Positions 1-64,000 of a stretch of 64,000 nucleotides of DNA are shown piece by piece. Under the pieces are notes generated by a model. That model ran no database searches and was not told the origin of the DNA. It worked only from the letters and a program-made list of their open reading frames with translations. The first letter of the stretch is position 1. Every line of letters begins with the position of its first letter. The stretch comes from Epiperipatus broadwayi (taxonomy: Eukaryota; Animalia; Onychophora). The stretch spans positions 23,312,001 through 23,376,000 of the forward strand of contig JAQFVV010000004.1 of assembly GCA_028023455.1 (NCBI GenBank). The letters run 5' to 3'. The translations under genes were made by a program, and so were the position numbers.

Positions 1-572
1 TTTGTTTTCTATTTTAATTAATTATAAATGGTTTTTAGTGAATTAGTCATGAAATCCAATGAAAGGACTTTTCTAAAAAATATACCACATCTATTAAGCA
101 ATATTGACAACTTTCTAAACTGATATCATTGTGGTTTGAAATTCAGCCCACTAACACTGTTAGGTTGGACAACCTTGAAATATTGCATTGTTATCGATAC
201 CTAACAAGAATACAAAATGTATGCTAAAAATTAATTACAAGATTTGCCCCAAACGACAAATGAGTAAGCAGAATTTTTAAGTTAAATAAGAGCTTTTTAA
301 TATTAAAAAAAAGAATAATTTTTTTCATTTAAAATTACTTTTATCCACCAAAATAAAAAGTTATTGTTGCTCATAAACTATTTAGCATCAAAATAATTTA
401 AGTCATTGTATAATCATATTTATGTAGGAAAAACAAAATGTATTTCTCGTATATATTACACAGAAGCTTCCAGTAATAATACTAATAATTCACCATTTAT
501 CCATGAAAATATTAGAATATATATATAAAATTAAAAAAATATCAGGACAATAATTAAATATAATAAGAGTAC

Positions 573-802
573 CTGAGTAGAAGCAAATCCACCATCATAA
601 CCTCGCTGAGTGTGTAGCCAATTAACAATACTAGTTGATAAAAAGGAATCTCTGTGTAGATAAACAAGCAAAGCATAAGCAGTTGTTTCCACATTACTAG
701 AATCATATTTCGTGGGTAAACGATATTTTAAATGAGGATTATTGCTTTGTAAGACATAATCATTTGAAGGAACAACTTCTATGCCCCAATGAATTAAACC
801 CT
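573..802 (-). CDS. Mcr: Mcr exon (last in window): (E)GLIHWGIEVVPSNDYVLQSNNPHLKYRLPTKYDSSNVETTAYALLVYLHRDSFLSTSIVNWLHTQRGYDGGFASTQ
   Basis: TTTTTAG acceptor, CAG|GTACTC donor, 230 nt, phase 1-0. VETTAYALL and WL..QR...GGF.STQ motifs. Confidence 0.95.
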
Positions 803-1814
803 CTAAAAAAAAAACACACACACATAAAAAACAAAACTTTGAAATTAAACAAGATTTAGCATTTTTGTATTTTTTTTTTGGAAGTAAAAATATATACTAA
901 GCATGAAATTAATTTATTTAATATGTTAAGTTTTTCAAATTATTTAAATATTGTAGTTATTTCATTTTTCTCATTATATATATATATATATGCGTGTGTG
1001 CATGTACATATATATAAATGACATCACAAAATTCTCATCATAACTAGCATCTCTCTTGAATGTTCCTGAAATAAAAGTTTATTTCTTGTTCCTTCCATAT
1101 AAAAGTTCATTAAGAATTTCTATTAATTTGTTCTGTAAACAATTTTTTTTCCCATAAACAGCAAAAGAAATTATATATTATGAATCCAGAAGACAAATTC
1201 TTGGCACTAAATCAAAAAAGTATTTTATGTACAAAAAAAAAAAAAAAGCCCCAAAACATACAAATAGCCAAATTTCTTGCAAATAAATTTTATGTGAAAT
1301 GTATGGCAAAGTTTTCCAAAATGTATAAATATCAGTAATTGCAATAAGCTCAGAAATAAGTTGGCAGTTAGATAATGACCATTTCGGCAAGTTGCAACTT
1401 TTAAGATAAGCTGGAACATACTACATAAAAAACGTGATATTTTCATCATATTCATTTGTTTTCTAATTAGGAATATTCAGATATTTATTTACTAACCAAT
1501 AAAATGTTAAGATTGTTGCTAGTTTGGCTATAACCTGGCTATTTTAACCTCCTCTCCCCAGCTACATTGTGAATTTGAATCCTAGATCATAGATTTGGTA
1601 ACCTGAAGGTTTTTCTAAGGATATGACTGTCAAAACATTGTTTCAGAATTATGAATAATTCTTTGTCTAATAGTCACTTTCCTGGCTCTCTCAATAAGAT
1701 TTTTTTTCTCTTCCACATATATACATAAACCCATAAAATGCATTTATAGATAAATAATTTTGAATGTTACTATAAGATGATGGTTGCTTACATATTCATT
1801 TGAAAATATACATT

Positions 1815-4800
1815 TGCTGTGTCCTTAGGGTCTCTAAAGACCAGTCAGGTAGATAAATAAATAAATAATATACTTTGAAAACAACATAAGTGAAAATAGT
1901 CTTCCTTCATATCAGGAGTAATCCAGTTATTACATTTATACTTTTAAACCAAATGACTCAAGAAACACAAATAAGCGTATATAACTTCATGTATAGAATA
2001 AAAGTATTAGAGTTCATAATATTAGTGCATGCATTGGCACTCACAATTTATACGTTACATATTAACCATCAGCATACCCAACTTGTCTCTTGTGGTTTAG
2101 TTAAGTTTCAGTTAATTATCCTTTGCTGGTGATAATCTTTTCTATTCATGAACACTTATTGCTTCTCACTTGCTGATTGGTATTCCATTTAAGATTTAAT
2201 CACTGCTTGTCAGTCTACTAGTCCAGTAAGGGTGAACCTATGGCACCCATGCCAGAAATGGTAGTTCAAATTTTTTACTATGATTTAAATTATTCTTTTT
2301 GTTTTTGTTGCTAAAATCTGTACTAATAAAAATTTACTGTAAATTAAAGATAAAATAAATAAATGCAATATTATATTAGAATTCAATTTATAATTGAACT
2401 TTCATTAGAAGCAATAAATTACAAAATTAAAAAAAAAATTATACATATGTAGGTGGAAATAGTATTTTAAGTCAAATAAAGTGGTACCAATATACTATGG
2501 TATCATATTCTACAAACCTGTCAAATGATTCCAATAAAACTAAAAAGTAAATTCAGTAAAATATTTTATAACTCTTTGAAGTAAATTTTTTGTCCTAATC
2601 TTTTTTGATTTAAACATGTGGACACCATTCATTTTTTAACATAATCAAAATCGCAAACAAAGGAATGAAATGTGTAATCAATGCCATCAAACGGTGGTTT
2701 TTTTTTGCTTGAAGTTTTACTGTAAAAAGTGAAATGTAAAGATAATATACTTTCATATAATAAACCTTTGATTTATAAAATTATTAAAGCTCATTTAAAT
2801 TTGCTTTTAAATAAAATAACAAAAAAAAATTGTCAAGCAGTAGAGAATTTCAAAATTGGTGGTCTGATGAATATGGAATGATTAACAAAGGCACCAAGGC
2901 AGTATGTGTTTTATGTTCTGGAATGGTTGTATTAAGAACATCATCAGTAAAATGGCATTATGAGACCAATCTTAAATCACTCTGTGAAAAAAGTAAAGAT
3001 GAACAAAAAGAATATATTGCCCAAGCATTTAAAAATATAAATATTCAATCAACATCTATAATAAAATTTATTGAAAATCATTCAAATATAACTGCTGCTA
3101 CTTTTTTTTATTTCAAATGTAATTGCCAAATACTGGAAAACTTTTAATGATGGAGAATATATGAAAGCTTGGAAGACATATGCATCAGTTCTTTTTGAAG
3201 ATTTTGAAAACAAAGCAAAAATTATTCAAAGAATAAAAGATTTACCATTGGCTGGAAATACAGTTAAAGGAGGAATCCTGCAAATGGCTAACAATATAAC
3301 TTACCAACAAAAAAGAGATATAAAATCTTCAGTTTAATTTCTCTCTGCCTTGATGAAAGTGCAGACATAAATGGATCAGCTCATTTGGCTATTTTTATTC
3401 GCTATTATGTTGAGAATAATACCAAAGAAGAATTGATTCAGTTTAACCTCATTAGTAACAACAACAAAAGAAATGTACTCGCTGGAAATGAAATAGATGT
3501 TGCCAAAATTGTATCAGTAACTATAGATAGTGCTCGAAGTATGACTGGAAAAGAAAATGGTTTTCTCAGTTTATTTACCAATCGTATTGGACACTCAACT
3601 TTGAATTTTCATTGCATTATACATCAGCAGGTTTTATGCACAAAGGCCAGCTCTAAGCCACTGGATGATGTTATGACTAAGTCAGTCAATTTTATATCTA
3701 CACAAGCTCTAAATAAACAAAAAATTTTAAATTTACTGAATGAAGTGAACTCAGTATACAATGTTTTACTTATGTCCAATAATTAAGTTAAAGAAAAGTT
3801 CTTCAAAGATTTGTTGAGTGTTTAGATGAAATTAGATTGTTTTTACATAATGAGAAAATCATTGAAAAATAAAATGAATTAATGGATATTGAATGGCTTT
3901 CGAAATTAATGTTTTTTACTAATATGTGCTCACATGTAAATGAATTAAATCAGAAACTGCAAAGTTACAATAAGACAATTGTTGTCATGTTTGATTTGAT
4001 CAAAGCATTTGAAATTAAATTACAAATTTTTAACCGTGATGTTATTTCTTACACCTTCAAATATTTCCCAAATATAAAAAAAGTTCTTGACTGATTTAGA
4101 ATTTCACGAGAAGCCAGATCAAATAAAATTGATACGAGAGTATTGTGTTGTTATTCAATCAATGATTGATGAATTTTCTTTAAGATTTACATAGTTCAGA
4201 CAATTTTCAGAAACATCCAAAATTTATTTTATATCCAGACATAATATCAATGGATAGTCTCAATGTAGAAATTTTGAGTGGCTTAATTTGGGAACTATGG
4301 AAATGCAATCAGTCGATTTTCAGTCCAGTTCTATATGGAAACAGAAATTTGCTGATTTGAGGAATGAGTTAGAAATAATAGAAAATAAATGATTATTGGG
4401 CTTATATAAAAAAGAATGCTGAAGAAGAACTACAGACTGCCTGGAATATTTAATTGTTTAAAAAAATTAGCGACTGCTATATCATCAATTTCCTCCTCTA
4501 CATAACATGTGAATTATTATTTTCAGAAATGAATTTAATTAAAGACAGAAGTAGAATGACAGATGAATCTAGTTCAGCATTTACATTATTAAAATTGAGA
4601 AAATGTGAACCAGATATAAAGCATTTGGCATCCAACGTACAACAGCAAAAATCTCATTAAATAATATCTGTTTATGTTGATTTTATATGTTTTTTTCCAA
4701 AATTTTGTTTTAATTATTATTAATTTTTTACTATTATATTTTATTCAATTTGTGTTCTTCAAAATAAATATCATTCACCTGTATTTAGCTTATTTAAAAA

Positions 4801-5240
4801 TTTTGTTTAATTATATATTTTTATTATTATTATTTTGTTTTATAAACTTTTAAAAAACTGCAATAATTAAGTTGTTTATATTTTGATTTAATAACTGTAT
4901 GGTACACCAATCATTCAATAAATATTTTTTGGAAATTTTTGTCACACACACATAAAAAGGTTCACCCTATCATTGAGCCACTCTTTATTGCTGATCTGTT
5001 ATCACTTCAAATCAACACTAACTTTTAATCCAGTCTAAATATTTTAGCTGCTTCCTCCTTATATACAATAATTTATATGCAATTAGCTTTATTTGCATAC
5101 AAATTCCATCCAAATTAATCTATAATTTGGGATGATCTCTCAAGCAAATTTCTAGAATAATTTTCTCCAAAAAATGAAAATGTTATTAAAATGAAGAAAT
5201 CCGTGCATATTTACAAAAATAAATGATCTTGTATTTACAT
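1815..5240. repeat. Interspersed repeat copy 1 (1815-2223 plus 4968-5240), split by the hAT element
   Basis: Both pieces align colinearly with the uninterrupted copy at about 7277-8050. Confidence 0.85.
2224..4975 (+). mobile_element. hAT DNA transposon, Buster/SPIN/Charlie type (GTF2IRD2-like transposase), inactivated
   Basis: Imperfect TIRs around GGGTGAACC (2224-2240) and GGTTCACCC (4959-4967). Broken ORFs 2830-4660 contain the N-terminal CxxC zinc finger, the LDES and TIDSA catalytic-Asp contexts, the HCIIHQ motif and a hAT dimerisation C-terminus (LFSEMNLIK.RSRMTDE...QKSH). Confidence 0.88.
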
Positions 5241-5559
5241 ACAGATTTATGTGATGGCTTCTCCTTTATTGGAGTCAGGGATGTATATGCATGGACATTT
5301 CACTTCTACCCCTACTCTAGAAATACAAACTTAATTTATTATTATATCTTTAAACTTGTCAAGTTGTTTACTTTTATGTTTATGTGGAGTTTTGGGAATA
5401 ATTTTTTTTCTTCTCCTTTTGAAATAATTCCACCATTATTTTTCTCTTATATAAATACCTGTTTATCATCAGTTACTTTAACTTGGTCTGAATCAGTAAT
5501 TAAATCCTCCAATAAAAAATCCTTTTTCTCTAAATCTTCCTTTAAGGATTTATTTAAAT

Positions 5560-6880
5560 GAGCATCTGGCAAGGTATATCCACAACAATGTTGAAGGTGT
5601 TTAACATGTCTTTTCAACTCCTACCATTCTGTAATTTTACTATTCTTATATCCTTCGATATTACTTTCACTATTTCATCAGATGTACATTTATAATTAAG
5701 TAAATCATGTATCCACATTTTTTCTCCTACTAAGAACTTGTCCCAATTAAGAACTTTATCATTTTTATCAATACGTGGTACTAGCTTTGTTAATCAAGTC
5801 CAAGGTGTACTAGATTTTTTCCCCGACCAATTTGCTACAGCCAGACTATTTAAAGTTCTGGAGTTTAACAAGTTACTATTCATATTTATGTGAATACTCA
5901 GTTATCAGAACCAATTTCTTCTTAACAATGGATTGAAATTTTTATTTTCAATATAGTGTCAGACATTGCACACTAGAAATTAATTTTACAGGCGCTACAA
6001 CTTTTCCTTGAATATTAATTTTATTGCCATTTATGTTTATAGCTATCACATCTGTATCATAAAGGTCCTTTTACCTTTTCTGTTAATTTTAATCCAATCT
6101 CTGAAATATCATTAACAGACTGGGTCCATTGTCCATTTCTATCTTAACTGTTTGACCACAAATAACTGCATCTATAAATATGTAATCCATTTATCTGTCA
6201 TTCAATCTCTTTATACTAACATTTTAATTTGTCTTCATATTTATAGTCAGATTTTACAATATCAATAGTTCCACTCTATTATTGCTAAATGACCTTTTTT
6301 TATTACAATTTCTACAATTTTTATTTCTATTTTTACATTTAATTTTAAAATGTCCGGGTTTCCCACAACAAGCACTTTTCTACCACTACAGGACTCTATA
6401 ATAAGTTTTGCTACTTTTTGATTTATTAGCAAAATTTTTTCTGACTATTGTGGTCTATAAACTCCAATGCATTATTTTATAAAGCTTCTTGTGTGGCACA
6501 TTTCTCCATAGTTCTTTTATAACTTAGGTCAAAGTCGTTCAGCAGTACTTTTTTTCATCCTCTATGCCATATAGTTTTTCCAATAATACACCATTTATTT
6601 CCAGACCAAAATCACAGTGTTTAGCCGGCTTCCTTAGAGCTAAATCATAGATAATGTATTTTTTCATATGACAGTTGTTTTTGGTTTCTCAATCTCAGCC
6701 ACACTACCAATTTGGATACTCTTGGAATGAAATATCCATTTAAAATTTCTACAACTTTATTATAAGGAAGATCCTCTGGATGTATGGGATCAGTAAGTCT
6801 ATTTGTAAGTTGTATAATGTCTTGACCTGCAAAATAGAGAAGGGTCGATACTTTGAGATGCTCTTCTTCCACTTTATAAA
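5560..6880 (-). mobile_element. Ty3/gypsy-type LTR retrotransposon remnant (gag, zinc-knuckle region, aspartic protease)
   Basis: LTDPIHPEDLPYNKVVEILNGYFIP..LR...KHCDFG gag signature. IEMDNG protease motif (degenerate DTG) near 6130. PBS-like TGGAAGAAGAG near 6870. Confidence 0.7.
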
Positions 6881-7050
6881 CATATAGTACTCTCCTGAAG
6901 GTTTGTGATGATGGTGTTTTAGTTGTATTTAAATATTGGACGATTTCTATCTAATATTGAGTACTGAATGTCTTTCAAAAAATTTAACTTTATTTAAATA
7001 TATCAAATACATTCAACTGTTAGTAATAGCACACAGGTTAATACTCTATG
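6880..7050 (-). repeat. Putative LTR of the gypsy element; other copies at about 11703-11817, 12120-12400, 35085-35150 and 59186-59572
   Basis: Sits directly 5' of the PBS-like motif and gag. The sequence attggactatttccatc...caactgttagtaata recurs in the listed copies. Confidence 0.6.
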
Positions 7051-7276
7051 TATTCAACATAACTTTTCCATGAGTCCATATTGATTATATCGAACTCATG
7101 GATTGCAGATCTTAGTGCCACCATATTTTATTATTCATAGTAAAAATTACCCTGTGTCAATAACTATTTTTTTTCTCTCTTTTTTTAAATTTCTTAAGAT
7201 CTGACAACTGTCAACTCACACCACTCTAATATGTATTGCAAGTTCTATCCTATCAATTCCTGTCGACTTTGCCAAC

Positions 7277-8050
7277 TGCTGTATCCTGAGGGTCTCTAAA
7301 GACCAATCAGGAAAGTAAATGAATAAATAATATACTTCAAAATGTATATATAAATGTGGTAAAACAACATGAAAAGGTAATAATCTACTAATATTCATTC
7401 ATTATTTATTTTTCTCGGGTGAAAATAGTCTTCTTTCATATCAGAAGTAATCCAGTTATTATATTTGTGCTTTTAAATCACATGATTCTTAAAACACAAA
7501 TAAGCATATACAACTTCATGTATAAAATAAAACTATTAGAGTTTGTAATATTAATGCTTACATCGGCACTCACAATTTTTATGTTATATATTAACGTTCT
7601 CCATTCTCAACTTGTTTCTTGTGTGGTTTGGTTAAGCTTCAGTTAATTACCCTTAACTGGTGATAACTTTTTTTATTCACAAACAAGTATTGCTTTTCAT
7701 TTGCCGCTATTCCATTTTAGACTTAATCATTGCTAGCCAGTCTACTAATCTATCATTGAGTCACTCTTTACTGCTGATCTGTTATCACTTTAAATCAACA
7801 CCAACTTTTAATCCAGTCTAACCATTTTATCTGCTTCCTACCTCCTTTATTTTATTATAGGAGTATTTTTTATACAATCTAATTGTATGCAACTAGCTTT
7901 ATTTGCATCCAAATTAATCTATAATTTGGGATGATCTCTCAAGAAAATTTCTAGAATAATTTTCTCCAAAAAAAAAAAAAAAAAAAGGAATGTTATTAAA
8001 GTGAAAAAATCCAGCATATTTACAAAAATAAATGATCTTTTATTTATATA
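7277..8050. repeat. Interspersed repeat copy 2 (empty-site copy; possibly a decayed LINE fragment)
   Basis: Colinear with copy 1. Reads cagtctactaatctatcattgag across the hAT insertion point. Confidence 0.8.
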
Positions 8051-8267
8051 TGTGGTTTCATACATGCAGACATTTCAACGTTAATGATTTTTTTTTGTAA
8101 TATTATTGCTTAGTCATTAAAAATAGATCAGTTAGCAGAATGTAGTAATAAAATGACAATTCAACTTAGGAAACATGACCATAGTCATTCAATGCATAAA
8201 GAAATAGAAGCCGATAGGAACACATATAATTAACATCATCTTAAAAACAAAACAAAACTATACTAAC

Positions 8268-8445
8268 CTCTATCATGTTTCATCTTTTCAAGAAGACCAT
8301 AGCCTGTTTCTTTTGCATCACTATTTACTAAAGTAAGAGCATAAGTTGCAATAGCAATTTCATATGGGTCCACCAGTTTTTCAATTTGTCTTTCAAGACA
8401 TGTTGCTGCTGATCTTTTAGCAGTTAAAATTTGTGCAGCGATGCC
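8268..8445 (-). CDS. Mcr: Mcr exon: GIAAQILTAKRSAATCLERQIEKLVDPYEIAIATYALTLVNSDAKETGYGLLEKMKHDR(E)
   Basis: TTTTAAG acceptor, G|GTTAGT donor, 178 nt, phase 0-1. DPYE.AI..YAL thioester-domain helix motif. Confidence 0.92.
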
Positions 8446-9730
8446 CTTAAAATAAAGATGTAATTAATTTCATCCTTAAAAGTCTAATTTAAGAGAAAAT
8501 ATGCACAAAACATTGTATCATATATATATAATTGCTTATACATAGAGCAATTTCTAAAGTCATTAACAATATTCAAATTTAATACAAAACACACACATAC
8601 ACAATACAATATTCCAAAAAGTGTAATAATAGAAGAATATTTATATAGAGAGTAATTTGTAAAGTTACTACCAATATTCAAAATATATTTTTATTCTTAA
8701 AAAGACAATTATTTACAATCTAAACTAAGGTCAAACTGTTGCAATTTTTGTATTTAAAATATTCCTATGTAAATATTTTTATATGTAATTTTATATTCAT
8801 TGCCATTTTATTTTTATTAATTTATATTTTTACATAAACAATTATCATTATGATATTATCAATTCTGCTTCATCTGTACTATTTATTGTAATAATGCCAT
8901 ATAGGAATTTAGTAAATTTTAATTTTTCAAAAACATGAATTTTTCCTTTGCATGTTATTTTAATTCTTCGTTTAAAATTTCACAAACTTCTGTTTAGAAA
9001 ATTTATAGTAAACATTATTGTTCTGCGTAGTTTAATACAGTGGTAGAATGATAGGCTCTAAAATCTCAAGAGCCATGATTCCAGCTGCATCTTGAGACTT
9101 CCAGTACTCTATCTTATGAATCCCTGAGTGATAATCTATTCAGTTTTATACGATTATACATATTGAGATAGAATCCTATTACATCCTGAACAAAAAAGAT
9201 CTAGTGCATTCATTTTTTGAATATTCTGAAAACAGGGATAATACTTTCCCGCAAGCCAAAGATTATTCCAGAATCTCTGCTGCAAGTGCAGAAAAAAAGT
9301 TAGGAAATGGATATTTAGTCATTACATTTATCAAATCAGCTTTTCTTTTTAAAAACAAAGACACATAAGAGCCCAGATTTTTAAATCAGAAAATAGCAGA
9401 AGCACTCAAACAGAAGGCTGCATAATTTTATGAAACATTTGTTGATTTTAAATTTCAAGCCAATTCTTTGCTTGATTCATATCGAACTCTCGATAATTGC
9501 ATAGTCAGTTTAGATCTATTGTACATGCATTTATCAATATTAATTTACTAAGAGATACAACATAATTAATATATGACAATAAAATATTTGAAACTAAATA
9601 AGATAAAAAACAACAACAACTTTCTAAATATAGAATACAACAGGCAATAATTGCAAAACTATTTTTTTTGTGTGTGCAAAAAATGTACAAAAATACTATG
9701 AAAACATTGTTTTCTTTCTTAATGATCAAA

Positions 9731-9950
9731 CATCACATGATCACCATTTTTTATGCTTACACAAACTGTTTTTTACTGAGGCAAAACTATCCATATAGTA
9801 GCTACACTCAGTGCAAGTCACAAAGCTAGAAACTAGTCTGGGGATTTTGGCTGAGTAGGCACTAGATAGAGATTCTATGCATAAATCTTTCCTGCATCCA
9901 TTGATTACTCTGGCTTGCACTGAATAGCACTACTGTATGAAGAGCTCTGC
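9731..9950. repeat. Centrally deleted copy of the Penelope-type palindromic element found at 16760-17600
   Basis: Same 5' end (catcacatgatcac...atgcttacaca) and same arm with GAAACTAGTCTGGGG. Lacks the CTGATGA half. Confidence 0.7.
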
Positions 9951-11299
9951 AACACATGATAGTTCATTTTAAACTGTCTGAAATCTATTAACTAATTGAT
10001 AAACATCAAAATCTATATTGGTAATAGTTGTGACTGCAGGAAAAGTGTAGTCACACATCCTTTTCTATTTATTGAGACTTTGTTTAAGCACTAATGTTAT
10101 GCAAGTCTGGCTTTTTAGTTTTGGTATTTCCAGAAGAAATTTTGTCATTTTGAATTTTATTGCTATCAATCCAAATTGAAGACTTCAATAACTAATGTTT
10201 GAATTCTTTTTATAAGCTTATTTTGGAATATGTTAAAAATCTATTATAAAGATTTATTTGGGGGACTACTTTCTTCATTATTCTTATTAATAAAGCCATT
10301 GTATAAAAAAATTAAACTGATATTCTTTAAATTAACAGTTTACATGAAAATTCTATAGATTGGGAGAGGGGATAAATTTAGAGCCTGGAAATACTGGTCA
10401 GCATTGGTTAGTGGTCAATTAAGATTTAAATACAATTTATTCATGGAACTTTAAACACTTTTTAGCAAAAACCTTTTATTGTACATATATTCATACACAA
10501 TCTTATATTTTGACTGTCCTGCAATCTTCTTCAGAGTACAATGAATAAATTGCATGTATCATTTATAGTTAAAAATCCACAAAGCGCATGTGCATTAGCT
10601 TTATGATTGATTATTAATATTACAGTTTATAAACATAGCGCTATATAAAAAATATTTTATTTACATAAAATATAACAAAATAAAGGAAGTGGTGAATTTG
10701 ACAAAATTTAAATAATTTACTAATTAGAAGTCTTACCAATAGTATAATTGAAAGTTGCTTATAATACATCAATTTGCAGTAAAGTCTGCTCTATTTAGAG
10801 CAGAGAAATCTCAGAAAAAACTAGTTTAGTTTAATAAAACTAGTGAGACAATAATAACCGCTGTTTAATTAAATTGATAGTTTTAAATTATATACACAGC
10901 AAGGTGTGTTTCAAATTTTTGCAAAAGTACTTTCATTAAGTGCTAATATTTGATTTTATTCCAAATTCATTTGGTATCATTTTTGATACAAGATATTTAA
11001 GAAATAAATCAGACTTGACTGAAAATTGATGCATCATAATAGGTTTTTAGCTAAGCTGTTTGGAAGATTTCTAATTAATTATTTGTTTAATTAGAAAAAG
11101 TATACTTAATTTAATAGAATAGCAGACATCAACATCATTTTGACTAGCTGTAAATATAATTAGTCATGATCATCAACAGCACATACACAAATGATTATGG
11201 ATATTCCAAATACGAAGAAAGATAAAGGATACAATAATAATAATAATAATAATACTGTATTAGAGTTAAGTTTTGCAATGACTATACAACCAAGCTGTA

Positions 11300-11690
11300 A
11301 AACACAAATACATTAATGTATAGAGCACACTGTTCCATTAGTCTGTATATTTGAAATTTTGCAAAAACTTCTGTAGAAAACTTCTCTTTCTAAAATTCTT
11401 CAATCATCATGTCTAATTATAGCTCTTCAATGTATTCTATTCCATATCTTCACAATGAAAACAATCACCAATACATTTTCTTGAGAATATCTTAAGAGAT
11501 AATTTTTATACCATAAATGATATCTGCCCTTCCCATAAAAATTATGCTTGTTAATAAAAATCACTCTTTTAGGAAGTCTTGCTTGCATCTTTCATTTATT
11601 AAATTGAATTAAAACATTGATTGATCTAATAATCTTGTCATTGTATGGATTTTAATATTTGTCTGAAAGTATATGATGATGACATTTTAC
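11300..11690 (-). mobile_element. RTE LINE 3' fragment
   Basis: Degenerate M.D.RLPK region matching the copy at 13110-13200. Confidence 0.45.
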
Positions 11691-12119
11691 TTGTAATTAT
11701 ATATGTTGGACTATTTTCATCATCTAGTTTTAAGTGTTAAATGTTTTTAGAAAAATTCAAACTTTATTTAATCTTTTCAAATACATTCAACTGTAAGTAA
11801 TAGCACACAGGTTAATATAGAACACAATGTTTTGAATGGCATTATTGTCTTTTCTTCTTCAGCCGATGATAGTGAACTAATGATAATACTAGCACAGGAA
11901 TCAAACTGATGATTTTTAGATTTTGTGAATAATGAATTTAAGTTAATACTCAGACTAATTAAACATTTTCAGAATAGTCTAGTTGGTTAGAGCATCAATT
12001 TACATTTAGAATGCACAAATCTGAAAGTCTTTAATTTGATTTTCATGCTAATAGTTTTACTAGTCAGACCAGCAAAATTCAAAAAAGTGAGGATAACCTT
12101 CAAAACATATATATCAATC

Positions 12120-12400
12120 TGTATTTTTATATTGGACTATTTCCATCATTTAATATGTGTGTTGAATATCTTTAGAAAAGTTTAATTTTAGTTAAATATT
12201 CCAAATGTATTCAATTGTTAGTAATATCTTAGCAAACAGGTTAGTATATGCACCAACTGTTAGTAATATCACAGCAAACAGGTTATCTGTGCATTATTAT
12301 TAACAGTTGAATGTATTTGGAAGGTTTAGATAAAGTTCATATTTTCTAAAACATTTAATAATTAAAATTAAATGATGGAAACAGACTGTATAAAAATACA
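12120..12400. repeat. Imperfect fold-back built from LTR-like arms with 42-nt subrepeats
   Basis: Left and right arms are reverse complements with many mismatches. Same family as 59186-59572. Confidence 0.7.
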
Positions 12401-13109
12401 ATGGCATTTGTAATTATAATTACAAATTGCCATTGTATTTTTTACAAAAAATCCTTAAATATTTTTTCCTTAATGGTTTTATTTATACAATTAGTGTGCG
12501 ATAAGTAAAAAACAAAGATCAGATAAAAAATTTTTATCCTTAATTAACAACTCTGTAGATATGGTACCACTACTACTAATAATAATAACAACAGTAACAA
12601 CAATAATAATTCAATTCTTTATTTAATGTACACATCTACAGCAAAAAACCAATTACAGATTGCACATAAAAAAAGATATATACTATAACAAAAGGATTAA
12701 AAGAAGATAAAAGAAAAAAAAATCACTAATCAGATATTATATATATATTTAAAATCCTTGAAAAGTCATTAATTTCAAATTGAAAAAAGTTTTTGCTAAC
12801 AAAATCTATTGTATATACTGGGTGGATAAAAAAAGAGGAAATATTTCAAAGTATCACATCGATAAGTTTCAATGACGAAGTAATTATGTGCATGAATTTC
12901 ATTCTGACAAGAATTCAAATAAAGTTTTGAAAGCATGTTATAAGAAATAATAATAATAAACAGCCACTCAAAAATGAGTAGGTTCATTTTAATTCTAAAA
13001 AGAAAAAGAGAGACAGAGAAATTACTTTAAAAATTAGTTTTGCAGTAACTATACAAACCAATCTACATCCACACATAGAACATTCTCATCCAATTTTCTG
13101 TTTATTTGT

Positions 13110-13880
13110 TAATTTATGATGTTATATTTTAGTTTCTTTGGAAGTCTTGCATCTTTCATTCCTTTTACCCGTCCAATCCAATGAAAATGTGATTTTACAA
13201 CGGTGGGTTCACACCCTGCAAGCTGAAGAACATATGGTTTTACAATCTTGCTATTGTATTTTTAAAATTTTACAATGTCTTTAAATGAAACTTTTCTAAT
13301 GCCTTTATATTTCACTGATAGGATGTCCACATTTCACATTCATGCAATATCTAAAATAACAATTTTATATACAGCTAACTTAATTGTAGTAATTATTTCC
13401 CTATGATAAAATACTATGTCTTTTAACTTGTTAAAAGCAACAGCAGCACATTGAAATCTGTGTTGGATCTCAACATCTAAATCCATCTTTCCACTTCTAA
13501 AAATACCAAGATATTTAAACTAGTTCACATTCTCAAGTTGATAATAATTATTGGCTGACAAAGAACTGGAGTTTTTTGAACATTAATTAATAAACTGAGA
13601 TCTTTTATAAAGATGCATTTAGAATGTTAAGAACATTCTGTAAATTATTTTTTTGAACTGGAAAAAATAGCACAATCATCAACATACTGTAAATCCCAGA
13701 ATCCAAGAAGATGAAGTTCTTAGTTTTTGCTTTTAATCAATTCAAATTAAAAATTCCCCAAACCTATATCATATTTTGATCACTGTCTTATTAAGTCATA
13801 ACCAAACCCAAAGATTATTATCATAAAAATTGAAAACAAAGTTGGAACAAGTCTTTATTTAATTTAACACTAGTTTTCAT
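13110..13880 (-). mobile_element. RTE (BovB-like) LINE, 3' half of RT, decayed
   Basis: GVKQG..PTLF-like, G.IFNL..LKAKTK-like, YVDDCA (YADD) and WIGRVKGMKDARLPK motifs with frameshifts. Confidence 0.7.
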
Positions 13881-14599
13881 TTAAAATACACTCAGGCTAT
13901 TGATGGGCTCCACAGGTAACAGATAGTGGAATGACTTTTAGATAAGAAAGCCAACTGTGACTATCAAATAAACAGTGCCCAACCAAGAGCTGCTGCCATC
14001 TTGTGGGATAACAGATGTTGGTTCAATAAATGCTAGGTGCTGTTTTCAATACAAACAGTCCTTTCTGTCTTCTTTTTTATTTTTCAGTCAAATAAGTTAT
14101 TGTATGCCCAGGTTGTCATGAGCTCTCATACCATTGGACATCTTATAAAAATTGTAACAACTGAATTACGTGCTTGTGCAACAACACTCAAATTCTTGAG
14201 AATTAAGAAAGCAATGACAAGGACAGACTTAGTAGACTAGCAGTCCTTAATTGTGATCTTTGCTTGAGGCAGTACAACCACTAATGAATGGATTTGGCAT
14301 TGGATTTAAGTGAAATGAAAGTTTTGGCTGGCAAAGATTGTATGTTTAAGCAACCCTTATTTAGAAAACACTCTTTCTACTATAGAAGTGGAAGGACTTA
14401 GAAAATGTTTCACACAGTCTGGCTAAGTTATCATGCCCAGTATATTACTCATTTCAGCAAAAGAAATAATAAGAATAATACCAGCAGTAGTGGTATAGTA
14501 AGTGGCAGTGCTAAAGGTAAGTGTCACAAATATAAATGTATTTTTTTCTACATATAGGTAGACTGAATGTAGGAACTTTATGTGATACAAATTCTTCAA

Positions 14600-15920
14600 G
14601 ATCAGAATGGAGAACCACATTTGTAGCCTAAGATCTATTAAGATTTAAAAATGATATAGCTTCTCTTAGTGAAACTCATCTTTCAGAGGAAAGAAGTTTT
14701 TTGGAAAAGCAGGTCAGTCAGTGAAAGAGGAAAAATGCACAGCATTGAATATGCTGTAAAATCTAATTTAGCATATTTTATTATTAGAATTTTTTGTTGT
14801 ATCAATAAAAAATTAATGATCTTAAAAAATGTGTCTTGCCTTTGATAATGGGACTAGAGCTCATTTTAACAGTGCCTATGTTCCAAATCTAAATTCAGCC
14901 AAGAAAAGCCTTTACTCCTTAGTGGATAGCATTTGATGATTTTAATGCACATGTTGGTACAAATAGTGGCATTTGGTCAAAGGTTACTGGAAATAATGAT
15001 ATTGGAGCAGTAAATTCAAATGATATATTATTACTGCATTTATGCACAACACATGGGTTGACTATCATAAACACTTTGTTTTGACAGAGAAACCACTACA
15101 AAGGAATATGGACACATACACATTCAAAACAATGGCATTTAATAGAATGCATTATTGTTAGGAATCAGAATACAAGAGATCACATTATATGAGCACTCAT
15201 TATTGGAGATTAGTATGATCTAAGTTTAAAATGATAATTGCATCAAAAATATATTATTCCAATCAGATTCACAAGAAAATTGATACTCACTCTACTAACT
15301 AAATTTCAAGAGCTATCAAACATTAAAATTGCTAATTTGGAGAATCAGAACTGTCTGTCATATTTTTAAAGAGTGTGTTAAGGATACAAGTAAATCTATT
15401 CTTGGATTCACTGAAAAGAAGAATCCTGATTCATTTTTTGACAATGGAACATATTATTAATTAAAAAGAAACGTGGCATTCTCTGCTTGGCAAAATAATA
15501 GATTAAATGGGGAACTTCATAGTAAATGAAGGCAAAAGTTCATTGACTGACAAGAAGGCTTAAAAATGATTGGTGGATTAAAACTTGTGAAGAAGATGAG
15601 ATATTTGCTGATCATGATCATTCTACATCTTTTTTTGATGCACTGAAAGCAACTTATGGATCTAAAAAAAGATATTACAATCTTATTAAATTCAGTCGTA
15701 GCCTTCTCTTTTATAATGATAATGATATTTTGAGAGTGTTTTGATCATCTTTTGAATGATGATATAAGAATTGCTATGATGACTGTTAAAGATATATCTA
15801 TTCATCTACTCATTTAGATTTGGACAAAGATATTCAGCTTAAAAAAACAAAACAACTCTTCATAATTTTAAAAATGGAAAGACTAGTACTGATAAAATAC
15901 TTGGACAAGTTTTCAAATAT
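14600..15920 (+). mobile_element. RTE LINE, endonuclease and linker (5' part, interrupted by the NUMT)
   Basis: SLSETHL, AYVP, DFNAHVG, G.GAVNSN..LLL.LC and TH.K.WHL AP-endonuclease motifs. Ends at the K.GK..TDKI motif. Confidence 0.7.
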
Positions 15921-15924
15921 CTGG

Positions 15925-16053
15925 ACCCATAAAATCATGCCATTTAATTTAGTTATGTGATTAAATTTAAAATTAGTTTTTTATATAAAAAATATTATAA
16001 CTTTAAAATTAAGATAATAAATGATATTAAAAAGGATTTTTTGAGAATGATAA
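15925..16053 (+). pseudogene. atp8: NUMT: atp8 remnant
   Basis: P..IMPFN-like start. ATGATAA 7-nt atp8/atp6 overlap at 16047-16053. Confidence 0.5.
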
Positions 16054-16705
16054 TAAATTTATTTAGAGTTTTTGATTCTATCAAGAGTATTTATATTAAA
16101 AATAAATTGATTTTCAACAGGTGTTGGGATATTATAAATGCCAATAATATATAGAGTTCTTCCTTGTCGAAGGATAATAATATTATGATCATTATTCGGA
16201 TTTTTGAATAAGGAGTTTAAAGTTCTTTTAGAAAGAAGAAATATTAAGGGAATAATGCTTATTTTTATTAGTTTATTTTTTATAATTATATTAAATAATT
16301 GTTAACAAATGTCATTTATGAGAACTTCACATTTGTTGGTAATATTAAGGTTGGCTTTAACTTTATAAGTAAGATTTATAATTTTTGGATGAGTAAATAA
16401 ATAAATAATATTTGCTTATTTAGTTTCAACTGAAACTCCTTTAGTTTTAAGATCATTTATAGGTTGTACTGAAACCAAGAAATTTTATTCATCCATAAAT
16501 TTTATCAGTATAATTAACTGCAAATATAATTGCAGGTCATTTATTAAATTTTGTTGGGGGTCAGGTAAGAATTGTTAGAATATTTATATTATTTGTTTTA
16601 TTGTTTAGTCAAACATTTTTATTAATACTTGAAAGTGCAGTGTTTTTTATTCAATCATATATTTTTGTGGTTTTAAGGAGATTATATTCAAGTGAAATTT
16701 ATTAA
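16047..16705 (+). pseudogene. atp6: NUMT: atp6
   Basis: MMINLFSVFD start, TSHL, LVSTETPL.L.SF, LTANIIAGHLL, LESAVFFIQSYIF..L..LYSSE and TAA stop overlapping the cox3 ATG. Contains frameshifts. Confidence 0.85.
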
Positions 16706-16902
16706 TGATAAAACATCATACTTATTATAATATAATAGAGTTAAGTCCATGACCAATTAACATCACATGATCACTATTCTTTATGCTTACACAGAGACAA
16801 AACTCTCCATACAGTAGTGCCATTCAGTTCAAGTCAGAGTAATCAATGGATGCAGGAAGGTTTGTGCATAAAATCTCTATCTAGTGCCTACTCATCCAAT
16901 AT

Positions 16903-16942
16903 CCCCAGACTAGTTTCTAGCTTGTGGCTTTCATCAGTGAGG
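16903..16942 (-). ncRNA. Minimal type I hammerhead ribozyme motif, intact core
   Basis: CCTCA CTGATGA AAGC-CACAA-GCTA GAAAC TA GTC TGGGG. Helix I is CCUCA/UGGGG, helix III has a palindromic CTAG, and the cleavage triplet is GUC. Confidence 0.75.
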
Positions 16943-17064
16943 AACCTTGGATCTGAGAACACTGCACCTAGATCTTAGGAACTAATGCACACTCCACCAG
17001 CCATTAAAGATGGCTTCTGGAGGGTTGCATTAGATCTTAGTGCAGCACTGTCAGATCCAAGGCT

Positions 17065-17104
17065 CCTCATTGATGAAAGCCACAAGCTAGAAACTAGTCT
17101 GGGG
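17065..17104 (+). ncRNA. Hammerhead motif with C3-to-U core mutation
   Basis: CCTCA TTGATGA AAGCCACAAGCTA GAAACTAGTC TGGGG. Confidence 0.6.
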
Positions 17105-17175
17105 ATATTGGATGAGTAGGCACTAGATAGGAATTTTATGCACAAACCTTCCTGCGTTCATTGATTACTCTAGCT

Positions 17176-17574
17176 CATGGGTCCCCAACTCTATGCCCAT
17201 GGGCACCATGGCGCCCGCAGACCATTTTACGTGTGCCCACCACTATCTGAACACGATAAAAAATTATTTATCTGATACAAATAAATTTAATTTTTAAAAT
17301 TTCTTATAAATTATTGTATTATATTGTAATCAAATTGTAGGGCATACTATACTTTTACAGCTTAAAAATATAAACGTTAATTATATGTTAAAATTTTATT
17401 TTTGAAATAAATATTTTTTTGTACATTATGTGTGTTATTAACAATATCCAACTATAAATTTACATTGAAAAAATAAATGGTGCCTGCCATCTGGTTGAAA
17501 AAAATAAATAGTGCCCGCCACCTAGCTGGTATTATAGAATGTGCTCTTAAGTGCAAAAAGGTTGGGGACCCCTG
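17176..17574. mobile_element. hAT (Buster/Charlie-type) MITE
   Basis: TIRs CATGGGTCCCCAACT and AGGTTGGGGACCCCTG. Left flank ctctagct resembles the Buster nnnTAnnn target. Right TSD is lost. Confidence 0.8.
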
Positions 17575-18262
17575 ACCCTTACTGTATGGAGAGTTTTGCC
17601 TCCATAATCAATTATTGGGGTATGTGGAGCATTATTGTCAACAAGTGGATTAGTAAATTGATTTCATAATTATTATAAGAATATTATTAATAGGAGTTGT
17701 TATCATTATATTAACTATAATTCAATAATGAAGTGATGTTCATAAAGCAACATATCAAGGATTACATACGAGTAATGTAATATTTGGATTACAATGCGGA
17801 GTAGTAGTATTTATTAAATCAGACCTTTTATTTTTTTTTGAGCATTTTTACGTAAGAGATTAGTTCCTACTATAGAATCAGGATCTTTTTGAACACCAAT
17901 AGGTGTGATGCTATTAAATCCATTTCAAGTCCATTATTGAATACTGCTATATTTTAGCTTCAGGAGTTATTGTAATATGAGTGCATCATAGATTAATAGA
18001 AGGTAATTATAATCAAGGAATTTGAGAATTAATATGTACTGCATTATTAGGATTATGTTTTCCTTTAAGAAATAGAGTATTATGAATCAAGATTTTCAAT
18101 TTTGGATTTTTTTTTTGGAACTGCTTTTTTTGTAGCAACTGGATTTCATGGATTGCATGTTCTTAACTGGGAGGTTTTTTTTTTATTAATTTGTCAATAT
18201 TATTGACATTATTCTAAATTTCATCATTTTGCATTTGAAGTATCAGCTTAATATTGACATTG

Positions 18263-18620
18263 AAAAAACAAAAGAAATAGGAAACATTGCGGTAATTATT
18301 GTGATCATTATTATCCATTACAGCAAAATTACTTTCAAGAATTTTGTTGAATAGATTACTTCCAGTTATAGAAAAATGACTACCAGAGTCTCAGTGTGGT
18401 TTTAGGAAATCAAAAAGCATTAGAGATATGATTTTTATTGCAAGGCAAATGTGAGAAAAGTGTCAGCAACAATGGAATGATTTACATATTGCTATTGTTA
18501 ATTTAGTCAAGCAATTTGATTCAATTAATAGGACAGGTCTATGGCATTGTTTAATATTAGTTGGTTGTTTACCAAAGTTTATTCGTATTACATAGCTTCT
18601 AACAATATTTGTATTTTTCA
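18263..18620 (+). mobile_element. RTE LINE RT N-terminus (continuation of 14600-15920)
   Basis: CGNY..SL.SI..K...RILLNRLLP..EK.LPESQCGFR, DMIFIARQ..EKC and FDSINR.GLW motifs. Confidence 0.8.
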
Positions 18621-18849
18621 TTAAAAAATGTCATGATTGATATTTGTCAAACAGAAATTCATATTCACTGAGCATTAGTGCAATACTTAATTTTTTTTAT
18701 TTATAGTTTATTATTAATAATTAACAACAATTTGCAACTAAAATGGTGATGCTTAAAATGTATTTCACTTTTAATAAAGTAGAAATAATTTTTAAATCTT
18801 ATTGCCAGTATAATAGTGTTATTTCAAAATCTTCTAATATCCAAAAATG

Positions 18850-19300
18850 TTGAGATCGGCTATCAGGGTGTAATAAAAATGAAATACAGTAAACAAAACT
18901 AAAACGTTCCATAAGCATTTATTAAAAAAGACAACATGTTATAGAATCAGATCAAAGTATATTTATTTACATGATATTTAAATACTTCACATTGATTGAC
19001 ATTTTTGTATGAACCACAACTAAATTTTATGCTAAATGTTTATTCTGAAAAAGAAATGCCAATAGAAAAAATGTATGTTGATTCAATATTCAACTACTTC
19101 TATAGACATCAGCCATCATATATATGCACAAAATCTGTATTCCATTGGTCCTTTTCTTATGAAAAAAATTGAATTATTAGAAAATCAGCCCAAAAACATT
19201 TGCAAATGTGCTTCAAAAATTTATCCTCGAAACAAATAATTCCAGACAAACTATAATGGTGAAAATGTAACATCTGCATAACTTCCAGTATTTATAAAAA
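18850..19300 (-). mobile_element. Possible Tc1/mariner C-terminal remnant
   Basis: Weak PDF...FF.W...VY-like motif only. Confidence 0.3.
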
Positions 19301-19521
19301 ATTGTTGCCATCAATAAGATTTTAAATTGTTAAAGCATTAAAATAAGTTATAACAAAAATGTGAACAGATAAATGGAAATTAATCATATCATTAATATTT
19401 CAAAACGAAATAACTATTTATTAATAGTCATACTGTTTTAAAATATATAACAATTTTATTTAAAATAAGTGAGAAGTTTGTAAATATAAAATCACTATTG
19501 AAGTTTATAAAAATAACTTAC

Positions 19522-19617
19522 TCCAGACAAATCATCTACTGTCACTAAAGTAATTAAAACATGTGCAGTCAGAGACACATTTTCATTATTCTTTATAATA
19601 TTATTGGCTCTTAAAGA
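19522..19617 (-). CDS. Mcr: Mcr exon: SLRANNIIKNNENVSLTAHVLITLVTVDDLSG
   Basis: TTTTTCAG acceptor, GGA|GTAAGT donor, 96 nt, phase 0-0. N.SLTAHVLITL motif. Confidence 0.93.
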
Positions 19618-20049
19618 CTGAAAAATAAATATATATTAATTTAATCAAAAGTAATTTATTTAACATTAATCTATCAATAGTATAACTTGCATATATACAT
19701 ATAAATTTATTGCATACATACATATATCAAATATTCTTTCATATTTTCCTATGTATAAGGAGAGGTAAGAGATTATTTATATAAAGTGGTGATTGGTTCG
19801 GGTCATTATTATGATTATTTTTTCTATCCAAACTTTCTTATTGACATTTCAATAATATTTCATTTATTTTAGGATAATAATAGCTTGAGATCCCAATGTA
19901 ACTTTATAAAGTTAAAAATATTAAAATTCAAATTAGCAGTATAATGAAATTCAAATAATTTATTAAATTAAATTTACATTAGAATCTCTCTTTTAAAATC
20001 CTGTTTTTTTATTGCATTCAAATAATATTGAAATATCTTAAGAAATTTT

Positions 20050-21960
20050 AGATATCATGCATAGTCACATTTACACTATCTATCTACTAATCTTTTGTTA
20101 TATAAATGGTCTCTTACCTATCTTCAAACATGAAAAAAAAACACAATGATGTTTGACATTTTTTATACATAAAAAAATATTTGTCAGCATATAATACCAG
20201 AACATCCCCCCATGTTTTTGCCTAAAATCTTTTTCTTTACTTGTGTTTATAATATTGTAACATTAAGATTATGTCTTCAAGTTAACAAACCTTTTTTTTT
20301 TTTTTTGCAAGGTTTCAAAATGAATTATGAATCATTGCATTGTTTTGTGAAAATATTTATAATGGTTTTTTTGTCTTCATCATTTTTATCTCATCATTAA
20401 TATAACATTCTTTTTGTCTCTCTTTAATATGCCTGGCTATTTCTCTCCTTAAGAAAGGAATAACTTACTTCTCTCTGCTATCTATAGCCACTTAATAATT
20501 CTTTTGTTTAAATGTATACCCAATCCAATTGCTCTTTTACATCATAATTTCTGCAAACCATTTATATATTTTTGTTACTAAGTTTCTATTGTATCTTTTA
20601 TCATTCATCTCTAAATCCACTTTTATAACTATTTGCCAATGTTTTTATTTTTTTTAACTGTCCTAGGTTCTACTCCTGATAAGAAAACAGTTACCTAAAT
20701 CAATTTTCACTGCAACAGAACTTCCATATTAATTTTATTATTTTAATTTTTTGCAATGTTTTTTAAATAAACCATCACTTAAATTTACTGATAGAAAGTG
20801 AAATAACTTCAAATTCAAAGCAGGAAAACAAAATTTTAAATATATATTTATATTTATTCTACTACAATATAAGTAATAGAACAATCTTGATTAGTAAAGA
20901 CAGAGTGATGGATTAAGGAATTAAAAGATTTCTGGATCTGGTGCTCAAACATCAAAGGCTTTCTGAGTGATGAATTATTACATTAAAAAAAAAATCTAAA
21001 TATTAAATAATATTAAAAGTATATAGAATTATTCCTGTAATTAAACTACTATTAATATTACAAATACTAAAATCTCCTTAAGGATTCCCGACTCCTGAGA
21101 ATGGCCTTAATCAAAAAATTTTCATATTTTTCTTTTCCATATATCTCTATCCACAACATCTGTTTTTGATAGATTCAATGTTTATCCAGTCTTTTTTCCA
21201 TCATTTTCCTGGATTTCTTATCCTTTTCCTCTTTTCCACTTCCTAATCAATTATCTCTGATATTTTATTTTTAAATCATTCTCCAAACATGATCTTACTA
21301 TCTTAATCTCCTTTCTTTATCTCATTTTTTCATTTCAACCACTTCTCTGATTTCTTAACTTATTCTTTTCTTCAATTTTGATCTTATCACTGTTATTTAA
21401 TAATGCATTTCCATTGCCAAAAGTCTCCATTTTATCTACATTTCATACAATATAAAAAATATGTGAGGTTTTTTGTTTTGTTTTCATCAATAAATTATTA
21501 CTCCATAAATCTAAAAACTAAGTTGAGCATTTCTATTGCCTACTTTATTTTATCAATTCTTACAAATCTCTTTTTTTAATGATGCCAAATGCTGAAATAC
21601 AATACAAAAACTAAATTGAAAATGAAATTTTCATTGTTATTTGTTAACATTACAAAAAAAAGAAAAATTGTATTGTCAATAGAACATTTATTTAAATTTC
21701 ATGTGATCCTAATTCTTGTTCATATTTATAACAACAACAAGAGAAAGAAGAAAAAAAGAAATCATTACATGAACTCTTTCTACACATTATTAATATGCAT
21801 CAACTCTATTTCTCTTTTTGCAGAACTGCAGTGGAAGAAATACATTTTCTGCTAATATTAAGATAACCTTGGAAAACTCATTTTTGAGATCCAATAGTAG
21901 ATATGTAAAAGTAACAAAAAATTTTGTTAATTGTTTTCTATTTTTAAGTCCTGTAATGTT
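20050..21960 (-). mobile_element. Rearranged RTE-type LINE remnants (endonuclease piece plus RT 3' end)
   Basis: EVE.KR.R.NP..W and DR..W 3' motifs near 21120-21250. Degenerate QGS.LS and ADD motifs near 21780-21950. Confidence 0.5.
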
Positions 21961-24049
21961 AATATTAGCTTATGTAGGTCTCCACTTTATTTTGCTATGA
22001 AAGCCAGTTCATGGTGGTTAAGCCATGACTGAGCAACATATAAACTTGAATCAGAAGTTTTAACGTCATTAATATTGGTTACTATTACTTTAGTTTCTTT
22101 AATCACACTAAAAAAATAGTTCCAGTATTAATACAGTACTTATTGAGAATTTTAAAACAAAACAGCATATATTGACATTCATTTTCTATGAATTAAGAAT
22201 TTAATATATAACAGTATACATATAAAGTAATCTGATACATATCTAACATTAGATTCAAAAATAAGCAATCTCTAATTTCCATTAGTAACTTTCTGAGAAA
22301 AGTAAAATATTATTATAGCTTTTTATTATATTTGCAATGTCATGCAATATCACGAATTAATAATAACTGTCAACCTCATAATCTTAATAAAATTAATATC
22401 CTTCCAAATTTCAAAATCACAGAATCCAGCTGAAATGCAAGTGAAGGTATTTCAAATCTGCATAAAGTAGCCAAATTTATAATGTTATTATACTAATGAT
22501 TTTAATGAAAAATCCAATCTCATTTTGTTATAACAGTTATTTCATAATTTAAATACATAAACTATTTGAGTATATAATGCATATATTTATTATCTATATT
22601 TTTTTATTTTTCCAATTTTTATTTCAGATATTCAATTGATCTGCTTAATGCAGTAGACCCTTGAACTATGCTATATTTTGTTCCAATCCCTTCTCGCACA
22701 CAATGAATATAATGCATAATAGCTCATGTTTTGATGACATATTTTGATTATAATATAATATCTGATATAAGCACTAGGAACACTGAGTAAAAAGAGCTTT
22801 ACTTACTTAGCATTCCCTAATGCTTATATAGAATTACAATAAATATTGTTTATTGTACCATAAGTATACAGTGCTTTTGAACATGCGTATATGTGTATAG
22901 TTTGCATATATAAATTAAAATATAAACAAAATTTTTGAAAAATAATGTTATTAATAATAAATTGGAAAGCACATTTACATATATACTCACAGTATTGTAT
23001 ATGTGTTTATCATAATTTAATATCTGTCCTGGATATTTTTTTAAAATTATAATGAACATGTAGCAATGGCTTCATTATTGGCAAGTGCAGTTTCACTAGC
23101 AGTTAGTTACTTTAATATTTTTTAAGGTTTTAACAGTTTCAGAATCTATAGAGCTATCTTTTATTTGCAATGAATAGCTGTGTAATCCAGATTATTGTCT
23201 ACATTCTTCATAGAGACTTAAAGCTTTGTGATACAGTACAATATTATGAACGGAAACATTCTTACAATTTATATCATTTAATCATAGATTTAAGGCTTTT
23301 TCCATTTTAACAAAACAATTATCTTTTATTTTCTACAATGTCAAGAATCTGCACCTTTTATAATTTCTTTGATTGATGACTCTTTTTTTTTTTTGAAACA
23401 TATAGTGATTTCAGAAAGATTTCTTCCTTTTTCCTTATTAAATCAATTTTTTTTCTCATTTAATAAAAATATACTTTTTTGGGATTTATTGCTCAGTGTA
23501 TTACAATACATTTTACTGAATATATGCTAATATATATAAAACATTTTGGAAAAAAACAAACTGTTTGCATGTTTATAACTACACAATCACAAGAAAATGT
23601 GATTAAAAAAATTCATGCTTGAGATTTGAGAATGTTATAGTTAGCATGAAAAAAACAACAACCAATAGCTGTTGTATTGAGATTTGCAAAATAAGTTTAT
23701 GAATTTTAATGTTTTTTTATTTGTTTGTTTATATATTTATTTACAATGTTTTTGGTCAACATATAAGTGAAGCCATGTAGTTTGATATAGCATAATTTAC
23801 AGCATCATTGTTATTTCCAAATTAGTTAATATTAGTAAATTTTAACAAGTTCTTGAAGATTTTTTCTAAAATCTTATCATTCAATTTAATATAAATGAGT
23901 AATTATTTACAGATTGATTTTTATAAGTTTTTTTAATTCTCCAAAACTTTTAATGAGGTTTCATAAACATAGAATATAATCAACCATTATTGCAAAATAT
24001 AAATCTCTTCAGACTTAATCCACTTTTTCTAATTCACAGTTTCTCTTTT

Positions 24050-25200
24050 ATATATTATACTAAGAAACTTCATTTCATCCATCCATTTCACATGTGGTCT
24101 CTTTCTAGGTTTTTTACAAACTCTTGGAATCTAGTTTAAGATCTTCAACTGTCTATTTATTATCATCTCTTCTGGCAATACATAATCCAAGTTTCATTTC
24201 AATATTTTCATTTTTTCAATGACATATGTTTGTCCCTGTTTTTATCCTTTCTTGTTCTTCCCAACATATATATAATGGTTTGAAGTCTGGACTATTTTTC
24301 TATTAAATGTCCAGGTCTTAGATTCATAAATAAGAACTGATAAAACAACATATCTATTAAAAACATTATTTTTCAAAAACATAGGCATATTTCCTTCTAA
24401 TATTAAGTTAGTTCATTCCATCCAAATTTAATTCTAAGATTGATTTTACCATTATGTTCCCATTTGTGTTAATGATCTAATCGAGGTAATTATAGTTGTT
24501 AACTTCCTTTAAATGATAATCATAAAACTTTATTTTTTTCTTAAAAAAATCCATTGAACATTACTTTAGTCTTTTTTAACATTTATTTTTAATCCTATTT
24601 TCTTATATTGATCTGATAACTTATAATATTTCTTAAAACTCAGAAACATCATTTTCAAAAGCAACCACATCATACATATGTATGTACTTATTGCTATAAA
24701 AAGTTTTGGCGATATAGAATCATCCTGTCACATACCCCCTCTCAATTCTAGCATTAATGTCTACAATGAAAATTTCTTATATGTTTTTGTTTGATCAGTT
24801 GACAAGTATTTTATATATCCACACAAAACCTTCTATTTCCTAATAATAATAACTTAATGAGCATTAACTTGAATTATCTATATTTGGTAACTTCTATTAA
24901 TTTGAATAACTACTTTTTCAAATCTGTTTCACTAATACCATTAATCTCCACAATGCTGTTCTTCTATTTTTTATTTATAATGAATCCTATTTTACTTGTA
25001 CTTCCAATAATCATTCATTTGTAGTAAAATATATATCTACTTTTCAAATGAATGATATCTTCATCTTTTTTTCTAACTTCACAATTTCATCAATGACCCA
25101 TTTAATATTAGATAATCCTTCCAATTTAGGCAATCTTCCTTTAAAGTAATCTCCAGTTGTAGACATCTAAGTAAAAGGTCTTCATCCAATGGAAGCCTGA
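24050..25200 (-). mobile_element. Internally deleted RTE copy, same family as 54975-57680
   Basis: Nucleotide-level similarity to 55090-55680 and 57545-57660. Confidence 0.8.
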
Positions 25201-25889
25201 GTTTGCAATCAGGAGATTCTTAGTATAATCTACTGCTTGGATGATGAACTTCCTGAAAATAAGGACTATAATTAAATTTGTTTGTCATGATTTGTAGCTG
25301 AAGATGCTAAGAACATTCTGATTGTAAATATAGGCTGCCATCTAATGGTGATTTTTTATTTAGCTGCTTATAATGACAGATCATTTTTAAATGAAGGAAG
25401 ACTACATAATTTTAGGGTCTATTATAAACATATTTATATTAAATTGTGTCAGATTTATATAGCTACTCAAGAAAGTTGGCTTAGATTTAAAACATTAATA
25501 AATTTTGCTGTATAATAACAATAGAAAAAAAAAGAGTAAAATATGGCTGCTTAAGGAAAGATGCATTAGTTGTAAAAAATTCATGATCAATAGATCAAGA
25601 TCATCATCAATGAAAGTTACAAGCTAGAAAACAATCTGGTGATATGAATAGGAAAGTCCTGGTTAGATTTTTATTAAGCACTACCATCTAGCATTTATAA
25701 GATATCACTAGGTGGCATGATTGGAATGAGAGAAAAATAATTTTCCATTGCACATAATTTTCATAAAATTTAGTATTAAAAATAATTTTGAATAAACATT
25801 CAATCTTTTATGCTAATTATGTCTGAGAAGAATCATTAAAGTTGGTAAAGACAAAAAGTATACAGAATTTTATAAAAATTTACGATTAC

Positions 25890-26070
25890 CTCAAATTTCA
25901 TTTTTCTATCATAAGGAGTTTCAATTGTTTCTCTAAAACAACCATCATCTCTCTGATTAGAGATAAGCCATGTCATGGCATGAGAAATTATATCAGGGTC
26001 AATGTAAAGATATGGTTCCCATTCACTGTAACGTGCAGCTCGAAGAGTGCGAGCGACAAAAGCAGTAAGC
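25890..26070 (-). CDS. Mcr: Mcr exon E8: (W)LTAFVARTLRAARYSEWEPYLYIDPDIISHAMTWLISNQRDDGCFRETIETPYDRKMKFE
   Basis: TTTTTTAG acceptor, GAG|GTAATC donor, 181 nt, phase 2-0. WLTAF, WE...YID and DRKM are Mcr motifs. Confidence 0.95.
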
Positions 26071-26649
26071 CTAAAAAATATAATTACATGAAATCAGTAT
26101 TTTAAAACAGAAATTGAACATTTATTATAGTTATTAACATCAATTTTATTTTATCTTTAAATAAGAAATATTAAAAAAAATTCTGTGATTATAATTTTAA
26201 AAGTTAATTTTTATAAACTAATTCCATAATGTAACACATTGTTATTTTAATAATAACAATAATTCGAATCTTCAGTGGTGGTCATTTTCAATTATTTTAG
26301 TAAATTTTTTTGACAAATTTGTCCTACATTTTTCTATTATTAAAATACAGTTTGGTTTTTTTGCTAATGAACTTAAAATAGCAAGTCATTAGACAAACTG
26401 TCAAAACTATTCACCTAGAATGATAGTAGAATTACTAATTACTGAAATGCTTATTATTTGTTTAAAACAATTTTATATTTAAAATTTTTGCTGTAGGGCT
26501 TTTTATCATTATATTCAAGATTGTTCTTTCTTACTAGCTTTCATTTCATCTTTCTTATGATCTGCTCACTTTTAAGTTTTTTTTCAGATTATATAGTCAG
26601 CAGAAAATATAGACAGAACAATATAAAATATTTCATATCACCGACAATA

Positions 26650-27240
26650 TTTGTAAACTTTACTACATTTAACACAATAATGATATTATTTATCTCAATA
26701 ATGATACATAGAAAAGTCTTTCAGTAAGGATATTAAAAGATTGGAAATCTTTTTCAAAGACTGGGGCCTTATTTCTAATCCAATGAAGATATTATGCTGA
26801 ATCTTTCATCCATACATCAGGAAATAAACTTATAAGAACTGAAACACAATCATAATCTATGCTATTTAGGAATAATCTTGGATCATAACCCAACATAGAT
26901 TCCTCATATAACTAAGGTTAAATCAAAATTAATTTTTAAAAATAACTCTACTTGGAAAGGTGATGCAATAAGGACAGCTTCTTTAGCACTAGCATATTCT
27001 GATAGTAAATACTGCATTCTTGTTTAAAGAAAAAATTTCCACATGAAGCTTCTGGATACTGCATTAAATATTATTATAAAACTTAACCTGTTTTTACACA
27101 TTTGTTTCCTGTATTTTCAAGTTTTTTCATTAAATATCAGAAGTTGCTTCCCAATATACAAAATGGTGTTAAGTAGACCAGACTTACCAATAACTCAAAA
27201 TATAATTTCATCTAAGATTACAACTTAAATCAAAATTCCT
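26650..27240 (+). mobile_element. LINE RT 3' fragment
   Basis: YLGIILDHN motif and AIRTASLALAYS..YC motif. Confidence 0.55.
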
Positions 27241-30200
27241 CTTTTGGATGTTACATCAAGAATCTACAATTGAAAAATGATGGCATAAAAATGAAATTCT
27301 TGTGATGTCCAAACAAATTTATTTTTCCAGATACATCAATAATGCCTTTTAGATTTGATTTTCCTAGATACAACTAGAATCTCATCAGTAGATTCAGAAC
27401 AACTCAGTCATAATGCTTATCACTTAATAAATGGAATTTATCAGCAACTAATCTATATAAATGAGAACAAATTCAAACTTTGAACTATATAAATGCTGAC
27501 AAATCTATGGGCACAATGGCAGTTGAAAGACTTAATAAAGTTAATAGGGATTCTGTCTCCTGATAGGAATCTCTATAGATTCCTTTATGATACTTTGTGA
27601 GTTAAACTGTCAAAAAAAAAAATCCATATGATAAATAAATGAATTCTTTATATTCATTATTTCTAAAAAAATAAATGTATCTCTGAATCTCTAGTTTACT
27701 CTAAATAATATAAGTAAAATCTCATTCATAAGTTTAATTCTTAATTATTTCAGTTGAGATTAGTCGATAAGTAAAAATTAAACAAAGGTAATTTCTTTTT
27801 ACTTATTAAATGAAATTGTTTATTGCAATATTTTCTTCTCATTATATTCCAATGAAATACTTCTTGAAGATAACATCAATCCTTTCACAATATTAAGACA
27901 AAGATTATAATACCATTATTTTCATACTTTATATTAGTAGAATCTACTATTAATTTGGGCATAAACATATATTATAGCTGAAACTTGTCCATTTTTTTAT
28001 TTATTTACACATACATAATTTCCTTGTCTTAAAGTGATCACATTTTATAATGATCTAAAATTCTGGTTTTAAACTATTAAAATCAACAGAATATTTTGTG
28101 GTAATATTTTGATTTTACTTGAATTTGTAATTGCAATATTTATAATAAATAAAATCTTTTTCACTATCATATCTTTATTACTTTGTATTCCTTTAATAAA
28201 AAATATATATACAGGTTAATCAAAACTGTCTATCTAATTTTTTTACTTAACAATCTCTGTTGTTCTTACAATATATTGAATCAAGATGATTTTTTAAAAA
28301 AACAACTTGTGACTGCACAATTCTGCCAAGTTTTCAAAACTTCAATAGAAATAATTGCAAATGTAATCCTAGGTCCCCAAGCCAATATATGGTTACACAA
28401 TAATGTTTTAGATTTACAAAACAACACACACTTAATTTAATTATTTATATATCACTAATTTATAATGTATCGTGTTTTCATAAGAAATGTATTAAGTTCG
28501 CTTATTAAACTGCATTTATTGAAATACATTGTAAAAGACAGAATATAGTTTAACGGTGGAATTAAAAAATATAAGCTATAAAAAGGATATGGCCTCCCTT
28601 TCTCTACCTACCTACTTACTCCCCCCCCCCACCTACATTATCTACCCATTCACCCATCCCCCTACCTACCTATCCACTCAGCGAAATAGGTGTTATGTAG
28701 AATATTTTACTGAATTGTGTACTGATATGGAATAGAATAAAAGGGTCAGAGAAAATAACAGAGGAAAAGTTTATTTTTGATCTAGAATTTATAATAATTT
28801 AAAACAGAGATCTTAAGATGTTCATCTGTTACTTTGTACAAAAACAAGAGACTGAAAGGATGCAATCATATAAAGAGTGAATGGAGAAGATGAGACAACT
28901 CATTATTTTAAAAATTAGTGTTGGGTTTTTTTAGCTGTAGATAGTAAGAAAACAATTATTATATGGAATTATGAATACAGTGAATAAGATAGTAATGAAA
29001 ATTAACATTCAAGGAAATTATTTAAGTTTTGCATTTGATTTGCCTAATAAAATATATACACTGTTTAACATTTAGAATTAGATATTTTGAAGGATCTATT
29101 TCAGTTAAAACTTGTGCTTCAATGAAATGAACAAACTGATGAATGTATTTACCAATGATACCTCAAATATTACAAGTGATTATTTTTAGCATTTCAATAT
29201 GTAGGGCAAATATTGTTTCCAATAATATTTCCTTTTCTCCTTGTGAATTATTGCAACTCATTTGGTAGAAGTTCTTTTTTTTTTTTTTACACCAATTTGA
29301 TAATATCAAGTCATAAGATTCTGAAACAATTTAAGTGAATATTTTTATTCATAAAAAAAAAAGATCAGATTAACATTGTAGCTGGGATTAGTCTTATCAA
29401 TATTTAACTATAGGAGCTTAATCTAGATTTATGTATGTTCATAGTAAAAAGCAGTTGGTTATGATAGTTTACCCGGCATACTGTATGCCATTTTTGAACT
29501 AGGAAATTTTTGTTTCTAGTTACACATATATTGTAAGTATTAATTTGTCAATGTTTTAATGTAATTTCAATATTGCAAAAATACTTTCAAGACTGTTTTT
29601 ATTTTTTTTTTGCATTTGTTTTAACAATTCAAGCAATGTTTTTTAATTATGAATATTGAAAACATATGAATTTTTTAAAATTAAATTACTGTGATAGACA
29701 TTTGATGTTCAGTCATCTTGCAGATTATTTTCATTTACTATAGATCTTAGCTTTTCAATATAGTTCTCCAAAAAATTGTGGATGTATTATATCAAATGTT
29801 GGGAGTAAGCTCTCCATCTCATTGCTTGGCATCTTCTACTAATCCTGCTGAAAGAAGCTAACATATAAAATTGGTTAGGTATTCAATATGTATGTATGTA
29901 TGAATAATTAAATTAGTGTCTATCATTATATAATTGTGCAATTTATAAATTAGAATTTCAATCTGATATTTTTTTTTTTTTTTGCTTTTGGAATAATGCT
30001 CTATTAATTTAAATATTCAAATTAAATTTGGCTGTATGGCATGCTCTTTTGAAGAGTGCTGGTGAATCAAAATAAATTTTGAAAGAAAGACCTGATCCTT
30101 TCAACTGTCCACCAATTCACATGGACAAAAAAATTGATGCTTTGGCCGATAGGTCAGTACGATTGATGGGTAGATTTTTTTCATGTGATCAATAATTATT

Positions 30201-32699
30201 AAAAATCATCATAACAATATATAGAAAAATATTTTAAATAGAACCACAATATAATTAAAGTCATATCAGTCTATTTCTAATTAAATGAGTATATTAATAG
30301 TCCTATATAATTTTGATAATATTGTAGTCTCAATGTCAATTTATTAAGCCTATTTACATTTTAAGATATAAGAAATAATGTAATTTGAATAATGAGAATC
30401 TCATATTCAGTTAACCTAACAATCTGGTTTATCTAGCATATAATCATACAAATTATTTTAACATCGTTTTAGATTTTATAATAATATTAAAAGTTAAACT
30501 TTAATTAAATATTCTTAAATCAAACAAAAATATTTAATGTAATACATATATATTATTTTAGTCTTGAATAATAAAATAAAATTCCTACAGAAAATAAATT
30601 AATACTCTTGGATTTCTCATTTGCTTTTGTCCTTAGCATTACATTATAGAAGTGCTCTAATCAGTTATAATCTATTTTTATTCTTTTCCTGCAAAATGTC
30701 AACAGAAACAAGAAATAAAATGAATTTTTTAATCAATAAAAATCAATCTGGAAAACAATTGTGAATCAGTAGGTTTTTTAATTAATTTTTTCTCATCGAC
30801 TGTATTATACTGTTTGTCAAAGCAAATGTAACTTCAAGAAAGTATGGTTAAAAACAATAATAATAAATTTTAATTGGTGCATTTTTATTTTTCAGTTTTA
30901 TTAGTTGATGAAAATAGTGCACTAATATAAAAAACAAAATTATCTTCAAAGCGCATGTGCAACAGCGTAATGCTGTGTTAAATATTACAGTTTACAAACA
31001 TCGCGCTATAAAAAAAAATGATTTATTTACATTCAACATATATGTAAACTATAATAAAAACTATTAAAAGATCTTCAATATTTTTTCATATGAATAGAAT
31101 TTTGTGTTAAAAGAAGACAGAAATATGGCATTAAAACTATATGCTATATGTATAATTTTATTATTAATATCCTGCTAATAAAATTTTAAGGTGTACATTT
31201 TAAAGACTTAAAAGAAGATAATAATCATGACTGGGTTTTTTTCTTTTCTTAAAATAAAATTACACTTTTTAAATATCACAAACATTTTTAAAAAACCTCC
31301 ACTTTGCTCATTTTCTTGCTTTATTAAAAAATATTACATGCCTTTAATACTTCTGCATTATTATTCGTTTTTTTTTTTTTGTAAATATTTTGCATTAACA
31401 AATATATTTCCTATCAATTGATATATTTCATGTAAAGAGACTTGGTGTTAAATGTATCAATTAACATCATTTTCCATACTGTTCAAAACTGTGTGAATGC
31501 ATTTTCATAATAATAAGGTTTGATGTATTTATTTTAATTCAGTTTACTTGAATATAATTTAATAAAAGGTGTTGTTAAATTAACCATCATAATTGAATGT
31601 TTTTTTTTTTTGTTAAAAAATAGTTATTGTCATAGTATTAATAAAGATTTCTGAATACTTCTGGAAGTTCATTAAATTTAACTTTTCTTTGCTATCTAAC
31701 TATCTACCAGCCATTTGGATCACATGCACGCGCACGTGCACACACACACACACACACAACAACCCTGCACCATATATGTATATTAAAAATTATAATTTTA
31801 TATCGAAAGAAACATTTACTAATAAGAATATAAAAGTATTGTAATTTTATTTTTTAAGATAGGAAGTTTATCTTAATTTCATAATGAAAGTATGTTTAAC
31901 ATTCCATCTAAACCTAACAAAAGCAATTTATACATTAAATGTAGTCAGTCTTTTGCAATAGCAGATTGAAATATAACCCTAGTTGACCAGAGCATCATCT
32001 TAAATTCATTATTTGTAATTCTATAAGTTATTAGTTTACTTCCAATGTTGATATTATCATTGGTCAGGCCAGAATAATAATATTACTCAAACATTGTATT
32101 ATATACCAATCTGTGTATTATTACTGAAAGATGAATATGCTTTAAAGGTTTAAATAATATTTGAATTTTTCTAAAAATATGTAATATATTAAAGTTAAAT
32201 GCTGGAAATACTGTGTAATCTACTATAAGATTTCAAATAAAATACTATCATAACTTTCAAGAAAACATTAAATATTTGATAATATGAAACGTCAGACATT
32301 ATAAAAAATGATGTCTCAAACTAGTCAAAATCAATTAACTTTCTTAAATAAATTAAAATCTGAAGGGACTATCCTTCATGCTTGCAATTAAAATCTAATT
32401 CATTCCAAAAGAGCTGAAAAAAATGTATCCAGAGAGCGAGTAAAACTCTGCTAAGAAAAAAAAAAAAATTCAACGGTTTCTCAAATACCTAACCTTCCAT
32501 TCTATTAGTAATACTGTTTGCTAAAAAAATAACTATGCCAATGAAAACTTCACAATTTTTCAATCAACAAAATAATCATTCTCTAAATTACATAAAAATA
32601 AATAAATAAACAAAAAGAACTTTGTACATTTACATGAGCATATCACATGTCATATTGTATCCAGAAAACTAGTAGCTCCATCTGTTAAAAATCTTAGAT

Positions 32700-34470
32700 T
32701 TAAAAAATAATTGATGCTGAAGCTTTTGTTCTCAAAAAAGGATTACACTTATGTAACAACTAACATCCTATTATTAGATGTAATGGCAGAAACTGAGGAA
32801 ATCATCCAAAAATTGTCTCTAAAAGAAACAAAAGAATTACATTGGAAAATAAAAAAACACTTTAGTAATACTAGAAATTTAAATCAATCATTACCTATGT
32901 TGAGAGAAAAGTTATTAAATATCTCAAATTACACAAATCTACAATGATTCTTTTTGATGGCAAAGATAAGATTATAGTTGTAATAAATATTGCTGATTAT
33001 ACCAATAAAATAGAAGAGATTTTCATAGCAGATCAATATAAAAACATGGAAAAAAAGTCTTCTACCAATTACAACAACAAAACTGTAATTAGTGTCACAG
33101 GCACTTTACTGGTTCAGAAAAAAAATAAATTAATGACATATTTTCTACTATGATTTATGCTAAATCCATAAGAACCATATTCCATTAATATTTACAGTTA
33201 GTTCTGAAAATCATCATGTCAAAACTTTCAAGATTTCTTCTTAAAGTTTGTAGTCTTTTGGTATACAAGACACAGTTCTTTGTCTGGAGTTTTAAGCATT
33301 TTGTAAAATTAATCAAGAATGTGGAAATAAAATATCTGACAATTAGTAAACAATGATGTGGAAAGTTTATCAGAAATATAACCTGTAATGAAACTGTCAT
33401 TGTCACAAAAAAAAAAAAAAAAGATTAAATGAGGATAAACGCTTAAAAACTAGAAAAACTTTTACTACTGCTAATATAATAAAACTCTTAATATTCTGCA
33501 TAACAATATATTTTCAATACAATCCAAAACTTTTCCAACAAAATGAAAAAAAAACAATGGATTCATACTGCCATTTGATTAGAAACATTTATTTATATGA
33601 AAAAACTTCAAACAATGATCAAAAATACTACTGTGTATTTATTTAAAGTCTGCCTTTGTTATGTTATTGATATATTTATGGTATAGCTATATAATGAAGT
33701 CTACTACAAACATTCTGGATACACATCAATAACATATATCCTTCAATTAAATGAACAATAGAATTAGAACAAAAACAAAAATTGGCCAATGTTAGATATT
33801 CTTGAACAACACTCCCTCATTACAAAATTAAAACTATGATTTATATAAAAATCAACACTCACAGGAAAATTTTCAACATATACAACAAATCAAAATAAAA
33901 ACACAAAAAATGGAATAGAGAAAAAGAATTTATTTAGAATCCTGTGACTTGAAAAAAAAAAAAATCATACAGAAAACAAATTTTCATGAAAACTAATTAT
34001 TGATAAGCGATTGTTAAAAATTTTTTTAAAGAGGCAGCAAAAAAAAAAACAAAAAAACAACAACAACTAAAGAACAAACAAGCTAAAAAACAAAAAAACA
34101 ACTGCAATCAATACAATATCAGAACATTATTCCTAAGCTATAGCATACTATGAGGAATCTGATCTTTAAATAACCTAAACCTGAAATACTAAATAATAAA
34201 AACTTATCAACAAAATACTATATGAGAAGGTGGAACGATATATATTAATGAACTAGTCATACCATTGAAAAATGATTAAAGAATAAAAATTAATGATTAG
34301 AGAAAAAAAAACCCCTGATGCATCTAAAGTCGAAGAACATGCATATATCAATGAACATAAATACAATTGGGAAAAACAAAAATATTGAATAGAAAAAAAA
34401 AAGTAAAAAAAAAAAAAGTAAAAAAAATCTGCTCACATGACATGACAATGGTAAATAACATCACAAACCA
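32700..34470 (+). mobile_element. Penelope-like element (RT plus GIY-YIG endonuclease), decayed
   Basis: DGKDKIIVVINIADYTNKI (ADKG-type PLE motif), FLDI.L, LLQN.NYDLY.KSTLTG and C-terminal YI.ETS...S.VEEHAY.N.H.YNWE..KIL. Confidence 0.7.
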
Positions 34471-34477
34471 ATCTATA

Positions 34478-34870
34478 AATGTTACATAATGAGCATGCTA
34501 ATAGTTCATAATAAGCTTTTCTGAATATCTCTATCCTCAGACCGGTTTCTAGCTCTGACTGACATCAGTGAGGCACTAGGACATTCAGGTATTAGACTTA
34601 AAAATATCAGGTCAAGCCCCAGCATTCATCTAATAGTTATCTATTAAGTAGAAAATCTAAAAATTTCAGACATCTATGTCTTCAAATCCAGCTTTCTAAC
34701 TTAGTCATATGAGACTGAATTAAGTTCAGATACATCCTATATTAACAGCTTTAACAATATAAAATCACCGAAGCTTCAAGAGCAAAACAATAATTACTGA
34801 TTTGAGGATAGGGATATTCAGAAAAGCTTCTTATGAACTATTAGCATGTTCATTATATAACATTTGTAAT
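34478..34870. repeat. Fold-back pseudo-LTR-like repeat at the 3' end of the Penelope remnant
   Basis: Inverted arms of about 70 bp (34478-34540 and 34801-34870). Same family as 50090-50465. Confidence 0.7.
34535..34573 (-). ncRNA. Degenerate minimal hammerhead motif
   Basis: CCTCA CTGATGT ... GAAACCGGTC TGAGG. Helix I is perfect; A9 is mutated. Confidence 0.55.
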
Positions 34871-35299
34871 ACAAGCTTATTAAATTAAGTCATATGATGT
34901 AGGACTTGATTTTTTTGCAAGTCAATCTAATACGTTAATCCATAATATATGGAAATGACACATTAATTTTGCTCTTAAGAAAAAATAAAAAAATCAGAGG
35001 ATATAGGTAAGTAGTATTTATATATCAAGTTCAATTTCCAAGCAATTAGTAATATATGAAGAGAGAAAAATAATATCAGTCAAAACGTTTTGAATAAAGT
35101 TTGAAAATATTTAACAATTAAAATTAAATGATGGAAATAATACAATTTATAAATACTAATATACAATCAGTATATCTAAAAACATTATTAATTCTATTTC
35201 TAAATTTTTGAAGAACAATTTCCTTAGCAATCGCATATTCTATAGTTGAATACAGTTTCTTTGTTTAGAGAATAAATGCTCACAATAAACTTCTGGATA

Positions 35300-35510
35300 T
35301 GTAATTAACTATTATTATAAATAATATCATTGGCACATCATATAGACTCTCAAAATAGTTGCTCATTAATGCCTTCTAATATCTGATGAAACTGTCTTGC
35401 AGAAAATGCATAAAAAGTTTTCATCAAATCTGATATAACACTACTTCAAGACAGTTTCATCACCAAATGCATGTCTCAAATCAAAATCTCCTGTCTGAAT
35501 ATTCAATCAG
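35300..35510 (-). mobile_element. Mariner-like transposase N-terminal fragment
   Basis: IQTGDFDLR and AFGDETV-like HTH fragments. Confidence 0.35.
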
Positions 35511-35752
35511 AAACCTTTTATATAGCCAATGAATTAATATATAATTTTTTTTGTTGTTGTTGTTGATATTATTGTGTTTTTCTTCTTAGAAAATGATTCA
35601 TATGAGAAATTATTTAATCAATGATTGTTTAATTTATGCATACAACAACACAATTGCAATACAGTTATTAATAAAGTCACAAGTAAATCCATCTAATATT
35701 AATATCATCTATGTTCTTTGTTACTTTTTAGAATTTTTTTTTACAACCCACT

Positions 35753-35791
35753 ATTGACAGTTTCGATTGCCCCAGCAATCTTCTTCAGAAC
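35753..35791 (-). ncRNA. Second-family minimal hammerhead motif
   Basis: CTGAAGA A GATTGC-TGGG-GCAATC GAAAC T GTC. Stem II is a perfect 6 bp; helix I is short. Confidence 0.5.
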
Positions 35792-36103
35792 TTCTGCTTA
35801 TATTTGGAAATATAAATAGTAAATCCACCTCTTGGTTAGAATCAGTACAGATTCCTTTCTAATAGCTAGCAATCTCTCTTTTTATTTTAAAAAAAATCTA
35901 TTTGATACTTTTAACAACAATAATAAAAATTATTAGCTCTCTTTTCATACACAAGCTATATCAACAATGTAATCACAAGTAAGAATAATTTCAACTTTTA
36001 TAAAAATGCTATGTAAATATATGGCAACCACTGAAATTACAAAAGATTTCTACAGAGATTTTATCTTCTAATGAAAATTTTCATTTCATTTATTTTTGTT
36101 GAA

Positions 36104-37140
36104 TGAATGAGAGAGTCCGGTTGTTGGGAGGACTCCCAGGGACCTAAAACCTAATTCTTTTTAGGGAGGGGGCTGGAATGAGGGCGCTGTGATGATTGTT
36201 ACCAAAGCTGGTTTTTCTCATTCACAAGATAGAAAAAATAACATTATTTATGGCGATTCTTTAACGTTATCGTCATGAATGATTTTATCCATTTATTATT
36301 GCAAAATAAGTTGCAGTTTGGACTCATGATTTTAATTGCAAGTGATTCACCTTATTTAATTTTATTACTTCCAATGTTGTTATTGATAGGGATGGCCTTT
36401 TGCTGTTCATGTGATTTTCATGATGGATTAGAATGGTTTTCAGCAAAGACATTTTGAAGCTTGGATTTTTATTTTCATTGTTCTCCATAGTTTTTCCATA
36501 ATTTTTCCAAAGTATTCGGGATTGCTCTCTTGTGAAGATATTCGAGGCCATTTGAAGGAACTGAACAGTAGATTTAGTCTGTATTTTATGTTATCTCCAA
36601 ATGTTTTCCTATTTCTCAACTTATCCACCGCAAATTGGATTTCCCAATATTGTACTTCTAAAATACTATTCATGTTTGATTTCTAGACTTTAAAAATAAT
36701 TCCTAATTGTACTTTTTTAATAAAATTTTCATTACAATCAACTTTGCTGATTGAATGAGAGAATATGGTTATTGGGAGGGGCCCCAGAGACCTAAATCCT
36801 GATTCTTTTGAGGGGGAGGGCTAGGAGGAGGGTGCTGTGGGGACTGTTGCCAACGTTGATTTTCTCATTCGCAAGAAGGAAAAAAAACGCTATTCATAGC
36901 GGTTTTAGCGTTATTGTTATAAACAATTTTATCCAATTATTATTGCAAAGTAAACCGCAGTTTGACCTAATGATTTTAATTGCAAGTGATTCACCCTATT
37001 TAAATTTATTATTTCCTATGTTGTTATCTCCAAGTGTTTTCCTATTCTCAACTTATCCATCGCAAATTGGATTTCTCAATATTGTACTCCTAAAATACTA
37101 CTCATATTTGAACTCTAGACTTTACAAATAATTCCTAATT
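36104..37140 (-). repeat. Tandemly duplicated LINE RT fragment (36104-36700 and 36753-37140)
   Basis: Two colinear copies; the second lacks about 190 bp. The first reads EIQFAVDKLRNRKTFGDNI, like the LINE K.PG.DGI linker. Confidence 0.7.
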
Positions 37141-37499
37141 GTAACATTCATTTGTCTTTAATGGTTAATATACACCCTTTCCACATCCCTTTCCCTTTTC
37201 ATATGTATCCTTCCCCTTTTACCATGTTGTTCCTGAATTTCATTTTTACAATTCTTTGTAAACCTCTTATTTAACTGCATTTGTACCATTTTTTTTGATG
37301 AATAGACTTTCATAACTGAGAAAAAAACAAACAATAAAAATTAGAATTGCAGATTTTAGTATTCAAAACAAAATGAGATAAACTTTATAGTTTTGATTTT
37401 ATATTTTATTGAAACATTATAAATTTAGATTATTGTTTTGCTTTTTTTTAATGATTTTATGAATTATTTTCAAGACTCTTTAAAATATATTACACTCAC

Positions 37500-37578
37500 C
37501 ACACGCTTCTGGTTGCACCGTCACCATACATTCCAAATGATCTATCATGATTCTGATAGCTTAATTGCTTCTGATAAA
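37500..37578 (-). CDS. Mcr: Exon E7b: (V)YQKQLSYQNHDRSFGMYGDGATRSV(W)
   Basis: T-rich TTTAG acceptor, TG|GTGAGT donor, 79 nt, phase 1-2. Joins E6 to E8 in frame. Clear paralogue of E7a. Confidence 0.88.
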
Positions 37579-40500
37579 CTAAATTAAAAAAAAAAAAGTA
37601 AAAAAATTACTATATATTAATTATAATAAAATATAGTTTGAATTCATTGTAATCACTGCTGAGTTTGATAATATACATCAAGTTGATAAAATAATAAAAT
37701 AAAGATGGATACAGATAATATGTTTAATTTGGTTGTTTGTCTTCAAAAAAAATATGTACAGTATATTCTTTTTAAAAAATAAATTTATAAAGAAAGTACT
37801 CCCTCCTCCACATCTGTCTAAAAATCATAAGAATATAAATAAAAAAACATAAAAGAATTAAAAAAAAAGAAGAAGACAAAAACCAGAGAAAGGAATAATA
37901 TTTTAAATTTTTTAAACAAAATGTGATAAACTAGAAAACAGTCAAGAGAAGGAGGAAGATCAGTACATAGTTCTTTGCTTGAAGGCTGTTTGAGTAATGA
38001 GATAATAGGATATTGTGATCATATTAAAATAATTGATTAATCATTGGTGGAGTTTGTAATTGTTTATTACTCTCTTAATATTATTTATTCTAGCATCACA
38101 ATGCTAGAGTTATGCTATAAAATATAAAAATGAATAATACATTTTCAGAAAGGAATAGTAAGGTTTCTTTAATGTAGACAAAATAATAAACTAATTATTA
38201 TAATTTATTTAAATTTTTTTTTATTGTATTAAAAATATATATATATAGAAAGAAAAAATACCAAAAATAGTAAGGACTGTGAGATGAAAAGATGGTTATG
38301 CTAATTTAATTAGAAAGAACAAAATGGCGATAAGTCTTAAGTGTATTAGAAAGAAAGCTGATGATAAATTTATTGAAAAAACATACACAAATATATATCA
38401 GGATTATCATTTCAATAAAGTGACAAAAATTCTATTATTCTCTGGATGAGATAAATTTATGTATTTGATATATGTAGTATAAACATTAGATTCAACACAA
38501 TTCATATCTTTGAAATGATTTTGAATATACACATATAGTTAAATTGTTAAAATTTTTTCAAATTTCTAACAGACTTAGACTATAGTCAGCCAATAATCAT
38601 TGATAAATGGAGATCTAGTTATTACTAGCTAGAGAATAATACAAGGTTGAAAAACTATTAAAACCCTCACTATACAATAATTGGAAAGCCTTATGAGTAA
38701 TGACTTCTTTTTCACTCTTCCTCTTTGAGAAGATACGAGAAGTTCACTCGTCTTACCTTGGGATATTTAAAACCCATTTTTATCTTTTTTTTAAATGTAT
38801 ATATGTGTATTAACATAAAGTATTCCATAAATGCAGTATCGTAGGTTTAATGTATATTTTATTTTTGAACCTTAATGTATCTTAGCAATATATATATAAA
38901 TTCAAATAATGCTAATAATAGGAAAATGAAATGAAAAAAATAAATAAGCAAAGCAATACTGATGCAGCAGACATTTTAAAAGAAAATAAGTAAATGCAGT
39001 GATTAGCATCCCACATCATTATAAGGAAGCTGGCTTGTTACTGATTGTTGAACAACCATTCTTAAAGCTCAATCAAAGTAAATCTGACCTATGAATAAAA
39101 TTTTTGAATATGGGGAAGAATATACATTAAAATTACAAATGTTGAATGTATAGCACTGAGGTATGTAATGCAAAATGTATTCATATATTTAATCACTTGT
39201 TTGATAAATAAATAAAATATTTAAATTTTTAAATTGAAAATAAAAGTGGTAAATAAAAGTTTTTGTTTTATTCTTTAAAAAAATTTTTTTTGATAATATT
39301 TAGTTTATAGAAAACCTTACATATACATATATGTGAACTTATCAGATTCATCCATAGATATATTTGCTTATAATTAATATTAGCATTGTGCAACATTTCA
39401 ATTGGCTTATACCTTTAATATTTGAGGTAATAAAGAGCATTCAGACACACTGACTTTCAGGCAACTTTACACCAGTGAATTACCTTTAATACCCAAAAGA
39501 TGGCTGGTAATACCAAATCAAACACTGGTATACAAATCCTCATAAAAATAGTGAAAAAAGACACACATGGACAAAATCATAATATAAGTTCATATAGTTT
39601 ATTTATGAAAATATTTGCTTTAATATATATATATAACAATTATATATGCATAAGGAAAAAAATATATACTCGTATAGGTGTTGAAAGTTTTCAATAGCAA
39701 AAAATGTATTATAAATCATAGTCATTTTTTGGGATTAACTATATAAAATATTAGGCTATAAATGTATGATGCTTTAGCAAAATAAGTTACCATCAAATGG
39801 ATAGATACCATGTGGTCATTACCTTTTTATATCTTTGCTATGCCCACATAATATATTTACCCAATTGAATTTAAATGTTATTTTGCTGAAACGTCAGGAG
39901 TATACTTACATCTTTTAACATTTTATATGATTAAATCAAAAAATTACTAAAAATTATAATATCAATAATTATGCGCTTATAACGCTCATTAAAGAAGTTA
40001 TATATATTATTAAATTTATTTAAAGCTTAGCCCTTTCAAAGCTCTATGGCTTCATAATCATAACTGTATGTGGTTGATAGTGATGAGGGAGTGTATATTA
40101 AATACTTAACATCTAGTTTTCTTTTGTCAAAAAAAAAACCCATTATAAACTAGAAAATTAATCCATATAAGATTTAGGACTGTAAAGATGAAGATGGTTT
40201 TATTCTTATATAGGTTTTCTGACAAAAAAAAAAAAAAAATAACAGAAAAAATTATTCATCCATTTGTCTTACAAATATATACTAAAAGTATAACAGCATT
40301 TTCACATATTTGATAAATTTCAGCTATGATTATAGGCAAACAACCAATTAAAACTGACATTTATAAATTAAAATCAGGCCATATAACAAAATACATTCTA
40401 GGAAAATACACAGAAATTGGTATTATACTTTCATTATTGACATCTATAAAGCCTGTAAATATTTAATTACTTTATATATTGCTAATTAAAAATAAAAATA

Positions 40501-40861
40501 TTAGTGAACAAAGTTAAATTTATATTTCATACAAAAGAATTTAATAATAATTAAAAAAAATATTCTCAGGTAGTCAAGTATTTTTCTGTAAAATAATAAC
40601 AATAATTATTATTTATTTAAACTAACATTAAGAAACTCAATAACTAATTAGTGATTAACATTATTGTCAATATTTATATAAGGTTAAAAAAAAAATCAAT
40701 AGGATATTTGAATGTTTACTATAGAAAATTAGAACATGCTATTATATTGTTGGATACCTGAATATACCAAACCAAAAATTACCATGCAGCAAGCTACAAA
40801 AAAACATTATACTATTGTCAATAAATAACAGATATCCCATGAATAAATTTAAATTATAAAC

Positions 40862-41033
40862 CAAACTTTCAAATTACCCCGTGGATTATTGGGAGTATAG
40901 GGATAACTTTGCATATTGCTTGGTATAGGTGTTTTAAATGCTCCAGAGATAACAGTTTGATTTGAATACTGTGATGGCTTCCAGTCCTTTGGAAATTTAT
41001 ACCTGAACTTCCCATAATACTGCATACGATAAC
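40862..41033 (-). CDS. Candidate exon E7x: (G)YRMQYYGKFRYKFPKDWKPSQYSNQTVISGAFKTPIPSNMQSYPYTPNNPRGNLKV(W)
   Basis: Pyrimidine tract plus CTACAG acceptor, then 56 open codons. Two possible donors: G|GTAATT at 40878 (156 nt, phase 1-1) or TG|GTTTAT at 40862 (172 nt, phase 1-2, ending VW like the canonical exon). Its 3' end shares about 20 nt with E7a. No transcript evidence. Confidence 0.55.
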
Positions 41034-42599
41034 CTGTAGGGAGCCAATCAAAAAAGCAATATAATTTCTAAAAATAATTGTTGTCAAAATATTAAATTTA
41101 AATAAAATTATTAATATAAATCTTTTTTTTTATTATGTACCACAAACAGATAAATTATTGGATTGCAAAAAAAAATAATTTTTTTTTTATATATAATGAT
41201 TCCCAGATCTCATTATAATTTTTAAAGGGGTGCTACATTGGACACAATGAAAAGATTCTATATATTTTTATTAATATATTTATATGTTGCAGGATATCTA
41301 ATAGTATAGATTTAGCAGTTGATGTGAATAAATATTTTCATCCATTTACAAAGCATAAAGTATTCTGTTTGTAGAAGATACATCATATATCAAAAAGCAG
41401 TAAATAATCAGTTATTGCTTATTGATTATTCACTGATAACTTTTTCATACCTAAAGTTCTTTTACTATAAGTTTAAATGTGGATCCAACTAGTATGCAAA
41501 TAACTATACTAATAATTTTCTAAATTTAGGAATTCAAACGAGAGTAAAAGCACACTAAACATATGTTAATAAAGGTGTTAAGATAGCAATTTGAATCCTA
41601 TGTGAAGAATTCCTTTTATTTTTCAATCAGACACAAATCTCAAAAAATATTCAATACCACATTTGTCATCAATTAATCTAATTAATTGTTTAATGATATT
41701 TCATCATTATATATTATATTTTGTTTACATGTAAGTGTCCAATAATAACTGCCAATTTTTTAAAGACTTTGTTATTTATCACCCACAGTAAAGAACAGAT
41801 TCATATATATGTTTTTTTTTTTTTAAACAATCCATAGAATTTACATAATTTAAAATTTTGACAACTTAATTATGAGATGATTAATGAAGAATGAAATTTA
41901 TTTTAATCACTTAATATTGATATTTTTTTAACATTTTATCTCACAATTGCATTTTTATCTATTATTCAAATAATCATGCACTTAAAAGCATAATTACCAA
42001 CAATGAAGTTAGCTACAGATAAAGTTATCAAAAATAATTAATTATGCTCAACTTGAATAAAAAGTTTAAAAAAAAACAACTTATGAAACTATATAAGATT
42101 TATGAGAGAAATCTATAAAAGACTTTTCAAATGAGTAGCCAGCAATAAATTATTAATTAATATATGAGAAGGTACGTGGTGTATGTCTACATATAAAATA
42201 CATTAGCAAGAAAAAAAAGACTGAGAATCTAATGTGACACATATATTGTTACCACAAGATTCAAATGTTAAAGAAAGGTAGATTAGTAATATATAGAGAA
42301 TAATCAACAAACTATGACAATTCTTGTCTTGATCCAAAATATGAAGTATTTTAGAAAAAGATTTAGTTTGGTTGACATTTATGAAGCTAAATTAATTTAG
42401 TGCGAGGATGTGCTGAGTTGTGTCTATATAAGTTAATTACCTAAAAGAATATTTACTATTATTATTTTATTGTCTTTAATATATAATTAAATCAAAGAGA
42501 AGTTCATTTTAAATGCTGAGAATATATATAAAATAAAAAAAAACCATATACTTAGAAAAAAGTTATTAGTGTCTACTTGGTTTGTTAATTAAAAGTTGT

Positions 42600-45500
42600 G
42601 GAACTATATTATCTTTAGAGAAAACAGTAGCTAAGTCTGATATGTATGTCAGGGGTAAAGTCTGGATTCGAATCCCCTTTTAATTATTTCTAGCTTAAGT
42701 ATATATACTATACATATACTTCAATATTACATATTAAAATTGTAAAAGATATTGGAAGTTGAAATATTTGTTATGGTAATTACTAATAATTGACAGAAAC
42801 TGTCTGAACTAATAATGGAAGAATATAATGAATTAATTGATAGCGTAAAAAATGTCACAAAAATGACATAGATGAGTTATTACAAAGATTAGACAACCAA
42901 TATAAATTAAATATGGGTTATTTTAATAATAACAAGTTAAGCAGATTATATGAAAAGAATAATATTATATTCTTGGATATATGGAATCTTTTCAATGAAA
43001 AAAGAATGCTTTTTAATAAAGATAATATACATTTATCAATGCTAGTAGACGAAATATCAGGAAATATAATTTATAACAAATTTTGTAAATTGGGAAATTT
43101 ATAATTGGAAAAGAGATGAAAAAAGCGATTTTTGAAAGAAGATTAATGATAGAATTTACACACACAAAAAAGCAAAGGACAATTTATTCCCAGAGTAGTG
43201 GAATGTTAAGATATATATATTTTTTAAAAGTATATAAGAAAATGAATTGTAAAAGTAAAAATGTAATAATCAAATATAAATTTGTTGTGAAAAAGAAAAG
43301 AGTTGAGAGAACTTGGTGAGAAAGAAATACATTATTAAGATAAAATATATAAAATAGAAGAACAGAAAAATTGTTTAAATGTGAAATGTTTGGAGTGTTA
43401 GTTGTAGTGGCAATATATTAAAAAAAAAAAAGAATCTTTTTTTTCGGAAATTTATACTAGCAGCAGGCAAATAGAAGCGAGAATAAAAGTTATAATGGGA
43501 ATATAGGTTGCATGTAAAAAAAATAAATTCAAATGTTGTTTAGTTTGAAAATAAACAATCAGAAATAGAAGATTATTGTGATATATATAGGTACAGAAAA
43601 TGACCAAGTTATAATTGAATGGAACTATAAATGTTAGGAATGTTTATGAAAAATATATTTGTTTTCAAAAAAAAAAGCAGAAGAAAATAATAGTTATAAA
43701 GAAAATAAATGAATAATAAAAATGGTCTATTATATAAAAAAAAAAATGTCAGAAAGAATGAATAATGCTGGTCTAAAATAATTTGATTATATATCAACAG
43801 ATAAAAAATTAATGAATAAAATAAAGAAGAATGAAAGTTTTTGATAAAAATAAAAATAAAAAAAAGTTCGAGAAAGATATGGAATATAAATGATAAAAAT
43901 AAAATGGACGAACACCATATGACCATGAAAGATTTATTGGATGTGATAATGAAAAGTGACACATATAAGTTTTGAGTAAGATTAACCATAAAATTAAATA
44001 CAATACATAATTTAAAATTAGCAAATTGTAAAGAGAAAGTCTTAAGAGAGCATCAATATGTTGTAAACACAAGAAAAGTGAAATTAAGATTACATGGAAA
44101 GATTATTTAAATAAAATAAAGTTGGTTAAGTTGGATAATTATAGAGAATACTAAAAAAAAAAAAAAGTAGGAAATAAATTTTTTTTTGGAAATATACAAA
44201 AAATTGGAAGATAATTGAAAAAGAAAGTGTATTATTTGATCAGAAAAATAATGATCTACCTGTAGAAAAATAATAAGATGGTTTTCACCAACAATTAGTT
44301 TGGCGTATGTTTATACACACTTGGATATAGTAATGTATTTGCTAATGTTTATTGTAATCATGCTTTGACAAAGATATGCTGTACTGAAATTCTGGCTCAG
44401 CAAAGTAATAATATTGTTTTGTAGCAAAGATTTATTACCATAATAGCATATACCTATAATATAGTTTATTTTTAAACAATGCATACTGCAAAAAAAAAAA
44501 AAAGAGACAAGAGAGAAAATGAGATAGCAATTATAAAATGATTTTATTACTTTTATTATTTATTTCAGCAATGATGATGATGATAATAATAATAAAATTT
44601 ACAGAAAATAGATAAACTGGAATAGAGAATTGATTAATCCAAGAGAAAAGTTTTATTGAAATATTTTAATTTTTTAATAAAAGGGTAAACACATTAGAAA
44701 GCAAATTAATTGTATATCAGTTACCCTAAATTCATTGATTTATAAAATATTTGATAGATGACGGTTGAAAAAAAATAATTAAATAGATAAAGAAAATAAC
44801 ATAGTGGTAAAGGTGAAGAAGGACTAGACACACTTGGCATATAGGTAATAATTTACTTACAATCAGACAATTAACAAAACTGAGAAAGAAAATAGGCAAA
44901 AATTTATAAATATGTCTTTTATAAATATAAAGAATGCTTTTGACAAAATAAATAGAAATAGATTGTGGATAGTTTTGTTAAATAAAGAAATGGATAGAGT
45001 ATTACTGAATAGATTAGAAAATTATATGTAAACTTATTGATTAGAAAATACTAACACAATTAAATTGAAAGTAGTATTGAGTCAAGTCAAGGATATTCCA
45101 TGTCTTCTACATTGTTTTTATTTAGTTTTTTAAAAAAAGTAATTGTCAATAGAAGGATATAAAAATGCTGTAAAATATCTTTAATAAATAATAAGGGACT
45201 GAAAATTTTGTGGAGCCTTTTCTTTGTTACTGATTTATTCTTGTACAGAAAATAGGGGAAATAGGAATATTTTGGTGATTTGTACAAAGAGAGTAAAAAA
45301 AGTGGGATAAAAGTTAGTGATGAAAAGTTAAAATAATAAACGTAAAAGAAAAAGAAAAAAATGAGGTTTTCTTTTTAACAAAGATAAATAATTTCAGGCT
45401 ACTTAGGAATTATTTTAAGTAACTAAAAAGTTTATTAGTATGATTGAATGCAAAAAAAAAAAAAGATGATTAAAAAAGATAACATTGTTTTTGTAATATA

Positions 45501-45750
45501 GATAAAATATATAAATTTTAATAAATGTGAAGGATATACTATATATTATAAAAGGATTCAGAGGGAAGTAGAAAGATATGTTTTGAATGAATATATATGG
45601 ACAGAAATTGAAACATTTGAAAATAATGTTAAAAAGAATGCAAATAGCAAGTTAGAAAATTTTAACAGATTGCACTTTGTGGATAGTGATAGTAATAGTT
45701 AAAAAGGTTTTAATTAAGTTTTAAAATAAGGACATGCATTAAAATAAATA
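42600..45750 (+). mobile_element. Decayed LINE with an SGNH/GDSL-esterase-like ORF1 and EN/RT ORF2
   Basis: ITNN.DR (GTND-like) and FLDIWNLF...LFNKDNIHLS (D..HL). Downstream AFDKINRNRLW and G..SS.LF RT motifs. Confidence 0.55.
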
Positions 45751-46215
45751 AGAAAAATAGTAGAATAAATTAAAAAATTGGAGACAAATTTATGTCAGTT
45801 CATCTTTGTAAAAACTGGGATGATTATGGTTAAAAACATAACAGATATAGAAAGTTGAGTTTTAATATATATAAAAAATAAGCATATTATCAGGAATGAG
45901 AAAAATTTTGATTAACAGTAATTGAAATTAATCTATTCTTTAAAGTTGAAAAAAAAGATAAAAGCATATAAATATGTCAAGAAATTAATTTTTTCTGATG
46001 GCATTTGTTATGAATATGGATCTATTATTTCTATCATAAAAAGCATGCTATAATTATTGCAACTATACATTAAATAAAAATACTTATTAAAAAAAATCAA
46101 CTCTATTTGAAAAGTCTTTATTTTACTATAGAATCTAAAAAATGAATGATGAATGAGACAGACTAAGCATAGATTTAACCCATATAGTGGAGTGTGAAAC
46201 CAAACTTCAAATTAC

Positions 46216-46278
46216 CACGCTTAGGAAAAGCGTCAAATGATCCATCACGATTCTGGTAGTTCAGTTGTCTTTGGTAGC
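46216..46278 (-). CDS. Mcr: Exon E7a: (G)YQRQLNYQNRDGSFDAFPKR(G); could extend to 46201 using a GTTTCA donor
   Basis: TTTTATCTTAG acceptor. Canonical TEP GYQRQL.Y...DGSF motif. G|GTAATT donor gives 63 nt, phase 1-1. The donor choice is inferred. Confidence 0.8.
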
Positions 46279-46979
46279 CTAAGATAAAAATAAAATTCTG
46301 ACTTAAGCAAAATAATAAAGATAATAAGCCAGTAGCATGACCAATGTTAGGTATACCATATTAAATGGGAAGATATTAACAGATGATGTAAGTTAAAAAT
46401 ATAATGCACTTATAAAATATTAATAGTCATGGTAATTCATAAAATTTAATATATGTTCTTAATTAAAATCTACATTGTTTTATACAAAATTACAATTCAC
46501 ACAAAAAAATATCTACAAATTTAAATTCTCAAAAATATATTATATAAGTCCATAGTTAATCAATTCCATATATAAATATTTAAAAACTATTTGTATTATT
46601 TATCTGAGATTTTGAAAATGAAAGTTTTCTATGACAAGGTGACAATAATTAGAAGTGATCAAGAAGATTTCATGCAAATTCTATAAAGGGAAATAAAATG
46701 TTTTCTTTCCAACAATCTTTAACAAAAAATTGTTAAAGTATTTGTAATCAAGGTTCATTATAAAATAATGGTTCTAATATTGCAAGTGCTTATATAAAAT
46801 TACATATTAAAATTATATTTAAAAGAATTAGTAATTACAGATTTTTTTAAAATTTGTTATTGAAGAATATAGTTTACAGGTGTACAATTGTTGAAATGCT
46901 AAGTTCAGTATTAACTTTTATAAAAAATTTTAAGCACAGTAATTAAATATCTGTATAGTAAATATAAAACATTAGTATC

Positions 46980-47880
46980 AGGATGTGATGTGATGCACTG
47001 TGACTTCTTCTTATACAGAGTCAAGAATCTCTCCGCAATTATGCCCAGAGAAACCTGTTAGCCACTTTACATTCCCTTTCCATTCCTACCCTAAGTTTTC
47101 CCATATCCTGCTCCATCCTATTTCCACAACATAATCTTTGTCCATTCCATGGCCTTTATATCTAAATCCCCCTTATCTTTTCCCAAACCCAGCATAAAAA
47201 CCAATAACCCACTTTCTGTAAAATCATTTTGTTTATATTTATTCTTCCACAACTTCATAATTTGTACTCTTTCTGCTTTCAGGCATTTACATTTAATTAA
47301 CAGATGCCTAATATTTTCTATGCCTTCCTTACACAACTTGCAGACTAAATCACCCATATTTTTCCATTTATGTGTATATTCCCTTGTTGCTAAAGATCCC
47401 ATTCGAGTCTTAAACAGTAAATTATTTTCCTTGCTATTATCATAAATTAACTCACACCCTATATTCTGTTTACTTCTATAAATATTTAAACTCTTTTTAC
47501 TCTCCATACTAGTTCTCCATCTCTCTAACTCCCCATTCTTTATTAATGCATCTATTCTTCTATCTCATTCTTTAACACTATAACACTCAACAATTCTCCT
47601 AACATAATCATCTCACCTTTTGTATAAGTATACTGACATAAAGTCTTTATTCAAATCTTCTGCATATCATATTACCTTTCTCACCCATCTTGTTGCCTGT
47701 TCAAGTAATTTGATCACAGTGCCTCTTGTGATTAAATTGATGTGCAAAGACTTAACATTATTATCTGTCTCTCCAAAAAAAGTTTCTTGACCCCTGATTT
47801 ATATATTTGGTATATAACATTGCCAACAAGTTTTCTGTTTCTTCACTCACCTTTAAGATATCAGTTATAATTTTATCACT
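46980..47880 (-). mobile_element. LINE ORF2 3' end with C-terminal CCHC zinc knuckle and (CATCA)n tail
   Basis: ORF 47118..47507 contains CKLC...ENIRHLLIKC. Short repeat tail near 46985-47000. Confidence 0.75.
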
Positions 47881-48060
47881 TTCTGGAGTTTTCCTTTACT
47901 TCATAAAATTGCATATCTGACTTCTTCATTTAAAATCCTAGACAATTCAGAAGCTGTAATAACTGCAAAAAATACTTTGTTTTCTTATTCTTTATTACTA
48001 TACAAATCTTTATACACACAAACTAGTCCGCCATCTACTGAGCTTATCATGAATCTTAAA
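47880..48060 (-). mobile_element. RTE fragment, same family as 56420-56560
   Basis: Near-colinear match (cttcttcatttaaaatcc..gacaattcagaag). Confidence 0.7.
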
Positions 48061-48646
48061 TGTAATGCTATTTAAAATGAAATAAATGACTATGTATAGA
48101 ATGCTATTTTTTTTTTTACATATTTCTAGGAAGTTGAGTCCAATAAAAATAACTAATAAAAAATCTGGCAAATACTTGAAAATTGCATATTAATGACATT
48201 AAAAAGAAAGATCACTTCAATTTCGAATAGTCTTATTTAAATAATGATAAAAAAAAAGAAAAAAGGATTTGTATTATAAATATACTATGAAATTACTTCA
48301 AAATTAATCTATTGGCAAAATAATATATGTGGATGTAAGATAATGATAGTTTTTATCTTCAATAGTCATTAATGCTATTTACCAGTTGTTTTAATAATAG
48401 CATTTTAAGAATTGGAATGAAGATTCTGTAATTATAATTTTTCATTGGTATTTGTAGAAAAATATGTTCAAAGTTTTTTGAGTGGTTAAAGTATATTTTA
48501 TTCATTAAAAGAAAACTATGTTAATAATCGGTAAAAAATATGATTAAGATAATTTAAAAACAAACATGCACTCACATGAGTTTTCTATTCATGCTATGCA
48601 TTATTATATTAATATAATAAAACACCTTTTTAATAAACACTCTTAC

Positions 48647-48835
48647 CTATATTTAAATATTCAAAAGCTGTCTTTGCCAATTCATCTGTCAACTGATTTG
48701 TCATTCGTAAATAACGTAAAGTATATAGATTGGCTCCAAAATTAAACATATTTTGTTCACCACATCCATAAGGTTTTCTGAGCATGCTGAATGCTTCCAT
48801 GGGCATGGTTGGAAATGAAGGGCCATAAATGTCTC
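48647..48835 (-). CDS. Mcr: Mcr thioester exon (E6): (G)DIYGPSFPTMPMEAFSMLRKPYGCGEQNMFNFGANLYTLRYLRMTNQLTDELAKTAFEYLNI(G)
   Basis: TTTTTAG acceptor, G|GTAAGA donor, 189 nt, phase 1-1. Contains GCGEQ. Confidence 0.95.
48753..48767 (-). other. Thioester motif GCGEQ (GGA TGT GGT GAA CAA)
   Basis: Read directly from the sequence; both Cys and Gln are intact. Confidence 0.95.
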
Positions 48836-50089
48836 CTAAAAAATTGAATAATTATAAGAGTAGATGAAATGTAAATAAAACATTTTTTAATTCTAATTAA
48901 TTTACTTTATCATTTATCAGACTGATATATTTATTACCAAATTATATGTGAATGTCTATTTTTTAAATTAACTTTCCAATAATAATTCTCAAAGGCATAA
49001 AAGTAGATGGACAATGAGATAAATTTAGACATAAGTGCAAAAAGAAAAGCCTCAAATTTAGAAGAGTAAAAACTTATAAAAGACAAATAATTATTTATAA
49101 TAAGGCGAGAGGTCTGCATGGTGAATAAAAAATATCATAAACACAAATTATATATTGTCCCATTAAAATAAAATAAATAATTATGTTTAAAAACTGATTA
49201 AAAATGCAATAAAGTTTCCATTTTTATGAAATAAAAACAACTTTAAAATAGAGAATAAAAAGCATTAATAAAGAGAAATGTGCATATATATATATATATG
49301 TTTCAATAATAAACAATCTTATTAGTTAATATTAAATAATTTATAAGAAAGAATTTATTTTGATGGTTAATATTTGATTAATAAAATGATCCCACCTTCT
49401 ACCAAATAAAATAAAACAAATTTATAACTAATCTACATGTTACATGGATTAGAAAGTAAAAGAAACTGTGCCATTAAAAACAAATAGTCCCATTATATAT
49501 ATATATATTGTTTATTACTACGAAGTAATGTATTTATTATTAATGGAATTTCAGATCACAGTAATGAACAATTTTCAATAACGTATAGATTTGTGCTTCA
49601 TTGAAAAAGATAATTGAAAAAAAATTTTTTTTCATGTAAATCAATAAACATTTACTTATTTCTTTAATAAATGAATGTTCTTTATTTAGTTTAAGCATAT
49701 ATGAATATTAAGCCCTTTGCCTTAAAAAAGTTAGTAATTTTCAAATCAAAAAAATGCTAGATAATAAATCCTTCTAGCTTTTTATTTAATTTGCATAAAA
49801 AAATTTAAATAGATGGATATATATAAAAATTTTAAATAGCTCATTGAACAGCAAAAGACTGTTCATTAGCCCCAGGGAGAAGGAGAAAAATAAACATTAC
49901 GTACAAGACCTACCAACTATTGATGATAAAAATTATTAATGGTAGTTAATAAATCCAATACTATATATTGATTCTCTAAAATATTTTGGTTACTGTTTAC
50001 AAATCATTTCCAAAATCACTTATTTTTAAAAATATTCATAATTTAAGTTATATTTTCTACTCTGTATTATAATTAGTTGTAATAGTAAG

Positions 50090-50720
50090 GAAACCAAGCC
50101 ATACATCACATGACTTAATTAGCTTGTATTTACAAATGTAATATAATAACCTTGCTAATAGCTCTAAACAAGATTTTTGATAAATAAATATGGCTATTTA
50201 AGCTGGATTTAAAGACATATAGATGTCTGAAAATTTCAAACTTTCTATTTTGTATTTTAGATCTAGTACCTGAATGTCCTAATGCCTCACTGACGAGAGC
50301 CATTAGCTTGAAAACAGTTTGGGAATAGGAATAATTCTAGATAAAGATTTTAAATACTTTCTCTTGTGACATTTATTGGAAAAGCTTGTTTAGAGACACT
50401 CATTATATTAGATTTGTAATACAAGATTAATAAGTTAAATCATATGATGTATGCCTTGATTTTCTTACTATTATAGTTTTGCTTTTGAGACTTTGACGAT
50501 TAATATATGGTGTAGCTGAAAATTATTCAAACCCATATAGCTATTTAAGTGAGATAACTAGAGCTGAAGCCATATAGATATCTGAAAATTTCAATTTTTC
50601 TACTTAATAGTTAAGTATTAGATAAATGCTGAGTTTGAGATAGTATTTTAGATCTAGTGTCTGAATATCTATCTCACTAATGAAGTCCATTAGAAACCGG
50701 TTACAGAATTCACTGTATTG
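50090..50720 (+). repeat. Penelope pseudo-LTR / retrozyme-like array: inverted arm plus two direct-repeat units each ending in a hammerhead motif
   Basis: Arms 50090-50150 and 50400-50465 are inverted. Units 50216-50325 and 50572-50705 are about 390 bp apart. Confidence 0.6.
50285..50324 (+). ncRNA. Hammerhead motif, core intact, helix III degenerate
   Basis: CCTCA CTGACGA GAGC-CATTA-GCTT GAAA ACAGTT TGGGA. Confidence 0.55.
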
Positions 50721-51211
50721 CAAGAGAGAGGAGTTTTAAAACCAAATTTCATGGAGGTGATAGTTCTATAGTATAGTAAAGAAATGAATTAGTTCTCTTA
50801 ATGGAAATGATGAGAGAAAGAAGGGGAAGCAGCAGGAAGAAAAAGTGAGCATTAATAAATAATTTCATGAACATTTAGTGAAATTTTATGCCTACATAAA
50901 GATTTATTTTCTTCATTATGAAAAATACTTCAATAATGTTAAACAATTTGTAAAATTAGATTTGATATGAAAAAATGATTTAAAACTGTTTATTAAAGCA
51001 ATACAAAAAACTTTAAAAATTATAAGAGTTATTTCAACTTTAACAATAACAATAAGATTATACAAATATTTAAAGCAAAAAAATTGTGCTGAAATAATTT
51101 TTATTTAAATCAAATTAAAACGGAATTTCAAAAAAGGGCAATATAACTATAATTAAACTTTTTTTGAATTGTGATTAGGGGAAATAAAACTGAACTCAGT
51201 AATATACTCAC

Positions 51212-51380
51212 CTATAAGAGATATAGTAGCCTTTGATGATCCCATAACAAATAATCGTTCATTTTGTAAGGGTAACATATTATCCTGAGTTGTATTTATA
51301 TCTAGGTACTTGATAACATAACCTCTACTAGTCAAATCCAAAGCAAGTGAGGTGTGCAGAAGTTGTTCAACACCATCAGA
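51212..51380 (-). CDS. Mcr: Mcr exon: SDGVEQLLHTSLALDLTSRGYVIKYLDINTTQDNMLPLQNERLFVMGSSKATISLI(G)
   Basis: AATAG acceptor, G|GTGAGT donor, 169 nt, phase 0-1. Overlaps ORF 51153..51341. Confidence 0.92.
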
Positions 51381-51689
51381 CTATTTAAAAAAAAACAACT
51401 TAGGAGTGTGAGTCATAAATAAAATAGGTATTTGATCAATTGCTTAAACTATTACAATGATGTTTGAGTAACAAAGACATGTGTTATGAATAGTTCCACT
51501 CTTAACTAGACTAACATTTCTCTCAACAAGAAATTAATTCAAGAATGTTTACATTTTGTGCCTATCAATTTGATCCATACACTAATTAGGGCAGGAAAAC
51601 ACGAAATGAAATTAATAAAATGCAAATAAAACTATTTTTTGCTATTCAGAAAAAAAAGGTAATCATTTTAAAAAATCATGATAACATAC

Positions 51690-51818
51690 CCCAACTACCA
51701 ATTCTCTTGTTATACTATCTGAACCAATCTGTGTCTTGGCTGAAATTGTCACTTCAATAGTTCCCAATTTGACAGGAACAATTGGCATATAGATAGTCGT
51801 TGTTCTTCCAGCTTCAAT
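51690..51818 (-). CDS. Mcr: Mcr exon: IEAGRTTTIYMPIVPVKLGTIEVTISAKTQIGSDSITRELVVG
   Basis: ATAG acceptor, GGG|GTATGT donor, 129 nt, phase 0-0. TEP MG7 motif PIVP..LG.I.VT. Confidence 0.92.
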
Positions 51819-52923
51819 CTATAAATTAAACAAAAATGGATTGAAATAAAATTTTATAAATTATAAAACAAAGTCAAGATAAAATTACAAATATAATTAT
51901 TAAAGCAAAACAAATGTGAAGAATAGTCCCTTTCACAGTATTATCTGTAAATTAAAAATAATTAATATCCAATTAAAAAAATCATTTTCCTGAGATTTTA
52001 ATGAAGAAATGCCAAAAACTATTAACATCCATTCTAAGCAAAAACAGTTCTTATTACTGTAAAAAATAAATAACTCCAAAGTTTGTGAATTGAAAAAAAA
52101 GTTATTATATTGCTAAATAAAATAAATTTATTCACAGAATTGATTTTTAGGTAAGTTTATTTTCACAATAAGTAATGATTTTTTAACTGAGTGTAAGTGT
52201 TGAAAGGAATACAAATGTTTGAAAAGTTTCACTAATAATTTATTTTATTTAGTAAAAAAGTAAATTTATTCTCAATCTTTTCACATTTTTCTTTACTAAT
52301 CATTCAAGATTCTGCATATATAAACAGAGCATTAAATGTGCCCTTTTCTTAATTCTACTTACAATGGCCTGTAAAATAATCCACATTATTTCTTAAAAAT
52401 GTTATACTATGACAAGGCATTTACAGACAGCACAAATTTTTAATCTCAAATTTATATATTTTTAGAGATAAAAAAGTATTGTTTATTGTGGTATAATTTA
52501 ATTTTTATAATCCTGTTATTAAAATAATGAAACATTTATTTTAAATTATTTTATTCCTTTAAACCCTGTTTTTATGGCTTATTTGTTTTTAACTCTTAGC
52601 ATTGTAATCTACTTTATGGTTATCACATTATACATATTCAAATACTTAACTGTATTTTTAATTATTACAATTTTATTTTGACATTATTTAAATTAACCGA
52701 TAATCTTCAAAAGATTTATATACACTGACTTATATAATTTCTTATAGAATTAACTAGTTTGTCTAGATATAACTCTGTTACAAAAACAAAGTGATTTAAT
52801 ATTAGTAAAAATATTCTATCAATTCTTGAATATGTAGTTTACTTGCAGTATGCTAAAATTTGATATTAGAATTAATGATAAGAAGTACAATAACCACTCT
52901 TTGTTATTGCATTGCCAAATGTA

Positions 52924-53088
52924 TACCATATAATACTAAATCATCCAAGCAATTTACACAATACTTTATTTACCACTCCCTTTTACAGTTTACAGTTTCG
53001 ATTGCCCCAGCAAACTGTAAAAGAGGGTGGTAAATAAAGCAGTGTGTAATAGAAGTAAAGTGCATGGATGATTTAGTATTATATGGTA
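52924..53088. repeat. Fold-back hairpin whose loop is half of the second-family hammerhead
   Basis: Arms 52924-52991 and 53012-53088. Loop acagtttcgattgccccagc matches 35757-35776. Confidence 0.75.
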
Positions 53089-53851
53089 ATTAATGATAAG
53101 TAAAATATTTTATGAAACAGTATCACTGTTTTCTAAATATATTATAGAAATTAAATTATTTTGTGGAAGATATGAGCAATTTTATATAAAAAATATTTTC
53201 CTCAAAATAAATTAAAAAACTTTAAAATACACATCATGTTTTTTGTACTTTATAGGTCCAAGAGTATATTGATGTGAGACTACAAATGAAAACGATCAAT
53301 ATTAATAATAAATAGAAAATAAACAACCACATTATGAAATATAATATAAATAAATATATTGACTTTTAGTGTGGAGATATTAACATAAAATATCTTATCT
53401 TATTATAAAATAAAGAAAGTAAAAAGTTTAAAATAATAGCAAAAAAAGTATAACCAAATGCTAAGAAAGTTGAAGAAAAAAGATAGTAAGAAAAGAATAG
53501 TAAAAGGAAAAAACACACAAAAAAGTTCTTTTTCATAAGCAAAGGTTAATCAAAATAATATGAAAATCTGTGAATTCAATTTAATATTATTAAATATTTA
53601 AACTTTATACAGTGAATAATATGAAGATATTTTATCAGAGAATAAATAAAATAATTTAAGAAACCAAATATATTTTCAATGCATTAGCAATAACATTTAA
53701 AATATTAAATTTTTTACTTATTTGAATACTAATGGTTCTCTGATTGAACATACATTCACATATGTATATATAAAGATTAGCATATCTGCTTGCCATATCT
53801 ATGACTTAGGGTTTGATTGCAGGCAAAGCAAAACTTATTTTATATAATTAC

Positions 53852-53968
53852 CCAAGTCAAATGTTGATGTTCGCCAAATGATGTGCGGGGATTATAGGAA
53901 GCTACTACTCCCAATGGTTCCACATGTACAAACTTGTAATCTTCTGAAGAAGCTAAAATCAGCAGAAC
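53852..53968 (-). CDS. Mcr: Mcr exon: VLLILASSEDYKFVHVEPLGVVASYNPRTSFGEHQHLTW
   Basis: TTTAG acceptor, TGG|GTAATT donor, 117 nt, phase 0-0. DYKFVHVE..G.V.SYNPRTSFGEHQ is Mcr-diagnostic. Not in the ORF track. Confidence 0.92.
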
Positions 53969-54080
53969 CTAAATATAATAATAATAGTAAAAGACTAATG
54001 TATAAAACTAAATTATTAATATTTATGAACATAACGATATCTTGTAAAGTTGTGATTATTTATTAAGCGCATAGGAAGTA

Positions 54081-54287
54081 TATAAATACTTTACAGAAAG
54101 GCTTTAACCATTATCATATGCACCTTGAATGTTTATAATAGTTAAATGATGTCTTTTTTTTGACTATAGATGTTTGAGAGATTCCTCTATAGTCAGAAAA
54201 AAAACAAGAACTCGACATCGTTTGACTATTATAAACATTCAAGGTGCATATGATTAAAGGTTAAAGCCTTTCTCTAAAGTATTTATA
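54081..54287. mobile_element. MITE-like fold-back (arms about 73 bp, TA-ended)
   Basis: tataaatactt...aagtatttata arms with few mismatches. Inner hairpin tgactataga/tctatagtca. Confidence 0.75.
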
Positions 54288-54974
54288 ATGATATCTTATA
54301 ATGAAGATGCTAAACATTTTTTGAGGGTATCAGTTATAAAGTAAATATTTTTCACAAAATCTCAAATTTAGATATAGTTGCACCCTATACATATGTATTT
54401 TTTGAATTGTTAAATTTTAATTAATAAACCAACAACAATATCTTCTTTAGTGCTATTTATAATAAGCCTGTGTAAGCATTGTGAGAACAGTGACTATCTG
54501 ATACTAGTGCATTTAAGATATCCATTCCCACACATATTGCATTTAATAATAAGTTTTAACTCCATCTTACTTTTCAAGCTAAAATCATGAGATTCAAAAA
54601 ATTCCAAAGTTTGAACCCAAGTCAATCTACCAAACAGTTATACAGATCAGTTTCCATATCAGTAACTATATATTTTAGCAACTTCAGTTCTTTATTAATT
54701 ATAGTTGCCTTCTTTCCCTTGATTAGTTACATCTATTTTAACATTTAGTTCTCATTACAATAAAATTAAATCATTCTATACCAGCATTAATTGTATCTAT
54801 TCAACTATCTTTCGTATTTTGCTAATAATCTAAATATTTCAAATAACTCAAGATTTTGAACCAAAGTCTTTTACTTTTCAAATTGTATAAAATCCAGAAT
54901 AGTAAAAATATTGATAATATCTCATTATAAATGAAGATTTTTTTTTGATATAATAATATATCAAATCACCAGAA

Positions 54975-57680
54975 ATATCAACATCATCATCATTGCCAAT
55001 CATTATCAATCCACTTCAGAATCAAGGTTTCTCCAAGTTTAATCCATCTTCTCTGATCTCTAGCCGCTCTTCTCCACATCACCCCTGAACACTTCCTTAT
55101 TTCATCCATCCATCTCACATGTGGTCTGTTTCTGGGTCTTTTAAAATCTCTTGAAATATAGTTTAAAACTTCAACTCTTCATCTATTATCATCTAAAAAT
55201 ATGTCCAGCCCAACTCCACTTCAGTCTCTTAATTCTTTCAATGATGTCAGTAACATTTGTTTATTCTCTTACCCATGTATTGCATTTTCAATCTCTTCTT
55301 GTTACTCCTAACATGCATCTCTCCATACTTCTTTGAGTGGTCTGAAGTCTCTGTATTGCTCTTCTGTTAAGTGTCCAAGTTTCAGATCCATAAGTAAGAA
55401 CTGGTAAAACACATTTATTAAAAACCTTCCTTTTCAAACACATAGGCATATTTCCTTTTAATATTAAGTTATTTCTACCAAAAGCACTCCAACCAAGTTT
55501 AATTCTATGATTAATTTCATCCATTATGTTTCCATCTGTAGTAATAATCTGACCAAGGTATTTGTAGTTGTTAACTTCTTCTAACTCATCATTATCAATC
55601 TTTATTTTCATCTTTTGAGAAAATCCATTGAACATTACTTTAGTCTTTTTAACATTTACCTTTAGTCCTACTTTCTTACTTTCATCTGATAACTCTTGCA
55701 ACATTTCCTGAAGCTCTGAAGCATTATTTGCAAAAACAACTACATCATCTGCAAAATCTAAATGACTTAAATAATCTCCATTTACTTTTATTCCTTTAGC
55801 TTCCCATTTTAATCCACAAAATACTTCTTGCAGCACTGCTGTAAAAAGTTTTGGAGATATGGAGTCACCCTGTCTTACATCCTTCTCAATGTTAACCTTC
55901 CTAGTATCATTATGTAATCTAATTGTTGCTGTTGCATTTTTATAAATATTCTTCAGAATATGACAATATCCTGGGTCTATACCTTGATGATCCAATGCTT
56001 TAATCACTGAAGAAATGCTTATAGAATCAAATGCCTTTTCATAATCTACAAATCCAAAGCATAATGGCAACTCATATTCATTGGTCCTTTCTATAACTTC
56101 TCTCAATACTTGGATATGATCTACTGTACTAAAACCACTTTTAAATCCAGCTTGTTCTTTTGGTTGGTTGAAATCCAAAGTTCTCTGTAGATGAGTTGTA
56201 ATTATCTTGGTAAAAATTTTGTATAAAACTGATAAAAGACTGATAGGTCTGTAATTTCTAATATCTTCTTTATCACCTTTTTAAAATATTAATACTGCAT
56301 TCTTCCAATCATCTGGTACATCTTTATCATTTAGACATTTGGTATATAATTTTGCCAAAAAATTTTCTATTTCTTCATCTGCTTCTTTTAAGATATTGAT
56401 TATAATTCCATCATTACCTGGAGCTTTTCCCTTCTTCATAAATTTAATTGCATGTCTCACTTCTTCATTTAAAATCCTGGACAATTCAGAAGATATAATA
56501 GTTGTAGGAGGTACTTGTTCTTTCTTACTATATAATTCTTGATAGAAGTCTTCTACCCATTTCATGATGTCATCTCTTTTTAGTAATAGTTCTATCTTTT
56601 TTTTTTCTTATTGCAGATATAAGTTTCCTACCAATACCAAAATGTTGTTTTACACTCTTGAGACTTTTATTCTCTTCTATAGCTTTCCTTGCTAGTTCAC
56701 AATTATATTTTCTTATATCATTATCAACTCTTTTTTACACCATTTTACAAAATTCGAGATATTCAATTCTTCTTAATGCATCATTTTTATATATTTTCAT
56801 ATTCCTTCTTTTCTTCATAAATTCTCTAGTCTCAGTAGAAATTTTATTGGTCAATTGCTGCTTTTTTTACCAGCTATCTTTGTTGCAGTTTTTAAAAGTG
56901 TATCAGTTATTTTCCTATTAATTTCATACAAATATGAATCATGTTCAAAATCTGCTAATATTTGAATACGATTTGCAAGTTCTAATTTAAATTCATTAGA
57001 ATGTTTCTGAAGATTAGGAATATCAACTGTAAATATTGTTTTTCTTAATAATTTTTGTCTCTCTAGTTTTGCATTAACATGTATCTTACATCTCACTAAT
57101 CGATGATCACTTTCTGTGTTAAATTTATTAAGAACATTACAATCTTGAAATATTATTTTCTTTTAGTCAAAATATAATCCAATTCTGCTGTACCTTCATT
57201 TGGATGCTTCCATGTCCATTTCCTTTTAACATTTTTCTCAAAAAAAGAATTCATAATATAAAGTTTTTCTTTTTCTGCAAACTCCACAACTCTATGTCCT
57301 CTCTCATTTCTATTACCATAACCAAATTTACTTATAGCACTTGCATCTTTTAATTGTTTATCAACTTTAGCATTAAAGTCTCCTATAACAATTTTAAAAT
57401 ATTGTTTGGTCTGATCAAAAGCCTTTTGTACATCCATATAAAAATTCTCTATTACTTCATCATTATGAGGATTGGTTGGGACATAAATATGAATTATCTG
57501 CATTTGTTAGCTGCTATTAAGTTGTATAACAAATCTTGCCACTCTGTCTGATATACCATTAATCTCCACAATGCTGTTCTTCCATTTTTTTTATTTATAA
57601 CGAATCCTATTATAATCACTTTTAAATTCAATATTTGTGCATTTGTAGTAGAGTATATGTCCACTACCAGGAGTATATCA
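54975..57680 (-). mobile_element. RTE-clade non-LTR retrotransposon, 5'-truncated and frameshifted; best-preserved copy in the window
   Basis: EN: IYVPTN, IGDFNAKV, TW.HPN...LDYIL. RT: QAGFKSGFSTVDHI, VRQGDSISPKLF, LDFADD, YKYLG. (GAT)n-like 3' tail near 54975-54995. Confidence 0.92.
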
Positions 57681-57984
57681 TTGACTAAATATTATTTATG
57701 CAGATATTGTCAGCATAGACTTAAATTTTATGGTTGTACATTTTACAATCATATTTGGAGTTAATAAATATAAAAATTTCAAAATTCATTTATAAATAAT
57801 CAAACTAATTGTCATTAGTAATATATATATATATGAAAAACAAAACAAGTTTTATATATGTAAAAACCTGCTATCGCTTGTATTAATGATCAATAGATGG
57901 AGCTTTACCAAGACCTCCAAACAAGCGTATTTGTTTACATAAACGTCAGAGTCAATATTCACTGTCTCTTTCATTTTGCTCCAC

Positions 57985-58029
57985 CCTCAGATCAGCTCAT
58001 TTCAAGCTGATTTTCTCTCATCAGTGAAG
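57985..58029 (-). ncRNA. Type I hammerhead motif, intact core
   Basis: CTTCA CTGATGA GAG-AAAATCAG-CTT GAAA TGAGCTG ATC TGAGG. Helix I is CUUCA/UGAGG and the cleavage triplet is AUC. Confidence 0.6.
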
Positions 58030-58454
58030 GGATAGGAGTTAGAAACTAGACCTAAATATTAACTTCAAGCGTTTATGCAAAACGTTTCTATCAGTTTGCA
58101 AGCATGAATTTTTTAGACACCTAAATGTCTTCAAACTCAGCCTATCAAACTAGATAGCTATGTGGGTCTGATATCAGTTCAGTTTCTCCACATAATCAAA
58201 GCTTCTGCAATCTATATCATTGCAAGAAAACTTTATATATATATAATGTTTTGAATTAACATCATGATCATCATTTTCTATGATTACACAGTGATTAAAC
58301 AGAAAACTTTCATATCTTTTCTCCATAGAAAATCTTGTTTTAACATATGCTTAAATACCTAGATTTACATTAAGCAGTATTTTAATGAAAAATTAAAAGT
58401 TATTGTTCAAAATATTAATTATATTATTCAAAATATTTACATTAATACACATAC

Positions 58455-58665
58455 TGTATTCCAATAAAATATCACCTGACTCCATTATATGACTTTAGGT
58501 TACATATTACTGTTATAGTAACATAATTTTCACCATTTCTATGCCACTTTCTCTAAGATTTAGTAAATAACTAGAAAAGATATAGAAAAAAGTATGATGG
58601 TATAATAGCAATATGTAAGTTAAAATCAGGTGATGGAATTAAGTGATATTTTATTGATTCATACT
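58455..58665. repeat. Degenerate fold-back repeat
   Basis: caataaaatatcac...tacatattactgttata pairs with tataatagcaatatgta...gtgatattttattg. Confidence 0.6.
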
Positions 58666-58909
58666 AAATTCTGGCCACAAGATGAAAGTATTCATAGTTA
58701 TTAAAAAACTAAAGATACCTTAATATATAGAAACTGAACTGGTTTCAGACCTATATGACTATGAAAGCAAGTTTGTTTAAATTGAAAACATTTATATGTT
58801 TCTTAATTTGGGCTGATAACTTGATAGTATAACTGAGATATGATAGGTGCTGGAAGGGGGGTGCATTAGATTATGAAGGTTAAGGTCCACTGGTCAAAGA
58901 TCCAAAGCT

Positions 58910-58950
58910 CTTCACTGATGAAAGCCATAAGCTTGAAACTAATCTGACAG
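58910..58950 (+). ncRNA. Hammerhead motif, intact core and perfect stem II
   Basis: CTTCA CTGATGA AAGC-CATAA-GCTT GAAAC TA ATC TGA. Confidence 0.6.
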
Positions 58951-59185
58951 TATTGGATAGGACACCACACAATTGAGATTTAATAATCTCTATTATCTGG
59001 CATCTATTATTACTTATTAAAACTTACAGTGAGTGACATGGAGATGGGAAAATTATGTTGCCAAGTATTGTTTAATTTCATAATAAACTAAATATCAAAA
59101 ATATTAAGTTGCAATTCCTGTATTAACATTTATTAATACTGCAAAGCCCCCTCCCCAGTATTATTTTTGTAATCACTTAAATATA

Positions 59186-59572
59186 TAGCTGTATTTTTAT
59201 ATTGGACTATTTCCATCATCTAATAAGTGTGTTGAATGTCTTTTAGAAAAGTTTAATTTTTTAGTTAAATATTCCAAATGCATTCAACTGTTAGTAATAT
59301 CACAGCAAACAGGTTAGTATATGCACTAACTGTTAGTAATCAGGTGTGATATTACTAACAATTAGTGCATATACTAACCTTTTTGCTGTGATATTACTAA
59401 CATTTGTTTGCTGTAATATTACTAACAGTCGGTGCATATACTAACCTGTTTGCTGTGATATTACTAACAGTTGAATGCATTTGGAATATTTAACTAAAAA
59501 ATTAAACTTTTCTAAAAGACATTTAACACACTTATTAGATGATGGAAATAGTCCAATATAAAAATACAGCTA
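59186..59572. repeat. Near-perfect palindrome of LTR-like arms with a 42-nt internal subrepeat
   Basis: Outer arms of about 150 bp are almost exact reverse complements. Subrepeat is tgttagtaatatcacagcaaacaggttagtatatgcactaac. Confidence 0.9.
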
Positions 59573-61343
59573 GAACACCATCATCACAAACCTTCAGAAA
59601 AACACTTAAATATATAGTTTTAAAATTTTTGTTATCTTTAAAATAGTGAATTTCATTTAGTTTGGAGAATTAGTTTCATTCTATTTTCATTTTAAAAAGT
59701 TTATGTTATATAATAAAGTAACTACTTATAAAAGTATAACTAATTAAATAAAAAATTAACATTGGAAAATACATTTTTCTATCAAAACAAAAGTTCTCTT
59801 AAATTTTATTATGATTTTATTTTAATTCTGGCATGACCATAGCTATTTTTTTTTTTTTTTTTTAGGAATTTTTTAATTTTATTTTGTAAATGAAAGTTAT
59901 GGGATAATATTAATGAAAATAATTAACTTGGTTGTAAATATGCAATGAACAATATACTCTAGATTAACATTAGAGTTATCATAAATAAAAAGATTATTAT
60001 GTATAAATATTTATGTAATTATTTATAACTCTGATTATCTTTCTTTTTTTTCTTTTTAAAGAATTGGTTACTAATATATATAAATCTGTACAATTTCTTT
60101 ATTTGCCCCCTTTCTAAAACACATTGAATTCTTTTTATTATTATCATAATTTATTAAATTATTTCATATTTGTGTAATATGTGTCATAATAATTCATAAT
60201 CTTTAAAAAAAATAAAAATTAGAAGATACTATAAATCTGTTTTAGACTTTCAGATGCTTTTGAAAACTAAGCTTTTTGTTCTTGTTAAATGATACATAAG
60301 ATAGTACCTGTTTTAATTAATATATTTTAAGATCCTATTGATTGCGCCATGTTTTGATCTCAATTTCTCTTGAGTATGACTAGCAATATGATATCTAAAT
60401 TATTTTCCTTCTCAGAAAAGTAAATAACTCCACTGCAGATCAATTGTATAACTAATTTTAATACAGAACAATATAGTTCTAATAATATAGATATGTATAT
60501 AGATATACAATATACATAGAATACAATATGAATACATATAAATGCAATCTCACACTAGAAACTTCTTTTGACACTTTCCGGGAAATATTAGTCCCTTGCC
60601 TAATCATACACTTAAGACTGAAATAAAGTCACTATTTACCTAATTTTCTGTCAAATGTCTTTACTTCTGTGAGCCCTTGAAGTGCATATAAATTATAATA
60701 AAATCAGGGCAATCTGTTTGATCCCTAGTCAGCTTGAATACCCTCAGGAGCAAAATCCTGTTTGGAAACAAATCTCTGCTGGTTTCTTCTGCTGTTTCAC
60801 ATAAATGTGCAACCCAGTTGTGTAAACACATGAGGGAGGAAAAAAAGAACATTGCTTTCTTTTTTCCCCTGCTTAAATAGCTTTCATTCTCTTTTGTTTT
60901 CTGGAGTAATCTATCGGTTTTATTTTTATTCAGGTGGAAGGTTTTTTTAATACATTAGATCCTTCTACTATTGACAATTGAATTCCAACATAACAATATT
61001 TTATTAAATCATTATTACCATTATTGTGAATATGTTAATAAAATTTTATTAAATCATACTTGACTTGTTTTTTTCACTAAACACAATACTCCTACATCTA
61101 TTATATTTCCTATCTTCCATATTAATAATAAAAAAAAAAGGCTATTCATAGCTCTTACTTTCTCATAGAAAATTTTGTTAAAGTTATTAACATAAATTTT
61201 CAAAAAAAAAAAGCCATTAATTTAGGTATTAAAAAGAAATCAAATAGTTTTATCATTTGAGACTTCGCAAGTTGAAGTGCAGAAATAAAAATTCTAAGCA
61301 TGATCAACGGACATTAAATTCCACCTAACAAACCCCATCATGA

Positions 61344-61506
61344 ATTGCTTGGAAGTTCATAAAAAGTTCAAGTGCTGAAAAATATTCTAGTCTTGATCTG
61401 TGGAAATTAAGTTCTAGCGTCTATCATCTTGGAACTTAATTATCACAGATCATGCCAACAATCTGTCATTTCCAGCACCCAAACTTCTTATGAATTCCTG
61501 AGCAAT
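61344..61506. repeat. MITE-like hairpin; related arm at about 63258
   Basis: attgcttggaagttcataaaaagttc pairs with aacttcttatgaattcctgagcaat. Inner stem gatctgtggaaattaagttc/gaacttaattatcacagatc. Confidence 0.7.
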
Positions 61507-61958
61507 AAAACCATATGATTATTTTTTATTTATTTAAGTATTTATGCATTAATGAAATATTCTGTTTTTTCATTTTTGTTGATACTCTTAATAATTATCT
61601 TTTACTAATACATATTGTAATACATAATGACTAATGCGTAAGATTATTCTAACTATTCTCATTTTCTTTGGTATTTTAATGTTCAATCCTTTTAAATTTT
61701 TTTTTCTTATTTAAAATTTATGATATTTCACTTGCATATTTTATATTTGTTCAATAATATCAATTTTTGTCTCTATTGAAGTATTCCAGTAGTTAAATCA
61801 ATAAGGTGTGCTTTCAGTTTGAAGCAGGAGTTTGTAGATTCTACAGTTCTATTTTTAAACAAAATATGAAAATAAAATAAATGAAAATAATTAAAATTGT
61901 AAGTAAGATTAGAATAAAAATTATTCAATCCTTCAAAAAAAAAAGGAGAAAAACTTAC

Positions 61959-62072
61959 TTCAATTTCAAATGGCTGGTTGTTGAAGACACCTACACGAAT
62001 ACCAATCTGTTCACCCATTGATACATAATCTGGCATTTCAACTGTTATGTAGAATGGTCTAGAAGATGCCAA
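61959..62072 (-). CDS. Mcr: Mcr/TEP exon: LASSRPFYITVEMPDYVSMGEQIGIRVGVFNNQPFEIE
   Basis: CATCTAG acceptor, GAA|GTAAGT donor, 114 nt, phase 0-0. Classic TEP PF.I.VEMP....GEQ.GIRV.VFN motif. Confidence 0.93.
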
Positions 62073-62164
62073 CTAGATGAAATTAAATATGATAAATAAT
62101 AAAATATGTAAAGATAATATAATTTAAAAATTATAATATTAAATTAAAAAAAAAATCAACTTAC

Positions 62165-62282
62165 TCTCTGTGCATTTGCAAGTAAACCAAATCCTTTGGT
62201 GATACTCATACTAAAAGCATTAACAACATATTGCGCTGGTCTTTCAGGAACATCAGCAGTAAAAATAAAATGACCTTCAGGG
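62165..62282 (-). CDS. Mcr: Mcr/TEP exon (first in window): (x)PEGHFIFTADVPERPAQYVVNAFSMSITKGFGLLANAQR
   Basis: TTTTTAG acceptor, GTAAGT donor, 118 nt ending in phase 0. Matches the A2M/MG6 segment of Mcr proteins (P.G..IF...VPERPA...V.AFS.S..KGFG). Absent from the ORF track. Confidence 0.9.
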
Positions 62283-62539
62283 CTAAAAATAATCAAAAAT
62301 TAACTTATAATAATAATGTTATCTGATAAATTTGAATAATCTTGATAAATAACTTTACTCCAGATTTTCTGTTTGTTTTCCCTAGTAAAAAAGATGTTTT
62401 GGAGAATTATAAAGTGTAAAATCAAGGAGCTACTATTAAAAATAAAGGTAGTTTATAATTAAATTAATGATAGAAGTTAATACAAAGTAATGTTGAATAT
62501 TATTCATTCTAAATAATGATGAATAAAAGTACCTTTCAA

Positions 62540-62900
62540 CGAACATAACAAAAAAGTTGTAACCACAGAGGCCATCAACTTCAATGTTGTGAAGGTTTTT
62601 AAGATTTTCATTCCTTGCTTTAAGATCTAACTAAAATATCTTAATACTGATTTTCTAAAACGAATATTTGGATAATAAATTGAAGCCCTTTTAGCAATTT
62701 TTCAGATGTTATAAAAGTTTCAGTTTCCTCAAATATTCTACTCCCTTTTATGTCATGAATATGGTAGGTGGATGAATAAACAATTGCCCTAATAAGTATT
62801 TTCAATACATAGGAGATCTGGCAATTGATCAGTAAATTATGAAGTTTAATAGAGTAGATACATGTGATTTAGACATTTGCTAATGGAATCAAAAATTTTG
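62540..62900 (-). mobile_element. Tc1/mariner C-terminal remnant
   Basis: Degenerate ARSPDL..I motif followed by VY..P.T-type spacing. Confidence 0.4.
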
Positions 62901-64000
62901 TTTTATTTTAACATGTTTTTAAAATAACAAACTTAAAAGATTTTTTAAGATGTTTTCTTATTTGAGGACTAATGGTTATCTTTTTAGTTGTTAAAAACAA
63001 AACCAATGAAGCTGTTCACAGTTCCATAAATTGTTTCACTAGCTTTATTCATGAATTTTAAAGTAAGATTCATTAATCCTCATTATCTATTAAATTTCAA
63101 TAAAGTTGTAAATGCAGTATAATTTATTCTTGATAATTATGCTTTCTCAAAGTTATTGGATTCTATAAACCAATGAATTATTTTTGAACAGCTTTTATAT
63201 ATATGAAAGACAAATTATCTCACTGTATTTAATAGAAAGTAATCAAATGGTTTATTGTTTGGGAGTTCATAAAAAGTTTTAGCACCTGAAGTGATAGATG
63301 TGGGTCATGATCCAACGAGTTTGAACTCCAACATCTACCATTCACCAATGCAGCAAATGAAATAGGGTGCAGTATTTAATGATTAATATAATATTGATCT
63401 GAACTTATACTTTCTTCAACTGACTAATTTACACATGTTTAAATAATTCCAGTGAAATAATGACTTTATAGAGTAGTTTTAATTTATTTAATTGCCATAT
63501 GTGGTTTGAATGTAGATAAAAATTTGTCAAGATAAGTATCTTTCAAGAGATCTTAAGATGTTTTCAAATATTTGATTATAAATTAATTCATCTAATCAAA
63601 CGAACCAACTAACTTGGGAGTAATATCTTATCTATCATTATTCTTCCATGAAAAGATATTGACAGTGATTTTACTGCAGTGAACTTTTAAAATATTACCC
63701 TTTTTTGAGATTAATAATCACATATCCATGCCATCTCTATAATTATTTAGATTTTTATTTTATGTATAACTTTTTTTTTTACTATTCACAATTACAGAGA
63801 AAAAGTACTGTAAATTAATAAATGTTGTTTATAGTACAGATACTTTGATAAGTTTAAAAAAGATCATGCCATTGTACTTCAAAAATTTTTACTTCTTTCA
63901 CAGTAAGTATATAGGATTTGAAAAAAATATCAGAACCACTTGTAATATAGTTTTTATTAATAGATGTAAAAGCAAAAACAGTTTATTCTTGCATCAAAAA

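Follow-up and report, generated by a model that had tools for sequence, protein, structure and literature searches.

INTRODUCTION

TEP-family proteins rely on a buried thioester to tag or trap their targets. Minor variation in the pre-alpha4 loop, which adjoins this bond, goes along with resistance or susceptibility to Plasmodium in mosquito TEP1. At the level of the gene, tandem exon duplication with both copies kept in the mRNA is a general phenomenon, which lengthens the protein.

Alternative exons have been described for the bait region of several TEPs, including Drosophila TEP2, Chlamys CfTEP and Biomphalaria BgTEP2, BgCD109 and BgA2M (PMC7016707). The pre-alpha4 loop of Anopheles gambiae TEP1 (residues 914-920, i.e. 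+55 to +61 from the thioester residue Cys859) lies at the interface between the thioester domain (TED) and MG8, beside the thioester; it is hypervariable between the S and R alleles, and this variation has been tied to thioester behavior and the resistance phenotype (PMC3464232). We found no report in the literature of exon-level variation in the TED.

Here, we analyze a stretch of DNA of 64,000 nt (the window), which is spanned by an Mcr-like TEP gene on the minus strand. We find that three exons following the thioester exon, named E7a, E7x and E7b, are joined in series in one mRNA. As in the bait-region TEPs, tandem duplicated exons of a TEP-family gene diversify a functionally exposed segment (PMC7016707). 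There, however, mutually exclusive exons encode part of the central bait-like region, whereas here the exons encode part of the TED and all occur in one mRNA. The locus is also like Anopheles TEP1, in that the same place in the fold is affected, but TEP1 varies by allelic point substitutions in a 7-residue loop, whereas here 73 residues come from added exons and are fixed across several related species. Compared with tandem exon duplication in general, the present case differs in that copies of 79 nt each were frame-incompatible, and the upstream copy has seemingly been rescued by an internal donor that removes 16 nt.

RESULTS

The exons of the gene, from 62293 down to 573, are colinear with the A2M (PF00207) and TED (PF07678) regions of full-length homologues. 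One of them, E6, encodes YGCGEQNM, which contains the TED thioester motif GCGEQ and places the gene in the TEP/alpha-2-macroglobulin superfamily; in the PDB, E6 matches CD109 and A2M (up to E=3e-11). The best full-length matches are arthropod Mcr (macroglobulin complement-related, TEP6) proteins, often annotated as 'CD109 antigen-like', with about 45-54% identity over the TED. Like these, the protein has the same exon-coded motifs and groups away from the A2M and CD109 outgroups; unlike insect Mcr, it retains an intact GCGEQ thioester. In a phylogenetic tree it falls within a clade (support 100/99) to which all Mcr proteins, but neither A2M nor CD109, belong; the crown clade of arthropod Mcr (98/97) does not include it, and it sits on a branch of length 0.71 whose own join is weak (82/39). 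With such a long branch outside the sampled arthropod crown group, the attribution to scorpions or spiders implied by the first-pass annotation is not established. Protein collections searched with E6 yielded no protein or transcript of a close relative, and profile queries seeded with exons of the window retrieved only proteins with at most 69% identity in E6; splicing is therefore not readable from database proteins. A search of the whole window against Rfam gave no match.

All exons described below lie on the minus strand. E6 (48647..48835; ..YGCGEQNM..YLNI) is 189 nt long, ends in phase 1 and aligns by tblastn with the TED start of Mcr-like proteins; its AG acceptor at 48837-48836 sets the exon start at 48835. 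E8 (25890..26070; W-LTAFVARTL...), likewise matched by tblastn, is the TED exon that follows exon 7; its first base, 26070, completes the Trp codon of WLTAFV. Between E6 and E8 lie three exons, each behind a polypyrimidine/AG acceptor. E7b (37500..37578; V-YQKQLSYQNHDRSFGMYGDGATRSV-W) begins with VYQKQ, runs for 79 nt from phase 1 to phase 2, and is supported by tblastn matches and by a contig end; it is the canonical-length exon 7 and connects to E8. E7a (46216..46278; G-YQRQLNYQNRDGSFDAFPKR) begins with GYQRQ and is 63 nt long, with phase 1 at both ends and an internal donor G|GTAATT. E7x (40878..41033), defined by pieces of RNA contigs, begins with GYRMQ and is 156 nt long, again with phase 1 at both ends. 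Its 52-residue peptide is rich in Tyr, Pro, Lys, Asn and Gln, contains one N-Q-T sequon, and has no relative in Pfam or the ESM Atlas. No further exon-7-like copies, and no duplicates of other exons, were found in the window. Apart from a small correction to the start of E6, every exon-level statement made earlier about this sequence is confirmed, and each of the routes then listed as in frame is indeed in frame and free of stops; the routes E6-E8 and E6-E7a-E8 fail this frame check.

Assembled RNA contigs from three sources cover the region: X1 from species A, X2 from organism B (probably the window's own species) and X3 from species C. Such contigs prove that a form exists and was the path kept by the assembler, not that it is the sole form, and rare variants are dropped. 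The joint 46216>41033, with GT..AG ends, is present in X1 (a 2444-nt contig, depth 48.9) and in X2 (a 778-nt contig, depth 22.2, no mismatches); in both it was called as 'skips 5182, CT..AC (cut +2)', and it defines the 5182-nt GT..AG intron between E7a and E7x (41034..46215). The contig pieces on E7a cover 46214-46281, with one difference in X1 and none in X2, and those on E7x cover 40878-41031 in X1 and X2 and 40878-40991 in X3. The E7x pieces all stop exactly at 40878, and the unmatched contig end there, in X1 and X3, corresponds to the initial 30 nt of E7b. At the other side, past 46281, the unmatched end of X1 equals the end of E6 in reverse complement, and the X2 contig continues for 120 nt upstream and 436 nt downstream of E7a and E7x. 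From the joint 46216>41033, together with the contig ends in E7b and E6, it follows that the mRNA reads E6-E7a(63)-E7x(156)-E7b(79)-E8. Downstream, the contigs run on for 436-1134 nt, from which we infer the E7b>E8 junction. Two species (X1 and X2) show the full series; the third (X3), which has no contig on E7a and whose contig terminates in adapter at 40991, shows the E7x-E7b join alone.

These contigs bear on the combinatorial splice switch that the first-pass annotation had proposed. Its longest listed route, E6-E7a(63)-E7x(156)-E7b-E8, is real, and the junctions 46216>41033 and 40878>37578 and the E6>E7a join are all present in spliced RNA; the contigs contain the three exons one behind the other and give no sign of switching. 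Neither the 172-nt form of E7x nor the canonical-length route E6-E7b-E8 was seen in the contigs, which are assembled and drop rare variants. Additionally, seven related species (organisms B, H, L, A, D, F and E) have words of E7x in their RNA-labelled runs, at shares that resemble those of E6; nearly every E6-positive RNA run is also E7x-positive. The insertion is well expressed and conserved over several related species.

That E7a and E7b are paralogues, as had been suspected by eye, is upheld by a local DNA alignment score of 52 (maximum 29 in 200 shuffles) and by blastn (68.8% identity over 96 nt, E=4.7e-10). E7a is the better preserved of the two: its helix motif matches the family consensus at 82%, versus 56-65% for E7b, and it is 82% identical to mite homologues over 17 aa. 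The 3' sequence reported to be common to E7a and E7x likewise holds up, as a 24-nt element at the donor sites, CG(T/G)GGTAATTTGAA(A)GTTTGGTTT, which agrees at 23/24 positions with one gap. When both strands of the window were searched with up to 3 edits allowed, the element occurred exactly twice; shuffles of the window give an expectation of 0.00 matches. The copy at E7a (46195..46219, minus strand; CGTG|GTAATTTGAAGTTTGGTTT) comprises the last 4 nt of the exon and the first ~20 nt of the intron, and that at E7x (40858..40881, minus strand; CGGG|GTAATTTGAAAGTTTGGTTT) was located by alignment and by the window search. Within the E7a copy lies a TG|GT site, 78 nt from the acceptor and hence 1 base short of a 79-nt exon. 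Comparison with E7b, whose 3' end shows a short, weak similarity, suggests that this site may be a relic donor. In the E7x copy, TG|GTTTAT at 40862 is the unused donor of the '172-nt' form; no contig reaches past 40878. By blastn, the introns flanking E7a, E7x and E7b show no mutual similarity beyond AT-rich noise, so the duplications are old.

The mRNA adds 73 residues to the TED loop adjoining the reactive thioester. The insertion follows the alpha3 helix motif (GYQRQL.YQN.DGSF) and precedes the alpha4 helix (WLTAFV), with the result that the spacing between the thioester Cys and the WLTAF Trp is 138 residues here versus 59-73 in 146 homologues (64-73 in a set of 51, and 59-68 in the 95 full-length members of the family). 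None of these 95 has the insertion. The E7a/E7x junction falls at +59/+60 from the thioester Cys, within the +55 to +61 of the TEP1 pre-alpha4 loop (PMC3464232), and the mapping to this loop in the first-pass annotation is correct.

DISCUSSION

We consider it probable, on the evidence as a whole, that copies of exon 7 arose by tandem duplication and are spliced in series, giving the TED a 73-residue insertion in the loop beside the thioester. The likely origin is tandem duplication of a 79-nt exon, after which a newly arisen internal donor allowed the copies to be joined serially without loss of frame. An ancestral 79-nt exon would have been duplicated in tandem, and two serial 79-nt copies would have broken the reading frame. 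The upstream copy may then have switched to an internal donor (G|GTAAT, after codon 21), which assigned its last 16 nt to the intron and left an exon of 63 nt that begins and ends in phase 1 (E7a). E7x has the same donor element, which suggests that it was derived from an upstream copy of the E7a type, its body having presumably diverged or expanded to 156 nt. Since 63 and 156 are both multiples of three, the three exons can stand side by side in one mRNA with the frame intact. In this respect the locus would offer a clear example of a frame-breaking exon duplicate rescued by a donor-site shift.

It is also conceivable, though we think it unlikely, that the locus is a cassette switch, in which regulated skipping of E7a and/or E7x (e.g. 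by tissue or upon infection) yields up to four isoforms with +0, +21, +52 or +73 residues. Both exons have phase 1 at either end and lengths that are multiples of three, so they could be skipped in frame, and every such skipping route keeps the frame. A further version, in which the shared donor element serves as a common control site and E7a and E7x are independently regulated, strikes us as equally doubtful. The 24-nt element has been retained while the rest of the exons and the introns diverged beyond recognition, which suggests constraint, and X3 lacks a contig on E7a. However, none of the contigs, assembled as they are with rare variants dropped, contains a skipping junction; the 2444-nt contig of X1 passes unbroken through all junctions; nearly all RNA runs with E6 also have E7x; and the gap at E7a in X3 is explained by the contig ending in adapter at 40991. 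Should a cassette switch nonetheless operate, one Mcr-type gene would give rise to the thioester-guarding loop in four versions, and the thioester environment would be splice-tunable, in a manner distinct from the known choice of bait-region exons. Were the added exons indeed skippable, they would provide the first report of splice-level variation within a TED.

A mutually exclusive cluster of the Tep2, BgTEP2 or Dscam type, with one of E7a, E7x(172) or E7b per mRNA and E7a disabled by a 1-nt deletion, is very improbable. The exons are tandem and homologous; E7x (172 nt) and E7b (79 nt), read to TG|GT, both end in ..VW and fit E8; and E7a, read through to its TG|GT, would fit E8 with one extra A. 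Yet E7a-E7x and E7x-E7b are joined in the same contigs via the upstream donors, and the joint 46216>41033 refutes mutually exclusive use as the main mode. The reading as a whole, including the 1-nt deletion, had been prompted by the shared read-through ..GNLK(V)W and is rejected by the same joint. With regard to docking/selector pairing, a duplex scan of the 23-kb pre-mRNA gave a best value of -20 kcal/mol, no better than shuffled elements, and revealed no partner site common to the two element copies; the window contains no inverted copy of the element. Least credible of all is the view that E7b alone is used, E7a and E7x being pseudo-exons in decay or open frames that arose by chance. In its favor, E7a to E8 is not in frame, the E7x body has no homologue, and this AT-rich window has many open frames of 70 codons. 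It is refuted by the spliced, well-covered RNA contigs, which contain both exons and bound them exactly at GT..AG, and E7x is present in RNA runs of many species.

How might the serially spliced exons act in the protein? The domain is probably built with the better conserved copy of the helix motif, that of E7a. E7x together with the degenerate second copy of the motif is predicted to make up a large polar loop on the surface next to the thioester, probably bearing glycans, and such a loop could alter the shielding of the thioester or the choice of bound partner or target. A whole lineage has 73 extra residues at the pre-alpha4 spot of an Mcr-type protein in which the thioester is retained, and this insertion constitutes a natural test of how much change the interface tolerates and of what it controls, be it thioester stability, MG8 docking or partner binding.

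Finally, the gene extends beyond the window at its 3' end, where the C-terminal membrane anchor expected of Mcr would be encoded; the last exon in view is 573-806. Toward the 5' end, no Cys-rich open frame that could serve as an LDLa exon was found in 62290-64000, and this exon may sit past the end of the window. In a mite homologue, an LDLa module (693-721) is followed by the A2M domain (747-835).

Gene structure and family placement

The window is strongly AT-rich (25.8% G+C) and is spanned by one gene, on the minus strand, whose introns are very long. Using full-length homologues as tblastn queries, we placed colinear exons from 62293 to 573 on the minus strand, which encode the A2M domain and the greater part of the thioester domain (TED); the gene extends beyond both window ends. 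Exon E6 (48835-48647, minus), which ends in phase 1, encodes ..LRKPYGCGEQNMFNF.., with an intact thioester motif. The first base of exon E8 (26070-25890, minus) completes the Trp of WLTAFVARTL.

The best matches to E6 are arachnid proteins (Ixodes, Trichonephila, Rhipicephalus), at about 63% identity. Full-length matches, at 45-54% identity, come from ticks, mites, horseshoe crabs, spiders and insects and are named macroglobulin complement-related (Mcr) or CD109 antigen-like. In a maximum-likelihood tree of the TED region, the window protein falls inside the clade of all Mcr/CD109 antigen-like matches, to the exclusion of the A2M and CD109 outgroups (100/99), but not within the crown group of arthropod Mcr proteins (98/97); its branch has a length of 0.71 versus a median of 0.17. 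This placement argues that the product is a Mcr-like TEP, albeit a divergent one, and suggests either a rapidly evolving paralogue or a lineage that is not yet sampled. Two Mcr features, the LDLa module and the membrane anchor, either went undetected or fall beyond the ends of the window.

Three exon-7 copies are used in series

Three related minus-strand exons lie between E6 and E8: E7a (46278-46216), E7x (41033-40878) and E7b (37578-37500). As the first-pass annotation described, they have good acceptors at these positions and start GYQRQ, GYRMQ and VYQKQ, respectively. Paralogy of E7a and E7b is borne out by a local alignment score of 52, versus 29 or less in shuffles, and by blastn (E=4.7e-10). 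E7a and E7x do share 3′ sequence, a 24-nt element that spans their donor sites (23/24 positions, one gap), which occurs only twice in the window when up to 3 edits are allowed. Both exons are phase 1 at either end, and every in-frame route listed in that annotation is in frame and stop-free. Its sequence observation is thus confirmed.

The public runs that contain E6 come from a group of closely related species, and their E6 word shares range from 0.2 to 1.0. Contigs of four runs were placed on 40800-46400, the only stretch of less than 6 kb containing two of the three exons. One contig from species A (run X1; 2444 nt, depth 49) and one from organism B (run X2; 778 nt, depth 22, zero mismatches) match 46281-46214 plus 41031-40878. 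A second run search assigned X2 to organism B, the organism of the DNA runs flagged as the window's probable source. In both contigs, 5182 nt with minus-strand GT..AG ends separate the pieces, giving the exact junction 46216>41033. The pieces end at 40878, where the donor is G|GTAATT, rather than at the 40862 site. Beyond 40878, the X1 contig and a contig from species C (run X3; 1542 nt, depth 113) carry the reverse complement of the E7b start; beyond 46281, the X1 contig carries the end of E6. The contigs extend 436-1134 nt farther downstream and 120-1088 nt farther upstream. The joint, together with the E7b and E6 sequence at the contig ends, indicates spliced mRNAs reading E6-E7a(63)-E7x(156)-E7b-.... 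In the second run search, E7x words are present in RNA-labelled runs of organisms B (the window's species), H, L, A, D, F and E, and also in runs of unknown kind from organisms I and M; across runs, their shares resemble those of E6 words. From the spliced contigs and the run search, we conclude that E7a, E7x and E7b are used in series in the window's species and its relatives.

The first-pass annotation had proposed a combinatorial splice switch beside the thioester. One of its routes, E6-E7a(63)-E7x(156)-E7b, is a real transcript in the contigs; the switch as stated is unsupported, with neither skipping of E7a or E7x nor use of the 172-nt E7x donor seen in any contig. Since assembly into contigs discards rare variants, minor isoforms may accompany the three-exon mRNA. 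A mutually exclusive cluster with one disabled member, E7a, was first suggested because E7x (172 nt) and E7b (79 nt), read through to TG|GT, both finish ..VW and fit E8, as E7a would given one extra A; the RNA contigs that join the exons contradict it.

A further run, X11, contained all sampled E6 words in the run search. At 44334-45246, it yielded only intronic, DNA-like contigs (about 1.4% differences, two indels), and it gave none on E7a or E7x; it is therefore a DNA-type run, from either another haplotype or a close relative.

Enlargement of a loop near the thioester

The mRNA adds 21 + 52 = 73 residues. The distance from the thioester Cys to the W of WLTAF is 138 residues here, versus 64-73 in 51 homologues from a representative search and 59-68 in 95 full-length family members. 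In Anopheles TEP1, the hypervariable pre-alpha4 loop (914-920, or +55 to +61 from thioester Cys 859) lies at the TED-MG8 interface, beside the thioester (PMC3464232). In the window protein, DGSF has its F at +53 and the last residue of E7a is +59, so the added sequence starts within the equivalent of this loop. The helix motif of E7a is 82% identical to the family consensus versus 56-65% for E7b; we infer that the structural helix comes from E7a, and that a large loop is made up of E7x and the degenerate second motif of E7b. The E7x sequence has a high content of Tyr, Pro, Lys, Asn and Gln, few aliphatic residues and an N-Q-T sequon, features that would suit an exposed loop. Its peptide has no relatives in Pfam or Atlas.

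Alternative splicing is known in TEPs: Drosophila TEP2, CfTEP and BgTEP2 (12 exons) have mutually exclusive exons in the bait-like central region (PMC7016707), whereas here exons build an enlargement of the pre-alpha4 loop equivalent. In Anopheles TEP1, by contrast, pre-alpha4 variation consists of allelic substitutions (PMC3464232). An exon-built 73-residue enlargement has no counterpart among 146 homologues or in the literature searched. The finding represents a lineage-specific structural novelty within a known family.

Proposed origin of the added exons

Joined in series, two copies of 79 nt would disrupt the reading frame. The E7a donor in use follows nt 63, and E7a retains a TG|GT site 16 bases downstream, 78 nt from the acceptor and one base short of where the E7b donor lies. 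The same donor element is present in E7x, whose TG|GT site lies at nt 172. In the simplest history, a 79-nt exon would have been duplicated in tandem, an internal donor would have taken over, leaving the upstream copy 63 nt long and in phase 1 at either end, and a further copy would have reached 156 nt through divergence or expansion of its body. Introns flanking the copies can no longer be aligned, which argues that the duplications are old. Given this age, the near-identity of the 24-nt donor element stands out, and the element may be a splicing element under constraint; no complementary docking site was found for it. A search of the window found no fourth exon-7 copy, nor any exon duplication elsewhere in the gene.

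Intron contents

The introns of the gene contain retroelement remains. One intron holds an RVT_1 open frame on the gene's own strand (55288-56178, minus; 296 aa, E=4e-27), and the E6-E7a intron a zf-RVT open frame (47121-47507, minus; 129 aa) with a weak match just under the Pfam cut-off (E=1.5e-5). At about 42660-42735, short contigs of all four runs pile up at roughly 88-95% identity. This segment contains the tRNA T-arm-like GGATTCGAATCCCC and is therefore probably a fragment of a dispersed SINE of tRNA origin; Rfam returned no match to it. In the E7a-E7x intron, 35 nt at 44949-44983 attract high-depth contigs (about 226 in X3 and 28 in X1) with unmatched ends on both sides, probably another abundant repeat or a small transcribed element. 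Finally, the intron just downstream of E7b contains a direct repeat of about 120 nt (36589-36711 and 37022-37143), its copies 92-96% identical and 432-433 nt apart.
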